NCBI GenBank assembly: GCA_951406725.2 | Contig: OX597816.1 | Span: 134,416,001 to 134,480,000 of the forward strand | Origin: Octopus vulgaris | Lineage: Eukaryota | Reading direction: 5' to 3' | Length of the DNA stretch: 64,000 nucleotides | In this document: positions 1 through 64,000 of the stretch, one piece after another | Numbering within the stretch: position 1 is the stretch's first letter | How the letters are laid out: each line of letters opens with the position of its first letter | Made by a program: the position numbers and the translations under genes | The notes under the pieces: model-generated | Seen by the model: only the letters and a program-made list of their open reading frames with translations | The model's database searches: none | Told to the model about the DNA's origin: nothing

Positions 1-709
1 TCACCCAGCACAGGAAAATAAATAGATTAAACCCTTTTTAAGATAAATCATTCTTCTGTACTTTAAAATGTGTTTTCTTATCAGTTAATCCTTTAACTAA
101 GTTTTGCATTGAATATCTTGTCTTGTAGACTGTCTCAGATAGTAGTTGAATCAGTATTAGAATGGGGGCAATAGGGAATTGAACTAAATACTTTTCTTTT
201 TTTTGTGCTTGAATCAATGAAATAGGTACTTTGCTTTATGTTCCCATCAATTTTTTATGAACTGGCTTTGTACTTTATCAAAAGATGTTGTCATCACCAC
301 CACCACCACCACCACCACCACCACCATTATCATTTTCAATTCTACTTTTACTACAAATGAAAAAGTCTACATATTGTAGGTGATTAGGTATGGCTTGGGA
401 AGAATTAATTTTTGAGGTCACAAGCTACATATTTAATAAATTTGATATCAGTCGGCTGTCTGATCCAAGTACCTCTGGCCAGTTACAATAATAAACATAA
501 CTTATTAATACTGAAAGGATAAAAATGTTTCCTTGGTAGGATTTAAATAATAGATACTGACTTGTTACAATTTGTGTAAATTTGGTTAAATATTGCTTGT
601 TTGCCAATTTAACTTAAAAGCTAATTTATCTTTATTCCTGACTTATGGACTTTTATGTAACAAATTTTATTTCATGAATTTCTTGTTTTCTATGTCCAAC
701 ATTTGCTAG

Positions 710-810
710 AAATGACCTGACTGATGAAGTATTGGAGATAATTACCACAACTCGCAAACATGTTATTGAAGAAATGGAAGAACTTAAACTTAAATATCAC
801 CTTCCAGAAG
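710..810 (+). CDS. Coiled-coil protein gene, internal coding exon a (gene starts upstream of window)
   Basis: Acceptor ttgctag|, open frame NDLTDEVLEIITTTRKHVIEEMEELKLKYHLPE, donor GAAG|gcaag (GC donor); phase 1 matches the next exon. Confidence 0.6.
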
Positions 811-1249
811 GCAAGATTATTATCTCTATATTTCAGATGTCTGATTAACCATCCATTTTCAAATTGTTGAAAAGTCTTTGCACAGTCAGGAGGAGGTCTG
901 CTTAACAAATGGAAGCAGTGAGAATTTCAATGACTATTTGATAACTTTTGATACTGGTATGGCTATCCGTACAATTGTTAATACGACTATCTCTGTTCCA
1001 GGACAATTATCATCATCATAATATAGAATGTTCAATACATCTGCCACATGCAAACACTACTTTCTCTTGTTAACCTTGCTGTGATAGAGCTGCACCTCTT
1101 ATATGTCAATAGTTTGCACTGGGTACACCATACAGAATTTCTACCTACACCTTTTCTACATATTAAGCACAGCTATCTCCCTGAAGGGATTAGTAATTTT
1201 CTGTTTTTCTATTTACTAAGACTTTGGTCTTTGCTAAATTAACTCTGAG

Positions 1250-2790
1250 ACCCTTTGATTCCAGACCTTGCATTGTACATGGTGACCATGAAATTGGCTC
1301 TTGTAATGAGGAGAGAACAAGGCTACTGAACTTCTGTCCTAATTTCTAAGATCTACAATACCAACTTCAGAAAGCCAGCCAGTCATCTGATAACCTATCA
1401 GTCTGGTGACCACACTAGCAAGATTGACTACATAGTTGAGTGGCTGGTGAGAGCTGTACAAGCCATGTAGGTATGTCATCAGTAAAATGAAAGTTGGCAC
1501 TGTGTATAGCAATGAATTTAGTGTATCAGAGTCCTCCAGGCTATCACAGAATACTGGCTGCCCTTGAGAATTCCTCTGTGCTGATGACTTTGTCCTTATA
1601 GCTGAATCACTACCTGACCTAGAGAAGAAATTTCAGGTGTGAAAGCAAGGCCTTAGGGTTAATTTAGCAAAAACCAAAGTCCTAGTAAGTAGGGAAACAG
1701 ACAAATCACAAGTCTCTTCAGGGAGATGGCCCTACTCAGTATGTAAGAAGGGTGTTGGTAGAAGCTCCATACATTGTACCCAGTGCGAGCTTTGGACACT
1801 TAAGTAGTGTAGCAGTATCACAGGAATGTTAACAGAAAATATAGTCTTCGTGTGTGACAAATGTGCTGGTAAATACAAGCACTGAAAATGCATAGACAAT
1901 AGACCCCTCAATTGCTGAGGGTGATCATTAGAAGTAGTAGATAGTTTCTGTTACCTAGGAGACCTAGTTAGCAGTGGTGGAGGAAGTTCTGAAAGTATAG
2001 TTGTTAGAATAAGAATGGGCTGGACAAAGTTCAGAGAGCTTCTACCTTTTTTGATAACTAAGAGCCTCTCCCTCAGAGTGAAACGCAGATTGTATGATGC
2101 CTGTGTACATACAGCTATGCTACATGGCAGTGAAACATGGGCTTTGACTACAGAGGACTTGCAGAGGCTTGTTACAAATGAAGCTAGCATGCTCCAATGG
2201 ATGGATAATGTCAGTGTGCACACACGACAGAGTGTAAATCATTTAAGAGGAAAACTGGGTATAAGAGGTATCAGATGTTGTGTGCAAGAGAGAAGACTGT
2301 GCTGGTTTGGTCATGTGATGCACATGGATGAGGACAGCTGTGTAAATATGTGCTGAGCTCTAATTGTGGAGGGAACCTGTGGAAGGGGTAGACCCTGGAA
2401 GACATGGAACAAATTGGTGAGAAAGGATCCTTGGATGCTGGACCTCACTGAGGAAATTACGAGGAACCAGGGATTGTGATTTGCTGTACTTGATAAGACA
2501 CATCAAGCTAAGTAAAATTGCTGTCTTCTATACATACAGGCTTGTCCTTCCAGGTGCCAGTTCCACATAAAAAGCATCCATGCCAGTGCTGCATAAATGC
2601 ACCCATGCCAGTGGCACGTACAAAGCAGACAGCACACTCAGTTAAGTGGTTAGCATTAGGAGAGACGTCTAGCCATAGAAACTATGCCACAACAGGCAGT
2701 CGGAGTTTGAACAGCTTCCCAGCTGGCCAGTTCCATGTCAAACCGTCCAACCCATGCCAGCATGGAAAACTGGTGATGATGATGACGTAC
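1250..2790 (+). mobile_element. Degenerate RTE-clade LINE with 3' tail ending in (GAT)n
   Basis: GWTKFRELLP, LYDACV..AMLHGSETW, RRLCWFGHV, GRGRP.KTW; internal deletions and stops. Confidence 0.9.
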
Positions 2791-2889
2791 ATACATACAT
2801 AAACACACAATGATGATGATAATTATGTATAGATATATATATATGTATAAGGAGAAAAACAATTAGTTTTAAATCTCGGAGTGAGAAAT

Positions 2890-4610
2890 AAGTAGTAACA
2901 TTACTACAGAGTAAAATCTATTTGCCAACATAAAGTGGAAATTCTGATTAGGATGGTATTACTACCTTTTTCTGGCTGGCTACCAACGCACAATAATAAG
3001 GATGCAGTTGTGCATCGGCAGCCAGCTGGAAAAGATGTTTCCCTGGGGCTAAAAATGGTAGTAACATCTTCATAATCAGGACTGTCACTTTACATTGGCA
3101 AATAGACTTTACTCTGCATAAATACATATAGACTACCCTACAAAACACCCTAACCAAAAATTACCAGTACTAGATACAGAACTCTGGCTGGAAAGTGTAA
3201 ATAATAAAACCCAAATCCTCCATTCACACTATGCAAAACCTATGGCCTCCAAATACCTGATCCACCAGAACTCAGCTATCACAGACAATGCCAAATTCAA
3301 TATATTGATGGCAGACCTCATCAGAGTAATGAGAAATGTGTCCTGCATGTGCAACCCTACAGAGTTAAAGAGACACATTCAACACTTCGTTCATTGTATG
3401 CAGTTCTCAAGATACAGCCATAAAGAAAGGATCAGAGTATATAAAGGAGCCATGAGGAAATTTGAAACTATCATACATAACAATAGGAATGGGATTTGCC
3501 CACTTTGTAGGAGCAAGTCATGGAATACCATTGAAAGGACTAAGAAGAAAATAGAGAATGCCAATTCATGGTATGATAGCCACAAATACCAGAGTGTCAT
3601 GTTCATTGACACCACCCCTAGAGGCAAATTGGCGTACTGCTTTAGAAGAGCCCTTGACAAAATTAAGGTTGTAGAAAGGCCAGGTAACCCTATCAAATCC
3701 CTAATCGGTAGAACCTACTCTTTTAATAGAACCCCCTGCACTGATAGGAACTGTATTGTATGTAGATTTAGCCCACGAACAAACTGTAAAGCTAGGAATG
3801 TAGTCTATAGTTTAAGATGTACAGAGGGACGGTGCAGAAATAAGACAATGACATATATAGGGGAGACAGCATGGAGCATAGGAAAGAGGGTAAATGAGCA
3901 TTGGAGGGAACTTAAGGAAGAGAAGGGCTCATCAGTTCTTTACCAGCATGCCGAGTGGGAACACGGCCACTCACTCAATAACATAGAAGTTAAAACCTTA
4001 TCCACACATAGAATGGACACAACACTTAGACAAATTACAGAAGCCTAAATAGAAAGCTAGAATGGAATATTAGCACACACCCCACACACACAACAACCTA
4101 TGACAGAATAAGATACTCATAAACTAATAATAATATGAAACTAATACAATAGACAGGTAAATAAATGGAATTAAATAATTATATACATAAACAAAATATA
4201 ATAAATTAAATTAAATTGATACAAAAAAGAAAGAAACAAAAAAGTAAGTAGATAAAAACAAATGAATAAAATAAAAGTAAATTAAACAAACTTGAATAAA
4301 CAGGGGGTACTGATAATGCAGGTACTATACACATTCCTACACACACACTTGCTAAACATAGACACAGAGAGGGATATACGCAAACGCAAATACAACAGGA
4401 GTACAAAATGGCAGATCATTAGGAAGGAGAGACACAAAAAAGAAAGAAAGCAAAGGACCACTGATGAGGTCACAGAAGTGAGATGAAAGAACTCTGGCCG
4501 AAATACAATTAATATGAGATAAAGCTGAAGCAAGTGAATATCAAATATATAGTGTGTGTGTTTTTATTGGTTAAACTGACAACATGACCATCCTCAAATG
4601 TAACAACATA
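2890..4610 (+). mobile_element. 5'-truncated Penelope-like element (RT C-terminus + GIY-YIG), different family from the 39-47 kb element
   Basis: DYP...KLPVLDTELW, HYAKPMAS, CTDRNCIVC, NVVY..RC...C..YIGETA, SVLYQH...H, RQITEA in/near ORF 3242-4048; TA-rich ends. Confidence 0.85.
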
Positions 4611-4629
4611 TATATATATATATATGTGA

Positions 4630-4910
4630 TGGAATCTCTTGTTGAAGATGATATTTGAGTGTTCAGCTTTTTTACCAAACAACCTGCACAAATGATTTGT
4701 TTTTATAGTGATCAAATGTATGTGCCATACATTAGCTCACTCCCTCAATGAACTCGATATTGCCTGAACAGGTGTCGAATGATTGTAGAGCAACATGAGA
4801 TGGAGTGTTTTTTGCTCAAGAACACAATGCACCACCTGGTCTAGGAATTGAAACCACAATCTCACGATTATGAATTCGACACCCTAACTAATAGGCCATG
4901 CACCTCCCCA
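4630..4910 (-). mobile_element. tRNA-derived SINE family E
   Basis: tRNA-like head on -, CTTGAGCA box; relative at ~23340-23615. Confidence 0.7.
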
Positions 4911-5092
4911 CACACACACACATATCTTATATTGATGAGACTATTTTCATTCAATTTAAAACAGAGATGCAAGTATTCCATATCACAGATATTTTTATTA
5001 ACTATATCTGATTTCTTAACATAAAAATACTGTTTGTATTTTGCTTGAAATTTTGATTCTCTATTTGTTGACATCACTAAATCTGCTTCTAG

Positions 5093-5241
5093 GTGAATCT
5101 GACTTGCACAAGAAATTGCAAGATGCAGAAGAAATACATGAACTTCAGACTGAAAATAACCAACTCAACTTGTTAATTTTGAAACTAAGGGCAATCAACA
5201 TCTGGAATCGAAACTTTAATCAAGCTAATTATATGAGGGCA
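5093..5241 (+). CDS. Coiled-coil protein gene, exon b
   Basis: cttctag|GT GAA TCT...AGG GCA|gttagt; GESDLHKKLQDAEEIHELQTENNQLNLLILKLRAINIWNRNFNQANYMRA; phase 1 to 0. Confidence 0.8.
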
Positions 5242-5311
5242 GTTAGTATTCATTCATCTTTCCATTCATTCATTTATTTGATCAACATTACCATCATCAT
5301 CATTATTATAT

Positions 5312-5595
5312 TTATCTTTTACTTGTTTCAGTCATTAGAATGTGGTAATGCTGGGGCACTGCCTTGAAGAATTTTTAGTCAAACAAATTGACCTCTGTAC
5401 ATTTCTTTAAGCCTGGTGCTTATTCTATTGGTTGCGTTTGCTGAACCGCTGAAACACAAGCATGAAAACACACACAAATATATACACACACACACGCATG
5501 ACAGACTTCTTTCAGTTTCTGTCAACCAAATCCACTCACAAGGCTTTGGTCAGCTTGAGGCTGTAGTAGAGGACACTTATCCAAGGTGCCATGCC
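5312..5595 (-). mobile_element. SINE family A, truncated
   Basis: Tail and body homology; a similar partial copy lies at ~22425-22625. Confidence 0.8.
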
Positions 5596-5769
5596 CGTGT
5601 CTATTGTAATATGTATAATTACTCCAAATGTTGCTAATGTAGTTAGAACAGCTGTTTCTAATAATGCCATTTCAGTTTTGTTGTACCAATGTAACAACAG
5701 TGAATTTCTCTTCTGTACAAGTTTGAAGAAAAGAAAGTAATATTAAGTAGTTAAGACATTTATATTGAT

Positions 5770-6360
5770 ATTATCTCCATTTGCTCAAAGAGCATTGAGT
5801 GATGTGGGTTCTCCAAGCAGTGCCTTTCTGGACCAATCTGCATCCCTCTTCCCAGGTAACACCCATCTCAGTCAACTCTTCCTGCACAGTCCTTTGCTAT
5901 ATCTTTGCCAGCCTGCCTCTCTTTCTCCTTCCTTCTTTAACTGTCCACTCAATGGCTGTCTTGCTGGTGTTTCCAATGTTAAGGGCATTACATGGTCAAG
6001 CAGCTTCCTTCATCTAGCTGTGATGGTGTCTTGTAGTTTAGTTAGGCCAGCTCTTTTCATGATTTCATTGTTTGTGATGTGGTCATACTAAGGCACTGGC
6101 AATGAAAAACATTCACCATATTGCAAATCATGTCCATCTATTTCCATGTTTCATTTGCATTTAATGCTATAGGAATGACAATAGATGCATGTAGACAAAG
6201 TCTAATATCTTGGTGAATGTAAGAGCAGGGCCACATGAGTCTCAATCATTGGAAGGCTGCCATTGCTGTACCAAGTCTAGTCTTGACATCAATTTCTGCT
6301 TTTCCATTTTTGCCATTGTTACTGCCTAGGTATATAAAAGAATTGAAAAATTTAATATTT
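5770..6360 (-). mobile_element. Old RTE-like LINE fragment
   Basis: FIYLGS...EIDVKTRLGTAMAAFQ and GRRKRGR-type C-terminal motifs on -. Confidence 0.7.
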
Positions 6361-7228
6361 TGTCCACCAAGAAGGCAACAAACTGGCAGAATTATTAGCG
6401 TGCCAAGTAAAATGCTTAGCAGCATTTCATTCATTTTTATGTTCTGAGTTCAAATTCCGCTGAGGTCAATTTTGCCTTTTGTTCTTTCAGGATCAATAAA
6501 ATAACTATCAATTGAGCACTGGGGATGATATAATTGACTTAACCCCTCCCCCAAAATTGCTAGTCTTGTGCCAAAAATTTGAAACTAATATTTTATCCAC
6601 TGAGTTTGATGGGTTTGGGTTGGTTTTTTACCTATGTATAAGGCTTTTCTCTTTTGGCAACTGATACAGAGACCGCATACATAACATAGCTATATAGATG
6701 AAGAAATACATGCTTGTACATTTATATGTCTACTCACATATACAAATGTACACTTTTCAGTGGTTAGTCATCCCAGAAACAACATAAGTGAAAGAAAAGG
6801 AAGAAATTATTTTCAGATCAGAGGCTTGGCCCAAATGTTTAATGCAGAGTGAACTCTGCTAAAGGGATCTAAGGACCGAGTAGTGGTGTTAGACCAGGTA
6901 ACAAATTATCTGTATCACTGTTGAAAGAAATAGTCTGTTGGAATATTATTATAAAACAATCATTATAAAACAGACCAATGGTCAAAGATATTTCAGCTGT
7001 AATCATCCTGATCAACCCATCATTGTTTCAGAGAGTGTCCTTAAGACTACATTATTCAGTGAACCATTTCATTTTTATGATGTTAGTGTATTATTAGAAG
7101 ATTTCACTACTATTTCAAAGCTAGCACACTCCAAACTTTGTAGGTGCAATCTCGTGGTCATTCATGACTGAAGGGGGGTCTTTACTCTTTTTATTTGAGG
7201 ATGAAAGATTGCATTTTATTTATTGAAG

Positions 7229-7399
7229 ATAAATTCCCTAATCAAAGAAGTGGAAAGCCTAAAGAAAACAAACGTTGAATTAAAGCTAATAACATCTGAA
7301 GAATCAAGAATATTAAAACAACAATTAGTTGTCCTCAGGAAAGAATTATCCATTTTAGTCCAAGAATGTTCTTCAGTCAAAAATCAACTCAATGCAGAG
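7229..7399 (+). CDS. Coiled-coil protein gene, exon c
   Basis: attgaag|ATA...GAG|gtaaga; 57 codons, heptad-rich INSLIKEVESLKKTNVELK...QLNAE; phase 0 to 0. Confidence 0.85.
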
Positions 7400-7470
7400 G
7401 TAAGAATTTTGTATATTATAAATTATTATTAAGTTTTCTTCAAAAGGAGGTTTCTATAAACAGCTTTTTA

Positions 7471-8710
7471 TTGGGTTGACAAGAAAGTAATTTCGTTTTT
7501 CACTAATAGATAGAGTTACGATGCTTTTGTATGACTTTTGTCAATGTTATGATTTTTTCCTTTTGACATTTGATAGCTGTTATTTCTAGTTTACTTTAGA
7601 AGCAAATTGCATGCAATTTTGTTTACAGTTGTTAGTTCAGTGTCACTTTTAAAATCAAGTGCAAAAAAGAACATTTTCACCATATTTTGCTTTTTTATTT
7701 CCATAAAGGCAAAAGAAGCTGCTGAGGCTCACAAAGAGACATGTGAAGTTTATGGTGTTGATTGCTTAACAGAACACACATGTCAGAAGTGGTTTTTAAA
7801 ATTCTGTTCTATTCAATCTACTGAAGCTGATGTTGACCAAATCAAAGCCTGATTGTCATATAACTGTGCAAAAGATTGCAGAGAGGCTAACTGTACCATA
7901 CACAGCAATTGAAAATCACTTAGACTTAAGAAGCTCAATATTTGGGTTCCACATAAATTGAAACCCAATGAATCAATATTTATGCATCTCATATCGCAAT
8001 GAATCAATATTTACGATACACATCTCAAATGCAATGAAATTAACCTGTTTTTGGAATGAATCATCACTGGTGATGAAAAATGGATTGTCTACAAAAACAT
8101 TAATCAAAAAGATCATGGTCCAAACATAATGAACCAACACAAACCACATGGAAAGCTGAATTGCATCAAAAACAGGTCATGCTGTCAATTTGATGGGATT
8201 ATAAAGATGTTGTGTATTTTGAGTTGCTTCTAAGGAACCAAACAATCAATTCAGATGTTTACTGTGAACAACTAATGAAACTGGAGTAAGCAATCAAAGA
8301 AAAACGGCCAGAATTGGCAAATTGTAAAGGAAGTGTGTTCCACCATGACAATGCTGGACCACACACATCTTTGCTAACTCATGAAAGATTATTGGAGCTG
8401 GGTTGGGAAGTGATGTCACATCTACCATACAGCCCTGACTTTGCACCATCAGATTACCATTTATTTCAAAGTTTGCAAAATTCTTTGAATGGTAAAACTT
8501 TCTATAATGATGATGACCTGAAATCGTACTTTCTTCAGTTTTTGGCTGATAAGAAGTATTATGAGTGTGGAATCATGAAATTGCCAGAAAGATGGCAAAA
8601 GGTCATCAAATAAAATGAAAAATATATAATTGATTAAAGTTCATTCTTTGTATGAAAAAATTACTTTTATTTCACACTAAAACACCGAAATTACTTTCTT
8701 GCTACCTCAA
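7471..8710 (+). mobile_element. Decayed mariner transposon with TIRs and TA target duplication
   Basis: TA-TTGGGTTGACAAGAAAGTAATTTCG...CGAAATTACTTTCTTGCTACCTCAA-TA; WVPH.L, ITGDEKW, HHDNAGPH, YSPDFAPSDYHLF. Confidence 0.95.
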
Positions 8711-10127
8711 TATATTGTATCTGGGTTTGAATATCAATAAACAGCATGCAGTAAGAAAAATGAGTACTGGGTTGTGTTCATATTTTATCATTTATTATGT
8801 GCTGTAGAAAAATATACATTCAGTGCATGGTAAACAAAACTGCTGGGATTTATTTACATTCTCTACTGGTTAATAAACTTCTGTAGCTATGACAAGCTGT
8901 GCTAATCATTATGAAAAGTATATATGATAGGAAGCTTCAGTGTTCTCCATGTTTGTGGAGAAATTATATACATTTTCATGCATGCGTGTAAGAGAGAGTA
9001 CACGAGAAAGAGAGAGATGGGGGGATGCGCGTGCATGCATGTGTCTGTGTGTGCATGTGTTTTGTACATATATACAGTGTGGAAAGAAAATATACATACT
9101 GTATCATTAGTGGAAATTTGGCTATGAAAAGGTCCAGGTTGTTGTATTGTTTCTGTGTGTGCGGCTGTAGAGTTGTGCTTGTTTTCCTTTCTATTTGTCA
9201 AACTAGGATATGATTGCTGATAAAAACAAAAAGGTAGTTAATCTTTACTTGTTAAACCTCTCTGTGTGACCAGAGATGCCTGTTAATATAGCATCCGTTT
9301 AAGTTGTTCATTAGTCTATATGGTGATGGCACTTCTTCAGCTGATGAAGTAAGTGAAATAATTGATTAATCCAGAAGGTGATGACATGGAGATCTTTGCT
9401 GCTGCTAGTGTATCTGGATTGATGAATGGCTATTGTGCCACTTGATTGACCTGAAAGTTAATTTTATAATAAAGCCTATTGATGCCAAGTTTTTATTGTT
9501 TGACAGTTATTGAGAAAATCAAACTGCCAATTTGTGAATCTACTTTTTGAAGCACTAGACTCCCATGATTATAACACCATGCAATATTCACTGTATTAGT
9601 TACCTCTTAGATTACTGTTCACAAAAAAGAAAAGAAATCAATACCTGCTTTTGAAGTGGTGAATGTTTCTACTGCACACAACAGAATCCAGCTGGCTAGT
9701 GTACTGATCATCTCAGTCTAGTTTCCATGACCACTGATGAAGTAACAGGAGTATTATTGATGCTTGGTGTAGTGCCTGTAAAGTCTGACAATCATTTCTA
9801 AATGATGATGACATCAGCACATCTGTCGATGAAGTCAGTGGATTAGTTGACCAGTCCAAGAGGTGTTGATAGTCACATCTGTTGATAAAGTAGGCACTCT
9901 GATAGAGTGCTCCAGAAGGTGATGACACAAGAATGTCTCTTAATGTCTGCGTATCAGAGCATATGAATGCATGTTGTGCCATTTGATTTAATCTAAAAGG
10001 TAATCATATAGGATATAGGCATGCCTGTTTATGCCAACTTGTCTGGTATTGGCATAGTTGTTGGCAAAAATATACTGCCAATTTGTTGACCATATGCCAC
10101 GAATATAACCTGAGGTACATGCTACAT

Positions 10128-10336
10128 ATTTTATCTTTTACTTGTTTCAGACTGTGACCTTGCTGGGACACTGCCTTGGAGAATTTTTTAGTCAAACACA
10201 GCAACCCCAATACTTATTATTTTTTTGTAAAGCCTGGTACTCATTTTGTTGGACTCTTTTGCCAAACTACTAAGTTATGAGCACATAAACACTTCAACAC
10301 AGGTTGTCAAGCAGTGGTGGGGGACAAACACAAAGA

Positions 10337-10380
<44 letters not shown>

Positions 10381-10536
10381 ATGGGCTCCTTTCAGTTTCC
10401 ATCTACCAAATCCACCCACAAGGTTTTGGTTAACCTGAAGCTATAGTAGAAGACACATGCCCAAGGTGCCACCTAGTGGGGCTGAACCCAGAACCATATG
10501 GTTAAGAAAGAAACTTCTTACCAAACAACCATGCCT
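10128..10536 (-). mobile_element. SINE family A
   Basis: Homology to 37635-38033. Confidence 0.85.
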
Positions 10537-10753
10537 CTGTCCATTTGTTCGTATGCAAAACATATAAAGATGTATTCTTTAAATTGATCTTAACTCAATG
10601 ATCAAATGATTAAAGTTATTAGGAATACCTTTTAACAGTCCTTAGTTACAGTGATAATGTCTTAAATGTGATTTTTGCATTCTAGGAACTTCCTTAAATA
10701 AATTGTACATAGTGTTGTCTAGACAGGATGATAAATGTTTTTATTAACTCTAG

Positions 10754-10849
10754 CTAAATGAAAAGGAAGAGAATATGTACACGTTACAACAGAACAATCA
10801 GTTCAAGCACCATATAGAACTATTCAAGCAGGAACAGATAGATAACTTG
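10754..10849 (+). CDS. Coiled-coil protein gene, exon d
   Basis: actctag|CTA...TTG|gtaagt; LNEKEENMYTLQQNNQFKHHIELFKQEQIDNL. Confidence 0.8.
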
Positions 10850-11409
10850 GTAAGTCTGAGTTTTAATTTGTTTGGTAGGGAATATAGAAGTTTCATTTGC
10901 AATTATCATTTCATTTTCACTTTTATGTTTTCATTCTACACTTCATCATCATCCTCATCATCCACTTTTCCATGCTTGCATGTGTCAGACAGAATCTTTA
11001 ATACAAGATTGACAATTTAAATTTTTTGAAATAATAATTTCATCATTTCTGTATTTGTCTGCTACACACTGTTTTGATCAGTTGGATTACTGATTCTCTT
11101 CTGTTATCTTATATTTACATTTTAGAAGTATGTTTATGTGGAAATATAGAGTACCTAGATATGCTTAGAATTTGAACTGATCAAAATGTAGTTAGTGTAG
11201 CAGATGAAATCCATTTTCAAAAATCTTTTTAAGTTGTAATAACAGTAACTCAGCTTACAAATGCATCCAATTAATGTAAAACTTGATGAAAATGTATTGC
11301 AAACAGAATAGAATTGAACTTCAAAACTGCAACAATTGTCTTTGCTAAGTTCTTATAATTTTTATTCCCCTCAAAACTATTGCTGCACTGTTTTCATTCA
11401 CACTAACAG

Positions 11410-11598
11410 GAACAGGAGTTAAAAAAGAAAAATAATGAGCTGAAACTTCTCGGTGAAAGTTATAACCGTGTTGTCAACTGGACTGAAGGAAGTAGTCAAG
11501 TATCTCAAAAAAGCCTAAGCAATATAAAGAAATCACTTAGACAGGAGAGGACACTGAAGAAAATGGCATTTCAAAAAGTTGATATGTTACGCACCTTG
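11410..11598 (+). CDS. Coiled-coil protein gene, exon e (the QERTLKKMAFQKVDML segment recalls the CCDC162-like C-terminus; tentative)
   Basis: ctaacag|GAA...TTG|gttagt; 63 codons EQELKKKNNELK...QERTLKKMAFQKVDMLRTL. Confidence 0.8.
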
Positions 11599-12089
11599 GT
11601 TAGTAAATTTATGTATAAATTTAAAATATTTCCTTGGGAAGTGGTTTACCAGTCAAAGAATAATCTGAGTGATTCATATCAAAAATGCCACTTTAAGTCC
11701 ATGACCAAATCACTTAAATCTCAAATAGATGTTGTAAACTTGTCATTCTAAGAAGCAATAGCACTGCAAAAAAAATGAAAAGTGGTTCATTAGCTTGTAA
11801 CATTACCTCTGCCTCACATTCAACTATTTCTGTGTTACACTGGCCACAAAGGGGACATGTGAGGTTAATTCTGCATGAGCATCATGCTTCTCTCTCAGAT
11901 GGGAATCTACCACAGCTAAAAGAAGCTCTTAAATGAGCATGCATTTTGTATCAAAAGCCTATATGAGAGTTTTGCTTATGGTATCTACCACAGTAAAGTT
12001 TGTTCTAACTGAACATACATGCTTAAGTGGAAATAAATATTACATTTTGGTATTAATGCTGCCTCTGTCACTAATATATATCTCTTAAA

Positions 12090-12590
12090 ATGCATCTATT
12101 AAAAATTTTACAAAGCCTATACATTCAAGGAAAGTGTTTACCCACTAAGCTAAGGAAGATCTTAGCCACACAAGTTTCTCTTGGGGAAGAGAGAGCACAA
12201 CACTTTCTGGTAGCATTTTCTCCTAGCGAGGTTAGGGTTGGGCTGACAGAAACTCATTATAGTATGGGGCAACAACATTGAAAATCTCTTTACTGCTGAC
12301 CTCCTTCGCTAGGTTCCAGAACACTGCAGCTGGATGACAAGAAGCTCTCTTAATGTTGCCAGCCTCTCATTTAGCTCCCTAAATGGCCTATAGGCACCAG
12401 ATTCTAAGTCCAAAGTTACATCAAGGAAATCAACTGTCTTCAGGAGGGTTTCAATTGTGATCTTGAGACCAAGAAAATTCATGGTGTGAGCAAGGTCCTT
12501 CCTAAGCTTATCAAGTGTGTAACCATCCTGCCTCAATATTGATTTCAAATCTTGGCACAATGCCAGAATTTTGCAAGGAGAAAATAAGTC
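12090..12590 (-). mobile_element. Degenerate PLE RT fragment
   Basis: LGLKITIETLLKTVDFLDVTLDLESGAYRPFR resembles the motif-7 region of the 42296 ORF. Confidence 0.7.
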
Positions 12591-13125
12591 AGTTACATAG
12601 ATCTCAGTGTTTCACTAGTACTTAATTTATCAACCACGAAAGGATGAAAGGCAAAGTCGACCACAACAGAATTTGAACTCTGAATGTAAAGATAGACGAA
12701 ATGCTGATAATCATTTTACCCAGTGTGCTAACGATTCTACCAGCTCACTGATTTACACCACTTCAGTATTGCCAAAGCATTGTCTCTCCAGAGACCAAAG
12801 CTGGTTGAGGGGCCAAGGGACATAAATCTTGATAATTCTCTCAATTATCTCCTGCAACTTTCATCTACTTCACAACACCTACAAATTGAATGTGATACTT
12901 CCGCACCTCCAGTAACAGAGAGCAGTTTCCATATTACCATACCTGCCACCTCTAAATAGCACAAATATTAGATAATTTCCCAGTTATATAATATCGTCTG
13001 TAAAGCCAACCGGCAAAATCAACTGTGATAGATCTATGGTACTGTAAATTCTGATTAATATGTGTGTGTGTGTGTATGTGCGTGTATGTACAAAACGCAT
13101 TTATAGTTGTGTCTTTTATTTTTAG

Positions 13126-13198
13126 GTTGAAAACCAAGCCTGGAGAATTGCTACACCTATTCAACAGAGATCTGAACCTGTCACACCTTCGTATGGTT
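13126..13198 (+). CDS. Coiled-coil protein gene, exon f
   Basis: tttttag|GTT GAA AAC...; VENQAWRIATPIQQRSEPVTPSYG; donor |gtaagt at 13199 (alternative donor at 13191). Confidence 0.7.
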
Positions 13199-13684
13199 GT
13201 AAGTATAGTAATTTATAAATCTAGGTAATCATCAGTCAGATGTATACTTATGACATATATACATATAAACACACATACACACGTATATATAGTGAAGGTG
13301 CATGGACTTGTGGGGTTGTTGTTTCTCCATCATCCTGATAATTAAGCTTAGCCCATCATTGGCTATATGACTTCGTTGTGTGTTGATTCTTCTTTGGACG
13401 GCTGGTTCTTGCAACTCATCTCAATGACAGCTCTCACCTATCTCCAAGGGAAATGTTAGTTGAACCAATTTATGGAGCAAAGTGGGCGCCAGAAAACATA
13501 CAGAGATTGTCGCTTAAAATATGCTATGTGAAACATGATTGAACTTTCGATCCAATTCCTGTGCAATATTTAGGTAATCACAACACAGGGCTCATAAATG
13601 GCCCAAAACTCATGCAATGGATATTTTAGCCAATCGCAACAAATTAGTGTGGTGAGCCGATAATTACATGATCGTTATCATGTA

Positions 13685-14275
13685 ATTACATCATCATTAT
13701 CATCTTTTAACTTCTATTGTCCATGTTATCATGGGTTGGATGGTGTGACCAGAGCTGGTAACCTGGTGTGGCTGCACCAGACCCCAGTCTGATTTGGGAT
13801 GGTTTCTACAGCTAGATGCCCTTCCTAATGCCAACCACTTTACAAAGTGTACTGAATGCTTTTATGTGGCACTGCACAGGCACTTGTACATGGCTCTTTT
13901 ATGAGGCATTGCACAGATACTTTTATGTGGTGCCACATGGGTGCTTTATGTGGCACTGCTATGGGTGCTTTTATGTGACTCTGCCACAAGTGCTTTACAC
14001 CACCAGAAGGATCGGTTTTAACACTTCTGCTGTGGGGTTGGATCTTCTTGAGTATAGCCAGGGGCCAGGTATCTCAGTCCTTTGTCATCTCACCTGAAAG
14101 GTTCAGCTTCCTGAGGTTGTTCTTCAGTACTTCATCCCACGTCTTCCTGAGTCTCCCATTTCCATGTGTTCCATCCACTTTGAGAGATCAGTACCTCTTT
14201 ATGGAGCTGCCGGCATCCATCCACATCACATGACCAAACCAGAGCAGTCTTCTCTCTACACAACAACACAAGTTG
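13685..14275 (-). mobile_element. RTE 3' end (C-terminal coding part + 3'UTR tail)
   Basis: Reverse complement of the WFGHV / GR.RKTWDEV region and the shared tail. Confidence 0.8.
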
Positions 14276-14710
14276 TTCTTGCTACAACATAAAGTGACTT
14301 ATCCTGCTTTTATAAATGACAGGAATAATATTACTGGCATGAAGAATAGAACAGCCTGATATTTGTGAAACTGGTACATTGCTTCAGCTAACAGCATCAT
14401 TTCATTAAATATCAAAGCTTAGCTCTGGTATGGTTGTATTTTATATATTGAAACATTGGCAATAAAATTGAGGGTGTCTTTCAAAATGCCAATATTTGTT
14501 ACAGATGAGAATGGCTGGATATCTAAGTAAACTGATGAAAATCAGTCACCTGTAAATTTTGGACTTCGTGATGTAGTGCATAGTTTAATGTTTATTGATT
14601 TGATGACATTTTCATTTTATAGTTTTAAGATATTTTCATTTATTGTGTTATTATTTTCATCTGTTCTTTAACCATATCTCAAGTTCAGTTATATTTAATT
14701 TTTATTTTAG

Positions 14711-14844
14711 ACAGATCATTGCTATCTAAACCAGCTAACTTGCGAAATGTTGACGCGTCATGGGCAAAGAAGCGTAATCTTTCAATTGATGTTTATGACA
14801 ACCAAGTGTGTGATCACAAGAAGTTAACACAAAGACCAAAGACT
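14711..14844 (+). CDS. Coiled-coil protein gene, exon g
   Basis: attttag|AC AGA TCA...ACT|gtaaga; RSLLSKPANLRNVDASWAKK...QRPKT. Confidence 0.75.
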
Positions 14845-15030
14845 GTAAGAAAAGTTATTTTAGCAATATTTTTTTTCATTTATTTATCTTTTATTCATTT
14901 TCAGTACTTAGTCTCTTTTTTCTTCTTCCTTTTTTAGTTTGATATTTATTCTATCGGTTTCTTTTGCTAAACTGCTAAGTTACGAGGATGTAAACAAGTC
15001 AACAGCTGTTGTCAAGTGATGGTGGGAACA

Positions 15031-15063
<33 letters not shown>

Positions 15064-15278
15064 GTACTTACATACATGCATACAACAGGTTTCTATTGGC
15101 TTCTATCTATCAAATCTACTCACAAGGCTTTGATCAGCCCAGGGTTATAGTAGAAGACACCCATGATGTCACACAGTAGGACTGAATCCAGAACCATGAG
15201 GGTGGAAAGCAAATTTCTTACCTACCACTCCTAGTATAGTAATACAGAATGTAAATAAGTGATATGTACTCCTAGCAT

Positions 15279-15615
15279 AGTGAAGGTGCATGGTTCAGTG
15301 GTTAGAGCATCGGGCTCACAATCATGATGTAGTGAGTTCAATTTCCAGATCAGGCTTTGTATTGTGCTTTTGAGCAAGACACTTTATTTCACATTGTTCC
15401 AGTTCACTCAGCTCTAAAAATGAGTTGCGACATCACTGGTGCCAAGCTGTATCAGCCTTCGCCTTTCCTTTGGATAAAATTGGTGGTTTGGAGAGGGGAG
15501 GCTGGTATGCATGGGCAACTGCTGGTCTTCCATACACAACCTTGCCTGCACTTGTGCCTCAGAGGGGAACTTTCTAAGTGCAATCCCATAGTCATTTATG
15601 ACCAAAGGGGCACTT
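15279..15615 (+). mobile_element. SINE family B
   Basis: Homologous to 48240-48578; TSD TACTCCTAGCAT. Confidence 0.9.
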
Positions 15616-15657
15616 TACTCCTAGCATGTATAATAAGGTTCTCATATAAATTTCTGT

Positions 15658-16028
15658 GTTTTATCTTTTATTTGTTTCAGTCATTAGCTTGTGACCATGC
15701 TGGAGCAATGCCTTGAGGAATTTTTAATCAAATGAATCAACCTCAGTATTTCTTTTCTTTTTTTTTGTTTTGTTAAACCTGATACTTATTCTATTGGCCT
15801 CTTTTGCTGAACCACTAAGTTACCAGGATGTAAACACACTAATGCTAGTTGTCAAGCATGGACAAAGATATACACACACATATACAATGGGCTTCTTTCA
15901 ATTTCCATCTACAAATTTACTCATAAAGCTTTGATTGGACACTTGCACAAGGTGCCATACAGTTGAACTGAACCTGGAACCATGTGGTTGGGAAGCAAGC
16001 TTCTTACCACACAACCAAGCCTGCACCT
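15658..16028 (-). mobile_element. SINE family A
   Basis: Homology to 37635-38033; another partial copy at ~14935-15226. Confidence 0.85.
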
Positions 16029-16445
16029 GTACACTGATAAAAATTTAAAATAGTATTTGCTTCTTAACTATATTATCACATGAATTGGTTTTTATACCTT
16101 TTCATAAAGCAATTGAATTTATATTGTTGTTTAGCGCCAGGTAAGTCCTGACCAAGGAGACCAATCATCAAAAGGATTCCAACTATACTCATATTCTTTT
16201 GCATATAAGGGGCTACATTGTCCATTATTTCCTTTATTTAAAACAGCAATGTGTGATTTGAAGGAGACTGGCTGCTATTTCCAGCAAGTTAAAAGACTTT
16301 CTAGAGGTTTTTACTTAAGCTCATTTGAATTGTTTTGTTAGTAATTTTACAACTAGGTGCCTTTCCAGTATGAACTTGTAGTGGCAATTATATATACGGT
16401 TTACATATTTACAATTAAGTAGATAGAAATAACTACAGTGGTATC

Positions 16446-18155
16446 AAATTATTGGATCAGGTGATGAAAGTTACAGAGAGGGTCAGAGCTCAACTAATTA
16501 GGAAGAGAGTCTAGATGAGATGCAGTTCAGTTTTGTGTCAGGCAGAAGCACTACTGATACTATATTTCTGGTGAAGCAACTTTTGTACTTGACTTTTATT
16601 AACTTGGAGAAAGTCTTTGACAGGGTCCCCCAATCTCTTATCTGATGGTCATTGCAGAAACTGGAAATAAATGAGTGGCTGTAAGAGCTGTACAAGCTCT
16701 GTACTGGGACGCTGTCAGTAAGGTGAAGTTTGGCAATGAGTATAGTGAAGAATTCCGAGTAGAAGTAGGGGTTCACCAAGGATCAGTCCTCAGCCCCCTC
16801 TTATTCATTGTAGTCCTCCAGGCAATAACAGAGGAATTCAAGACAGGCTGCCTCTGGGAACTCCTCTATGCTGATGACCTTGCTCTAATAGCCAAGTCAC
16901 TGCCAGAATTGGAGACGAACTTTAGGGTGTGGAAGCAAGGTCTAGAATCGAAGGGCCTTAGGGTTAACCTAACCAAAAGCAAAGTCTTAGTAAGTAGGAA
17001 GGCTGTCAAATCACAACACCCTTCAGGTAGATGGCCCTACTCGATCTGTAGAAAAGGTGTGGATAGAAACTCCATACGATGTACTCAGTGTAAGCTATGG
17101 ACACATAAGAGGTGCAGCAATATCAAAGGAAGGTTAAACGGGAAAATAGTTTTTGTGTGTGGCAGATGCACTGGGGCAATAAACACTGAAGATGTACAGA
17201 AAACATCGCAACTAAAGGGCTTTCACTCAGGGTGAAAGATAGACTGTATGATGCATATGTGCAAACTGCTATGCTAAACAGCAGTGAAACATGGGCCGTG
17301 AATGCTGAGGACATGCGTAGGCTTAAAAGAAATCAAGCTTTTTTGATCCACTGAGTGTAAGCACCCTGAGAGAAAAGTTGGGCATAAGAAGCATCAAATG
17401 TGGTGTGCAAGAAAGGTGACTGCGCTGGTATGGCCATGTGTTACATATGAATGAAAGCAGCTGTGTGAGGATGTGCCACTCCCTCACTGTAGAAGGAACC
17501 TGTAGAAGAGGTAGACCCAGGAAGACATGGGATGAGGTGGTGAAGCATGACCTTCAAACATTGGGCCTCACAGAGGCAATGACAGGAGACCAAGACCTTT
17601 GGAGATATGCTGTGATTGAGAAGACCCAGCAACTAAAGTGAGATGGCAGCCACACATGTCCAGCCCTGTTAAAAATACTCCTGGTGCATCAGGCGATATG
17701 ATATGCTTGAGAAGACCTGTTGAGTCAAGTAAAACCAATATCGTAACTAGGGTCAGTGATCCCTGGCTGGCTCCTGTGCCGTTGGCACATAAAAAGTACC
17801 ATCCAAATGTGTTCGTTGCCAGGTCCGCCTTACTGGCTCCAGTGCTTGTGGCATGTAAAAAGCACCAACCGATCGTGACCGACACCAGTACCCCTGTACT
17901 GGTGACATGTAAAAAGTACCATCCTAACATGATCATTGCCAAGCCCACCTTACTGGCTCTTGTGCTAGTAGCACGTAAAAAGCACCCACTACACTCTTGG
18001 AGTTGTTGGTATTAGGAAGGGCATCCAGCTGTAGAAACTCTACCAGACCAGATTGGAGCCTGGTGCAGCCACTGGCTCTTCAGACCTCAGTCAAACCATC
18101 CAACCCATGCCAGCATGGAAAACGGATGTTAATTGATGATGATGATGACGACGAC
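16446..18155 (+). mobile_element. RTE-clade LINE fragment (RT domain to 3' tail), same family as 1250-2790
   Basis: GVHQGSVLSPLLF, LLYADDL, GLRVN..KSK, Cys/His cluster, WYGHV, GRPRKTW; tail ...CATGCCAGCATGGAAAACGGATGTTAA(TGA)n. Confidence 0.93.
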
Positions 18156-18573
18156 AATGAAGATGTAGACGAAGAAGGAGAAGAAGAAGGAGAAGGAGAA
18201 GAAGAAGAAGAAGAAGAAGAAGAGTGTAAGCTGTCTAATTTAAGGATATTAATCACTGCAATTAACATAGTTTATCCTTACATCCATTGTGCCAGCAGTT
18301 CAAAATCTTAATCACTTCTAAAGAATAAAATTCACATAATTATAAACCTTAACATTATTGATCTGTCACATCTACACATGACTTTAGTTTTATATATGAG
18401 AAGAAAATCGTATTGTGTGGCTTTAATATCCTTATCAAGGATCAATGTAATATAAAATTAATAGTTACATTCAGCAATTAGCTTGATAGGGACTTATCTT
18501 TGTTGTTATAATATTATTGTTATTTATATGTATGTATATATATATATCATTACTGTATTGATGTTATAGCTAT

Positions 18574-18801
18574 TTAACCATTTAGCATTCAAATAATTCT
18601 GTTTAATGTAATGCTTATTTATTCACATCGTTTTGAATTAATCATGAATTACTTCGTACTTTTGAGATATTGATGATGTGGTAGTTTACTTTTAGAATGC
18701 CATTGTAGAGTAGATGTGAGGCGCCAGATTTGGTCAGCTTGCATATAAAGCAGGTAGAATATTTTGGCCATATATGACCAGTTTAAATGCTAATCGGTTA
18801 A
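18574..18801. mobile_element. piggyBac-like MITE (~225 bp)
   Basis: TTAA-CCATTTAGCATT...AATGCTAATCGG-TTAA; related copies at ~24820-25042 and 25297-25515. Confidence 0.75.
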
Positions 18802-19177
18802 CCATTTCATTGCAAAATTAAATTTCATGTTTATTCCAGTAATGATGTTAAACATCTACCAAAAAATAGAATTTATATTTTTTGCAAGCCATATTGCTTC
18901 AGTAAACTTGACATATATCAACAGAAAATAGTTTCAATCTTGACATTCTTTAACAAAAGATAGATTGGTATATAAAATTGGTTTCTGCTGTTAAGAGTAA
19001 TGAAATTTGTAGTAAATATATCTGCTTTCTGCATTCCAAACTGATATTTTAAATCTCAATTTTATTTTATTTTCTGTGTACAATTTTTATAACATCAAAG
19101 AAAAAAGTGGTTTATTTTGATGTATGAATGTTTACCTTCTTTAGAAGTACTTTTTTCAGTTTATTTTTCTCTTTCAG

Positions 19178-19267
19178 GTATGTGGACGTTTTTCATCCAG
19201 TGCTCTAGGCCAGAGTACTCAAGAAGATATTTATGAACTCTCAGAGATTATTGATTCTGATGTTTAA
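19178..19267 (+). CDS. Coiled-coil protein gene, terminal coding exon
   Basis: tttttctctttcag|GTA TGT GGA...GTT TAA; VCGRFSSSALGQSTQEDIYELSEIIDSDV*; AATAAA signals follow near 19387-19432. Confidence 0.75.
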   Translation, partial: VCGRFSSSALGQSTQEDIYELSEIIDSDV

Positions 19268-19475
19268 CAATGCTATTTATATTATCCTTATTTTTCATTG
19301 ATAGCTGTAGCAAATATCTATCTTATTTGCATGTTTCAATGGATCTGAAATATTACTTGACTTCTTAAAATAGGATAGAACATGAAATAAAGTTAATAAT
19401 AGTTAAATGCATAGATTATCTTACAAAATAAAAGTTAAATATCTAGGTTATCTTACAGAAAAAAACATTGTCTGA

Positions 19476-20316
19476 AATCAACATCGTATAATTTTAAACA
19501 AACATTGAATACTATTTTAAAATTACTTGAATGAGTTTTCTATCCTTTTAAATTAATTTCCATTTTGATAGGATTTCATTTTATTAGTTTTGAAGCCTAA
19601 CAATAGCTTTTATTCATTTAGATTTTATTTTTCAGTTTCTATAAGTTATCACTTTTTGCTCTTATCTCTAGTTTCTTCTTATCTATTTCCAAAGCATGTT
19701 CTTCAATAACTTTTAGCAACAATTTCCTGGTTATTTATGTCATTAATAGATTTACCTTCATCACTTGCCACCAATTTCATTGACATCTTCCTGCCTTACT
19801 GTAAATACAATTATATTTGCTAACACTTTCATAACTGACAGTTACTAATGGTATGTCTACCATCCTTAAACTGACTGTTGTTAGTAAAGAGTGTTAATAA
19901 GCTAAACTACAAGCAAATTATTATCAATGATAATGAAATAAATTTTAATGAAAATTCATTAGTAACTGTCAGTTATGAAAGTGTTAGCAAATATAATTGT
20001 ATTTACAGTAAGGCAGGAAGATGTCAATGAAATTGGTGGCAAGTGATGAAGGTAAATCTATTAATGACATAAATAACCAGGAAATAGTTGCTAAAAATTA
20101 TTGAAGAAGGTGCTTTGGAAATAGCTAAGAAGTAAGAAACTAAAAATAAAAGTAAAAGGTGATAACTTATAGAAACTGAAAAATAAAATCTAAATGAATA
20201 AAAGCTATTGTTAAGCTTCAAAACTGATAATGGAAATTATTTTAAAGGATAGAAAACTCATTCAAGTAATTTTAAAATACTATTTAATTTTTGTTTAAAA
20301 TTACACACTGTTGATT
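19476..20316. repeat. Long inverted repeat between the convergent gene ends
   Basis: Arms 19476-19850 and 19957-20316; 19722-19850 / 19957-20085 is a perfect 129-bp match. Confidence 0.95.
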
Positions 20317-21165
20317 TAAAATAGGATAGGTCATGAAATAGAGTTAATGATACTTGAAGTAGATGCTTTTATGTTATCTAATACTGTGACTCAGTTTACA
20401 AATTTTGTCCATCCCTGGAATATATGAAATAAGTACCAGCAATATACTATGGTGGAAATCCTCAAGTGTAATGTAGAAGGGTCCTTATGATTAGTCAAAA
20501 TAATCACTATAATTTGAGGAGCTGATGATGTTACTATATGTTTTGTAGCAGCAACTTCACAGCTGGCCATTCATATATAATTTCAACATGCAAGAAATCA
20601 TATCACTTTTGGACCATTTACACTAATATTCTACTAGAAACTAGTGCAATGAAATACTCCTAAATACCTTAGAAAAACTATATCAGTTCTTTGCTCACAC
20701 AAACTATACTAGTTATTGGAAACATGTATAAATATAAAATCTTTATTCTTAAATTGATGCTTCTATTTTAAATTCATAAAATTAAATAAAACATTTCCTA
20801 ATGTTTAATCTAAGATTGAATGAAGAATACATTAATTGGATGGAAACTCAAAAAGACTTATTTGGCACTTCATTAGGTGTATACTCATTTTTGCTTGTGT
20901 GTCATTCAGGTCATTTGAGTTTGCCTCTTTATTTTAATAAAATTATTTCCAGTAAAACCAGAGAATTTGTTCATCTTTCTAAAATTATAATTTTAAAGTT
21001 ATGTAAACATGTCTTTTTCTTTAATTTAATGGGGTTTTTTTTTTGGGGGGGGGGTATGGTGATGACACAATATGTAATGAAACTTACCTATAGATAAAAT
21101 AGTGTTTCAACAATATAAGAGGAAATACATTAAGATGTGTTGTTATATGTGAATACTTTAAATAA

Positions 21166-21734
21166 TCACCATTTCAGCTTAACCTTCACTTCATTTCTTT
21201 GTTCATCTTGTCTTGGTTTCAAAACTCTTTTGTTACTTTTAGTGTACATTTTCCACTTAAGAAATAATTGTTGTACATGTGAAAGAATAAGCTTCTCTGT
21301 ATTCTGTCTCTGCAGTTGCTTTTCAAAAGCTTCTGATACAGGTCTTTTCATCCTTGATAGTTGAATATTAGAAATACCAATTCTGTTTTTATCTTCTTTT
21401 TGTTGTTTAGATGTTTGATTATTAGGTAAAGTTTGTTTCTTCACTGGGGTGACAGTTTTCTGTTTACGGAGGTCAAGTAACATAGATTCATCTTGTAATT
21501 TTAGCAGAAAATATTTAAAAATAGAACTCGAATCAGTTATTGGACAGCGGTGAGCATACAGTAATAACCTAAAATAGGCAGCATTCTGAAAATGTTCATT
21601 GCTTTGTAACCCATTGTTGGTTTTCTTCAGAAATAAGTCTTCATGACGTTTTTCTAAGACCATAAGATGTGACGTCCGTGTTGTGATTGCAGTCTCTATA
21701 TATGTCCCTAGACCAAGACAGTGTTCTATTAAAC
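21166..21734 (-). CDS. CNBD2-like, terminal coding exon 8
   Basis: atttttag|GT TTA ATA GAA; GLIEHCLGLGTYIETA... to TGA at 21166; the eight exons sum to 1602 nt = 533 aa + stop. Confidence 0.85.
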
Positions 21735-22914
21735 CTAAAAATAAATTATTTTCAAGATTAGTTATTACTCCAACCCCATAAATGATTATGATTTTGGAAC
21801 AACATTGTAGGTGTTCCTGATACAGAATAATATTCCTCTTAGCCTTCTCCACAGCTTTTACAAAGATTTGAGCCAGCACAGTAACTAACAAAACATTTGT
21901 TAATTATACTGTACATCAGCTACTTACTTAAGTGAACAGTATCTCATTATTACGGGGAATGAACTGCAAAGAGTTATGTGCTTTGAGAAGAAACACAGTG
22001 CAGTACAGTACCTGAAATAAAATATCAACTGTTGAATTTAAGTAAAGCAACAAGACTAAGCCAGCTGTTTTCACTCTATCATTCAATGTGATAATTAGAA
22101 TATTTGAAATATACAATGTCATTTACATTATTAAGAATAACTTGATTGCCTTCAAAACTGATTTTTTTTTTTTTTTTTCCGTAAGGCCAAAACTTGTGTT
22201 TATTTAAGAAATCACTTAATATGAATAATATGATAAGAAATTTTCCTAATCCAATGTGTGTTTTGATTCTGAAAAATATATTTTATTAAAAATAAACAGA
22301 AGAATTAACTAGGATATCAATAAGAATAAAACATTTCCATGACTTTAAAAAAATGATTATGTCTGTTTTTTAAAATACATTTTCTATTTTGAAATTTTAG
22401 TTTAGGTTTTTTTTTAATCTTTTATGTTTTCTTTTACTTGTTTCAGTCATTTGACTGTGGCCATGCTGGGGCATCACCCTGAACTGTTTAATCAAACTTA
22501 TTGACCCTAGTACTTCTTTTTAAACCTAGCACTTATTATATTGGTCTCTTTGACTAAATCATTAAGTTACAGTGAAGTAAACAAACCAACACTGATTGTC
22601 AAGCAATGGGGGTGAGAAACTCAAAGACATGCCTTGCTCATAAAGGCCAGTTTCCTGGTTTTATTGGCATTTAGGTTCCATACCTGGATGGGGCACCAAT
22701 CTGTCACAGGTGAACTGCTAGATGCAGGAGGAAAGAGTGAGAGAAAGCTGTGGCAAAAGAGTCAGCAGAAGTTCACTATTACTTTCTGCCAGAGCTGTGT
22801 GGAGCTTAGGTGTTTTGCTCATAAATACACACATCACCCAGTTTGAGATTTGAACCTGCAATCTCTCGACCACAAGTCCACTGCTCTAACCACTAGACCA
22901 TGTGCCTCCACACA

Positions 22915-22987
<73 letters not shown>

Positions 22988-23005
22988 TGTGTGTGTGTGT
23001 GTGTC

Positions 23006-23072
<67 letters not shown>

Positions 23073-23097
23073 ATGTATGTATGTATATATATATATA
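22915..23097. repeat. Compound (TA)n/(TG)n microsatellite
   Basis: Direct reading. Confidence 0.95.
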
Positions 23098-23679
23098 CAA
23101 AATAAGAAAATGGAGAAATACATCTTAATCAATAATCAACTACCAGATAATACCCAATCACATAATTTATTAAACCACTACATATGAACATTAAGGTCAA
23201 ACATAATAATATAGAACAAAACAATGTACATCAATGAGTAATAAGATACAATAAGTACAGTATGTATAAGTGAATATAAATAAATACAAATATGAATATA
23301 AACTACATCTTACAGCTGTTTTAATATAAAATGAGATAATGGACTCTCCTGTCATTAGATGACTATGAGGGTTCTGTAATTTCTTTCTGGACAACCAAAC
23401 AAATGATTTGTTTATAGTGATCAAATGCTTGTGCACACATAAGCTTACTTCCGACATCAAATTAACATTACCTGTACAGGTGCATGACATACCACATGTC
23501 AGATGGTGAAATGATCACAGAGCAATGTGTAATGAAGTGTTCTGCTCAAGAATACAACACAGCACTCAGTCAAGGAATTGAAACCACAATCTTGCAATTG
23601 TGAGTGCAACATCCTATGAGCTTCCAGACAGCTTCTGTTTACTTCTAAGCCACACAGCCATACCTGCATCTATTAATAA

Positions 23680-24790
23680 CTAGCAAATGCACCCGTCCTT
23701 CAAATTCATTATAATAATAATATAATATTATGATGGTGCACTCCTGTGGGTGGTTTAAGTTGAATTAAGTATTAAGCAACTTAGGTAATGAATAAATTTT
23801 TTTTTAACACAAATTTGGCAGTTAGTAATAAATGAAATGAGATTGCAATTTCAGTAGACATTAGGGATTCTATATCTTGAAGCATTTTGTATTGTGTACT
23901 TATTTTTCTTGTAATGCCTGACACAACAGCATTGGAGCTTTCTTTCAATGAAAATCATGTATGATAAAGAAAAGCAAACATTTATAGCAGACACACAAAT
24001 AGAATAATGGCACGTACAAAAATAAATGTCAGAGCATGCTTATGAGTGAATAGCGTGCATGAAGTAAGAAGTGTCATTGAAGGTAATGTACTGTTAAAAG
24101 CAATTAGGGAAATGAAGCAAAATATCGAAATGCTTGCAGGAAGTCTGATTGCTAATGGCTACAGTTTAGTGTAGATGTGAAAATTGCAGCAAAGGAATAA
24201 CTACTGTAGGGCTGCTTTGTAGACAACATTTTTGGTTTTTCCTTCAGGAGCATAGATGAATAATGTGTCTGGATGGCCAACTCTGGAGCAACTGACATAC
24301 AACTGTCCATGTGAAAAGCACGATGTTTGAAGGTCCAATCTGACAACTTTCAGCAACTGACTTTGTGCTTAGTTAATAGTCATGGCAAGCTGAGTTTGAT
24401 AGGGGACTGAAGTCTCTGCATAGTGTAGGAGCAGTCTGTTGGGGTTAGCAGAAGTTTTGGAATGAAAAGGGTATCGTTTTTGCTGTGTCTGCAGAAAAAT
24501 GTCATGGTACATTGAGTCTTCATATTTATTCCAAAGTGAATGTGCATCTGTCAGGTTGCAGAAAACCAGCATTATTGCCAAAAAGTGTTGGAGCTTGTGC
24601 AGAGAACGACACAGAGAGGCCTCTTTGAGTGCATCATTATATTGATCATCTATATCCAAAAGTCCCCATTTGGAGCAGGCATCTTTGAAAGTGCTGCATA
24701 AGTGGCTGTCCACACATCTTCCATCTTGTATATTATAGATTTTAATAATACATGTTTCATAATTTAATATCATGTTTTATAATTTAATAT
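23680..24790 (-). mobile_element. Helitron remnant with 3' CTAG terminus
   Basis: TFKDAC..GLL.D......L.EA (Rep-Hel linker) fused to AMTIN.AQ.Q...FSHGQLYVSCSRVG (PIF1 motifs V/VI); ends ...ACGGGTGCATTTGCTAG|T. Confidence 0.85.
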
Positions 24791-24819
24791 CATCCCTAAC
24801 AACCAGAGCATATTTTTTG

Positions 24820-25042
24820 CTGTCTAACACTGTCTGGCATTCAGATTTTTTTGTCAGTTATAAAGCTTATTTATTTACATTGTTTTGAATTAATTATACA
24901 TTATCTCATAGATTTGAGAGTTCAGTAATGTGATTGTTGCATTTTTACAGTGACATTGTAGTGTAGGTGTGAGAGATAAAATCTGGCTGGTTTAAACATA
25001 AAATATAAAATATTTGAGCTGGTTTTAATGTAAAAGGATTAA
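24820..25042. mobile_element. piggyBac-like MITE copy
   Basis: Internal homology to 18574-18801 (GCTTATTTATT.ACAT.GTTTTGAATTAAT). Confidence 0.7.
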
Positions 25043-25076
25043 ATAAAGCGGTTTCTTTGGCTTTTTTAATACTTAC

Positions 25077-25168
25077 CAATGTGTTCATTGGTGCCTAATA
25101 GACATAGCTGACGATAATTACTTCGGTTCTTTTCCATCACTTTTAGGTTTTCTTTCAAATATCTCTCT
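25077..25168 (-). CDS. CNBD2-like, coding exon 7
   Basis: tttttag|...ATT G|gtaagt; ERYLKENLKVMEKNRSNYRQLCLLGTNEHI. Confidence 0.85.
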
Positions 25169-25296
25169 CTAAAAAGACAAAAGAACTTAAGTCAAAAATT
25201 TTCAGCAGACAAGAATAATCAGTTTGACTATTTACACATTTCCACTTATTGGATAACAAGAAAACCTAATTTTAGAAATATTACTTTCAATTATTT

Positions 25297-25515
25297 CAAT
25301 CCTTTAGCATTAAGATTACTTTGTTGACTGCAATGCTTATATATTCGCATTGTTTTTGACTTAATCATGCATTATCTCATAGCTTTGAGATTTCAATGAT
25401 GTGATTTTTTATTTCTTTGGAGGATTTTGTAGAGTAGGTGTAAGAGATCAGATCTGGCCAGTTTCAAATAGGATAATTGGAGCAGGATGTTTCCAAACTA
25501 AATGCTAAAGGGTTA
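25297..25515. mobile_element. piggyBac-like MITE copy
   Basis: CCTTTAGCATT...AATGCTAAAGGG-TTAA. Confidence 0.75.
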
Positions 25516-25528
25516 AAAAAAACATGAA

Positions 25529-25830
25529 ATACTGTAAATCCTCGAGTATAATCCGCATTTTTTTCCCAAAATTTAAAGGTCGAAATCCCTAGTGCATATT
25601 ATACATGAGGTTAAAAATGAAAATTATTTTCTAAGCAATGTTCGAGTCTCTATTTGCTGTCCAGCAATGTTTATTCAGACGCAATTTGTGATGTTGGGTG
25701 CGAAAATACCTTAAATCATCCATAACTTGCAGTAAGCAACATTTATTAAACGTTATTACTGTTATTTCTTTATTTTTTGCAAACAAAATGCACAAAAAAC
25801 TCCACTTTTGATTTTAATTCACTGTCAGAT
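25529..25830. mobile_element. pogo/Tigger-like element end
   Basis: TA-CTGTAAATCCTCGAGTATAATCCGCA terminus; second TIR not seen. Confidence 0.55.
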
Positions 25831-26440
25831 TTTGCATGGTTATATGGTGCAGAGACATGGGGAATGAGAAAGGCAGAAAGGAGGTGACTAGATGTGTTTG
25901 AGATGAAATATGTTTGAGCTGAGATGGGTGGACTGGATGAGGAATGAGGAGGTGAGAAGGTAAGCAGGAATGAGAGAAAAACTAACAACCTAAATGGATT
26001 GACGAATGTTGGGGTGGTTTGGTCGCATGAAGCAGATAGCTGAGGAGTGGATAGTAAGGAGGGTGATGAAGGTAGAAGTGGTAGGCAGCAGAACCAGAAG
26101 CAGACCTCGGTTTGTGTGGATGGATGGAGTGAGGAAAGCTTTGGTGGTTAGAGGTGTTGGAGTGATAGGCAAGAGAGTTTATAAATGATAGGAAAGCTTG
26201 GAGAGTGTTTGTGGATGAATGAGTGAATATGATGTTGCTCAAAGGGATACGGAACCAGCATGATGCGGCATGAGTAAACCAGCATATGCTGTTGGGCCCC
26301 GCTACTGATATTGGGAGTTGCATTCTATACCTAGACCTGAGCATAGAACAAGGCTCGCCTCTTTGAGCTGCGAAATGAATGGAATGCCTGGTGTGTGTCT
26401 TGTTGTGGCTACACACTCCTAGAAAATGGGGAACAGGCCT
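25830..26440 (+). mobile_element. RTE-like LINE 3' fragment
   Basis: LYGAETW, DVFEM, WFGRMK, GSRTRSRPRFVWMDGV. Confidence 0.8.
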
Positions 26441-26527
26441 GGGTATATAAAAAAAGTTTTTTGATTGAAATTCTTTCTTTGCAATGAGCAATATAAAGAA
26501 ACATTGAGAATACAGGAAAATTCTTAC

Positions 26528-26626
26528 TGTGACATCAGCTGAGGCAAAATGAATTTCATGTCTTCATATACTGCCTTGTATTGCATACATGTAGCTGTTG
26601 GGTTGATAATAACTTCAACTTCTCCT
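26528..26626 (-). CDS. CNBD2-like, coding exon 6
   Basis: ttttatag|A GGA GAA GTT...TCA CA|gtaaga; GEVEVIINPTATCMQYKAVYEDMKFILPQLMS. Confidence 0.85.
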
Positions 26627-26929
26627 CTATAAAATTCATAAAAATAGACGTATTTATTCTATGAAAAAATATTGAAAAAATAATTTTTTAAGCATTTTTA
26701 AAATATTTCATTCATGATAGTATATTTCAGCTACTTGCTGGATAAAAATTAGAAGAAATGATAATATTAAAAATGTACCTTGTAGACTAGCATGTACTGT
26801 CATCATGGAAACTAAAATTGAAAAATTAAATGTTTTCCAATAATATTGAGAATTTTCAAAGATTTGTTTGAAATTTTAAAAAGGACTAGCTCCACTGGCT
26901 ACCATATGAACTGTGTATAACAAGCCTTA

Positions 26930-27330
26930 TATCTTTCATCTTTAATCTGTTTCAGTCATTTGATTGTGGCCATGTTGGGGCACAACCTTGAAGAACTTTT
27001 AGTAGACTGAATCAACCCCAGTATTTATTATTTCTTTTTAAGCTTGGTACTTATTCTATCCGTCTCTTATTGCTGAACCACTAAGTTATAGGGATGTAAA
27101 CAAACCAGTACTGGCTGCCAAGCAGTGGTGGGGGACAAACAAAGACACACAGACACATATATATGATGGGCTTCTTTCAGTTTCCATCTACCATATCCAT
27201 TCACAAGGCTTTGGCTGGCCTGAGGTTATAGTGGAAGAAGACACTTGCCCTAGGTGCCACACAGTGGGACTGAGCCCAGACCCATGTAGTTGGGAAGCAG
27301 GCTTCTTACCACATAGCCTCACCTGCACCT
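26930..27330 (-). mobile_element. SINE family A
   Basis: Homology to 37635-38033. Confidence 0.85.
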
Positions 27331-27728
27331 ATATTTCATCCATCTTCACTTTCTGAGTTCAAATTCCACAGAGGATAACTTTGCCTTTCATCTGTTCAGG
27401 ATCAACAAAATAAGGGCCAGTTAAGAACTGGGGTTGATGTAATCAATTTCTTCCTTGGTTTGATTGCTGGCCTTGTGCCAGAATTCAAGACCAGTATATA
27501 TGGGTTATGATAAGAATCACTTCTATATTAATATGTGTGTGTATATATATATAATTAATTCTTTTATTTTGTTATTTTATTATTTATATATATATATAAT
27601 AAATGCGAATGTCAGTGTGTCATGCTTTTTCAACTTTACTCCTAGAAGCCATAGCCCAACATATACCATTTTGGAATCAGACCTGTTTGTGATGCCCTAG
27701 TGTGTTTAGTAGAGGACACTAAGGCATC

Positions 27729-27786
<58 letters not shown>

Positions 27787-28218
27787 TTATGAGAGGTAAT
27801 GGTGTCAGGAAAACCCAAAGGTGTCAGGTAATGCTGAGTAAGTACTATGGACAGACTATAATTAAGCTCCAGTTCTGTGAGTAAATTAAAAACATTCCAG
27901 GCCAAATCCAGACCTGCAATCCTGAAATTTTGGATTCACAAGTTTTCATTACTGCGATTGTTACTGATGATTTTTTTACATGATTTTTTTGCAACAAATT
28001 TTTTTGTATGATAACAGTTTTTATAACTTGGAAATAAATTATGAGAATAATCAAAATTAATTGTGAAATCTGGCATTATTTTTGGCAATTTTTTAATGTC
28101 ATTTTTTTGCAACGAATTTGATCATAATTGAGATATGACTCTGGAGGAAGCAATTGTAACAAATTCTCCAAAACAAGTCATTGGGCGGCTTTTAAGCTAG
28201 TATATATATATATATATA

Positions 28219-28809
28219 GACTTCTTGTGGAGAATGGCGATTTGACGTCTATATCTAGCATGTTGACTGTCCACTTTTTCGTGTTCAGTCCTTAATTGGT
28301 ATATATAAATATTTTAATCTTCAGATTCTTTCTTTAATATGCTAGACCACTGGTTCTAATTGATAAATATCAATTTTTACCCTAAATTTAATGTTATATA
28401 AATATTTGTTCTCTAACCGATAAATTAACTGCTGCTAACTATTAGCTGCAGGCTAGTTTTCTCGGGTCTCATCGCGCCAAGATTAGAGACATTTGAAATA
28501 TATATTTCAAATGTAATAGGCCGTACTCCATGCACGCGATATTTCGGTATCATGTTGGCATTTAGTACAGCAAATTACATTTTATATGGGACCATGCTGA
28601 TGATGGCTGCACTTTTCCTTGCGGAAAATAACAGCCGGAACTGAATTTAGTACATGGGTAAATATTTATTTCGTATATTTTTCACTTGTTTATTGTTTTG
28701 GTTTTGTGTTGAGTTTGATCTGAGAACATAGACTTTTTGTGGAGAATGGCGATTTGACGTCTATATCCAGCATGTTGACTGTCCACTTTTTCGTGTTCAG
28801 TCCTTAATT

Positions 28810-28812
<3 letters not shown>
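28219..28812 (+). mobile_element. Non-coding, terminally redundant HHR element (retrozyme-like or solo pLTR) in (TA)n
   Basis: 82-bp direct repeats 28219-28300 and 28731-28812 (2 mismatches, period 512), (TA)n on both sides, internal HHR. Confidence 0.8.
28592..28657 (+). ncRNA. Type I hammerhead ribozyme (GAAA>GGAA variant)
   Basis: CCAUG-CUGAUGA-U-GGCUG[UUUUCC-UUGC-GGAAAA hairpin]CAGCC-GGAA-CUGAAUUUAG-UA^CAUGG; near-palindromic stem III. Confidence 0.75.
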
Positions 28813-28844
<32 letters not shown>

Positions 28845-28878
28845 ATGATGATGATATATATATATATGATGATGATTA

Positions 28879-28928
<50 letters not shown>

Positions 28929-28950
28929 ATATAATATAATATAATATAAT

Positions 28951-29080
28951 ATAAGGAAATAATTTTATTTTCAAATGCAGGATAATGCTTAATAATATAG
29001 CATGAATAGGATAAACCACCCATATTTCTGCAAAATATGGGTAGTTTATACTGCATTTGAGAATAAAATAATTTCCTTAT
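28951..29080. mobile_element. 130-bp palindromic MITE
   Basis: 30-bp TIRs ATAAGGAAATAATTTTATTTTCAAATGCAG / CTGCATTTGAGAATAAAATAATTTCCTTAT plus an internal hairpin. Confidence 0.7.
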
Positions 29081-29243
29081 CTTTCAATACATCTCAACAC
29101 TTCAAAAGCAAACTTTGTTTACTGTCATCACAATTTGAATTTATACATATATACAGTTATGGTATAGTCTGTTAAAACTCATCCACCTTCAGAGTTACCC
29201 TGTGCTATCCAGTAGTAGTATTATATGTACTTCCAGGTTTGTG

Positions 29244-29286
<43 letters not shown>

Positions 29287-29313
29287 TTGAATAAATGCTG
29301 ATAGTTAACTTAC

Positions 29314-29623
29314 TCTAAAATAAAGTAAGTTTTATCAAGAGGAGATCCTTGTTTCACAATAGTATTTCCATATTGAAATGTTTCCTTCTTTAGACAGATA
29401 ATTAACTGACGTCTGGTTTTGTGTGCAAGACCTTTGAATAGAGGATTGTCAAGTACAAACTTGCGACGTTCTATGTAGTCTCTCTCCAAGGTTTCACGCA
29501 CTGATCGGTTGTACAATTCTTGGTCAATGACTATCAGGTCTGTTTCTTCATCCACAACAACACTTGCTATGCGTACACAATCCTTCTTGATAAGAGCCAG
29601 TTCTCCAACCACAGAGCTAGCAC
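29314..29623 (-). CDS. CNBD2-like, coding exon 5
   Basis: tgtgtag|...TTA GA|gtaagt; VGELALIKKDCVRIASVV (phosphate-binding cassette GE.AL...R.A) then the start of the second domain IVKQGSPLDKTYFIL. Confidence 0.95.
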
Positions 29624-30281
29624 CTACACAATATATATATAAGTAGCTGTTGTTAATATAACATTGATGAAAATCATCATTAGTACTTCAAAATAATTTA
29701 AATCATATTTTTTTTAATTATCAGTAAATACAATTTTCACACATTTTCACAGCAAATACAAATTTTCAAATTTTATTCTATCAGAACATATATAGTTCAT
29801 ATTGTTTAGTTGTAATTACATTATTAAATACTAGAACATTATTATAAAAACATACATTAATTGTTCCCATAAAACATGACATTCCCTTATACTTTTGAAA
29901 GCCTAAGCATTTTTATCTTTTTGAAAGCCTAAACACATCTATCTTCTTTGAAAGCCTAAATAGCTAATTGCTACTTTATTTATACTTAATTCAATCAGAA
30001 TGTCTTACATATTTTTTATTTCATTGGAAAACTTCAGATATATTTTCACCCTATCAGAACTTGTTATACAGTGTTCTCAAAAAACATTAATAAACACCGA
30101 TAGGGTTTATTTTATAGACACAGGATGGCTCAAATAAAACATGTTTTAACTCAGTCATATATTAACTAATAATATTCTAGGTAGTAACATATCTACTTAT
30201 TCTTAATATGTTCTGACAGATTTAAACAAGAACATCTGATTGTTGATTTTCACCACATGAAAATGCCTTCTTCCTTTAGAT

Positions 30282-30634
30282 CAGTGGTTCTCAACTGGGG
30301 CTCATATGGCCCCTGAAGGTTCATATAAGATTTTGGAATGTCCACAGAACAAAATAGTAAAATGGGGATTCACAATAGTATTTTAAGGGCCCTTGAAAAA
30401 AATTTTGTTTTAGATGTATATAATGGTATGTATTGCAAGAAACAGCTAGATTTCTTTCTCTAATATTTTACATAGTTTAACCTATACAAGTTAATTGTGA
30501 AAACCAAAATAGAAATTTTGAAAGAAGCTTCTATAATACAAGTTTTTAAACATTGAATGGCTATGGGGGTTCACCAGAATAAAATAGTAATCAAAGAGAT
30601 CCAAAGATAAAAAAAAAATGGTTGAGAACCCTTG
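30282..30634. mobile_element. hAT (Charlie-like) MITE
   Basis: TIRs CAGTGGTTCTCAAC / GTTGAGAACCCTTG; perfect 8-bp TSD CTTTAGAT. Confidence 0.9.
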
Positions 30635-30890
30635 CTTTAGATGATCTGTGTTTTTAACATCATGTGTCACCAATTCAGCTGTGTAAAGAGACTTTGAGAC
30701 ACACCGTGTTTTGGCTTCATTGTGTGCCCCTGAAATGAAGCAGCCCTATGGTCAGACCAATGAATCATACAGGAGCACGAGTTCTTATTTATAACAATTA
30801 GCAAAACAGCTATTTGCTGATGTTTACTGATGTTTTGACAAACAGATATTAATTAACTATCAGCAACCAAAGAAGTGCTTGTAATGAATT

Positions 30891-31083
30891 ATAATTAGCA
30901 CATTCAACCTAAATTGGATGTGTTGTTTAGAATGTGTTTAACTGCCGTAAATATCCAGAGATACTATCTCATGTGCTAATTAAGCACCAACTATATTGGC
31001 TGATGAAATGATTATCTGCACCGTTACAGTAGTTTAAAATATTCTAAACAAGAGATCCAATTTAGGATGGTTGTGCTAATTAT
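30891..31083. repeat. Diverged fold-back (MITE-like) inverted repeat
   Basis: ATAATTAGCAC...CCTAAATTGGAT..TTGTTTAGAAT pairs with ATTCTAAACAA..ATCCAATTTAGG...GTGCTAATTAT. Confidence 0.7.
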
Positions 31084-31809
31084 TAGATATTAATTCACGG
31101 GGTACATATATAACAGCGAGAATCCAAACAATAACATATCTATTCGTTCTATTCATTCATTTACCCCATGAATTATTGTCTTCCATCTAAAATTGTGTAT
31201 TTACTATCAATGATAGGAAAAAAGACATGAAAATGCTACTATAGAAGTTGATGAATGAAAAGGATGGTGGAATAGGGAAGTATAGCCCTAACTGAAACAA
31301 CCACAGGGATCAGCTATCAAGCTTAGTTTCAATATAGTTGATAAGATTATTAAGGAAACTAAAGGAAAATATCAGGTCCATCAGATACCCTGATAGTATT
31401 AACATCGGTTAGATGTAGGCCATAGGTGGTGCAATGAGTTATTCCAAGATTGATGTAGTATTATCAACATTAACTGTTACACAAGAGAACAGGATAATTA
31501 AATTTGCTTTAATCAACAGCCAAATCTCTCTCCATACACACCCTACCATCTTCAAAAGAAAGACACATCAGATAATATAGTCTTAAAACACTGTGCCAGA
31601 AAAGAAAAATGGGATGATAGCAACTGGATCACAGGTCTGATCAACAGGATTGACATGGGATGAACCTACTGCTGGAGCATAGGGAAGGGAAATAGTTACA
31701 AACACCAGGAACTCTCATAACTCAAAAAGTTATTGCTTTGTTAGCAACCAGCTTGAACTCTCTTAAGAACTTAAATTAATCTCAAAGAACAATCATTCAT
31801 TTGTTCACT

Positions 31810-32003
31810 CATTCATACGTACATACATATGTACATACAAACAACATACATACGTACATACATACACACATACGTACACACATACATATATGCACATATA
31901 TATGTACATGCATACGTACATGCATACACACATACATACGTACATACATACATACATGCATGCATGCATACGTACATACATGCATACAGACATACATACA
32001 TAT
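31810..32003. repeat. (CATA)n-type microsatellite
   Basis: Direct reading; similar tract at 33457-33550. Confidence 0.9.
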
Positions 32004-32162
32004 GACATGCTTTTGTGGCATTTCAATCAAACCACATTGTACTTGCAAAGCATCGAGCAATCGAAGGCAGCCGTAGAGGACACTAAAGCATCACAAAATG
32101 AGATCAAATGCAGAACCAAATTATTGTAAAGTAATGCATATTCAGATGTTTATAAAACTTAC

Positions 32163-32308
32163 CTGTGCTTGCCTTATATTCTCCTAATATAGACCTATCT
32201 TCTAGTAGTTCACCTTTACACATGGAATTTATCACATTTAATTGGTCAACATCATTTAATAAATCTTGAACATAGATTGACAGCAAGCCTTTCAGAACAA
32301 TGAACATT
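32163..32308 (-). CDS. CNBD2-like, coding exon 4
   Basis: tctttag|A ATG TTC ATT GTT CTG AAA GGC...ACA G|gtaagt; MFIVLKGLLSIYV (cNMP 'FIVL.G.V' strand). Confidence 0.9.
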
Positions 32309-32634
32309 CTAAAGAGACAAAGAAAATATTTAACCAATAAATAATGATATTTGACAGTAAAACATAACTATATTGGTTTTAAATTATGGCACAAGGCCAG
32401 CAGTTTCAGGGAGTGGGTAAGTCAATTACATCGACCCCCCCCCCCCCCACATCAGTACTCAACTGGTACTTATTTTGTCAACCATGAAAATATGAAAGGC
32501 GAAGATGACACTGACAGCACTTAAATTCAGAATGTAAAGACAAACAAAATGCCACCGAGCATTTTGCCTGATGGGCTAACCTTTTCTGCCAGCTCATCAC
32601 CTTAGTAAAACAGCAATACTAACTATTATCAATA

Positions 32635-32968
32635 ACAGCATGTGTAACACATATTCACCGTGATCACCATGACCAACCAGGCTATCAGATGTTGCTACAC
32701 ACTGCTCGTCACAATGTGCTTCACATTGTTTTAGCCTTTGAATGATGCCACCCCACTGGCTAAGCGAGGAGGCCAACAGAAGAAAGAGTGAGAGAAAGTT
32801 GTGGCGAAAGAGTACAGTAGGGATCGCCACCACCCCCTGCCGGAGCCTTGTGGAGCTTTAGGTGTTTTCGCTCAATAAACACATTCACCACACCCGGTAT
32901 GGTAATCGAAACCGCAATCCTACAATCGCGAGTCCGCTGCCCTAGCCACTGGGCCATTGCACCTCCAC
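32635..32968 (-). mobile_element. SINE family D-related copy
   Basis: Same head and body as 50533-50850, different tail; a further relative lies at ~22635-22910 (-). Confidence 0.85.
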
Positions 32969-33940
32969 ATAACAGATATTAACCCTCCAAAAACACACAA
33001 AGACTGTTATATTCACTTTAACATTTATTATTTAGTATCTAATAAGAAAGATGCAGTGGAACTGCAACAGTAACCAGGTTGCAGTTGATACAACAAAAGT
33101 TTTTGACACCAAATAATAAATGTTTCAGTAATGTCAACAAGTTTTGTGCATTTTTGAATGACTAATATGTCTTCTTTGTAATTGATTTAGTTTAAACACA
33201 TAGTCTCAAATCAAATCATTTGCTTGATGAGCACATCTCTAAAATCATGTTATCAGTATCTTATTAGATAAGGAAAGATGTCAAAGCTGGTAAGGAATCA
33301 AACAGAACACCTTGCAGAATTTTGTTTCGTCCATTTACCTTATGAATTCAAGTTCCAACTGAAGTCAAGTTTGGTTTCACTCTCCCAGAGTTGATAAACA
33401 TGGTACCAGTTAAGTACTGGGATTGATATAATTGGTTACACTATCCACAAAATTTATACACACACACATACATATATATACATACATACATACATACATA
33501 CATACGTACATACATACATACATACATACATAAATACATACATACATATGTACATCATACATATGTCTACTATGTATGTATAGTATTTCACTCTCTTGAT
33601 CCAGTATCATGCCTCATATCTCTGAGATCCAACATATTAATATCTAACTTCACTATTTTCTCTCATATCTTTCAGAGTCACAAATAGCTTTCACTATCAA
33701 CACACATGGCATGTTTTTCACCCAAAACTTATCATTCATTTAGATTACACCTCCATTCTGGAGCAATTGTATCACTTGTGTTAGCTATTGACTGATGTTT
33801 TTATTTACCCTAACTCTTTCAGTTTATTCATGCTCTGGATTTTGTTAGATTTAGCAACCAAATCTCCTTCAATCACACCTTACCAACTAAAAAAAAAGAC
33901 ACATTGAAACATAATGAAATGAAAGAGTTAAAATAATATT

Positions 33941-34797
33941 TGTGAGGTGGTATCAAAAAGTTCCTAAACTAGTTCTGTAGGATGCCAACAGATGGCAGCA
34001 CATGGTTGCAAGCATAGTGAGAGCTAGCAGTGACCATGAGGCAGTGTGCCAAGTGACATTGTTGTGTTTACTTTGCAAGTTGTGAAATTTGTGTTTTTGT
34101 AAACATTTGTGCTGTAGTAAGCGATTTTGTTATGGACAGGAACAAAAAGCCAGCATAAAATTTTGTGTTAAACTTGGAAAGTTGTACACAATGTTTCAAG
34201 TGGCATGGGTGTTTCAAAAATGGAAGAACATCTCTGGAAGACGATGAGTGATCTAGAAGATCTGCCACAAGTGTCACCCCAAGAAATGTAGTATTTTGCA
34301 TTGAGAATTCATCCCCCAAGGCCAGACCATCAATCAAGAGTTCTACCATGACATTTTAAAGCATTTGAGGAAGGACATTTGGCTAAAGCAACTGGATCTG
34401 TGGAACACGAATGATTGGATTCTTCACAACAATGCATCTAGTCACTGTGCTCTCCTCACTCGCGAGTTTCTTACCAAAACCATGGTATAGCATCTGCACT
34501 TGCCCTATTCACCAGATTTTGCACCAGTGGACTGCCATCTCTACTCCAAGATGAAAATGCAGCTTAAAGGTCACTGTTTTAATACCATTGTCGGGATCCA
34601 GAGTGAACCGCAGAAGGCCCTTGACTCACTAACAGGAAACAACTTCCAAGTTGGATTCTAAAAGTGGCAGGAATGCTGGAACCAGAGTATTGCTGCACAA
34701 GATGACTATTTCAAAGGTGATGATGTTAAAACTTAGGTAAATAAGTTATTTTCTATTAAACATAGCTAATTTGGGAACTTTTTCATACTCTCTCGTA
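33941..34797 (+). mobile_element. Internally deleted mariner element (second family)
   Basis: TIR-like GAGG.GGTATCAAAAAGTTCC / GGAACTTTTTCATACTCTCTCGTA; FIPQGQTINQEFY, PYSPDFAP.D.HL. Confidence 0.85.
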
Positions 34798-34900
34798 TTT
34801 GTCATTATGCACATGAAATATGTTGCATGACTGTCATACTCCACTTAAGATATTTCTGATTAAGTTAAATGAAACAAAAACTACAATACAGATCTCTCTC

Positions 34901-34950
<50 letters not shown>

Positions 34951-35837
34951 CTCAGCTCAGCTTAACTTTACTCAACAGCCATTGCTCTGAAGTAAAATAA
35001 AATATTAACTCACTATTAATCAGTGTAAGCTACAGTGATATCTCAATGGGAACTAATTGCAATGATCCCAACTTACAATCTCTTTGTACAAACTATCAAA
35101 TTCATTGTTTGTACCACGTAAAAAGCACCCAGTACACTCTATAAAGTAGTTGACATTAGGAATGGCATCAAGTCATAGAAACCAAGCCAAAACAGAGTTT
35201 TTGGAACCTGGTGCGGCCCCCCTGGCCTTACCAGTTCTTGTCAAGCCATCCAACCCATGCCAGCATCAAAAACGGGTGTTAAATGTTGATGAAGATGATG
35301 ATGATGATGATGAAAGTGTTCTGAGATATATTCCCGTAGATGTTACAGTTGGTGTACCAACTAAACATACATTAATCACACTGGTGATCAGGCAATTTAT
35401 TTATTTCTTCTTTATCATTGGTCAATGTCAACTTGTAAAAGTTAGATCTGATTTTCTCTCCATATTATCCAATTCATTGTTAATTACTGTCTAAGTAGTA
35501 ATTTATAAAAGTCAAAATTAGCTCTGACATTCCAAGGTAAAGTTTTTATTAATTTTTGTTTTTTTCTTTTTAAAGTGCCTTTAGCAGAGTGCACTCTGTT
35601 ACATGCAGTAGTGCCTGACCTCTTTAATGTGGATACCTTCTTCCCATTAATCTCAAAGTCCCTGGAAAAACTTACTGGCACTTTGCTTTTCCCTCTGACT
35701 GAGTTATGTGTTATGGAGGTGTGGTGTGGTGTGGTGGTAAACCAGGCAAGATATTAAGTCTACTACCTAAACTTGTTCTAATAATCATCAATCACTTGAC
35801 ACTTTCCCTTTGTTTCTCATTTTTAATTTTTGTTGCT

Positions 35838-36050
35838 AAGGCATTGAGCTGACAGAATAGTTAGCATGCTGGGCAAACTGCTTAATGGCATTTTGTCCAT
35901 TTTTAAATTCTGGGTTCAAATTCTGCCACGGTCAACTATGCTTGTTATCCCTTTTGGGGTTCATAAAATGAGTACCAGTTGAACACTGGGTTGATGCAAT
36001 TGACTTACTCCCTGCTACAAAATTACTGGCCTTATGCCAAAATTTGAAAT
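35838..36050 (+). mobile_element. tRNA-derived SINE family C (GCCTTTCATCC..GGGGTCGATAAAATAAGTACCAG-type core)
   Basis: Head GAGCTG.CAGAAT.GTTAGC, B box GTTCAAATTC; other copies at ~6380-6590(+), 12590-12750(-), 27335-27495(+), 32372-32600(-), 36990-37195(-), 38725-38945(-). Confidence 0.85.
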
Positions 36051-36084
36051 CATTTTTAATTTTCTTTGCGAGAACTAACAATCA

Positions 36085-36295
36085 TTTCTACTATAGACAT
36101 AAGGCTTGAAATTTTGGGGAAAGGGGAGGTCTAGTCATTTACATTGACCCCAGTGCTCAACTGGTACTTATTTCATCAACTCCCAAAAGGATGAAAAGCA
36201 AAGTAGGGCTTCTTGGAATTTGAACTTAGAACATAAAGACAGATGAAATGCCACTAAACTTTTTGTCTAGCATGTTAACAATTCTGCCAACTTGC
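36085..36295 (-). mobile_element. SINE family C, inverted relative to its neighbour
   Basis: Reverse-complement homology to 35838-36050. Confidence 0.8.
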
Positions 36296-36397
36296 TGCTT
36301 TTTTCTGAGAACTAATAATGAACACAGGCAAAATGAGTAAGTGGTGGTGGAGAGACAGAATAATAATAACATCAAAAAAATATTTAAATATTTACAT

Positions 36398-36607
36398 AAC
36401 ATTGAACGATTTAAAAGGCCAAACAATGCAAATAGATTTTAAGATAAGGTAACGTAAACTAAAAGTAAGTTACCTGGTAATCTTTGGTCATATATGTATC
36501 CAATATTTGGGACATACAAGTTCCTTCTTCAGGTAACTTACTTTAGTTTACGTTACCTCATCTTAAAATCTATTTGCATTGTTTGGCCTTTTAAATCTTT
36601 CAACGTT
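36398..36607. repeat. Fold-back element with ~78-bp arms
   Basis: 36398-36476 is the near-perfect reverse complement of 36530-36607. Confidence 0.85.
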
Positions 36608-37207
36608 GTATTCCATATACAATGCTTCAAGCAAACTATAAAATCTTATTTAAATATTTATTCAAACTCTTTATATTTTAAGTTCAAATCTTGCTAAAGT
36701 CAATTTTGCCTTTCATATTTCCCGGGTTGATAAAATGAAGTTCCAACCAAATACTGACATTGATGGAACCAAATTAACCACCACCCCTTAAAAGTGCTGG
36801 CCCTTTTGACTAAATAAAAAACAATTTGTTACTAAATGTTTAAATTAGTCCAGTTCACCTCATAGAAATAGACCCCATTATAATTTTCTAGTTTTCTTTA
36901 TTTCCACAAACAGAACCACTTCCACTAACTGGTTGTCCAGTACTGACTTAGCCATCCACTCTTTTCATCACCATCAATATGAGAATAAATATTCTTTCAA
37001 ATTTTGGCTCAAAGCTAACAGTTTTAGGGAAGGGAACAAGTTGATTGAATCAAACCCCATGCTCAGCTGGTACTTATTTTATCGACCCCGTAAGGATGAA
37101 AGGCAAAGTCAACTACAGAAGAATTTGAACTAAGAAAGTAAAGATTGAAGAAATGCTGCTAAGCATTTTGCCCTGCATACTAATTATTCTGTCATGTTTT
37201 CTATATG

Positions 37208-38342
37208 CAAGCATAGCTGTGTGGTTAAAAAGCTTATTTTGTAAGCATGTAGTCTTGAGTTCAGTCTCACTGTACAGCATCTTGGGCAAGTGTCTTCTAC
37301 TATAGCTCTAGGCTGACCAATACCTTGAGAGTGAAATTACTAGACAGAAATTATGTGTAAGCCTAGTTTGTGTGTGTGTGAGTGCACGTGTGCATGTCTT
37401 TAGGTTTGTGTTTGCCCCACACTGTCACCACATTTTGGTTTGTTTATGTCCCTGCAACTTAGCGGTTTGGCAAAAGACACCAATAGAATAACTGTCAAAC
37501 TTCAAAAAATTAAGTAGTGGGCTTAATTTGTTTGACTAAACATTTCAAAACAGTGCCCTGACATAGCTGCAGTCCAGTGTCACTCCATTGGTTATGATGA
37601 CAAGGGTTCCAGTTGATCTCATTAATGAAACAGTTTTACTCTTTTACTCTTTTATTTGTTTCAGTCATTTGACTGTGGCCATGCTGGAGCACCATCATTA
37701 GTCAAGCAAATCGACCCCAGGACTTATTCTTTTTAAGCCTAGTACTTATTCTATCAGTCTCTTTTGCCGAACTGCTAAGTTACGGAGACGTAAACATACC
37801 AGCATCAGTTGTCAAGCGATGTTGGGGGGACAAACACAGACACAAACACACACACACGCATACATATATATACGACGGGCTTTCAGTTTCCTTCTACCAA
37901 ATCCACTCACAAGGCTTTACTATAGCCCGGGGCTATAGTAGAAGACACTTGCCCAAGGTGCCATGCAGTGGGACTGAACCCGGAACCATGTGGTTGGTGA
38001 ACAAGCTACTTACCACACAGACACTCCTGCGCCTTTGTTTGTGAAGTTATTATGTAAGTGGCTGAGCACTCCACAGACATGCATACCTTTGATGTAGTTC
38101 TCAGAGAGATTCAGTGTGACACAGAATGTGACAAAGCTGGCTCTTTGAATTACAGGTACCATTCATTTTTGCCAGCTGAGTGGACTGAAGCAATGTGAAA
38201 TAAAGTATCTTACTTAAGGACACAATGCACCACTAGGAATCGAACCCACAACCTTACAACCATGAGCTGAATACCCTAACCACTAAACCATGCACCATCA
38301 CTGTCCCATGACTGAAACAAGTAAAAAATAGAAAGATAAAGA
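37208..38342 (+). mobile_element. SINE family A (+) split by nested insertions
   Basis: Head/body 37208-37579; tail ATGACTGAAACAAGTAAAA resumes at ~38308; a different minus-strand tRNA-SINE spans 37580-38300. Confidence 0.8.
37635..38033 (-). mobile_element. tRNA-derived SINE family A (internal CA/TA microsatellite; tail ...GACTGAAACAAGTAAAAGA), full-length copy
   Basis: A/B-box head TGTGTGGTAAG...GGTTCAGTCCC, CTTGGGCAAGTGTCTT box; at least 10 copies in the window. Confidence 0.9.
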
Positions 38343-38401
38343 TAGTAGTTGGAAAAAATTGTCACACAGTAAAATGTTAAATTGTAGATGAAATTACATA
38401 C

Positions 38402-38489
38402 TTTTCTCCAATTTCTCCTTGTTTAATAATCAACTCATTCGCCTTTTTTCTTTCAAATTTACAATTCCTTATGACATCTGTAATAGTTT
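38402..38489 (-). CDS. CNBD2-like, coding exon 3
   Basis: ctttccag|...GAA AA|gtatgt; ETITDVIRNCKFERKKANELIIKQGEIGE (cNMP 'IIKQGE.G' motif). Confidence 0.9.
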
Positions 38490-39048
38490 CTGGAAAGAAT
38501 AAGTTATATTTAGCTACACAAAAATCTGTTCCAGCCATGTAGGTCAAAACTCAGTCACAGTAGAAGTATAAATATCTGAATCAGTTTTTATGAAACATAT
38601 CAATCATTGACTGATATCATCAATAGAATGCAACATCTTATGAAGATATCGAAAAAAATCCTCAGAAAGATTTCTTACCTGAAAAATGGGTAAAAGTTAA
38701 TGACAGGACAAGCAGTTAGCTGTAAAATAATCTTTTCTACTAAAGACACAAGGCCTGAAATTTGGTGGGAGGGGACTAGTTGATTGCATCAACCCCAGTG
38801 TTCACTTGTGGTTAATTTATCGACCTCAAAAGAATGAAAAACAAGGTTGACCTCAGCAGAATTTGAACTCAGAATGCAGCAACAGGTGAAATACTGATAA
38901 GCATTTCGTGCAGCATGCCAACAATTCTGCCAACTCATCACCTTGTAAAATAATGTCTTAATAATAAATACTCACCCAACCCCAATACTAGCTTGGAAAC
39001 AGATGTCAAATAAATCAACAAATATTTATGAATATATGCATGTGTATT

Positions 39049-39083
<35 letters not shown>

Positions 39084-39087
<4 letters not shown>

Positions 39088-39997
39088 ATCAAAATAAAAA
39101 CATGATGCGAAGGATTCAGCAGTACATATGTTTCGGGCCTTTATTAGACAGATTTATAACAATGCATAATGTATGTCTGTGGCTTTCTTCAGCCGCGCAC
39201 AACAGCTTCCACAAGGACATGTGTTACATCAAAAGTTCTTGGTTGGGGATGCAAATCCTCTCATTCGCGTACGACATAATGCGGCAGCAGCATAGAATTG
39301 AAGCGTCCATCTCTTTCTTCTCTCAATGTAGAATGAGGAAATTTGGATGTTGAAGTAATGTAAATAAATAAATACATATATAGACGTGAAGATGGAGGGG
39401 TGAGAATTCAGGACGAGGGATAAAAAAATGTATAAAAAGCGTAAGTATAGAAAAATATAAAAATGTAGAGTATAAAGATATAAAGGGATATAAGGAGATG
39501 TAAAGGGGGTATAAAGAATATAAAGAGATATAAAGAAATATAAATAAATGTAAAGGCATAAGGTTATAAAGTAAAAATAGAAATAGAAATAAAAGTAAAG
39601 AGAATAAATCGAAGTAGAATAAAGGTAAAAATAAAAGTAAAAATAAAAATAAAATAAAATAAAATAAAATAAAAATATAATTTGGTAAAGTTTAACATGA
39701 GATGAAGGTGGTTGAAAGTTAGAGGTGTGTGTTAAAGGTGCCCACGTAGGGGCGGGCGGGGGGAACTGAAAATTGGAAGGGTGGGAAGTGGAGTTTGGCG
39801 GTGTGCGTTCAACATCCGAGTTAGAAATGTGAAAGGGTATAGATATAGGGAAATAAAGAGACTATATAGGAAGGATATGGGTGTAGGGGAAGAAATATGT
39901 AGGGAAAAGAAGACATATATGGGAGACAAAATTTGTATATATAGGAGGAAAATGCAGGGAAACATATATGCACATACACACACCCACACACACACAC
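39084..39997 (-). repeat. Inverted, internally deleted pLTR copy
   Basis: 39084-39599 is the reverse complement of ~41632-42143; 39600-39997 is the reverse complement of ~40212-40604. Confidence 0.9.
39119..39196 (-). ncRNA. Type I hammerhead ribozyme in inverted pLTR (two substitutions)
   Basis: GCGG-CUGAAGA-aAGCC...GGCC-c-GAAA-CAUAUGUA^CUGC; stem II G>A mismatch, stem I C>U wobble. Confidence 0.75.
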
Positions 39998-42218
39998 ACC
40001 ATCCTGTATACACAAACTTATTAATACTTTCAAATACTACAAAGCTTAGGTTATTATACCAACTCCCCCATGCAATTTCCTCCCACCCGGTGCAACCGGT
40101 CGGCTCCAGCACATCCCGCTTTCCTATATGTGCGTGTATATGCGTATATGTGTGCGTATATATATGTATGTGCACATATGTGTACGTATATGTATATATA
40201 TATATATATGTGCGTGTGTGTGGGGGGGGGTGTATGTGCATATATGTTTCCCTGCATTTTCCTCCTATATATACAAATTTTGTCTCCCATATATGTCTTC
40301 TTTTCCCTACATATTTCTTCCCCTACACCCATATCCTTCCTATATAGTCTCTTTATTTCCCTATATCTATACCCTTTCACATTTCTAACTCGGATGTTGA
40401 ACGCACACCGCCAAACTCCACTTCCCACCCTTCCAATTTTCAGTTCCCCCCGCCCGCCCCTACGTGGGCACCTTTAACACACACCTCTAACTTTCAACCA
40501 CCTTCATCTCATGTTAAACTTTACCAAATTATATTTTTATTTTATTTTATTTTATTTTTATTTTTACTTTTATTTTTACCTTTATTCTACTTCGATTTAT
40601 TCTCATTTTTATTTTCATCCCTTATCTTAATTCTTATAATTTTTATAGTTTTTATATTTCATTTCTAACCTTTACATTGTATTTCTTATTTTATACTGTA
40701 TTTCTTACTTTTATTTCTAATTTTTACCCTTACCCTCATTCTTACCCCTAACTTATCGCTTTATATCTCTATATATGTCTATTTTTTTTGCTTATCCCTT
40801 ATTTACTTACCTATGGATCCACTTTATGATTATATGAGCGTCCGTGTACGTATGTATACGTATACATATATGTACATATGTACGAGTAAACACCTACGTC
40901 TGGATGTACATACCCCGTATTTCTTTTTTTACATGTTTTCTTATATTCATATGTTTACACCTATTTGTATACATCTTTTAATATCTTATAGCTATACCCA
41001 TATGCGCGTATGTCTGTGTGTGTGTATGTAAGTGTATATGTGCACGCACATATGCACACACAGCCGTGTGTGCGTGCACGTGTAGACGTGAGTGCGCGAT
41101 TCTTTACATACGTTCTTATATACATCCTTTAATATCTTATATCTAAACCTGAAAGCGTGGGCATATGCGTATGTGTATGTAAAGATGGGCGCACGTATGT
41201 ACATATGGGTGTGTACACGTATAATGTCCGTGTATACATGCGGATATTCTGTTGTATGTATGTATATGTACGCGCGTGCGTGTGGGTGTGTGTATGTTTA
41301 TGTACATGTTTACACGTGAGTGCGTGTGTATGCTTATAGGCTTGGAGGCGTATATGTACGCGTGTATATGGGTGTATGTATCCATGATGGTATGTATGTA
41401 CTAGATGACCAATTAATTCAAAGAACCAGATTAAACGCTCAACAGCTCTGATTTACAACACATTAGGTCCCCAGACGACACTGTTGATTTATTGACACCC
41501 AAAACTTCTACAACTAAATTTTATCAATCTCCTGACCACCATGTTTGGTCCGTAACCTCTATACATCCCTTATCTTTATATTTTTTTACATTTTTATCAT
41601 GTTTATTCCTATTTTTATTTTTTTACTTTTTACTTTTATTTCTATTTCTATTTTTACTTTATAACCTTATGCCTTTACATTTATTTATATTTCTTTATAT
41701 CTCTTTATATTCTTTATACCCCCTTTACATCTCCTTATATCCCTTTATATCTTTATACTCTACATTTTTATATTTTTCTATACTTACGCTTTTTATACAT
41801 TTTTTATCCCTCGTCCTGAATTCTCGCCCCTCCATCTTCACGTCTATATATGTATTTATTTATTTACATTACTTCAACATCCAAATTTCCTCATTCTACA
41901 TTGAGAGAAGAAAGAGATGGACACTTCAATTCTATGCTGCTGCCGCATTATGTCGTACGCGAATGAGAGGATTTGCATCCCCAACCAAGAACTTTTGATG
42001 TAACACATGTCCTTGTGGAAGCTGTTGTGCGCGGCTGAAGAAGGCCACAGACATACATTATGCATTGTTATAAATCTGTCTAATAAAGGCCCGAAACATA
42101 TGTACCGCTGAATCCTTCGCATCATGTTTTTATTTTGATCAATTTACTCCACCACCTACACCACCAAACGGTATACACAGGTGCTTATAATTATCAAGTA
42201 CTCACCCCGAATTTCTAT
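39998..42218 (+). repeat. PLE pseudo-LTR, upstream direct copy (starts with the last ~50 nt of the ORF)
   Basis: Matches 44755-46978 at an offset of ~4757-4759 with only a handful of differences. Confidence 0.95.
42031..42108 (+). ncRNA. Type I hammerhead ribozyme in pLTR
   Basis: GCGG-CUGAAGA-a-GGCC...GGCC-c-GAAA-CAUAUG-UA^CCGC; stem I GCGG/CCGC, palindromic stem III ACAUAUGU, GUA cleavage triplet. Confidence 0.85.
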
Positions 42219-42295
42219 ACTCAACTCACCTACGTTGTCACTAGGATCTGATCCCACGTAACCGCGACAACCTTTAGTACTTGACGAACCCAAGC

Positions 42296-44806
42296 ATGAA
42301 GATTCAAAGGATTCACACTAACTTCTCTCCCAAGGACATACCTCTCCACTCCGACAAAACTTACACGACGACCCTCATCCACCGGACCACAGACTTTATT
42401 AGAAGAATCAGGTGGGCGGCCTACCATTTCGATAACCCGGGGAAAAGCAACCCCAACTCTAACCAAGAAGAAATAGCACACAGGAAGATATTTAAAAGCA
42501 GAAGAAACCCACCCTCTAACTACGCACTGGAAAATTTTGAAAAAGACTTAATCGACCTCATTACCAACATCAACATTAGTAAACATAAGACCATTTCCAA
42601 CACCCACTTAAGGAGCCTTAAAGATTTCCTGCATTCACTTAGGAACGATGATAGTCTTATCATACCCGCCGACAAGACTGGGAACTGGTATAGGCTAGAC
42701 TACCAAACCTACAAATCGCTCATCATGAGGGAACTTAGCAAAAAATATAAAACTACTTCTACGGATAACCTTAAGGAAATTAACTACAAAATCAAGGAAG
42801 TTATGAGCAAATTAGACCTCCTGGACAGAACAGAACCTATTAAACCACAAGTACCCAAAATTACTATTAAAGACCATAAGAAAGACTTCCCGGATAATGT
42901 AGGAGTACGATTAATCTGTCCGACTAAATCGGATATCGGCAGACTTAGCAAGACTATCCTGGACAAGGTGATCCCACGCATCAAACCCCACATCCCACTC
43001 CAACTATGGATTAACACCGACGATGTGCTAGAATGGTTTAACACTATCACCAATAGGCCCAACTACTCATTCATCCAATTCGACATAGCTAGCTACTACG
43101 CCAGTATATCCCCCATCTTACTTAACAAATCCCTTATATTTGCCCGCAACCTTTCACTCATAGACAGAGAAAAAATTGACATAATACTATTAGCTAGAAA
43201 AACCATAATAGAATTCGACGGTAGACTCTGGACCAGATCCGATACCCCCGACAATTTTGATGTGGCTATGGGCTCGAGCGATTCAGCTCAGGTGACTGAC
43301 TTGGTCGGGGCCTACCTGCTCAAGAAGCTTTTCTCCGAGGTACCGGATCTTCAGAGGGGTCTATACAGAGACGACGCTCTCTTCATATACCCCACCAACA
43401 ATAGGAGTAAACAAGAAAGAATTAGGAAAAAGATCAGGCTTTTTTTCAAATCCTTCAATCTTAAACTAGAATTTATGACCAATACTAAAATAGTAAACTT
43501 CTTAGATGTTACGTTAGACTTGAATAAGCACCTTCACCACCCGTATAGGAAACCCGAATAAACTACCAAATACATCCATACCTCTTCCAACCATCCACCC
43601 TGTATAATTAGCACCACGGTCCAAGCCATCTCAGACAGACTTACAAAACTATCCTCTAATAGAGAAATTTTCAATAATCACGCACAACGCTACAACCAGG
43701 CTCTCTATAGTGCCGGGTATAACCAGAGAATATCATATGTAGACCACCCGGGAACGTCCGTCGGACATAAAACTCCCAATTATAATCGAACTCAGCACTC
43801 AACTCACACTAGCGATAATTCTAATTTAAACTCCATACAACGTATAGGAAATAGGCGAACTAATAGAATAGCACACAATAGCAACCCTCCCGACGAGAGC
43901 AATATAGATCCTATTAGGAGAAATAGAAGGGATAATAGTAGATTACGCAAATATATATGGTTCAACATACCTTACAACTTAGCAGTTAGGGGTAAGTTAT
44001 GTAAGAGAATATTCTCTATCATTTCCAACAACTTCCCACCCACCCATAAGTATAGAAGTATCTTCTCCAACAAAACCATTAGGATTTCCTACTCTACCCT
44101 GCCCAACATGAGCTGCCTCATAGCTAAACATAACTATATTAATATTAGAACAGCTAGATCAAGAGCAAACTATAGCGACCAACAGAACCCCCCTCATCTA
44201 GATAGTAGACAATATAACCAGACTGGCAGCCATACTACCCAAACAGTTAGTAATAACACCCGCCAACACAACAGAGGAAATACTACACCCATCAACAACC
44301 AGGAGGATATCAACGCCCCCACTCGTATTGCAACACCTCCGCCTGGGATTAGCAGCACACGACCGAATAACGCAATGCAATGCAACTTCAGATGTGCATC
44401 AGAGTGCCCGCTACAGGGCGCATGTAGGGCGAAAAACGTAATATATTCATGTGAGGTGAGTACCCAGTTTAACGCACTCACCTACATAGGGTGCTCAACC
44501 TCCTGGAAATCCAGATACTACAACCACCGGTCCTCGCTGAAACACAGACATAAGGCTAACAGCACCTCCCTTTCTAAAAGAATTTGGGAATTAAAAGACA
44601 AATGCATAGGCTTCAAACTCAGGTGGTCCATCATCGGATCAGCTGCACCTTATTTAAATAATAGAGCAGGATGCCAACTATGTTGTGTAGAACTCCTGAA
44701 CATCTTGAAATTCAAAGACAAACACAATCTTATTAACAAAAGGTCAGAGTTCAAACCATCCTGTATACACAAACTTATTAATACTTTCAAATACTACAAA
44801 GCTTAG
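42296..44806 (+). pseudogene. PLE reverse transcriptase + GIY-YIG endonuclease ORF (~836 codons) with one premature TAA at 43559-43561
   Basis: Motifs ADKTGN, FDIASYYASI, MGSSDSAQVTDLVG, GLYRDD, VNFLDVTL, SNHPP, IWFN.PY, C..RC..CPL.G.C, VIY...YIG, RYYNH, CQLC..E, NKRSE..C.H. The frame is continuous across the TAA. Confidence 0.93.
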
Positions 44807-46978
44807 GTTATTATACCAACTCCCCCATGCAATTTCCTCCCACCCGGTGCAACCAGTCGGCTCCAGCACATCCCGCTTTCCTATATGTGCGTGTATATGC
44901 GTATATGTGTGTGTATATATATGTATGTGCACATATGTGTACGTATATGTATATATATATATATGTGTGTGTGTGTGTGGGGGGGGGGGTGTATGTGCAT
45001 ATATGTTTCCCTGCATTTTCCTCCTATATATACAAATTTTGTCTCCCATATATGTCTTCTTTTCCCTACATATTTCTTCCCCTACACCCATATCCTTCCT
45101 ATATAGTCTCTTTATTTCCCTATATCTATACCCTTTCACATTTCTAACTCGGATGTTGAACGCACACCGCCAAACTCCACTTCCCACCCTTCCAATTTTC
45201 AGTTCCCCCCGCCCGCCCCTACGTGGGCACCTTTAACACACACCTCTAACTTTCAACCACCTTCATCTCATGTTAAACTTTACCAAATTATATTTTTATT
45301 TTATTTTATTTTATTTTTATTTTTACTTTTATTTTTACCTTTATTCTACTTCGATTTATTCTCATTTTTATTTTCATCCCTTATCTTAATTCTTATAATT
45401 TTTATAGTTTTTATATTTCATTTCTAACCTTTACATTGTATTTCTTATTTTATACTGTATTTCTTACTTTTATTTCTAATTTTTACCCTTACCCTCATTC
45501 TTACCCCTAACTTATCGCTTTATATCTCTATATATGTCTATTTTTTTTGCTTATCCCTTATTTACTTACCTATGGATCCACTTTATGATTATATGAGCGT
45601 CCGTGTACGTATGTATACGTATACATATATGTACATATGTACGAGTAAACACCTACGTCTGGATGTACATACCCCGTATTTCTTTTTTTACATGTTTTCT
45701 TATATTCATATGTTTACACCTATTTGTATACATCTTTTAATATCTTATAGCTATACCCATATGCGCGTATGTCTGTGTGTGTGTATGTAAGTGTATATGT
45801 GCACGCACATATGCACACACAGCCGTGTGTGCGTGCACGTGTAGACGTGAGTGCGCGATTCTTTACATACGTTCTTATATACATCCTTTAATATCTTATA
45901 TCTAAACCTGAAAGCGTGGGCATATGCGTATGTGTATGTAAAGATGGGCGCACGTATGTACATATGGGTGTGTACACGTATAATGTCCGTGTATACATGC
46001 GGATATTCTGTTGTATGTATGTATATGTACGCGCGTGCGTGTGGGTGTGGGTGTGTTTATGTACATGTTTACACGTGAGTGCGTGTGTATGCTTATAGGC
46101 TTGGAGGCGTATATGTACGCGTGTATATGGGTGTATGTATCCATGATGGTATGTATGTACCAGATGACCAATTAATTCAAAGAACCAGATTAAACGCTCA
46201 ACAGCTCTGATTTACAACACATTAGGTCCCCAGACGACACTGTTGATTTATTGACACCCAAAACTTCTACAACTAAATTTTATCAATCTCCTGACCACCA
46301 TGTTTGGTCCGTAACCTCTATACATCCCTTATCTTTATATTTTTTTACATTTTTATCATGTTTATTCCTATTTTTATTTTTTTACTTTTTACTTTTATTT
46401 CTATTTCTATTTTTACTTTATAACCTTATGCCTTTACATTTATTTATATTTCTTTATATCTCTTTATATTCTTTATACCCCCTTTACATCTCCTTATATC
46501 CCTTTATATCTTTATACTCTACATTTTTATATTTTTCTATACTTACGCTTTTTATACATTTTTTATTCCTCGTCCTGAATTCTCGCCCCTCCATCTTCAC
46601 GTCTATATATGTATTTATTTATTTACATTACTTCAACATCCAAATTTCCTCATTCTACATTGAGAGAAGAAAGAGATGGACGCTTCAATTCTATGCTGCT
46701 GCCGCATTATGTCGTACGCGAATGAGAGGATTTGCATCCCCAACCAAGAACTTTTGATGTAACACATGTCCTTGTGGAAGCTGTTGTGCGCGGCTGAAGA
46801 AGGCCACAGACATACATTATGCATTGTTATAAATCTGTCTAATAAAGGCCCGAAACATATGTACCGCTGAATCCTTCGCATCATGTTTTTATTTTGATCA
46901 ATTTACTCCACCACCTACACCACCAAACGGTATACACAGGTGCTTATAATTATCAAGTACTCACCCCGAATTTTCTAT
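44755..46978 (+). repeat. PLE pseudo-LTR, downstream direct copy
   Basis: Near-identical to 39998-42218; ends in (TA)n. Confidence 0.95.
46790..46867 (+). ncRNA. Type I hammerhead ribozyme in pLTR (second copy)
   Basis: Identical to 42031-42108. Confidence 0.85.
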
Positions 46979-47574
46979 ATATATATATATATATATATAC
47001 ATATATTTATTGTAATTGTAATATTTGGTCAACAACTGATGAGGGTTTGAAGATTATCTGCATTCTGTTATATGTGTGGTCATTTTCCCCCTTTTTCCTG
47101 TAAATTTCTTTGTCCTCACTGTGCTACATATTCCTTATTTATATATATATATTTATATCATCAATGTCATCATCATCATCATCATTTAATGTCTATCTTC
47201 CATACTGGCATGGATTGGACTGTTTGACACGAGCTGGAAAGCCAGAGGAATGCACCAAGTTCCACCGACTGTTTTGGCATGGTTTTTATGGCTGGGTGCT
47301 CTTCCTAATACCAGCCACTTTACATAGTAGACTGGGTACTTTTTAGATGGTTCTAGCACCAATGAGGTTTTTACAGCTTCACGGTTGTGAACAAGCAGCA
47401 CGATCTTACAAGCAATGTCGTTTGTTTACAGTCATCCATGAAAAACATGTCTGGCCATGAGAAATATTACCTTGCTTGGAAATATGTGAGGTTGGTAGCA
47501 GGAGGGGCATCCAACTGTAAAAATCTGCCTCAACAAATTCTGCCTGACCTTTGTGGACATTAACTGATGATGGC

Positions 47575-47714
47575 AGTATGTATGTATGCATGTATTTATG
47601 TAAGTATGTATGTATGTATGTATCATCATCATCATTTAACGTCCGCTTTCCATGCTAGCATGGGTTGGACGATGTATGTATGTATGTATGTATGTGTGTG
47701 TGTGTGCATGTATG

Positions 47715-47748
<34 letters not shown>

Positions 47749-47778
47749 TGTACATATGTACATATGTATGCACGTATG

Positions 47779-47812
<34 letters not shown>

Positions 47813-47826
47813 TGTATGTATGTATG
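47575..47826. repeat. (TATG)n microsatellite
   Basis: Direct reading; similar tract at 48790-49020. Confidence 0.9.
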
Positions 47827-47989
47827 TCTCTTCTGTTTTTTAATTATTATAAATCTACCACTAAGGAGGGAGCCAGTTTCCAATTTATTATTGGTATGAA
47901 TATGAATTCATAGTCTGAACATAGAAGCTGGAGGTTTCAAAGCAGTTGTCCATAGCTATTCTTTTTTTTTTTTTTTGATTTTCAAAGAG

Positions 47990-48785
47990 ATATTTATATC
48001 TGCAGGGCAGCTGACTTCTGTGATGGTACATAACTTTGCCCCTCTGTCCCAGACAACAATATCCGGTCAGTTATGTTTACATTTGACAAACGTTTTGATG
48101 GGAATATTCCACCAGTATTCCGTGAGTTGGAGTTTATGAATGTATTCCATAATAGAGGGATTTTCTAAGTTTATTTCAGGACAGTCTTTTTGTAGATGGC
48201 ATTGTGAATTGTTTTAGCAACAATATTGTGCCACATATAGTGAAGGCGCATGGCTCAGTGGTTAGAGCGTCGAGCTTACGATCGTGAGCTCAAATCCCGG
48301 ACCGGGCTGCGTGTTGTGTTCTTGAGCAAAGCACTTTATTTCACGTTGCTCCAGTTCACTCAGCTGTAGAAATGAGTTGTGACGTCACATGTGCCAAGCT
48401 GTATCGACCTTTGTCTTTCCCTTGGATAACACTGGTGGCATGGAGAGGGGAGGCTGGTATGCATGGGCGACTGCTGGTCTTCCATAAAAACAACCTTGCC
48501 CGGACTTGTGTCTAGGAGGGTAACTTTCTAGGTGCAATCCCATGGTCATTCATGACCAAAGGGGGTCTTTACCCTTTTATTGTGCCACATAGGGAGATAG
48601 TACTGTGATGACATTTTAGGACAGCTGCTAATCACATGCATGGTGTCTTTCACAGAAACATGACATAGCCTATACATGTGGTTGCATCTTAGGATTACAA
48701 GTGCGTCACTGTGTCTCTTGTTCACCAGGTACTCTGTGGCAATCTCCTGAACCTGGATTGCAAACACATAGCCCTCAAAGTGTGA
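47990..48785 (-). mobile_element. RLE-type (R4/Dong-like) LINE fragment split by a SINE
   Basis: EGYVFAIQ.QEIAT...RLCH...HVISSCPK..SQYY..WHN, continuing past the SINE at ~48235. Confidence 0.65.
48240..48578 (+). mobile_element. tRNA-derived SINE family B
   Basis: TGGCTCAGTGGTTAGAGCG head; TSD TATTGTGCCACATA on both sides. Confidence 0.9.
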
Positions 48786-48980
48786 TGTGATGTATGTATG
48801 TACGTATGTACGTATGTACATATGTATGTATGTATGTATGTATCTTTGTATGTTTGTATGTATGTATGTACATATTATGTAAATACATACATATGTATGT
48901 ATGTATGTATTGTATGTATGTATGTATGTATTGTATGTATTGTATGTATGTATTGTATGTATTGTATGTATGTATGTATG

Positions 48981-49014
<34 letters not shown>

Positions 49015-49628
49015 TATATACACCTCCACACACACAAAGTTAGGCAGAAAGTAGGAACTACAGATAAGCAAGCAGATACATAGATGGATAGATATATGTG
49101 TGTATGTAAGTTGATTGGTATTTTGTTTTATTGTCAAAGATATTACTTTACAAAACTGTAGTTTACAATAATGAATTCTAAATTGAAAATGTTATGTATT
49201 TTAGTTGGAAAAGACTCCTACCTTCCCCAAAATGTCTTAGATGCAAATGGTTGACAGCTGTATGCAATTTCTTTGCTGGGTGGTGTTTAAATTAGTTTTG
49301 CAATCAAATGTTATTGTCCTCCACTGACTTTTTTTAACATAAAAAGAAATTTAAAGAAGGGATAGTGGGGTTAGGGTAGAAAAAAGAAATAAGATGTTAA
49401 TGAAACTAAGGAATGTGCTTTAATGAGAAGGTATAACTCTTCAGTTCAGGACACAGACCCTAGTGGTTAGGGTGTCAAATTCACAATTGCAAGATTGTGG
49501 TTTCAATTCTTGGTCCTGGTGGTGTTATCTGTTACTTGTTTCAGTCATTAGACTGCAGTCATGCTAGGTCACTGCCTTGAATTTTTAGTCGAATGAATTT
49601 TTTTAAATTGATAAAATAATTTACAAAC

Positions 49629-49882
49629 CTGTTTTCAAATTGTTGAAAATTTTCCGCACTCTTGATTTGAACCAGCCCACCAGTTCTTCACATTCAGACT
49701 GTTGTCTAAGGTTTGGAGGCTTTGATAAAATACTAACAACATAGTTATACTGAGAATTCATTTCCAAAACTTGCTGAATTAAGCTTTTCACATCAAATGT
49801 TCTTGACAAATGGACCCAACGTTCTTTGGCAGTTTTAGACTTCAAGTTAGCTAAGTTGCTGTGACTTTTTATATCAGTGAGT
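49629..49882 (-). CDS. CNBD2-like, coding exon 2
   Basis: ttgtctag|...ACA G|gtttgt; LTDIKSH...ILSKPPNLRQQSECEELVGWFKSRVRKIFNNLKT, the typical helical lead-in to a cNMP domain. Confidence 0.85.
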
Positions 49883-50275
49883 CTAGACAAGGAGGAAAAT
49901 ATAACATATTACATAAAAATTACAAAGAAACACAGCAGACAAAAATAAATGTTGGATACTTGTAGTAATCAAATATAATGTGACAAACTTATGTAGGAGT
50001 TTCTCGGTAGTCAAATCAACATTTTACTTCTCTATTTATAAATAAAGAAGTAAATCAGAGGCAGAAGAATAATATTCATGGCATTAACAAAAACTCTCAG
50101 ACTTATTTAATGCAGCCATCAAATCTCTATGCATGGATGAAAAAAAAGTAGGAAAAATATTCTATATAGAATCAAGATATGAACATTCAATAACTTTCAG
50201 TTGCTTAAATGCCACTGAAAGCAAGACAGGCTCTAGTCTAATGGGCCTGTAAGCTTGAAACAGATTTTGTGTGTT

Positions 50276-50318
<43 letters not shown>

Positions 50319-50532
50319 TAGACAGGCAGACAGACAGACAGACAGACAGAGATAGGGATTAAAGAAACTTGGGTGAATACCTCAGTCAGCACACCATGTG
50401 GAAAACCTGGCTAACAGAATATCCAAGAAAAGAAAATCAGAACCTGTAAACAGTAAATCCTCAGGGCATTCATACAAGCTGCAAACTGTATGAGATTCAC
50501 CAATCATTTAGTTGGTGCTTTTATTGCAAAAT

Positions 50533-50850
50533 GGAGGCGCAATGGCCCAGTGGTTAGGGCAGCAGACTTGCGGTCGGAGGATCGTGGTTTCAACTCCCAG
50601 ACTGGGCGTTGTGTGTGTTTATTGAGCAAAAACACCTAAAAGCTCCATGAGGCTCCAGCAGGGTATGGTGGCAACCCTGTTGTACTCTTTCACCACAACT
50701 TTCTCTCACTCTCTCTTCCTGTTTCTTGAGTAACGCTGCGATGGACAGGCATACCGTCCAGCTGGGGAGAACACATACATCACAGAAACTGGGAAACCGG
50801 GCCCATGAGCCTGGCTAGGCTTGAAAAGGGTGACGTTTATTGTTTATCGT
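50533..50850 (+). mobile_element. tRNA-derived SINE family D
   Basis: GGAGGCGCAATGGCCCAGTGGTTAGGG head; TSD TTTTATTGCAAAAT. Confidence 0.9.
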
Positions 50851-51399
50851 TTTTATTGCAAAATATAATAGCAATCAGATGAAAAAAACAAAGATGATGT
50901 TATATGATTTTATTTAAGGTTATGATCATTTTGAAAGGCCTCAGGAGCTGTTCTATCACTATGCACATTGGTTTATACATACAAAATTCATATAAATGCA
51001 CACCATACAATTAATTATTGAAATAGTAGTAAATTTCCTTTCTCTCTTTTTATTGTACAAGCATACAATTAAACTTGGCAATTTCTTAGTCTTTCAGGGA
51101 CTGTGGTACATACTAAACCAAAGAAGGTAATGTAACATGCCTTTTCATCTACAATCTCCATCAATTAAATTATCTTATTAGGGGAGTACTTGGTGTTTAG
51201 AACTTTGATACTATGCAACTCCAACTCCACCATAGTATATGTTTGTTGGAAACTCAAAATCTACCATGATAACTTTATGGTGGTGGTGGTGGTGGTGGTG
51301 GTGGTAGTAGTGGTAAAATTTGATTCAACAATAAGCATGACCATTGCTTGTTGATGAGCTGTAAAGTACAAATGTCTCTTCTCAGTTAAATGCTATGCA

Positions 51400-52090
51400 A
51401 AATCATGATACTTGACTTTGTGTACTGACATGTATCTCTTCAGACAACCAATAGAAAGATAATGGTTGAGACATGATGACAGACATGTGCTCTTTCAGGT
51501 GGGGATGATCTATTATTGGATGGCTTTGGTTCATATAACTTTGAGTCATTAACAAGACAGGCCTTTGAAGGACAAACTGATTACAAGTTGAGCATTTGAA
51601 GGAATTATTAATATCAATGAGGTTTCCTTTCTTTGCATCTCATTTTAATTTTTCATGTTTAACATGTTTAATGTATTTCTCTTCAAATGCTTGGCCATAC
51701 AGTGTATATTTTTTTCCTACAGGCCCTCTCAAATGCATTTTATTCCAATTTATTACATGGATGTTACTTTTCTTAAAAGCTGATTTAAGGCATTTTTTGT
51801 ATCTTAATTTCAGTTTGTGAGGTCTTTTTCTAGAACATACTTCCCCATAGAGTAGACACACTCGAATTTGTTCATCTTCCATATGACTATATGATCTGCT
51901 CACCACCATCTACTATGTTGCAAGAACGCTTCTCTATTTACAACATTTGCTAACTCCATTTGCTAACACCAGGATATAAACATGGTCATTATATTAAAAA
52001 CAGTTGGAGCCAAATGCATTCCAGCTGTTTAATATGTTTTTGAATACAGTTTATATTTCACATCCATATAACAAAATCAGGCATGTTTTG
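51400..52090 (-). mobile_element. Old RTE-like LINE fragment
   Basis: LLYGEV...RPHKLKLRYKKCLKS motif on -. Confidence 0.6.
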
Positions 52091-52363
52091 AATACATTGT
52101 TTGAAAATAGATAGTTTAGTGTCATTTTATATATGTATATCCATTAAGACCGAAATAAAGATTGAAATTTGACAATGTGCAGCTAAAACTAAGTCAAAGT
52201 ATTTGTGCTGCTTATAATCCTCCCAACCAAGAATTGTTTTTCATTAAATGTGTTTAGCTAATAGTCTTTTTAGTTTAGTTGAGAATTGTTTTTAATTAAG
52301 TCTAGAATTATTTTATGACTGTTCTTGTTTTGCATAGATCTCTGTGGAGTCCAGTTTTCTCTC

Positions 52364-52365
<2 letters not shown>

Positions 52366-52440
<75 letters not shown>
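52366..52440. repeat. (CT)n microsatellite
   Basis: Direct reading; also 34893-34950. Confidence 0.95.
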
Positions 52441-52443
<3 letters not shown>

Positions 52444-52609
52444 TTTCTCTCACTCTGTTTGTCTGTCTGTCTTTCTATCTATCTCTTTTTCTCTCTCATT
52501 CTTTGTATTTTACTTATATTTTCTAGCATCTGTGAAAGAAGATACAGCTTGAATATATTTAGCTACTTTATCTGCATATTTTCCTCTCCACTAAGAAGAA
52601 ATATATATA

Positions 52610-52646
<37 letters not shown>

Positions 52647-53317
52647 TAACTTTTACAAAGAAAAGGTTGACAATGACTTCGAAACTTTAGCTTGCTTGTC
52701 TCATCAGACTGTGATTGGCTATATATAATCTTTGACAAGCTGCTTTTTGAGGTCAGTGGAGCCATGTGTAATAATAGGTAGATGTGGTGTAGGAAGGCTG
52801 GCAAAATGTAACAAGGAAGGATAAAAGAGCATAGGAAGAATGTATGTGTTTATAGGTGTAGGTTGATAGAAAATTATGGGAAGATTTATTTTGGTTTGAT
52901 GTAGGAATTTTGCAATTGTTTGGAGTTCTGTCGAGTACAGAAGTAAAAATGTAAACAGATGTGTCAAATTCAGATCATGACATTATTTATTGAGAAAATT
53001 AGTTCTTGTTGCGTTTTAGAGTTCACAAAAGAATGCTTGTAGATAAACCTGTTGGCCTCACAGCATTGATCAGATGGAGGTTGAATTGGTGTTGGTGTTA
53101 TTAGATCTCTAATATGAAATTTTAAATTAGGTATTTGGGAAAGTGTAGGACTGAAGAGACCATAGTATAAATAATCATTTAGATTTCCTCCTAGTGTGGC
53201 TAATTGTATTCCTATTATGTTATTGTACACATTCACATGATCTATAAATCCAGATGAATGCATAAAGGTGATCCCTTTTTTTCCATAGGTATATTCATCT
53301 ATAATGAGATATATATC

Positions 53318-53686
53318 TTTTATCTTACTTGTTTCAGTCATTAGACTGCAGTCATGCTGGCGCACTGCCCTGAAGAAATTTTTTTAGGTGAATTAACCAA
53401 TCCTAGTACTTTTTCTTTTTTTAAGCCTGGTATTTATTCTATCAGTCTCTTTTGCTGAACAGCTAAGGTAAAGTGATGCAAACATACCAACATCAAAGGA
53501 CAAACTCGGACACAAAAGCACACACACACACACATTATATGCTTCTTTCAGTTTCTGTCTACCAAATCTACTCACAAGGCTTTGGTTGGCCCAAATCTTA
53601 AAGTACAAGACATTTGCTCAAGGTGCCATACAGTGGGACTGAACCCAGAACCATCTGGTTGGGAAGTAAACTTCTTACCTGCACCT
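53318..53686 (-). mobile_element. SINE family A
   Basis: Homology to 37635-38033. Confidence 0.85.
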
Positions 53687-53741
53687 ATATGTATAAACAA
53701 ATTATAAATGTACTAATATTATGCATTTGTCTTTGTATATA

Positions 53742-53773
<32 letters not shown>

Positions 53774-54015
53774 CTCACACATACATATACTCATATGCAT
53801 CAATAAAAATATACCTATATGGATATATATAGAAAATTAATATAAACAGCAGGCTGCAATGTTCCATCAAAAAGGAGAATTATAATTGTCACTAAATGTG
53901 ACTAGTATATTAAAAAGCACCTACAAAATGCTCTAATGCTGTAGTTAACACACAGGAATGAAAACACATACACTAACAGGAACCATAATTGTCTGAAAAC
54001 TACCAACCGACCACT

Positions 54016-54067
54016 CTTAAGTCTGACACATCAGTTTCAGCAATTTCCATTGTCATCATCAGTTAAG
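54016..54067 (-). ncRNA. Decayed type I hammerhead ribozyme, unit 1
   Basis: CUUAA-CUGAUGA-U-GACAAU-GGAA-AUUGCU-GAAA-CUGAUGUGUCAG-AC-UUAAG (cleavage triplet GUC>GAC). Confidence 0.7.
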
Positions 54068-54347
54068 CCAGTTCAGTGTTTGACTATTTCCAGACCTGTT
54101 TCTATATTAGCATATATGTTTTGTTCTTCCAAATTAATGGATGACTAAGCAATTCGCTAATATGTATACACAAAATTAATATAAACAGCAGGTTACAATG
54201 TTTCACCAAAAAGGGGAATTATAATTGTTACTGAATGTGACTAGGGTGTTAAAAAACACCTACATTCCTAGAAATAAGGACTAAAATGCTCTAATGCTGT
54301 AGTTAACACTCATGAATGAAAACATATACACTAATTGACCGAGAATT

Positions 54348-54399
54348 CTAAAGACTGACACATCAGTTTCGGAAATTTCCGTTACCATCATTGGTTAAG
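54348..54399 (-). ncRNA. Decayed type I hammerhead ribozyme, unit 2
   Basis: CUUAA-CCAAUGA-U-GGUAAC-GGAA-AUUUCC-GAAA-CUGAUGUGUCAG-UC^UUUAG (core CUGA>CCAA). Confidence 0.65.
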
Positions 54400-54512
54400 C
54401 CAATTATATATATATATATATATATACTTTATTTAAAAGCATATTACTCTACCTCTGGTATTTGAGTTCTCTTTTTTCTACCTTGTTTCACATTTATCTG
54501 CTTAGTCCAGTG

Positions 54513-54533
54513 TATATATATATATATATACTA

Positions 54534-54607
<74 letters not shown>
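54513..54607. repeat. (TA)n microsatellite
   Basis: Direct reading; also 27732-27783, 29245-29283. Confidence 0.95.
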
Positions 54608-54609
<2 letters not shown>

Positions 54610-54989
54610 AATATATATATGTATGAATGTATGTATGTATGTATGTATGTATGTACATATATGTATATATTTATAAATACACAAACATACACTGATGTAT
54701 ACGTACAATCCATTCATACATACACACAAACATACATGCCCACACATACACACATATATAAGTGCACACATGCATGTGTGTGCATGCGCACACTTGTGCA
54801 TGTGTGTACATATGCATGTGTGTGTGTGTGTTTCACATCCAGTTGTAGTTCAAATGTTCTAGAGTAGGTAAAGAACCGCTTTTACATGCATCATCCTGTG
54901 ACACATTTGGACACATCATCAGTAATATTTATTGGGATCACAACGGGCTTTAGGTCTTTGAACAATCAGATACCTCCATCCAGATGACC

Positions 54990-56500
54990 TAGCTAGGATT
55001 TATCAAGTCCCAACTTGTGTCCAATTAGCACTACACCTAGTAGCACTGCCCCTTCAAGGGTTTGCACCTTCTGATCTACAGCCACCTTCAGGCAACTTCT
55101 GCTGCTGCTGCTGCTGCTATAGCCAACTTATTGGCTTCTGTGATGCCCAGTATGTTGTAAGATCTACAGAAGGACTGACCTTCAAACCCTCTACATCCCA
55201 CCTCAATGAGATCACTCCTTGCTTGCTAGTTATGACATACCTCCACCAGCTCAACATATTTCTTTCTCTTACTTTCAATACTGTCCTCCCAGTGAATGGA
55301 GATTTCTGATGGAACAACCTGCATGGATAATTCTGAGATCAGCTCTATATCTAACCCTAATGAAGTTGAGGTGACAGTTTTTAGCAATTTCAACTGCTTT
55401 CCTGGGTCAACTTTCAGCTCCCCATCTTTTGTTGTTGCAAGTAAGCCTGCAACCCTTGTTGCTGGCATCTTATTCACACCTGCCATAACAAATGTTATCA
55501 TTTTCTTTGTAGAGCAGAGGTGCCTGCTATGGCTAATCTCCCTTTAGATGGTGTTGGCTATGACCTTCAGAACCTGGTCATGCTTCCAGGACTTTTGGAC
55601 AGCTACAGTGAACATGTTCCAGGATTATTCTCCACTGGCACAGGAGCAAAGAAAGCTGGTGACTTTGATTTAACATAACAGAACAATCTGGAGCAGCCTG
55701 GTAGGACATAATAAACTACCTGAATTAGGAATTTTATCCAGTGAGGCTTTGTTCTCCAAAAATCATGCCATGGAACTTCAAGAGTCAGCGCTTTGTCCTG
55801 TCTTAGCCAGTCTCTCATCCCTACATGCTTATTAACTCATTCCTCCTCACTTGACATTCACACCTCATTCTGGATCAGCAGCCTTCTAACCTTTCTTTAT
55901 ACTTTGTGATAGTGAGGTATTTTGTTGCTGCCCAAGTCAACCCTTCCGCAAGTTACAATACCTACAAGTGCCCTGCATCTTATTTATGACTCTACAGCTT
56001 TTATACCCTCAACTGCCTGCCACTTCAATTTCGTTCTGATCTCAATACCAGCCTAACAGACTTTAGAGTCACAGTAGTTTCAATATTGCAACACCTCCAC
56101 AGTTGCTTTCCCAGGCTGCAGACAGGGAGCTTCAACTTTACATACAGGGCAATATTTTTCAGGCATTGAGGAAGTTCCAGTTACTTCTGCTGGAATCCAC
56201 TGATTATCCTCTCAAAGTTTTCTATTGTGGATTCATGAAGGAATAAAAGAATACATTGGAGGATGCCATGCTGGTAAATTCAGGTCTTAAACTTACCAGG
56301 AATATCTGACTAGTTCACTATGGATAGCCAGGCTTCTAATTCCTTGTTAGTTTCATAGGTGAATAATGTATCTCTCAGCCAGCTATAGAACACCTTTTCC
56401 AGGTTCTTCACTGGTTTCTTGCTGATAGATGGTATTAGTACACTACTGACCAAGAAAACAAACCTGCTTCTATCTCAGCATTTTTTCAACACAAGATATC
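54990..56500 (-). mobile_element. Degenerate RLE-type non-LTR retrotransposon (HERO/NeSL-like)
   Basis: On -: IKFLIQVVY.VLP, LEHV..CP..HDQVLKVIA, LKVD.GKQLK, I.WED.IE.KRKKY.EL, VE.GCRGF-like. Confidence 0.75.
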
Positions 56501-56992
56501 TGAACTTAACTTGATTCAATGCCATTTTTTACCCTCCTAAGTCAATGAATAGAGTCCTAAAGTTTAAGGCCTTCAAAATATTGTTAAATGAAAGAAAACA
56601 TGAAGTAAGTTATAACTTATTTGAAATAAATATTTTATGGCTACAAGAATGGTAAGTGATATAACCTCATAAATATAGATTAGATAAACATTACAAGTGA
56701 ACAGTAATAATTATTTCAACTGAATTGCATGGGATACATATTTCAGACTAATCCAAATCAGAGAAATAAATCATTAAGGGAAAAAATGTTTCTATTGAAC
56801 AAATCAAAAATCAAACTTTTCTTCAATTTGTAATATAATTACTTTTTGTTATTGTTTTATTTTATTCTTTTTCCTTGGACATTTTTTTTTCAGCTTTGTA
56901 AAAAGATCCATTGTTACATGGCTAAATATATTTAGTTTATCACTCAAGGCAATAACGTTATATAAAAAAAAATAAACTGTAAATATCATTAC

Positions 56993-57036
56993 CTTTTAAT
57001 CTGTTGGTTTGGTTTAGTCTCTTGATGCTGGGCCAT
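56993..57036 (-). CDS. Cyclic nucleotide-binding domain protein (CNBD2-like), coding exon 1
   Basis: ATG GCC CAG...AAA AG|gtaatg; MAQHQETKPNQQIK; phase 2 joins exon 2 in frame. Confidence 0.65.
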
Positions 57037-58454
57037 TTCTGTCAGGTGTAATTGCAGCTATTTTGTTGTTGATGCAGGATTTTCTATGTAAACTAATCCA
57101 GTATTCAGTGTAAATGATGTATGTAATTATCTTAATACAACTAAATATCTATTTCAGTTATTTTCTTTCTTTAGTCCCCAGACAATTTGTGTTGAAGGAA
57201 GTTGTCTCCAAGACATTCAACCTTAGTTTATTACAGATACTTATTTTTACTAACTGGGAAGAATGAAAGGAAATGTCAACCTTATAGGTAAAATATTGTG
57301 GCTACAAGTTATAGCAATGACAGTTCATACATTGATAGTTCTTCATTTTTCTTTCTCTATTGTTTATTTGGTTTGTTAAATCCTTTATTTTGACTGTGCT
57401 AATATTAGCTACAAAGAAAACTGAAACTAGAACCTAATCATGTCCTCTACTCAGAGTCTATTGCATAAGAATGGTTTAATGGACAGGTTCAGCTGAAATC
57501 AATATAGGTGTTTGTCTTACTTTTAATCTGTGTTAAAAACAGTTGCTTTGTCAATCTGCTTTGATTGAAGGTTATTGAAAGACAGAGTGATTCAATGAAA
57601 ACAACAGTTAAAAGTGTAAAAAGTTGTTAAAAAAAAGTAGCTTGGTTGGTGAATGAGTGTGGGTTACACTATCATTTATGCTTTTCTTTAAACTCTATAC
57701 AACTGTCTCAGTATGATGTATAATTTGCTTGTTGGGGAATGTCAGCATGTTCTGGATAAGTCTCATGGAGGCATTTTAAGATATATATTTTGCTAAATTT
57801 TAAGGGACAGTTGTAAGATTGGACATGCTTTACATTCTTTACAGAACAAGCTGATAATTCCATTTTTCTGTTGGAGTGTATGTGTTTAGGTGTGTGTATG
57901 ATTGTGTGTGAGGTATGTGGATGGGTGGGGGTGCATGTATTATCTACAATAACATGTATTGGATTAGTCTGCTTAACAAACTGACATGTTGATTTGTTCT
58001 AAGCTCCTTCTGACAACTAATACTACTCACTTGATGATGATGATGATGATGATGACAATGACGACAACGATGATGATAGTGATGACATCAGCAATGACCA
58101 TGATCATGCTACTGGTTACAAAGCTTAAAACCCTCACTGTTTCTCCAGCGGCGTTAATAGAATTAGCGTTACCCACCGCTTGTGGCCAAACCAGCTGAGA
58201 ATCAGATTCGTTAACCAACATGATTTCATTCCCATTCTCCGCTCATTTAATTACATACATACCCATACACAGAGTGGATCTCATTATTTTTAGCTACTTC
58301 TCTTTGGTTCCTCTGCAGCTTCTGACAATTTGCTCTTGGAAGGTGTTTTCTGTTACCCTTTGTAGCTAGTCTAAGAATTATGAGCATTGGGTGTCCAACA
58401 AATTGTGTCTAATAGCTACTTACTCCACTATTTTTATTTTCACAGAGCTCAGAT

Positions 58455-58455
58455 A

Positions 58456-58533
<78 letters not shown>

Positions 58534-58574
58534 CGCGCATGTGTGTGTGTGCGCGCATGTGTGTGTGTGTGTGT
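58455..58574. repeat. (GT)n microsatellite
   Basis: Direct reading. Confidence 0.95.
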
Positions 58575-59479
58575 AGAAAATAGATATATATATAGAGAGA
58601 GAAGTGGGGGAGAGATGTATAGTATTTTATTGAAGCTGAAAAGACTTCACTGTTACTTAGTTTTGCATAACCAATCATAAGACAGTATTTATGAACAATG
58701 CTATAGTTTATAAATGTATATAAATGGTGCGGTGGCAGATATTTAGCAAATCATCAAATAAACATTTAAAGGTGGCTGCACAGAGTATTATTATTTTTCA
58801 AAATAATGGGAATTTGTTGGATGAATAAATGATTGGCCAGAAAAGCATAACATCATAAGTGAGTTGAAATTGAATTAAAATTGAATAACACAAATCATCA
58901 ATATGCATAGAAATAGATATAATAAATACTATGAGGGAAAAGTTCTTTTAGAATTCAAGAGTATACAAAAAAATGTTGCAAGAGATAAAAATTGAAATTT
59001 AAAATTAAGACACAAGTAAAAGTTAAAAGCAAAAATAAATAAATGTATAAGCTTACTATAAATATGGGGGATCTGCAGGTATGGAAAGAAGAGGAAGGGA
59101 GGAAAATGATGATTGGGGAAGAAAAATGGAAGAGAGTAAAAAAATAAAGGAAAAATAGTAAGAAGTATAAAAATGAGAAGAGGTATGATCTAAGTTAAAA
59201 GATACTAGTAGTTACAACTGACAACTTGTATCAAATATAGAGTGACAAAAACCCAGGAATGAAGTGGAAGCGATTAAAAAGCATGCAATAGATAAATAAA
59301 TTTGATAGATAGAGACATAAAGATATGAAAAAAGCAGAGACAAAACCATGGACACACAGACACAGGAAAAATGCCAATCAAAATAAATAGAAAAAACTCA
59401 ATTATGAAATATATAAGAACATTAAAAAAAATCTGCGTAGGAATATGTAAATAAATTAATCTACCAAATAACTTCAATA

Positions 59480-59725
59480 AAGGGTAAAGACCCCCTTTAG
59501 TCATGAATGACCATGGAATTGTATAAGGTTGTTTATGGAAGACCAACAGTCTGATACAGCTTGACACTAGTGACATTGCAACTCATTTGTACAGCTGAGT
59601 GAACTGGAGCCATGTAAAATGAAGTGTCTTGCTCAAGAATGCAACACACAGCCTGGTCTGTGAATTGAACTCACTACATCGTGATTGTGAGCCCAATGCT
59701 CTAACCACTGAGTTGTGCACCTTCA
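59480..59725 (-). mobile_element. SINE family B, internally deleted
   Basis: Head and tail homology to 48240-48578. Confidence 0.8.
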
Positions 59726-59779
59726 ATAACTTCAATACAGGAGTAATAACTTTTTTTTTAAATGAGTAATCAAGTAAAA

Positions 59780-60286
59780 TATAAAAGCAATAACAAAAAC
59801 ATAATAAACATGTGTAACCTGAACAATATTAAGTTACAAAGATGTCTCAACTTTTCTGCTGTGACATCCTCATGTTTAACCAGATCTGCAGTTATCTTGT
59901 CTATCTCTGCTGTCTTGTTGTTCTTCAGGCAATAAATGGCTTTGACACCTTTTACCATTGAGAGGCCCTCATCTGTCCCCTGCAACTGATCCATCAAGGG
60001 CCCCCGTCATATGATGTCAAAGAGATTGACTGTGTCTGACCAGTTCATAACTTATTCTTTTTACTCTTTTACTTGTTTCAGTCATTTTACTGTGGCCATG
60101 CTGGAGCACCGCCTTTAGTTAAGCAAATCAATCCCAGGACTTATTCTTTGTAAACCTAGTACTTATTCAATCGGTCTCTTTTGCCGAACCACTAAGTTAT
60201 GGGGATGTAAACACACCAGCATCAGTTGTCAAGCAATGTTGGGGGGACAAACACAGACACACAGACATATACACACACAGACATAT

Positions 60287-60334
<48 letters not shown>

Positions 60335-62060
60335 CAGGCTTCTATAAGTTTCCATCTATCAAATCCACTCACAAGGCTTTGGTCAGCCCGAGGCTGTAGT
60401 AGAAAACACTTGCCCAAGGTACATGCAGTGGGACTGAACCCGGAACCATGTGGTTGGTAAGCAAGCTATACCACACAGCCACCTCTATGCCTCTAACTTC
60501 TTGAAAATGTTATACTGACCCGATTAAGTGTTCTATGTTTGTTACCACCATCTCATCATCCTTACACTAAAGTGGTACACATGAACCACTTCTTGCTCCT
60601 CTCAGCTTTCATGTTTCTGTACAGACATCTGGTGCCATTTCTCTTTGTTGCTTCTTCTGCCTCCTTGCCCATCTCCTTGATCTATATCTTCTTGATTCCC
60701 TACAGCTCCTTTTTATGTACTTGTTTTGGTGTCTATCCTCACTGTCTTGTTGTTTCCATGTCTGCACATCCTTCACTTGGTCTCCTTTGCTTTTTATTTA
60801 TTTCTTCTCATCAATCAGGTTTCATTAGGGTGTGGGGATCCATAATGCCAGAATGTTGCCCTACCTGTGTGCAAATACTGCATTAGCACTAAATGTGATG
60901 ACCTGTTGAAAATGAATCCATTGTTTCTAATAATCAAACCCTCTCTCTGAAACTTAAAAATTATTTTTCATTGTCTCAATGAATTTAGTCAAAGTTTTCA
61001 CTTGCTTGAGAGCCTCCTTTATGTTAGGCCACTCTGTCTTTGTATCCTCTTTAACTTCAAGTATATTCAAGCAATCACTACATTGTGGTCTGGACTAACA
61101 TTTGCTCCACTGAAGATATGTACGTCTTGCTAGGAGACTGTCAACAAGTATTAATGCAGATGTAAGTTTAATTTCTGAATTTACTACACAATGAAGTCTG
61201 TGATGTCTTGTAGATATGCTTCAGAATTAAGAATGGGGTACTAAAACTGCAGAAGATAATCAACACCAGAATCTTCCTACCATTCTTTGTTGCACAGTTG
61301 GTTAAGCCATGAAGCCTCATGATCAGGAATAACTTGTGTCTGTTATTCTTCAGTTGAACTTTGGAGTTACTCATTGATGTTATACCATAGAATGCTGTTG
61401 AGGAAATTCTGCAAGTGGTTATCAAACACTTCGTTATCTTCTTGTGTTGCAACCTCTTGGGGTAAGTTTGCACAACCTTTACTTTGGCATGCCTAGTGAT
61501 GGCCTTCACTGTGATAATCTGGTCATTTACTGGTCGCTATCCAATTAGTGCATACTCACTCCAGATGATGCCAGCATCTCCAGTATGATGATTTTTGTGA
61601 TCAGAGTGTAAAACTGTCTTATCTTCACTTCTGATGCATTTTTGACTGATCCAGTGTGTCCTGCTGGTGCCCAGGATACCAATGCATTAAATGCCCGTCT
61701 CTTGTATCACTTGCTTCAACTGTTATGCTTCAAAACAGTGTACAGACATTCCAAGTAGTCAATCTTGAGTTCTTAGCACTCAAAATATTACTTACATCTA
61801 AATGTCCTTTCAACTCTGATTTGACACCCATCACAGATGCATCAGCAGATGTGATGTTTCCTTGCTGGATTGTTAATGAATGGTTGAAGCTGCTCATCAT
61901 TTCTGTGGAAATTGAGTATTCAAAGCAAGGTACTCACCTTAAATTCCATCCATCCTCCTTTCTCAACAACAGCCCCAGACCAGTTATGCCAAATGTCAAA
62001 TCCGGGGTCTCAAAGAAAAGGGGAAATCTGTAACCCAAGACAGAGGCTCATTTCAGATGC
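59780..62060 (-). mobile_element. Degenerate RTE-like LINE (APE endonuclease to RT), interrupted by a SINE
   Basis: On -: RLTTWNVCTL (APE start, ~61740-61775), DQIITV, and LKNNKTAEIDKITADLVK (pre-RT motif). Confidence 0.7.
60055..60492 (-). mobile_element. SINE family A
   Basis: Full-length homology to 37635-38033. Confidence 0.9.
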
Positions 62061-63228
62061 TCTCAGCTAGAGCCAACTGAACTTGGAGTTCATATAAAGT
62101 AGAGTCATCACATCAAGAATTTGAGTGAAAAAGGTTTCATTTACTTTGCTTTGTGTAATTTTGGTAGTTGGATAACTTTACCTGGTAATGTATAAGGAAC
62201 TTAGGAATGTAGGATGTTTACACAGCAGCCCATGTAAGAAGTGGAAGGGAATAAATGATGTTTACCCATAAACTTATTTTAAGCTAGAATCGTTGATATT
62301 TACTTTGTAATATATTTAGCTCTTGAGATGGGTGATGTATAACAAGTAACATATAATATCAATGATGTATTGAAATACATTAGAAGTACAGTTATCATCA
62401 GGTAAAATGTAACAAGGTTTATAGTTCTAGTAGATTATCAGAAAATTAAAGCAAAACACTTCATTTTTTTCTTGTGTGTTTATGTAAGGGTAGGATAGTC
62501 ATTGTGTCATCATTTAATGATACTAAAGAAACTATGACTAGGCCAAACATATTTTTTAATTCTTGTGCAAAAGAAACACAACAAAATGCACCAATTTGAT
62601 ATTATTTAAAAATCTTTGAGAGAACTTACCTGAAGTTAATTTCTGTATTAACTACTTTCAAGCAACCATTACATACTTCCCTAGTTATCTCATACACATT
62701 GAACAAGTGAATAATACAAACTCATATTTCTTTCATGCTTACTTTCATAGATATGAACTTGTCATAATTACAAGGATTATATGTCAATTTTATCATAATC
62801 CTGAGTAGGAGTTATTGATTCGTTACTGGATACTTTTGTATTTGTTATCACATTCCTATTCTTTATTTACTCATCCTGACATTTTCTAGATTAGAAACTT
62901 CATTATAGAAAAGACTTGTTTATTTAATTTTGTATCATTGAGTGCATAGTCTTTGCATCTTTTATTCTATGTTGTTTTCTTTTCTGTTTTTCTGTTTTTG
63001 CTTTATAGTTGATGCATTATTTATCATATTTTGAAACTGAGGTGGTTTAATAACTGAATGAAGGACTATTGGAACGACATTTTTGACAGGTTACTGAGAG
63101 AAACAAACATTCAACTACATTCAAATTAAGCAATTAGATACTAGATGGTATGTTGTTTCTTTAACTTGTCAAAAGATTAGAAATGAATTTTAAATAGAAG
63201 CCACACACACACACACATGCATATATAA

Positions 63229-63375
63229 TATTCCACTCTTACAAACCACAGTACATCATAAAGTACTCCTCACCTATGGTGCCACGTGCATCATATATAT
63301 ATTCCACACTTATGAGCCTATACACATCATAAGGTATTTCACCCTTATGAATTCATACACATCATTAGATACTGT
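63229..63375. repeat. Diverged ~35-bp minisatellite (about 4 units)
   Basis: Recurrent TTCCAC.CTTATGA..CATACACATCAT-like unit. Confidence 0.6.
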
Positions 63376-63464
63376 ATTATAATATTATAAACACTTATGA
63401 AGTTCCATATATCACAGGTAATATACCAAAGTTATTAATCAAACTTTAAATAGAATGGTGCTGG

Positions 63465-63650
63465 TGCCACTTAAAAAACATCCAGTATGCTCTGTAAAGT
63501 GGTTGGCATTAGGAAGGTCATCCAGCTGTAAAAACCATGCCAAAACCGATAGCTGGAGAGTAACGTGGTGATGCTCCCTGGCTTGTCAGCTCCTGCCAAA
63601 CTGTCCAACTCATGCCAGCATGAAAATCAAACATTAAAGGGTGATGATGT
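63465..63650 (+). mobile_element. Solo RTE-type 3' tail
   Basis: GTGGTTGGCATTAGGAAGG.CATCCAGCTGTA...CATGCCAGCATG; also at ~35115-35312(+) and 47165-47345(-). Confidence 0.75.
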
Positions 63651-63744
63651 TGGTGGTGGTTAGGAGGAGGAGGAGGAGGGGAACGACGATGACGACAACA
63701 ACAATGACAACAACAGCAACAAAAACAAGTGATAGTCTGCGATT

Positions 63745-64000
63745 ACAAATCATTGGTTGAAGCGGTAGACAACCCGTTCCCACCAGACCTGACAATTAGA
63801 AAATTGCAACAAACAGCAGACCTTGTAGCAGTTGGCAAGATTTTGACGGTGAGCTGGGTGCAGGGCCATTGCAACCTCCATGGCAATTAACTCGCAGATA
63901 TGCAGGCAAAACGTGACTTGGCGCTGCCACAACTGGATGCCACCATCGATACAGCCATTCGTCAGGCGGTTATACATTGAACATTCCAACCAATGCCAAT
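63745..64000 (+). mobile_element. RNase H-containing LINE fragment (I-group-like)
   Basis: Frame reads TVSWVQGHCNLHGN*LADMQAK (RNase H W..GH....GN..AD..AK motif). Confidence 0.7.

Follow-up and report, generated by a model that had tools for sequence, protein, structure and literature searches.

A probable Hydra-type Penelope-like insertion with 2.2 kb pseudo-LTRs in an intron of Octopus vulgaris

Penelope-like elements (PLEs) of the Hydra clade, which includes Hydra-1_Obim of Octopus bimaculoides, possess one open reading frame (ORF) bearing a C-terminal GIY-YIG endonuclease, DKT and RW motifs, CxxC/CxH cysteines and no CCHH motif, as well as a canonical-type hammerhead near the 3′ end, a (TA)n target, and a partial tandem arrangement with an inverted 5′ copy that measures 966 nt in Penelope-13_HM (PMC8557442). 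The element described here shares all of these features. Its unit is 4.76 kb rather than less than 3 kb, however, with a trailer of ~2.1 kb and an altered pattern of linker cysteines. Hydra-1_Obim belongs to a different family, as visual comparison of the N terminus and of the RT4 motif shows; it is 2,507 bp long and no pseudo-LTR (pLTR) was seen in it (PMC8557442), whereas the present element has pLTRs. The Pen1_Av and Pen2a_Av elements of Adineta vaga share the inverted/direct/ORF/direct layout and its optional tail, but have pLTRs of 193-218 bp, tails of 31 bp and, in Pen1_Av, 0.9-1.5 kb from ORF to 3′ pLTR (PMC3846280). In the octopus element, the whole trailer lies within the repeat and the tail is ~72 nt. 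Asn-rich ORF inserts also occur among the Adineta elements (PMC3846280), whereas the N-rich linker expansions of the octopus element are short, at ~70-80 aa and 15-18% Asn. Poseidon PAc of Anolis, from a different clade, likewise has an AT-rich target and two ends on either side of an AC-rich tail that follows the hammerhead, but its hammerhead overlaps the ORF start, in contrast to an ATG 192 nt after the predicted cut in our element (PMC11167929). Octopus Hydra elements are already published, as are young Penelope families in O. vulgaris, where 30 families and 329 insertions have been reported (PMC13282606).

The window analyzed is a 64,000-nt stretch of O. vulgaris DNA (contig OX597816.1), within which the following features were delineated.

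38497..49623, minus strand: intron, limits approximate, of a host gene with a cyclic-nucleotide-binding domain
39053..39084, no strand: left (TA)16 target tract
39085..39999, minus strand: inverted partial pLTR copy, 915 nt, no tail
39119..39196, minus strand: third copy of the hammerhead, which reads in the sense of the host gene and carries a single change in each of stems II and I
39998..42215, plus strand: upstream direct pLTR, a 5′-truncated tandem copy whose start lies 16 codons ahead of the ORF stop
42031..42108, plus strand: type I hammerhead motif with CUGAAGA core and a stem III that is short and palindromic; predicted cut after 42104
42144..42215, plus strand: AC-rich tail of ~72 nt, which both direct copies have and the inverted copy lacks
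42216..42295, plus strand: unique leader of 80 nt preceding the ATG
42296..44806, plus strand: single predicted RT and GIY-YIG ORF, 836 codons (ATG at 42296, TAG to 44806)
44381..44803, plus strand: Cys linker and predicted GIY-YIG endonuclease, with VIY...YIG, retained R, H, E and N, and C-terminal CxxC and CxH
44755..46975, plus strand: downstream direct pLTR, comprising the ORF end and a ~2.17 kb trailer
46790..46867, plus strand: hammerhead of the downstream pLTR, with a predicted cut after 46863 that leaves 112 nt to the element end
46976..46999, no strand: right (TA)12 target tract, whose first TATA also fits the element's own continuation

We consider it probable (roughly 0.8) that this locus represents a single Hydra-type Penelope-like insertion into a (TA)n tract within an octopus gene intron, with 2.2 kb pLTRs that owe their length to the ~2.17 kb non-coding trailer. 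The anatomy and the hammerhead motif are observed, as are both end positions and the near-identical copies elsewhere in the genome; the RT and GIY-YIG folds come from predicted models. The element is an unusual form of an already known type of retrotransposon and does not reveal a new kind.

Alignment of the direct copies (39998-42215 and 44755-46975) by BLAST spans 2228 columns at 99.4% identity, with 10 mismatches and two gaps of 2 and 1 nt. One mismatch lies just beyond the true 5′ boundary, leaving nine substitutions; the preliminary description had counted about ten differing positions by eye. That description also proposed a full inverted-pLTR/pLTR/ORF/pLTR architecture between TA tracts, which is correct for the direct copies, the ORF and the (TA)16 and (TA)12 tracts, but the inverted copy is partial. 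It corresponds to the reverse complement of pLTR positions 40210-40604 fused to 41629-42143, with ~1,024 nt deleted internally and without the first ~210 and last ~72 nt of the pLTR, and it shares 2 nt with the direct copy. The missing ~1 kb was dismissed as a spliced intron, since GT-AG ends are not present. Any target-site duplication would be concealed within the TA tracts. The high identity of the copies and the richness of the region in simple repeats might be taken to indicate that the duplication is an assembly artefact. This is very improbable, however, as the nine differing sites are CpG-biased, the inverted copy carries its own deletion and changes, the geometry fits the published PLE scheme, and the ends fit those of relatives. 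CpG decay accounts for three of five polarised changes, compared with a CpG share of 4.8% among 884 sites (P~0.001), a bias that argues for real ageing over an assembly duplicate.

The combination of a TERT-related RT and a GIY-YIG endonuclease in one ORF, which characterizes PLEs, is present here according to predicted folds, although this copy contains one internal stop. The best fold match for the RT half is TERT (3du5, E 2.7e-10), and that for the C-terminal domain is the GIY-YIG domain of I-TevI (Z 9.1, rmsd 2.5, 90 aligned), for which Foldseek gave an E value of only 0.1. Counting against these assignments, Pfam and PDB sequence searches recognized neither the RT nor the endonuclease domain. 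As described previously, the frame is intact apart from a TAA at 43559-43561 (codon 422). Two N/R/T-rich linker expansions occupy aa ~486-553 and ~618-695. The partial tandem pLTRs, inverted 5′ copy and optional tail are also those of PLEs, with a tail of ~72 nt versus 30-40 nt. These observations support the earlier identification of a Penelope-like element, and permit its placement with the Hydra type.

By the published definition of the Hydra clade (PMC8557442), the element has a C-terminal endonuclease without the CCHH motif, as VIY...YIG encloses no Cys pair; such a pair is missing from all 112 long proteins examined (query included). The DKG motif is replaced by DKT (ADKT in the element), as DK[TS] in 118 of 124 comparison proteins and DKG in none, in a set that includes four unrelated host proteins. 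RWK appears as RWA, the third residue also varying among relatives (K, R, M); compared with 15 homologues, no IFD insert lies between RT3 and RT4; the C-terminal cysteines read CQLC and CIH; and a hammerhead, recognized as a motif, resides near the 3′ end of an insertion in (TA)n. Two features count against this placement or depart from it. The linker reads C-x3-C-x3-C (C-N-F-R-C-x3-C) in place of CxCx5C, which is present in 111 of the 124 proteins; Phe replaces the second Cys and a new Cys occurs two residues on, with the outer spacing retained. In addition, the 4.76 kb unit exceeds the generally short (<3 kb) length of the clade. The altered linker may be a lesion of this copy or a variant of the family, and we file the element as a putative Hydra-type variant. 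Membership in a separate SAQ[VI]TD sublineage with proteins from Argonauta and others received an SH-aLRT value of 100 in a tree of 40 homologues drawn from the comparison set, which leaves out other PLE clades and published Hydra sequences; three rows of that set have a 9-aa motif in common with either Hydra-2_Amil or Hydra-1_Ajap. Naiad/Chlamys elements were rejected as candidates, as they have an N-terminal endonuclease, DKA and no canonical hammerhead (PMC8557442). Penelope/Poseidon, Neptune and Nematis, whose endonuclease has a CCHH motif and which carry DKG, do not match the element either.

The two predicted hammerhead cuts in the direct copies are 4,759 nt apart. A hammerhead descriptor matched only positions 42035 and 46794 in the window and none of 300 shuffles of the unit, whereas a strict descriptor overlooked it owing to an A.C opposition where stem II begins at its base, a position at which most relatives also have a mismatch. 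Stem II with its loop spans 51 nt, versus 10-27 nt in relatives. Rfam returned no hammerhead, and its matches were all sub-threshold, mostly to miRNA families on TA/TG-rich tracts. The hammerhead fold is also not the minimum-energy structure (-15.3 constrained versus -20.4; z 0.95), which counts against it, and folding of the tail region does not surpass that of shuffles (z -0.03 and -0.71). The element has two ends, at +39 and +112 nt after the predicted cut, which bound the 72-nt tail. Among 14 of 45 related loci that have a TA tract, ends lie 31-51 nt (nine loci), 72 nt (one) or 100-109 nt (four) after the cut, positions that cluster similarly.

Insertion likely proceeded by target-primed reverse transcription. 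By analogy with the anole Poseidon element (PMC11167929), the endonuclease would nick AT-rich DNA, and reverse transcription would begin inside the RNA at one of the two sites bounding the AC-rich tail, +112 or +39; such internal initiation has been shown in vitro for PAc and is only inferred here. A start at the far site could copy one 4.76 kb unit and 2.2 kb more from a tandem or circular template, yielding the partial tandem, and the short inverted copy could stem from a second round of synthesis that began at the near site and jumped ~1 kb along the template from one T-rich tract to another. The order of these steps is conjectural. On this scheme, the element's RT would have copied at least 7 kb in one insertion, and the paired ends predict two priming sites.

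The preliminary description had called the pLTRs unusually long, and comparison with relatives confirms this. The pLTR holds only the final 16 ORF codons and the stop, followed by the trailer, which is why it reaches 2.2 kb. The predicted cut lies ~2.06 kb beyond the stop, whereas 45 of 79 related loci have a spacing of 21-549 nt (median 197), making the trailer about ten times their median; this control leans to short contigs, and 34 of the 79 loci gave no hammerhead, four of them with more than 2 kb downstream. Cut-to-cut units are 2.39-2.85 kb in seven related loci with two hammerheads, and complete published Hydra families measure 2,084-2,729 bp (PMC8557442), against 4.76 kb here. The trailer consists largely of T/C-rich and purine-pyrimidine alternating low-complexity blocks, 13 of its 21 windows being less complex than every ORF window, and its short ORFs were rejected as genes on this account. 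Trailer swelling by simple-sequence expansion or by old capture of flanking DNA is likely. The family-wide presence of the trailer is inferred from this single locus.

A recent capture of host DNA, private to this copy or its sublineage while most members are ordinary ~2.7 kb Hydra elements, would have a precedent in the variable ORF-to-3′ pLTR spacers that host-DNA capture formed in Pen1_Av (PMC3846280). Some portions of the trailer, 38-152 nt long, also show a weak resemblance (66-85%) to (ATGT)n-type tracts at other places in the window. We nevertheless regard such a capture as unlikely, as the trailer has a CpG o/e of ~1.0 versus ~0.2 in the host flanks, unlike ordinary octopus DNA, and is common to all three copies at the locus with a strong strand bias. 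Four sequencing runs contain 52-62% of the words sampled from a stretch of which ORF plus leader make up 48% and flank 11%, a result that is ambiguous. Among the runs listed, 20 of 24 contained part of 42220-47570 (shares 0.29-0.62; nine studies, four organism labels), and none of those with any part of this segment was an RNA run.

The family to which the element belongs is young, because near-identical ORF fragments occur in three O. vulgaris gene models on other chromosomes (contigs of 100, 216 and 21 Mb), which cover aa 144-224 with 1-2 differences in 81 residues (98-99% identical). Divergence is ~0.2% per copy, and CpG o/e reaches 1.05 and 1.01 for the two direct pLTRs and 0.69 for the ORF, versus 0.21 and 0.24 in the flanks, in agreement with the reported retention of CpGs. 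A rough clock places the insertion at about 0.2-1 My, after which the copy appears to have aged through one nonsense change and CpG decay. The suggestion of a recently or currently active family is thus sustained as to recency, but "currently active" overstates the case for this copy, as does "very young", given its age, its stop, its CpG decay and a private amino-acid change (N, with S in the three other copies). That the copy is still working or very recent, with the TAA a sequencing error or read through and the site polymorphic, would accord with the intact frame, the low divergence, and the retention of all 17 invariant endonuclease and all 22 invariant RT columns. This seems quite unlikely in view of the N/S difference and the CpG decay; a stop is expected from neutral decay at the element's divergence (P~0.2), and the selenocysteine recoding of some Naiads is inapplicable to a TAA codon at a variable non-Cys position. 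The nonsense change instead makes it likely that this copy cannot itself produce the endonuclease.

For cephalopods, in which the sole published family is without a pLTR, the locus is a fully worked case of a Hydra-type insertion, and it indicates that pLTR length can be dictated by an expanded trailer. More tentatively, there might exist an octopod-specific Hydra sublineage whose units are doubled by a 2 kb CpG-rich trailer and whose intact sources are still transposing, and Hydra elements generally might carry a ~70-nt tail from two RT starts ~40 and ~110 nt after the cut. If so, they would constitute a live Hydra-clade system in which internal initiation could be tested beyond Poseidon.

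The element's ORF is antisense to the host gene. The insertion is a candidate intronic source of dsRNA for the host, and on the more tentative proposal above it would place a long double-stranded hairpin in the host pre-mRNA, 588 nt ahead of a splice acceptor. Two of the three changes specific to the inverted copy fall within its hammerhead (P~0.024, post hoc), evidence that is too weak to claim selection.

The octopus element is a genuine Hydra-type insertion, young but in decay, and represents a size variant of known elements; its parts are bracketed by (TA)16 and (TA)12 as follows:

39085-39999, inverted piece, a composite of pLTR 40210-40604 and pLTR 41629-42143
39998-42215 and 44755-46975, direct pLTR copies, from self-alignment
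42296-44806, ORF from ATG to TAG, free of frameshifts and interrupted once, by a TAA at codon 422

Aligned by BLAST over 2228 columns, the direct copies differ by 10 mismatches, one of which falls just beyond the true repeat boundary, and by gaps of 2 and 1 nt; the observed/expected CpG ratio is ~1.0 in the repeats vs ~0.2 in the flanks. The preliminary description, which had reported about ten differences, an unshifted ORF with one stop and retained CpGs, was correct on each of these points. The full inverted-pLTR/pLTR/ORF/pLTR arrangement that it placed between TA tracts holds for the direct copies, ORF and tracts, but not for the inverted piece, which stops ~72 nt before the end reached by the direct copies and has a ~1,024-nt internal deletion running between T-rich tracts, without clear microhomology.

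Each pLTR copy carries a type I hammerhead motif (stem I GCGG, core CUGAAGA, palindromic stem III ACAUAUGU), with cuts predicted after 42104 and 46863, a spacing of 4,759 nt. The motif search returned 0 matches in 300 shuffles, and the hammerhead structure differs from the minimum-energy fold; motifs of this type are described as likely to act as dimers, with weak cleavage in vitro (PMC4209133). Hammerhead loop II also holds possible promoter and poly(A) signals: a TATAAA (42069) that is unique within the upstream pLTR and an AATAAA (46841) that is unique within the trailer.

The length of the repeats resides in the trailer, as the ORF contributes just 52 nt to the pLTR and 2,057 nt separate stop from cut. 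Of 79 related metagenome loci, 45 yielded a hammerhead, and in these the corresponding distance is 21-549 nt (median 197); the remaining 34, 4 of which have >2 kb downstream, were mostly too short. Units span 2.39-2.85 kb in the 7 loci bearing two hammerheads, and complete published Hydra families measure 2,084-2,729 bp. One related Hydra-type locus (L034:1-5083) is assembled as two almost identical (99.9%) tandem copies of a 2,427-nt unit, which may be a true tandem or an assembly effect. The trailer is of low complexity, with 13 of 21 windows below every ORF window, and its richness in CpG speaks against a recent origin by capture of ordinary host sequence. The nearest precedent, Pen1_Av, has 0.9-1.5 kb spacers attributed to host capture and pLTRs of ~200 bp (PMC3846280). 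In the literature searched, which did not extend to Repbase, Dfam and subscription journals, neither a 2 kb Hydra trailer nor a 70-nt tail was found described.

Past the cut, 112 nt remain in the direct copy and 38-39 nt in the inverted one, and these two ends bound an AC-rich tail of ~72 nt. Among the 14 of 45 hammerhead-bearing relatives with a TA tract, two of which look like a single family, the cut-to-tract distance is 31-51 nt in 9 loci, 100-109 nt in 4 and 72 nt in the remaining one. By our own arithmetic from a published hammerhead table, several families lie near 36-46 and 113-115 nt, the rest being intermediate or longer; PMC8557442 gives a tail length of 30-40 bp. In Poseidon, an AC-rich stem loop has been shown to contain two internal reverse transcriptase (RT) starts with the tail between them (PMC11167929), and by analogy we infer that the octopus tail may likewise lie between two such starts. 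Folding of the tail region is no stronger than that of shuffled sequences.

Sequence searches of the element protein against Pfam and PDB gave zero matches. In AlphaFold models (pLDDT 93 and 90), the top structural match of the RT half is TERT (E 2.7e-10), and the C terminus matches the I-TevI GIY-YIG domain (Z 9.1, rmsd 2.5, 90 aligned; Foldseek E only 0.1). A homologue search yielded 1,497 matches out of 8,000 candidates, with 30-39% identity among the 120 matches listed. Traits of the Hydra clade, whose motif definition derives from PMC8557442, include DKT, RW, CxxC, CxH, a (TA)n target and a hammerhead, all present here, with CCHH absent; the element departs from that definition in its linker (C-x3-C-x3-C, not CxCx5C) and its length (>3 kb). 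In a quick tree of 40 of the homologous proteins, lacking an outgroup, it clusters with six SAQ/SAE-TD proteins (SH-aLRT 100), two of them named from Argonauta hians. Judged by eye, it constitutes a family separate from Hydra-1_Obim of Octopus bimaculoides.

CpG decay accounts for 3 of 5 polarised changes over 884 three-copy sites (P~0.001), and its occurrence among the pLTR differences points to mutation in place rather than an assembly duplicate. Calibrated at JC 0.09 for 25 My (PMC13282606), a divergence of 0.2% per copy corresponds to 0.56 My, with a Poisson range of 0.26-1.07, and to 0.19 My once CpG and microsatellite changes are excluded; these figures are upper bounds because RT errors add differences. 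The expected probability of a stop at this divergence is ~0.2. Of the proposal of a very young, nearly intact copy, the real and young insertion survives, but with its one stop and CpG decay the element is decaying. Recent activity of the family, also proposed, is supported by near-identical copies of ORF residues 144-224 (1-2 differences in 81) in three O. vulgaris gene models on other contigs (100, 216 and 21 Mb; that of the host gene is 182 Mb), all with S where the element copy has N. In these models (P0232, P0271 and P0272) the same ORF fragment forms an exon, with divergence from the ORF starting at an identical point; the sequences suggest a common cryptic splice donor near window position 42967. 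In PMC13282606, 30 Penelope families with recent activity and 329 insertions are already catalogued, the mean length being about 5.5 kb by our own division; the repeat library of that paper may include the family of the octopus element.

The surrounding host gene is:

57036-21169, minus strand, cyclic-nucleotide-binding-domain gene, exons near 57036-56992, 49890-49624, 38496-38392, 32352-32161, 29639-29313, 25188-25075 and 21756-21169

An exon within the window shares 99% identity with an Octopus vulgaris protein and 98% with one of O. bimaculoides; a further exon, 26625-26527, is matched by an Argonauta protein and missing from the O. vulgaris model. Because minus-strand exons lie on either side, the element sits antisense to the gene, within its intron from about 49624 to 38496, with the next splice acceptor 588 nt from its left end. 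In the host pre-mRNA, the inverted arms (39085-42143) would pair into long double-stranded stems, one of 400 nt closed by a 210-nt loop and another of 515 nt, a candidate substrate for editing or small RNAs. A-to-I editing is heavy in cephalopods.

The window contains other repeats:

11774-12575, minus strand, old degraded Hydra-type fragment, 23-44% identity to homologues
3122-4048, plus strand, 308-aa frame like the C-terminal half of another Penelope-like element, Cys motifs around GIY-YIG
16675-17235 and 1925-2356, plus strand, LINE remnants, the former with an RVT_1 and PHD-finger match
19581-20230, nested inverted repeat, MITE-like, arms 93-97% complementary
5312, 10124, 15661, 22427, 26936, 37645, 49525, 53318 and 60062, SINE-like dispersed family (families D13, D15-D18)

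The 308-aa frame has no Pfam match and by eye appears Neptune/Nematis-like.

Follow-up and report, generated by a model that had tools for sequence, protein, structure and literature searches.

The question raised by this locus is whether the hammerhead motif repeated in its Penelope-like element (PLE) cuts the element's RNA, and whether such a cut makes the template from which new copies are inserted. The window analysed is a whole 64,000-nt stretch of Octopus vulgaris contig OX597816.1 (assembly GCA_951406725.2, forward-strand positions 134,416,001 to 134,480,000), and all coordinates count from its first letter. The original prediction placed an intact hammerhead with a palindromic stem III in a pseudo-LTR (pLTR), and proposed that two identical copies could pair through this stem and excise a unit RNA. 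The features on which the answer depends are collected in Table 1.

Table 1. Positions in the window of the hammerhead copies, their parts and flanks, and the element that carries them.
Feature	Position	Strand	Remark
Type I hammerhead, 5' pLTR copy	42031..42108	+	putative cut after GUA at 42104
Palindromic stem III (ACATATGT)	42096..42103	+	self-duplex -7.0 kcal/mol
3' pLTR hammerhead, identical	46790..46867	+	putative cut after 46863
Third hammerhead copy, in inverted piece	39119..39196	-	2 substitutions, the first disrupting a stem II pair and the other leaving a G-U in stem I
Domain II, 51 nt: A42042, GGCC/GGCC helix, 41-nt weakly paired loop, C42092	42042..42092	+	
AATAAA inside domain II, 17 nt before cut	42082..42087	+	sole AATAAA of the 2228-nt pLTR; also 46841-46
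Predicted upstream hairpin sequestering stem I 5' strand and core start	42020..42036	+	-6.5 kcal/mol, z -0.96
Weak AC-rich hairpin between both insertion end points (optional 'tail' region)	42153..42183	+	-7.2 kcal/mol, z -0.82, no better than chance
5' pseudo-LTR, the upstream copy, shortened at its 5' end	39995..42219	+	99.4% identity with 44752-46979 (2228 columns)
3' pseudo-LTR: last ORF codons and 2.1-kb low-complexity 3' UTR	44752..46979	+	ends at (TA)n ~116 nt past cut
Inverted pLTR copy, internal deletion (41570-42146 joined to 40210-40608)	39081..39999	-	3' end 42 nt past cut, at (TA)n
RT and C-terminal GIY-YIG-type ORF, 836 codons	42296..44806	+	in-frame TAA at 43559-61

The identity of the element comes from homologues and motifs: Pfam gave no family for either half of the open-reading frame (ORF) at E 0.01, nor for its C-terminal parts at E 1, and a PDB sequence search with the profile of ORF alignment A1 gave no match. 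The first 421 residues, searched among longer proteins, found 66 matches at E <=0.001, the best named one being from Argonauta hians, and the frame reads YRDD at residue 357 and ends in a VIY...YIG, R, H, E, N pattern that aligns with its relatives. On these sequence grounds the element is Penelope-like (C-terminal EN+), nearest to the Hydra clade, and inserted in (TA)n. In a quick tree of 32 rows, which included no named Neptune, Nematis or Poseidon references, the window's protein grouped with 29 Hydra-type rows at an SH-aLRT of 100, away from two distant matches, and lay within a long-branched set with P0001-P0004. The DKG motif is DKT (residue 126), DK[TS] being present in 102 of 103 relatives, and CQLC..E at 793 with CIH at 823 places CxxC and CxH around the E and N, with no CCHH seen by eye in alignment A2. 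RWK reads RWA, with R39 and W40 invariant in alignment A1 and RWK in 62 of 103 relatives, and the CxCX5C linker found in 79 of 103 relatives reads CNFRCASEC, its outer cysteines aligned and invariant and its second absent. Because of the RWA and the missing second cysteine, we file the element as Hydra-like and not as a formal member of the Hydra clade. A single HSP crosses the in-frame stop in 103 of 103 relatives, which makes the TAA a probable defect of this copy or of the assembly; it interrupts the ORF that had been predicted to lie whole in the excised unit. Elsewhere in the window, a second PLE remnant (3242-4048, forward strand) holds a thumb-like region, a C..C..C linker and a YIG endonuclease motif; we take this remnant to be Neptune-like. 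A degenerate hammerhead-like match at 4461 and a (TA)n run near 4610, inside 4584-4625, come after it. Nested long inverted repeats at 19581-20230 (179 nt at 97%, 97 nt at 93%) form a fold-back of ~650 nt, a MITE-like or hairpin insertion. The dispersed repeats of the window resemble octopus SINEs, which together with the Argonauta hians match suggests that the host is a cephalopod.

Every hammerhead landmark predicted for the 5' pLTR was found where it had been claimed. GCGG (42031-34) and CTGAAGA (42035-41) are followed by A42042 and GGCC (42043-46), a 41-nt loop (42047-87, with ACAGA at 42047-51 and TCTGT at 42075-79), GGCC (42088-91) and C42092, and on the 3' side by GAAA (42093-96), GTA (42102-04) and CCGC (42105-08). 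CUGANGA, GAAA and a NUH triplet are thus all present and in the order of a type I core, around which stand three stems, the open end being stem I (4 bp) and stem II also having 4 bp. The same 78-mer recurs 4759 nt downstream, the positions of the pLTR hammerheads and of both predicted cuts (after 42104 and 46863) hold, and the distance from cut to ATG, put at ~190 nt, is 191 nt by count. A third copy, slightly decayed and on the minus strand (39119-39196), had been overlooked in the prediction. We built a descriptor of the type I motif from its core, C15.2-G16.2, a near-palindromic stem III and both other stems; it matched twice in the window, each time on the sense strand, and not once in 50 block shuffles of it, so the motif is not a chance occurrence. 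Rfam gave no match at gathering score in the whole window, nor up to E 10 in 41800-42400, a blank that speaks neither for nor against the motif. The hammerhead motif in the pLTRs of this element is real. The A-C pair proposed at the base of stem II is one of two registers that can be drawn (-9.5 kcal/mol), the alternative being an unpaired A with G10.1-C11.1 and a bulged C (-6.1 kcal/mol).

To place the motif among relatives we kept 78 loci (L001-L078) from 401 confirmed metagenome stretches, none of them from the window's own subclade (the window with P0001-P0004). Seventy sense-strand matches were found in 57 of the 78 loci, with none on the antisense strand and none in 10 shuffles; as the descriptor required a near-palindromic stem III, the palindromicity of these relatives is built in. 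Across 53 distinct related motifs the end bases of stem II were U-U in 19, G-C in 18 and A-C in three, two of the last being an unpaired A with G-C. The window's 191 nt between cut and ATG compares with a median of 153 nt in 32 5' copies of relatives, but its stop-to-cut distance of 2057 nt stands against a median of 188 nt and a maximum of 549 nt in 33 cases, and its unit of 4759 nt against 2362-2847 nt in 12 related loci (L053, with two different motifs 173 nt apart, excluded). There is thus nothing unusual in a palindromic stem III, a stem I of few pairs or a mismatch at the base of stem II, whereas the long arm described below and the long 3' UTR are peculiarities of the window. Of the 70 matches, 14 have a (TA)n run within 400 nt, and it begins 31-140 nt past the cut. 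At 33-57 nt after the cut, immediately past the common (TA)n-joined end, 40 of 47 distinct related motifs have an inverted GCTC-N5..25-GAGC(AC) motif (0.72 expected; six of the 53 motifs, with <110 nt of flank, are dropped from this count), which may be the clade's tail or RT-initiation hairpin; the exact motif is absent after the cut in the window's element. Viral contigs held no relatives of the element, and genome contigs held three loci (L079-L081), all with a short domain II where the motif was found; their PLEs are of animal type and bear several hammerheads, the contigs belong to a single bacterial MAG, and eukaryotic contamination is likely. Hammerheads with palindromes of 4-6 nt lie beside Hydra-type ORFs at L017:2826, L053:136, L061:319, L015:2400 and L080:9423, and likely represent termini of further PLE families that inserted into those same (TA)n runs; the three whose flanks could be checked (L017, L053 and L061) lack the GCTC...GAGC motif.

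The described systems give a similar picture. Hydra-clade hammerheads listed in file S2 of Craig et al. (2021, PMC8557442) are, as in the window, of type I, located in the pLTR on the sense strand, with a near-palindromic stem III and a (TA)n target, and by our own count the stem II base is mismatched in 14 of 26 of these rows, as it is in the window in the A-C register. The same 26 rows have a domain II of at most 26 nt (own count) against 51 nt in the window, and units of the Hydra clade are given as generally <3 kb. A 5' inverted truncated copy like that of the window is noted there for Penelope-13_HM. Hydra-1_Obim, an octopus element in file S1 of that paper, has a different hammerhead sequence and by eye belongs to a different family, while the hammerhead of one surveyed locus (L027), whose protein is 32% identical to the window's over 827 columns, is by eye identical to that of Penelope-1_NV. 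The minimal PLE hammerheads of Cervera and de la Pena (2014, PMC4209133) share with the window a helix I of 4-5 bp, a palindromic helix III and an unpaired nucleotide after A9, but the window has a longer palindrome in stem III and a far larger loop II, and its G10.1-C11.1 forms only with a bulged C. By title and abstract, only PMC8557442 treats PLE hammerheads among the literature matches listed for Octopus, Penelope and hammerhead.

The single oddity of the window's motif among the relatives examined is its second arm, about twice the length of theirs. Domain II of the 53 distinct related motifs measures 10-25 nt (median 17), and a relaxed scan that allowed up to 150 nt found none above 26 nt across 81 loci. 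The prediction of a large structured loop II thus holds for its size, but the structure is weak. The fold of domain II has an energy of -9.6 kcal/mol (z -1.30), which 16 of 200 shuffles match, and the ACAGA/UCUGU helix has a pair probability of ~0.55 beside a rival AGACA/UGUCU register at ~0.3. The length is not unprecedented in PLEs, since PLE-X1_sMoe in file S2 of PMC8557442 has a domain II of 54 nt (own count); that element is an EN-minus one of a plant, with a 9-bp stem II, and is flagged non-canonical. An intron in loop II was considered and rejected on inspection of the sequence, the only GT..AG pair spanning ~22 nt. The length of domain II probably reflects growth of a peripheral arm that the ribozyme tolerates, and as neither viral nor genome contigs yielded DNA of the window's own subclade, a long arm may be common there.

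Folding shows how the motif could act. In isolation, stems I and II form with a probability of ~0.77 and stem III in cis with ~0.23, stem III having 2 bp in cis and 8 bp in trans; the fold of the whole motif has a z of +0.28. A pair of 78-mers is most stable as a double hammerhead, at -35.4 kcal/mol compared with 2 x -11.8 kcal/mol, which bears out the predicted dimer topology through stem III. Natural flank changes this: with 15, 30 and 50 nt the constrained double hammerhead reaches -42.4, -54.2 and -65.2 kcal/mol against -47.8, -58.0 and -72.8 kcal/mol for the best two-strand fold, and thus lies 3.8-7.6 kcal/mol above it, partly because the hairpin upstream captures the 5' strand of stem I. 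With at least 50 nt of flank the pair probability of stem I is near zero. Neither Mg2+ nor tertiary contacts enter these energies, nor does the penalty for joining sites 4.76 kb apart. Taken with the weak stem III, the rival folds in flank fit slow or assisted cleavage.

The ends of the insertion bear on the template. A partial tandem with pLTRs, an inverted 5' copy, an optional tail and a hammerhead in the pLTR are all seen here, and are standard PLE anatomy according to PMC8557442. The direct part of the insertion measures 6985 nt, or 1.47 units, and the pLTRs differ by 10 substitutions, too few to judge RNA editing as the source of the A/G differences. Both outer ends abut (TA)n, at +42 and ~+116 from the cut, each with a short TA microhomology, and not at the ribozyme cut. 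An insertion of 1.47 units that ends beyond the cut on either side could not be copied in one pass from a linear RNA cleaved by both ribozymes. An uncut multi-copy RNA or a circle can, and the anatomy fits either. The tail of ~74 nt is longer than the 30-40 nt described for PLEs. PAc, a Poseidon element of Anolis (Frangieh et al. 2024, PMC11167929), is alike in having its hammerhead upstream of two 3' end points that bracket an AC-rich stretch and in its AT-rich target, but belongs to another clade, and its ribozyme overlaps the start codon whereas the window's cut lies upstream of it. For PAc, the one PLE reconstituted in vitro, that study reports that cleavage needed protein, that uncut RNA is the dominant substrate, and that reverse transcription starts at two internal sites, which explains the tail; the window's two ends around its AC-rich hairpin agree with such two-site internal initiation.

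Taking these results together, we consider it probable that this Hydra-like Penelope element carries, in both pLTRs and in its inverted piece, a type I minimal hammerhead that cuts after GUA (42104, 46863) only slowly, when ACAUAUGU-paired or protein-assisted. What counts for this from the relatives is the conservation of the motif type on the sense strand, and the biochemical precedents are a Poseidon-clade element and the S. mansoni and D. virilis motifs, not Hydra elements; a minimal PLE hammerhead had no activity as a monomer and low activity as a dimer in vitro (PMC4209133). Two copies would pair through the palindrome, or the element's protein would aid folding, and the slow cut would follow without setting the ends of new insertions. 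Reverse transcription would likely begin internally, at the two sites downstream of the ribozyme, on a template with a continuous ribozyme site, either uncut multi-copy read-through RNA or a re-ligated circle. The window's own copy would make no full-length protein without readthrough and would need protein from another copy. A reading closer to the original prediction, in which two hammerheads pair through stem III and excise the 4759-nt unit RNA, with a circle as the template, appears to us unlikely, though excision of such an RNA is possible. In its favour, two isolated motifs reach their lowest energy as a double hammerhead, copying around a circle would yield an insertion of 1.47 units whose cut sites are intact, and a circle was proposed as the PLE template, with the dimer model, in PMC4209133, so that the idea of dimer cleavage is already published and is not new. 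Tandem read-through RNA, however, explains the same anatomy, natural flanks let other folds win, RNA excised from this copy would hold a premature stop, and in PAc uncut RNA predominates as substrate with no RNA-seq reads ending at the cut (PMC11167929). A further view, which we judge improbable, is that the ribozyme is dead in this family and copied passively with the pLTR, its activity having been lost through the upstream hairpin, the loop of 41 nt and the A-C pair at the foot of stem II. The loss of stem I pairing in flank would fit it, as would a domain II twice the size of any of the 53 related motifs, the absence of the post-cut GCTC...GAGC element, and the dispensability of hammerheads in Naiad elements (PMC8557442) and for PAc insertion in vitro (PMC11167929). 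Yet the core positions, the GUA triplet, stem I and the perfect palindrome are all intact in a lineage whose protein shares only 32-37% identity over its length with the five relatives compared, which points to selection.

A different role for the long arm is suggested by its AATAAA, which falls in a predicted unpaired bulge of domain II and is followed, ~20-30 nt past the cut, by a T-rich run (42120-42140). We hold it quite improbable that domain II was enlarged to display this as a polyadenylation signal, so that the ribozyme and the host's 3'-end processing would vie for almost one and the same site and leave either a polyadenylated mRNA or a cyclic-phosphate unit RNA, and very improbable that the arm grew to turn the pLTR into a switch, with polyadenylation by the host and self-cleavage of the dimer contending for one 3' end and yielding mRNA or a circular 4.76-kb template. 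Such a placement has a chance of ~0.014 by local shuffling, but the signal was spotted post hoc, and shuffling just the loop produces an AATAAA in 8% of cases. Among the 53 distinct related motifs, 17 have an AATAAA in the first 40 nt past the cut, mostly at +1 to +8, against 3.5 expected, and a signal near the ribozyme may thus be a habit of the clade; these sequences are not independent, however, and an AATAAA before the cut occurs in only one of the 53. Both insertion ends lie past the point at which poly(A) addition would be expected, so the template escaped cutting at that point, and the case is built on a single member of the family. Literature matches listed for Penelope pLTR hammerheads, from a coverage that stops short of subscription journals, make no mention of AATAAA. 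The only other sense AATAAA of the element (43557-43562) contains the in-frame stop of the ORF. If the polyadenylation reading were true, the long arm and its AAUAAA would tie ribozyme cleavage to host 3'-end processing in a retroelement; the signal also predicts poly(A) ends a few bases from the ribozyme cut, which would confound mapping of the cut by RNA ends.

Slow or assisted cleavage remains our preferred account, and the element adds one family to a described class, canonical hammerheads being reported as universal in the Hydra clade, an octopus member included. As a young single insertion with three ribozyme copies and two different 3' end points, it makes a tidy test object. The ends of this insertion already exclude a linear ribozyme-cut monomer as its template.

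Follow-up and report, generated by a model that had tools for sequence, protein, structure and literature searches.

What is the insertion that interrupts an octopus intron with two hammerhead-like motifs in tandem, and by which route was it copied there? The locus lies in a window of 64,000 nucleotides from Octopus vulgaris (the whole stretch analysed, contig OX597816.1, positions 134,416,001 to 134,480,000, numbered here from its first letter), which consists of AT-rich, microsatellite-laden animal DNA. The insertion measures 570 bases (53833-54402, minus strand) and corresponds to about 1.7 copies of a non-coding unit. An earlier note, made from the letters of this window, had described it as a tandem dimer of decayed hammerheads and as the fossil of a non-LTR retrozyme. 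From the analysis presented here, the element is very probably a decayed copy of a non-coding octopus repeat of ~357 nt with a Penelope-type type I hammerhead motif, that is, a non-autonomous, Penelope-derived retrozyme. Four features are absent from the earlier note: the long helix I with its bulge, a Penelope-type signature, a 3' end that is fixed within TA-rich DNA and the placement in the intron on the sense strand.

Layout and genomic setting of the insertion

The features of the locus are collected in Table 1. Homology between the two units begins at about 54402, directly past a TA run, and ends at 53833. At the latter position unit B enters TA-rich DNA, whereas unit A runs on with a tail of ~85 nt to the next motif. 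The insertion is thus composed of one unit plus ~0.7 of another, unit B ending without the ~85-nt tail. Two units are indeed present, as claimed for the tandem dimer, but a full dimer is not. The earlier numbering of the units followed the plus-strand order; the defects assigned to each motif were right, but the downstream unit on the minus strand is the one called B here. No target-site duplication is discernible at the insertion owing to the TA run, and TA-rich DNA is also found on the other side, beyond 53833.

The two units are identical in 190 of 222 aligned columns (86%), with 23 transitions and 9 transversions. Their hammerhead motifs are spaced by 332 nt, exactly as first reported. The alignment further reveals that unit A is devoid of a 25-nt block of B and unit B of a 19-nt block of A. 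The GC content of the unit is 32%, and no stop-free frame of the circularised monomer exceeds 42 codons, in agreement with the claim that there is no ORF. A third copy of the unit was not found in the window, and the dimer was not reported by Tandem Repeats Finder.

Table 1. Features of the insertion and its surroundings (window positions)
Feature	Position	Strand	Description
Whole insertion	53833..54402	-	5'-truncated unit followed by full unit, ~1.7 units, no ORF; delimited by alignment and flanks
Hammerhead A	54348..54399	-	Helix Ia; core mutated to CCAAUGA; extra U 54387; decayed helix II; GAAA; helix III; GUC intact
Body of unit A	54172..54347	-	Without 25-nt block near 54335 (present in B and other copies); loose ends at 54334
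Tail	54085..54171	-	Occurs once; connects fixed 3' break point to next hammerhead
5' arm of extended helix I	54068..54084	-	Helices Ib and Ic and 4-nt side of internal loop; family letters at 54072, 54075, 54081, 54083
Hammerhead B	54016..54067	-	Helix Ia intact; core CUGAUGA; extra U 54055; decayed helix II; GAC replaces GUC
3' arm of extended helix I, unit B	54002..54015	-	Family letters at 54014, 54012, 54011, 54005 in 62-100% of depth
Body of unit B	53833..54001	-	Without 19-nt block (present in A and other copies); stops at fixed 3' break
(TA)n microsatellite	54405..54428		5' side of insertion; likely insertion target
Host intron	49891..56991	-	Between coding exons 57036-56992 and 49890-49624 of cyclic-nucleotide-binding-domain gene

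The host is a minus-strand gene with a cyclic-nucleotide-binding domain, and the hammerhead motifs lie on its sense strand. Its exon at 29313-29630 shares 98% identity with a protein of Octopus vulgaris, 96% with one of O. bimaculoides and 92% with one of Argonauta hians (4 matches among 128 candidates). Seven or eight coding exons of this gene, which is conserved in Octopus and Argonauta, are spread over 21169-57036 (-). The sense orientation within the intron could be read as a present role for the host, in the form of intronic cleavage or of regulation of the gene, and a near-identical locus also occurs under a second organism label (2 differences in 195, run X5). Such a role is barely credible, however, given the crippling changes in both motifs and the difference of 14% between the copies, with loss of CpG.

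The two local hammerhead motifs

In both units the topology is that of a type I hammerhead, in which helix I is open. Hammerhead A, for which the cut is predicted after 54353, does not have the 5' arm of the long helix I. In hammerhead B the cut would follow 54021, and helix III holds a CpG-decayed palindrome (54035-54022). The defects described at the outset can be confirmed: B retains CUGAUGA and helix I but reads GAC at the cleavage site, while A retains GUC but reads CCAAUGA in the core. With both of its motifs broken, this copy is likely dead.

With a relaxed hammerhead descriptor, no site in the window scores higher than unit B, whose score is reached by 2 matches in 60 resampled windows; unit A is missed. 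A strict descriptor finds no hammerhead in the window, and neither does Rfam at E values up to 10. The only Rfam matches in the window are microsatellite-driven miRNAs and weak snoRNAs, and these were dismissed as chance. As they stand, units A and B fold no better than shuffled sequences (z -0.80 to +0.16). Since the strict descriptor, Rfam and the fold of the unaltered units are all negative and unit A is missed even by the relaxed descriptor, the window alone is only suggestive of a hammerhead, and the weight comes from the other copies. The missing Rfam match, the lack of a significant fold in either unit and the negative strict descriptor would also suit a satellite-like repeat that was amplified as DNA, with a hammerhead look due to chance or to a long-dead relic. 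This alternative is taken up again with the folding tests below.

The repeat family in other copies

The search for further copies covered 19 runs under six organism labels, of which 17 hold part of the stretch and one holds half of it or more. No RNA run is listed among them, which carries no weight as to expression, and run X5 (87 million letters) is not taken for RNA. Contigs from four runs (one each of the labels A, B, D and E) were aligned at 80% likeness, yielding 1356, 10, 819 and 1819 contigs, respectively. Over the body of the unit the summed depth in these runs is 27,926, 39, 5,014 and 79,349, compared to ~44, 2-16, 4-8 and 45-55 for single contigs. This suggests hundreds of loci, although summed depth does not equal copy number. 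The depth over motif B is about ten times below that of the body, and over motif A it is lower still; many relatives of the body may therefore be without the hammerhead motif or have lost it. Overall, the family is multi-copy, non-coding and common to several species (four organism labels). Motif scans of metagenome contigs (two patterns) and of viral contigs gave no matches. A viroid or virus origin was rejected, as the element is genomic, AT-rich, of one polarity only and has no matches in these collections.

The letters of the other copies were taken from the 40 variant rows listed of 144. Over unit B, the U of the cleavage triplet is restored in 82, 85, 91 and 89% of depth (13, 3, 11 and 14 contigs in the four runs). 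The same is true for the two CpGs of the helix III palindrome, which are restored in 56, 77, 50 and 59% and in 69, 77, 44 and 54% of depth. The guess that GUC and a CpG-rich palindrome in stem III were the original letters is thereby borne out (82-91% and 44-77% of depth). In helix II, the family letter at 54053 is present in 65-90% of depth and that at 54039 in 40, 77, 48 and 31%. A C at 54049 occurs in 60, 0, 76 and 69% of depth (0 of 22 in the second-listed run) and also in unit A, which makes loop II mostly a loop of six nucleotides. The GNRA cap that had been proposed for stem II is the letter of unit B and was rejected as the prevailing form in the family; C is found at 60-76% in three of the four runs.

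Eight further variant rows extend helix I beyond an internal loop of 4 x 4 nucleotides, and unit A carries the family letter at 8 of 10 comparable variant places. Both units possess an extra U after the core (54055 in B, 54387 in A). Next to it, G 54054 is placed opposite a C that is found in unit A and in 31-77% of depth over unit B. A loss of 2 nt in loop III, seen in 9-19% of depth in three runs, would leave the palindrome intact. A loss of 1 nt near 54053 (21% of depth in run X1, 4% in X14) may mark a variant without the extra base.

The loose ends of the alignments show that both deleted blocks (25 nt and 19 nt) are present in other copies. Because the 25-nt block missing from unit A occurs in B and in other copies, the family unit would be about 332 + 25 = ~357 nt long, rather than the monomer of ~330 nt proposed previously. 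Loose ends at 54172 (9 contigs, X1) and 54173 (15 contigs, X14) enter TA-rich DNA (among the 24 loose ends listed of 912). This position corresponds to 53833, the end of unit B, so that the same 3' break is shared by other copies. Furthermore, contigs with 25-44 differences, which hence stem from other loci, span body-tail-motif as well as tail-motif-body (among 32 pieces listed of 4317), and the head-to-tail junction is consequently a trait of the family. Joints at which an alignment goes back to an earlier part of the unit were set aside as proof of arrays or circles, as the alignment may divide a single copy over units A and B.

Two other observations concern the family as such. A second subfamily, which departs from this unit at 54303-54313, is represented in each of the four runs (by up to 23 contigs, in X1); the family thus comprises two forms or more. 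Within 53993-54325, opposite-strand joints are found in run X14, and one X5 contig aligned in two orientations; these joints suggest inverted insertions of the kind that Penelope-like elements make.

Predicted folding of the motif and of the circular monomer

When all 15 listed variant letters of 53999-54086 are placed on unit B, the Watson-Crick pairs of the model rise from 18 of 26 in the local copy to 25 of 26, and the z-score of the motif fold drops from 0.08 to -2.63. No such restoration was seen with random letters at the same places (0/2000) or with the same changes at random places (0/2000). Helices I (open), II and III are thus formed around the core with the family letters, but not by the local copies. 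The fold is predicted to contain an internal loop in helix I and the 6-nt loop II, and the 5' arm of the extended helix I pairs with probabilities of 0.9-0.99.

For the circular monomer, 24 of the 40 listed variant rows were used (10 lie outside the monomer, 5 are specific to X5 and 1 is near 50%). Two of the letters used are not the majority in every run, as 54039 is so in one of the four and 54030 in three. With the 24 letters the energy falls from -59.3 (z 0.24) to -91.7 (z -6.07; 0 of 100 shuffles). Moved to random places, the same changes yield -64.9 +/- 4.4 (0/300) and random letters at the same places -80.3 +/- 5.2 (3/300), while the 14 letters of body and tail alone reach -83.4 versus -60.4 +/- 4.0 (0/300). 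A Watson-Crick pair of the circular monomer is restored by 17 of the 24 letters. As wrong letters at the 24 places also improve the circle (-77.0 +/- 2.6), part of the energy gain is due to base composition. An 18-bp helix between the start of the body (54335-54318) and the tail (54123-54106) prolongs helix I and can already be seen in the sequence of the window. With the family letters, the monomer is accordingly predicted to be a strongly self-paired circle, in which a rod closes across the unit junction; this does not hold for the local copy (z 0.24).

These tests bear directly on the satellite-like repeat mentioned above. Independent copies restore 25 of 26 pairs where none of the 2000 controls does so, the structure signal is also present in body and tail, and the copies are dispersed with one 3' break. 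Amplification as DNA, with the hammerhead as accident or relic, is consequently highly improbable.

A single motif with the family letters is predicted not to adopt the active fold. Instead, the core of the motif is taken up by pairing with the 3' arm of its own helix III, the active fold being 3.5 kcal/mol higher and helix III having a probability of 0.003. For two motifs, the double hammerhead is the minimum-energy dimer (-68.1 versus 2 x -27.8, i.e. -55.6). In a tandem RNA with the real spacer, all 14 bases of the palindrome would pair between the motifs (probability 0.98) and both cores would be free, while with the decayed loop 0 of 14 do so. It should be kept in mind that the energy models ignore the tertiary contacts of the hammerhead.

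Identity of the core

The claim that the two decayed motifs reconstruct one perfect ribozyme is not supported. The intact CUGAUGA core is seen in unit B alone, and the monomer is predicted to bury it. No core change is found among the 40 variant rows listed of 144, yet the loose ends show common letters that are absent from the listed rows. At core positions 4-5, TG in B is set against CA in A, a pattern that fits a decayed CpG. The alignment contains only one other such opposition, at 54005/54337, where the other copies have CG. Because of this match, the intact core could possibly derive from a CCGA ancestor. With a C at core position 4, a single motif folds actively in the prediction and the lock vanishes. 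The corresponding U4C exchange is described as lowering the activity in vitro while still supporting the infectivity of a viroid (PMC3088659).

Comparison with known hammerhead elements

The animal non-LTR retrozymes (Cervera and de la Pena 2020, PMC7229834; Li, Clavereau and Pollet 2026, 10.64898/2026.07.22.740005) resemble the octopus family in that a type I hammerhead sits in units of 150-450 bp joined head to tail, those of mussel measuring 350-390 bp (PMC7229834). A GC content under 45% (32% here), the absence of an ORF, the occurrence of dimers among dispersed copies, a predicted self-paired circle and the co-occurrence with Penelope-like elements are further similarities. The octopus element displays this layout with head-to-tail units of 332 nt (~357 nt in the family) and 819-1819 contigs in three runs. 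The earlier label of fossil non-LTR retrozyme is supported in that the insertion is a decayed member of a multi-copy, non-coding family with a type I hammerhead and, given the family letters, a predicted self-paired circle fold. With both local motifs broken, this copy falls outside the preprint's definition of 'active' (a complete hammerhead in at least two consecutive units). In contrast to the retrozymes described, the octopus core has the Penelope-type extra nucleotide. Most metazoan retrozyme motifs are also described with a helix III of 1-2 bp, compared to 5 bp with a palindromic loop (a 14-nt palindrome) in octopus. [quoted passage not shown]

The hammerheads of Penelope-like elements (PLEs) are recognised by a nucleotide that lies between 9 and 10.1, by G10.1-C11.1 and by a palindromic helix III (PMC4209133). 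The same can be observed in the octopus unit, with its extra nucleotide after A9, the G10.1-C11.1 pair and a palindromic helix III in 44-77% of depth. The cleavage triplet follows the NUH rule: unit A reads GUC, as do 82-91% of depth at the site of unit B. A predicted action as dimer and the insertion as partial tandem are shared with the PLE hammerheads as well. However, in metazoan PLE motifs helix III is described as minimal or absent, helix I as short and helix II as 7-8 bp long, and these motifs flank an ORF for reverse transcriptase (RT) and endonuclease. The octopus unit has a full helix III, a long bulged helix I, a 5-bp helix II and no ORF.

A closer match in layout is MRC1 of Chlamydomonas, a non-autonomous Penelope-like element that is likewise non-coding and forms head-to-tail partial tandems in microsatellite targets (PMC8557442). 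The octopus insertion is also a partial tandem with a fixed 3' end in a microsatellite target, though without an identified autonomous partner of matching 3' end within the window. Unlike the octopus unit, Chlamys and Naiad elements are mostly without canonical hammerheads as described in the same source (PMC8557442). The double hammerheads of the newt and axolotl satellite and of avocado sunblotch viroid (PMC6155905, PMC7229834, PMC3088659) cleave as dimers via a palindromic helix III, which is also predicted here. There the dimer is needed for a helix III that is too short; in octopus the length of helix III suffices, and what is predicted to block the monomer is the pairing of this helix's 3' arm with the core.

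Two other classes were considered and rejected. An autonomous Penelope-like element does not fit, as the unit has no ORF with RT plus GIY-YIG and no match to the Penelope-like proteins of the window. A plant LTR retrozyme would have a type III hammerhead in LTRs, a PBS, a PPT and a 4-bp target duplication, and is at odds with the type I topology and the absence of an LTR layout.

In the papers and supplements searched, no report of hammerheads or retrozymes in octopus or other cephalopods was found, only of Naiad and Hydra elements. As far as the literature was searched, the octopus lineage is new, although the kind of retrozyme is already known from other animals. The significance is modest, in that hammerhead retrozymes are extended to octopuses. 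The 2026 preprint (10.64898/2026.07.22.740005) proposes that animal retrozymes are non-autonomous Penelope-like elements, with vertebrates as its only material, and the octopus family provides an invertebrate test of that proposal.

Proposed route of copying

Taken as a whole, the following mechanism is rather probable: a tandem RNA would cut itself as a double hammerhead and circularise, and a Penelope-like reverse transcriptase/endonuclease would copy it into (TA)n. In the tandem RNA, the 14-nt palindromes of two motifs would pair and free both cores, as in the folding prediction. Cleavage would then occur after GUC, by analogy with the known families. The monomer could be closed by a host ligase, as has been argued for animal retrozymes (PMC7229834), into the self-paired circle. 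Where the motif stands alone or in the circle, the helix III 3' arm is predicted to pair with the core, and this would guard the circle against being cut again. Lastly, a Penelope-like protein would reverse transcribe the RNA from a fixed internal site into AT-rich DNA, leaving an insert of more than one unit (PMC11167929).

Several steps have precedents in the literature. The predicted fold fits the idea, put forward in PMC4209133, that multimers may cleave whereas monomeric circles avoid doing so. Penelope elements are characterised by ends fixed at internal priming sites and by targets rich in AT (PMC11167929), a preference for (TA)n is described for octopus Naiad and Hydra elements (PMC8557442 supplement) and Penelope repeats are abundant in octopus (PMC8967140). 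The anole Penelope element starts reverse transcription in an AC-rich stem-loop (PMC11167929). At the fixed 3' break of the octopus copies (54162-54171), a palindromic hairpin of 10 nt that contains AC is made complete by the family letter at 54162.

The stricter reading, in which the 3' arm of helix III is a decoy for the core, is a tentative one and on balance doubtful. It holds that only the tandem RNA, by a 14-bp intermolecular palindrome and an 18-bp rod, is cut while the circle stays shut, and that the elements form a cephalopod retrozyme family. If true, a Penelope-type core and insertion pattern would be combined with a retrozyme-type circle, making the family an invertebrate link between both groups, and young copies might still form circles in octopus tissue. 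The predicted switch (monomer off, dimer on) offers a testable model of how circles avoid being cut again. No paper on a monomer-locked double hammerhead was found in a narrow literature search, which is too narrow to show absence.

The same non-autonomous Penelope-like family might also have been copied from uncut, linear tandem transcripts, with the hammerhead as an inherited passenger and no circle at all. RNA that has not been processed is inserted by the anole Penelope protein, which initiates at internal sites of fixed position, and its insertions in vitro did not require cleavage by the ribozyme (PMC11167929). Moreover, 8 of 9 Xenopus retrozyme dimers failed to cleave in vitro (preprint 10.64898/2026.07.22.740005), and the shared 3' break of the octopus copies lies ~185 nt past the predicted cut instead of at the cut. 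Against this, the family letters restore GUC, all helices and a rod bridging the unit junction, and this points to selection for the ribozyme as well as for a closed fold. Copying without cleavage is thus an unlikely route, though one to be reckoned with.

Still less probable is that an autonomous Penelope-like element was truncated down to its terminal repeat (pLTR), and that template jumping duplicated what was left. The Penelope-type motif, the partial-tandem layout, the TA target and the opposite-strand joints are all pLTR traits, a near-intact element with a hammerhead-like core of its own is present at ~39-47 kb, and a link to an ORF could sit among the loose ends beyond the 24 listed of 912. 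However, the body-tail, tail-motif and motif-body junctions all occur in contigs of other loci, the unit has no coding trace, and apart from TA runs its sequence matches neither of the two Penelope-like elements in the window. The self-cleaving, circularising retrozyme remains the preferred reading.

Other elements in the window

The near-intact element occupies 39081-46905 and contains an RT-like frame (42278-43561) followed by an endonuclease-like frame (43562-44806), with one stop between them. It is arranged as a partial tandem of 4,759 bp plus an inverted truncated copy, and its protein neighbours fall into eukaryotic clusters with an RT domain. Neither Pfam nor NCBIfam matched the Penelope-like ORFs of the window to RT or GIY-YIG; the element is classed as Penelope-like by its layout and motifs. 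Its terminal repeats (42035 (+), 46794 (+) and 39192 (-)) hold a hammerhead-like core with CUGAAGA, a short helix II, an AT-rich loop of ~46 nt and GAAAC. This core is unrelated in sequence to the octopus unit, and its region folds no better than shuffles. The element was considered as parent of the insertion and rejected, as motif and ends do not match, and no autonomous partner sharing the ends of the unit was found within the window.

A fragment of a second Penelope-like ORF is located at 3122-4048 (+) and matches the first weakly in the GIY-YIG-like part. A decayed CUGAUGA core is found ~400 nt downstream of this fragment, at 4461 (+). Just upstream of the insertion, at 54900-55800 (-), lies what is presumably the decayed 3' end of a LINE with a restriction-like endonuclease, one translated frame of which is full of stops. 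Copies of a dispersed SINE-like repeat (families D10, D12 and D13) are present at 53400-53700, 37642-38014 and 60059-60474.
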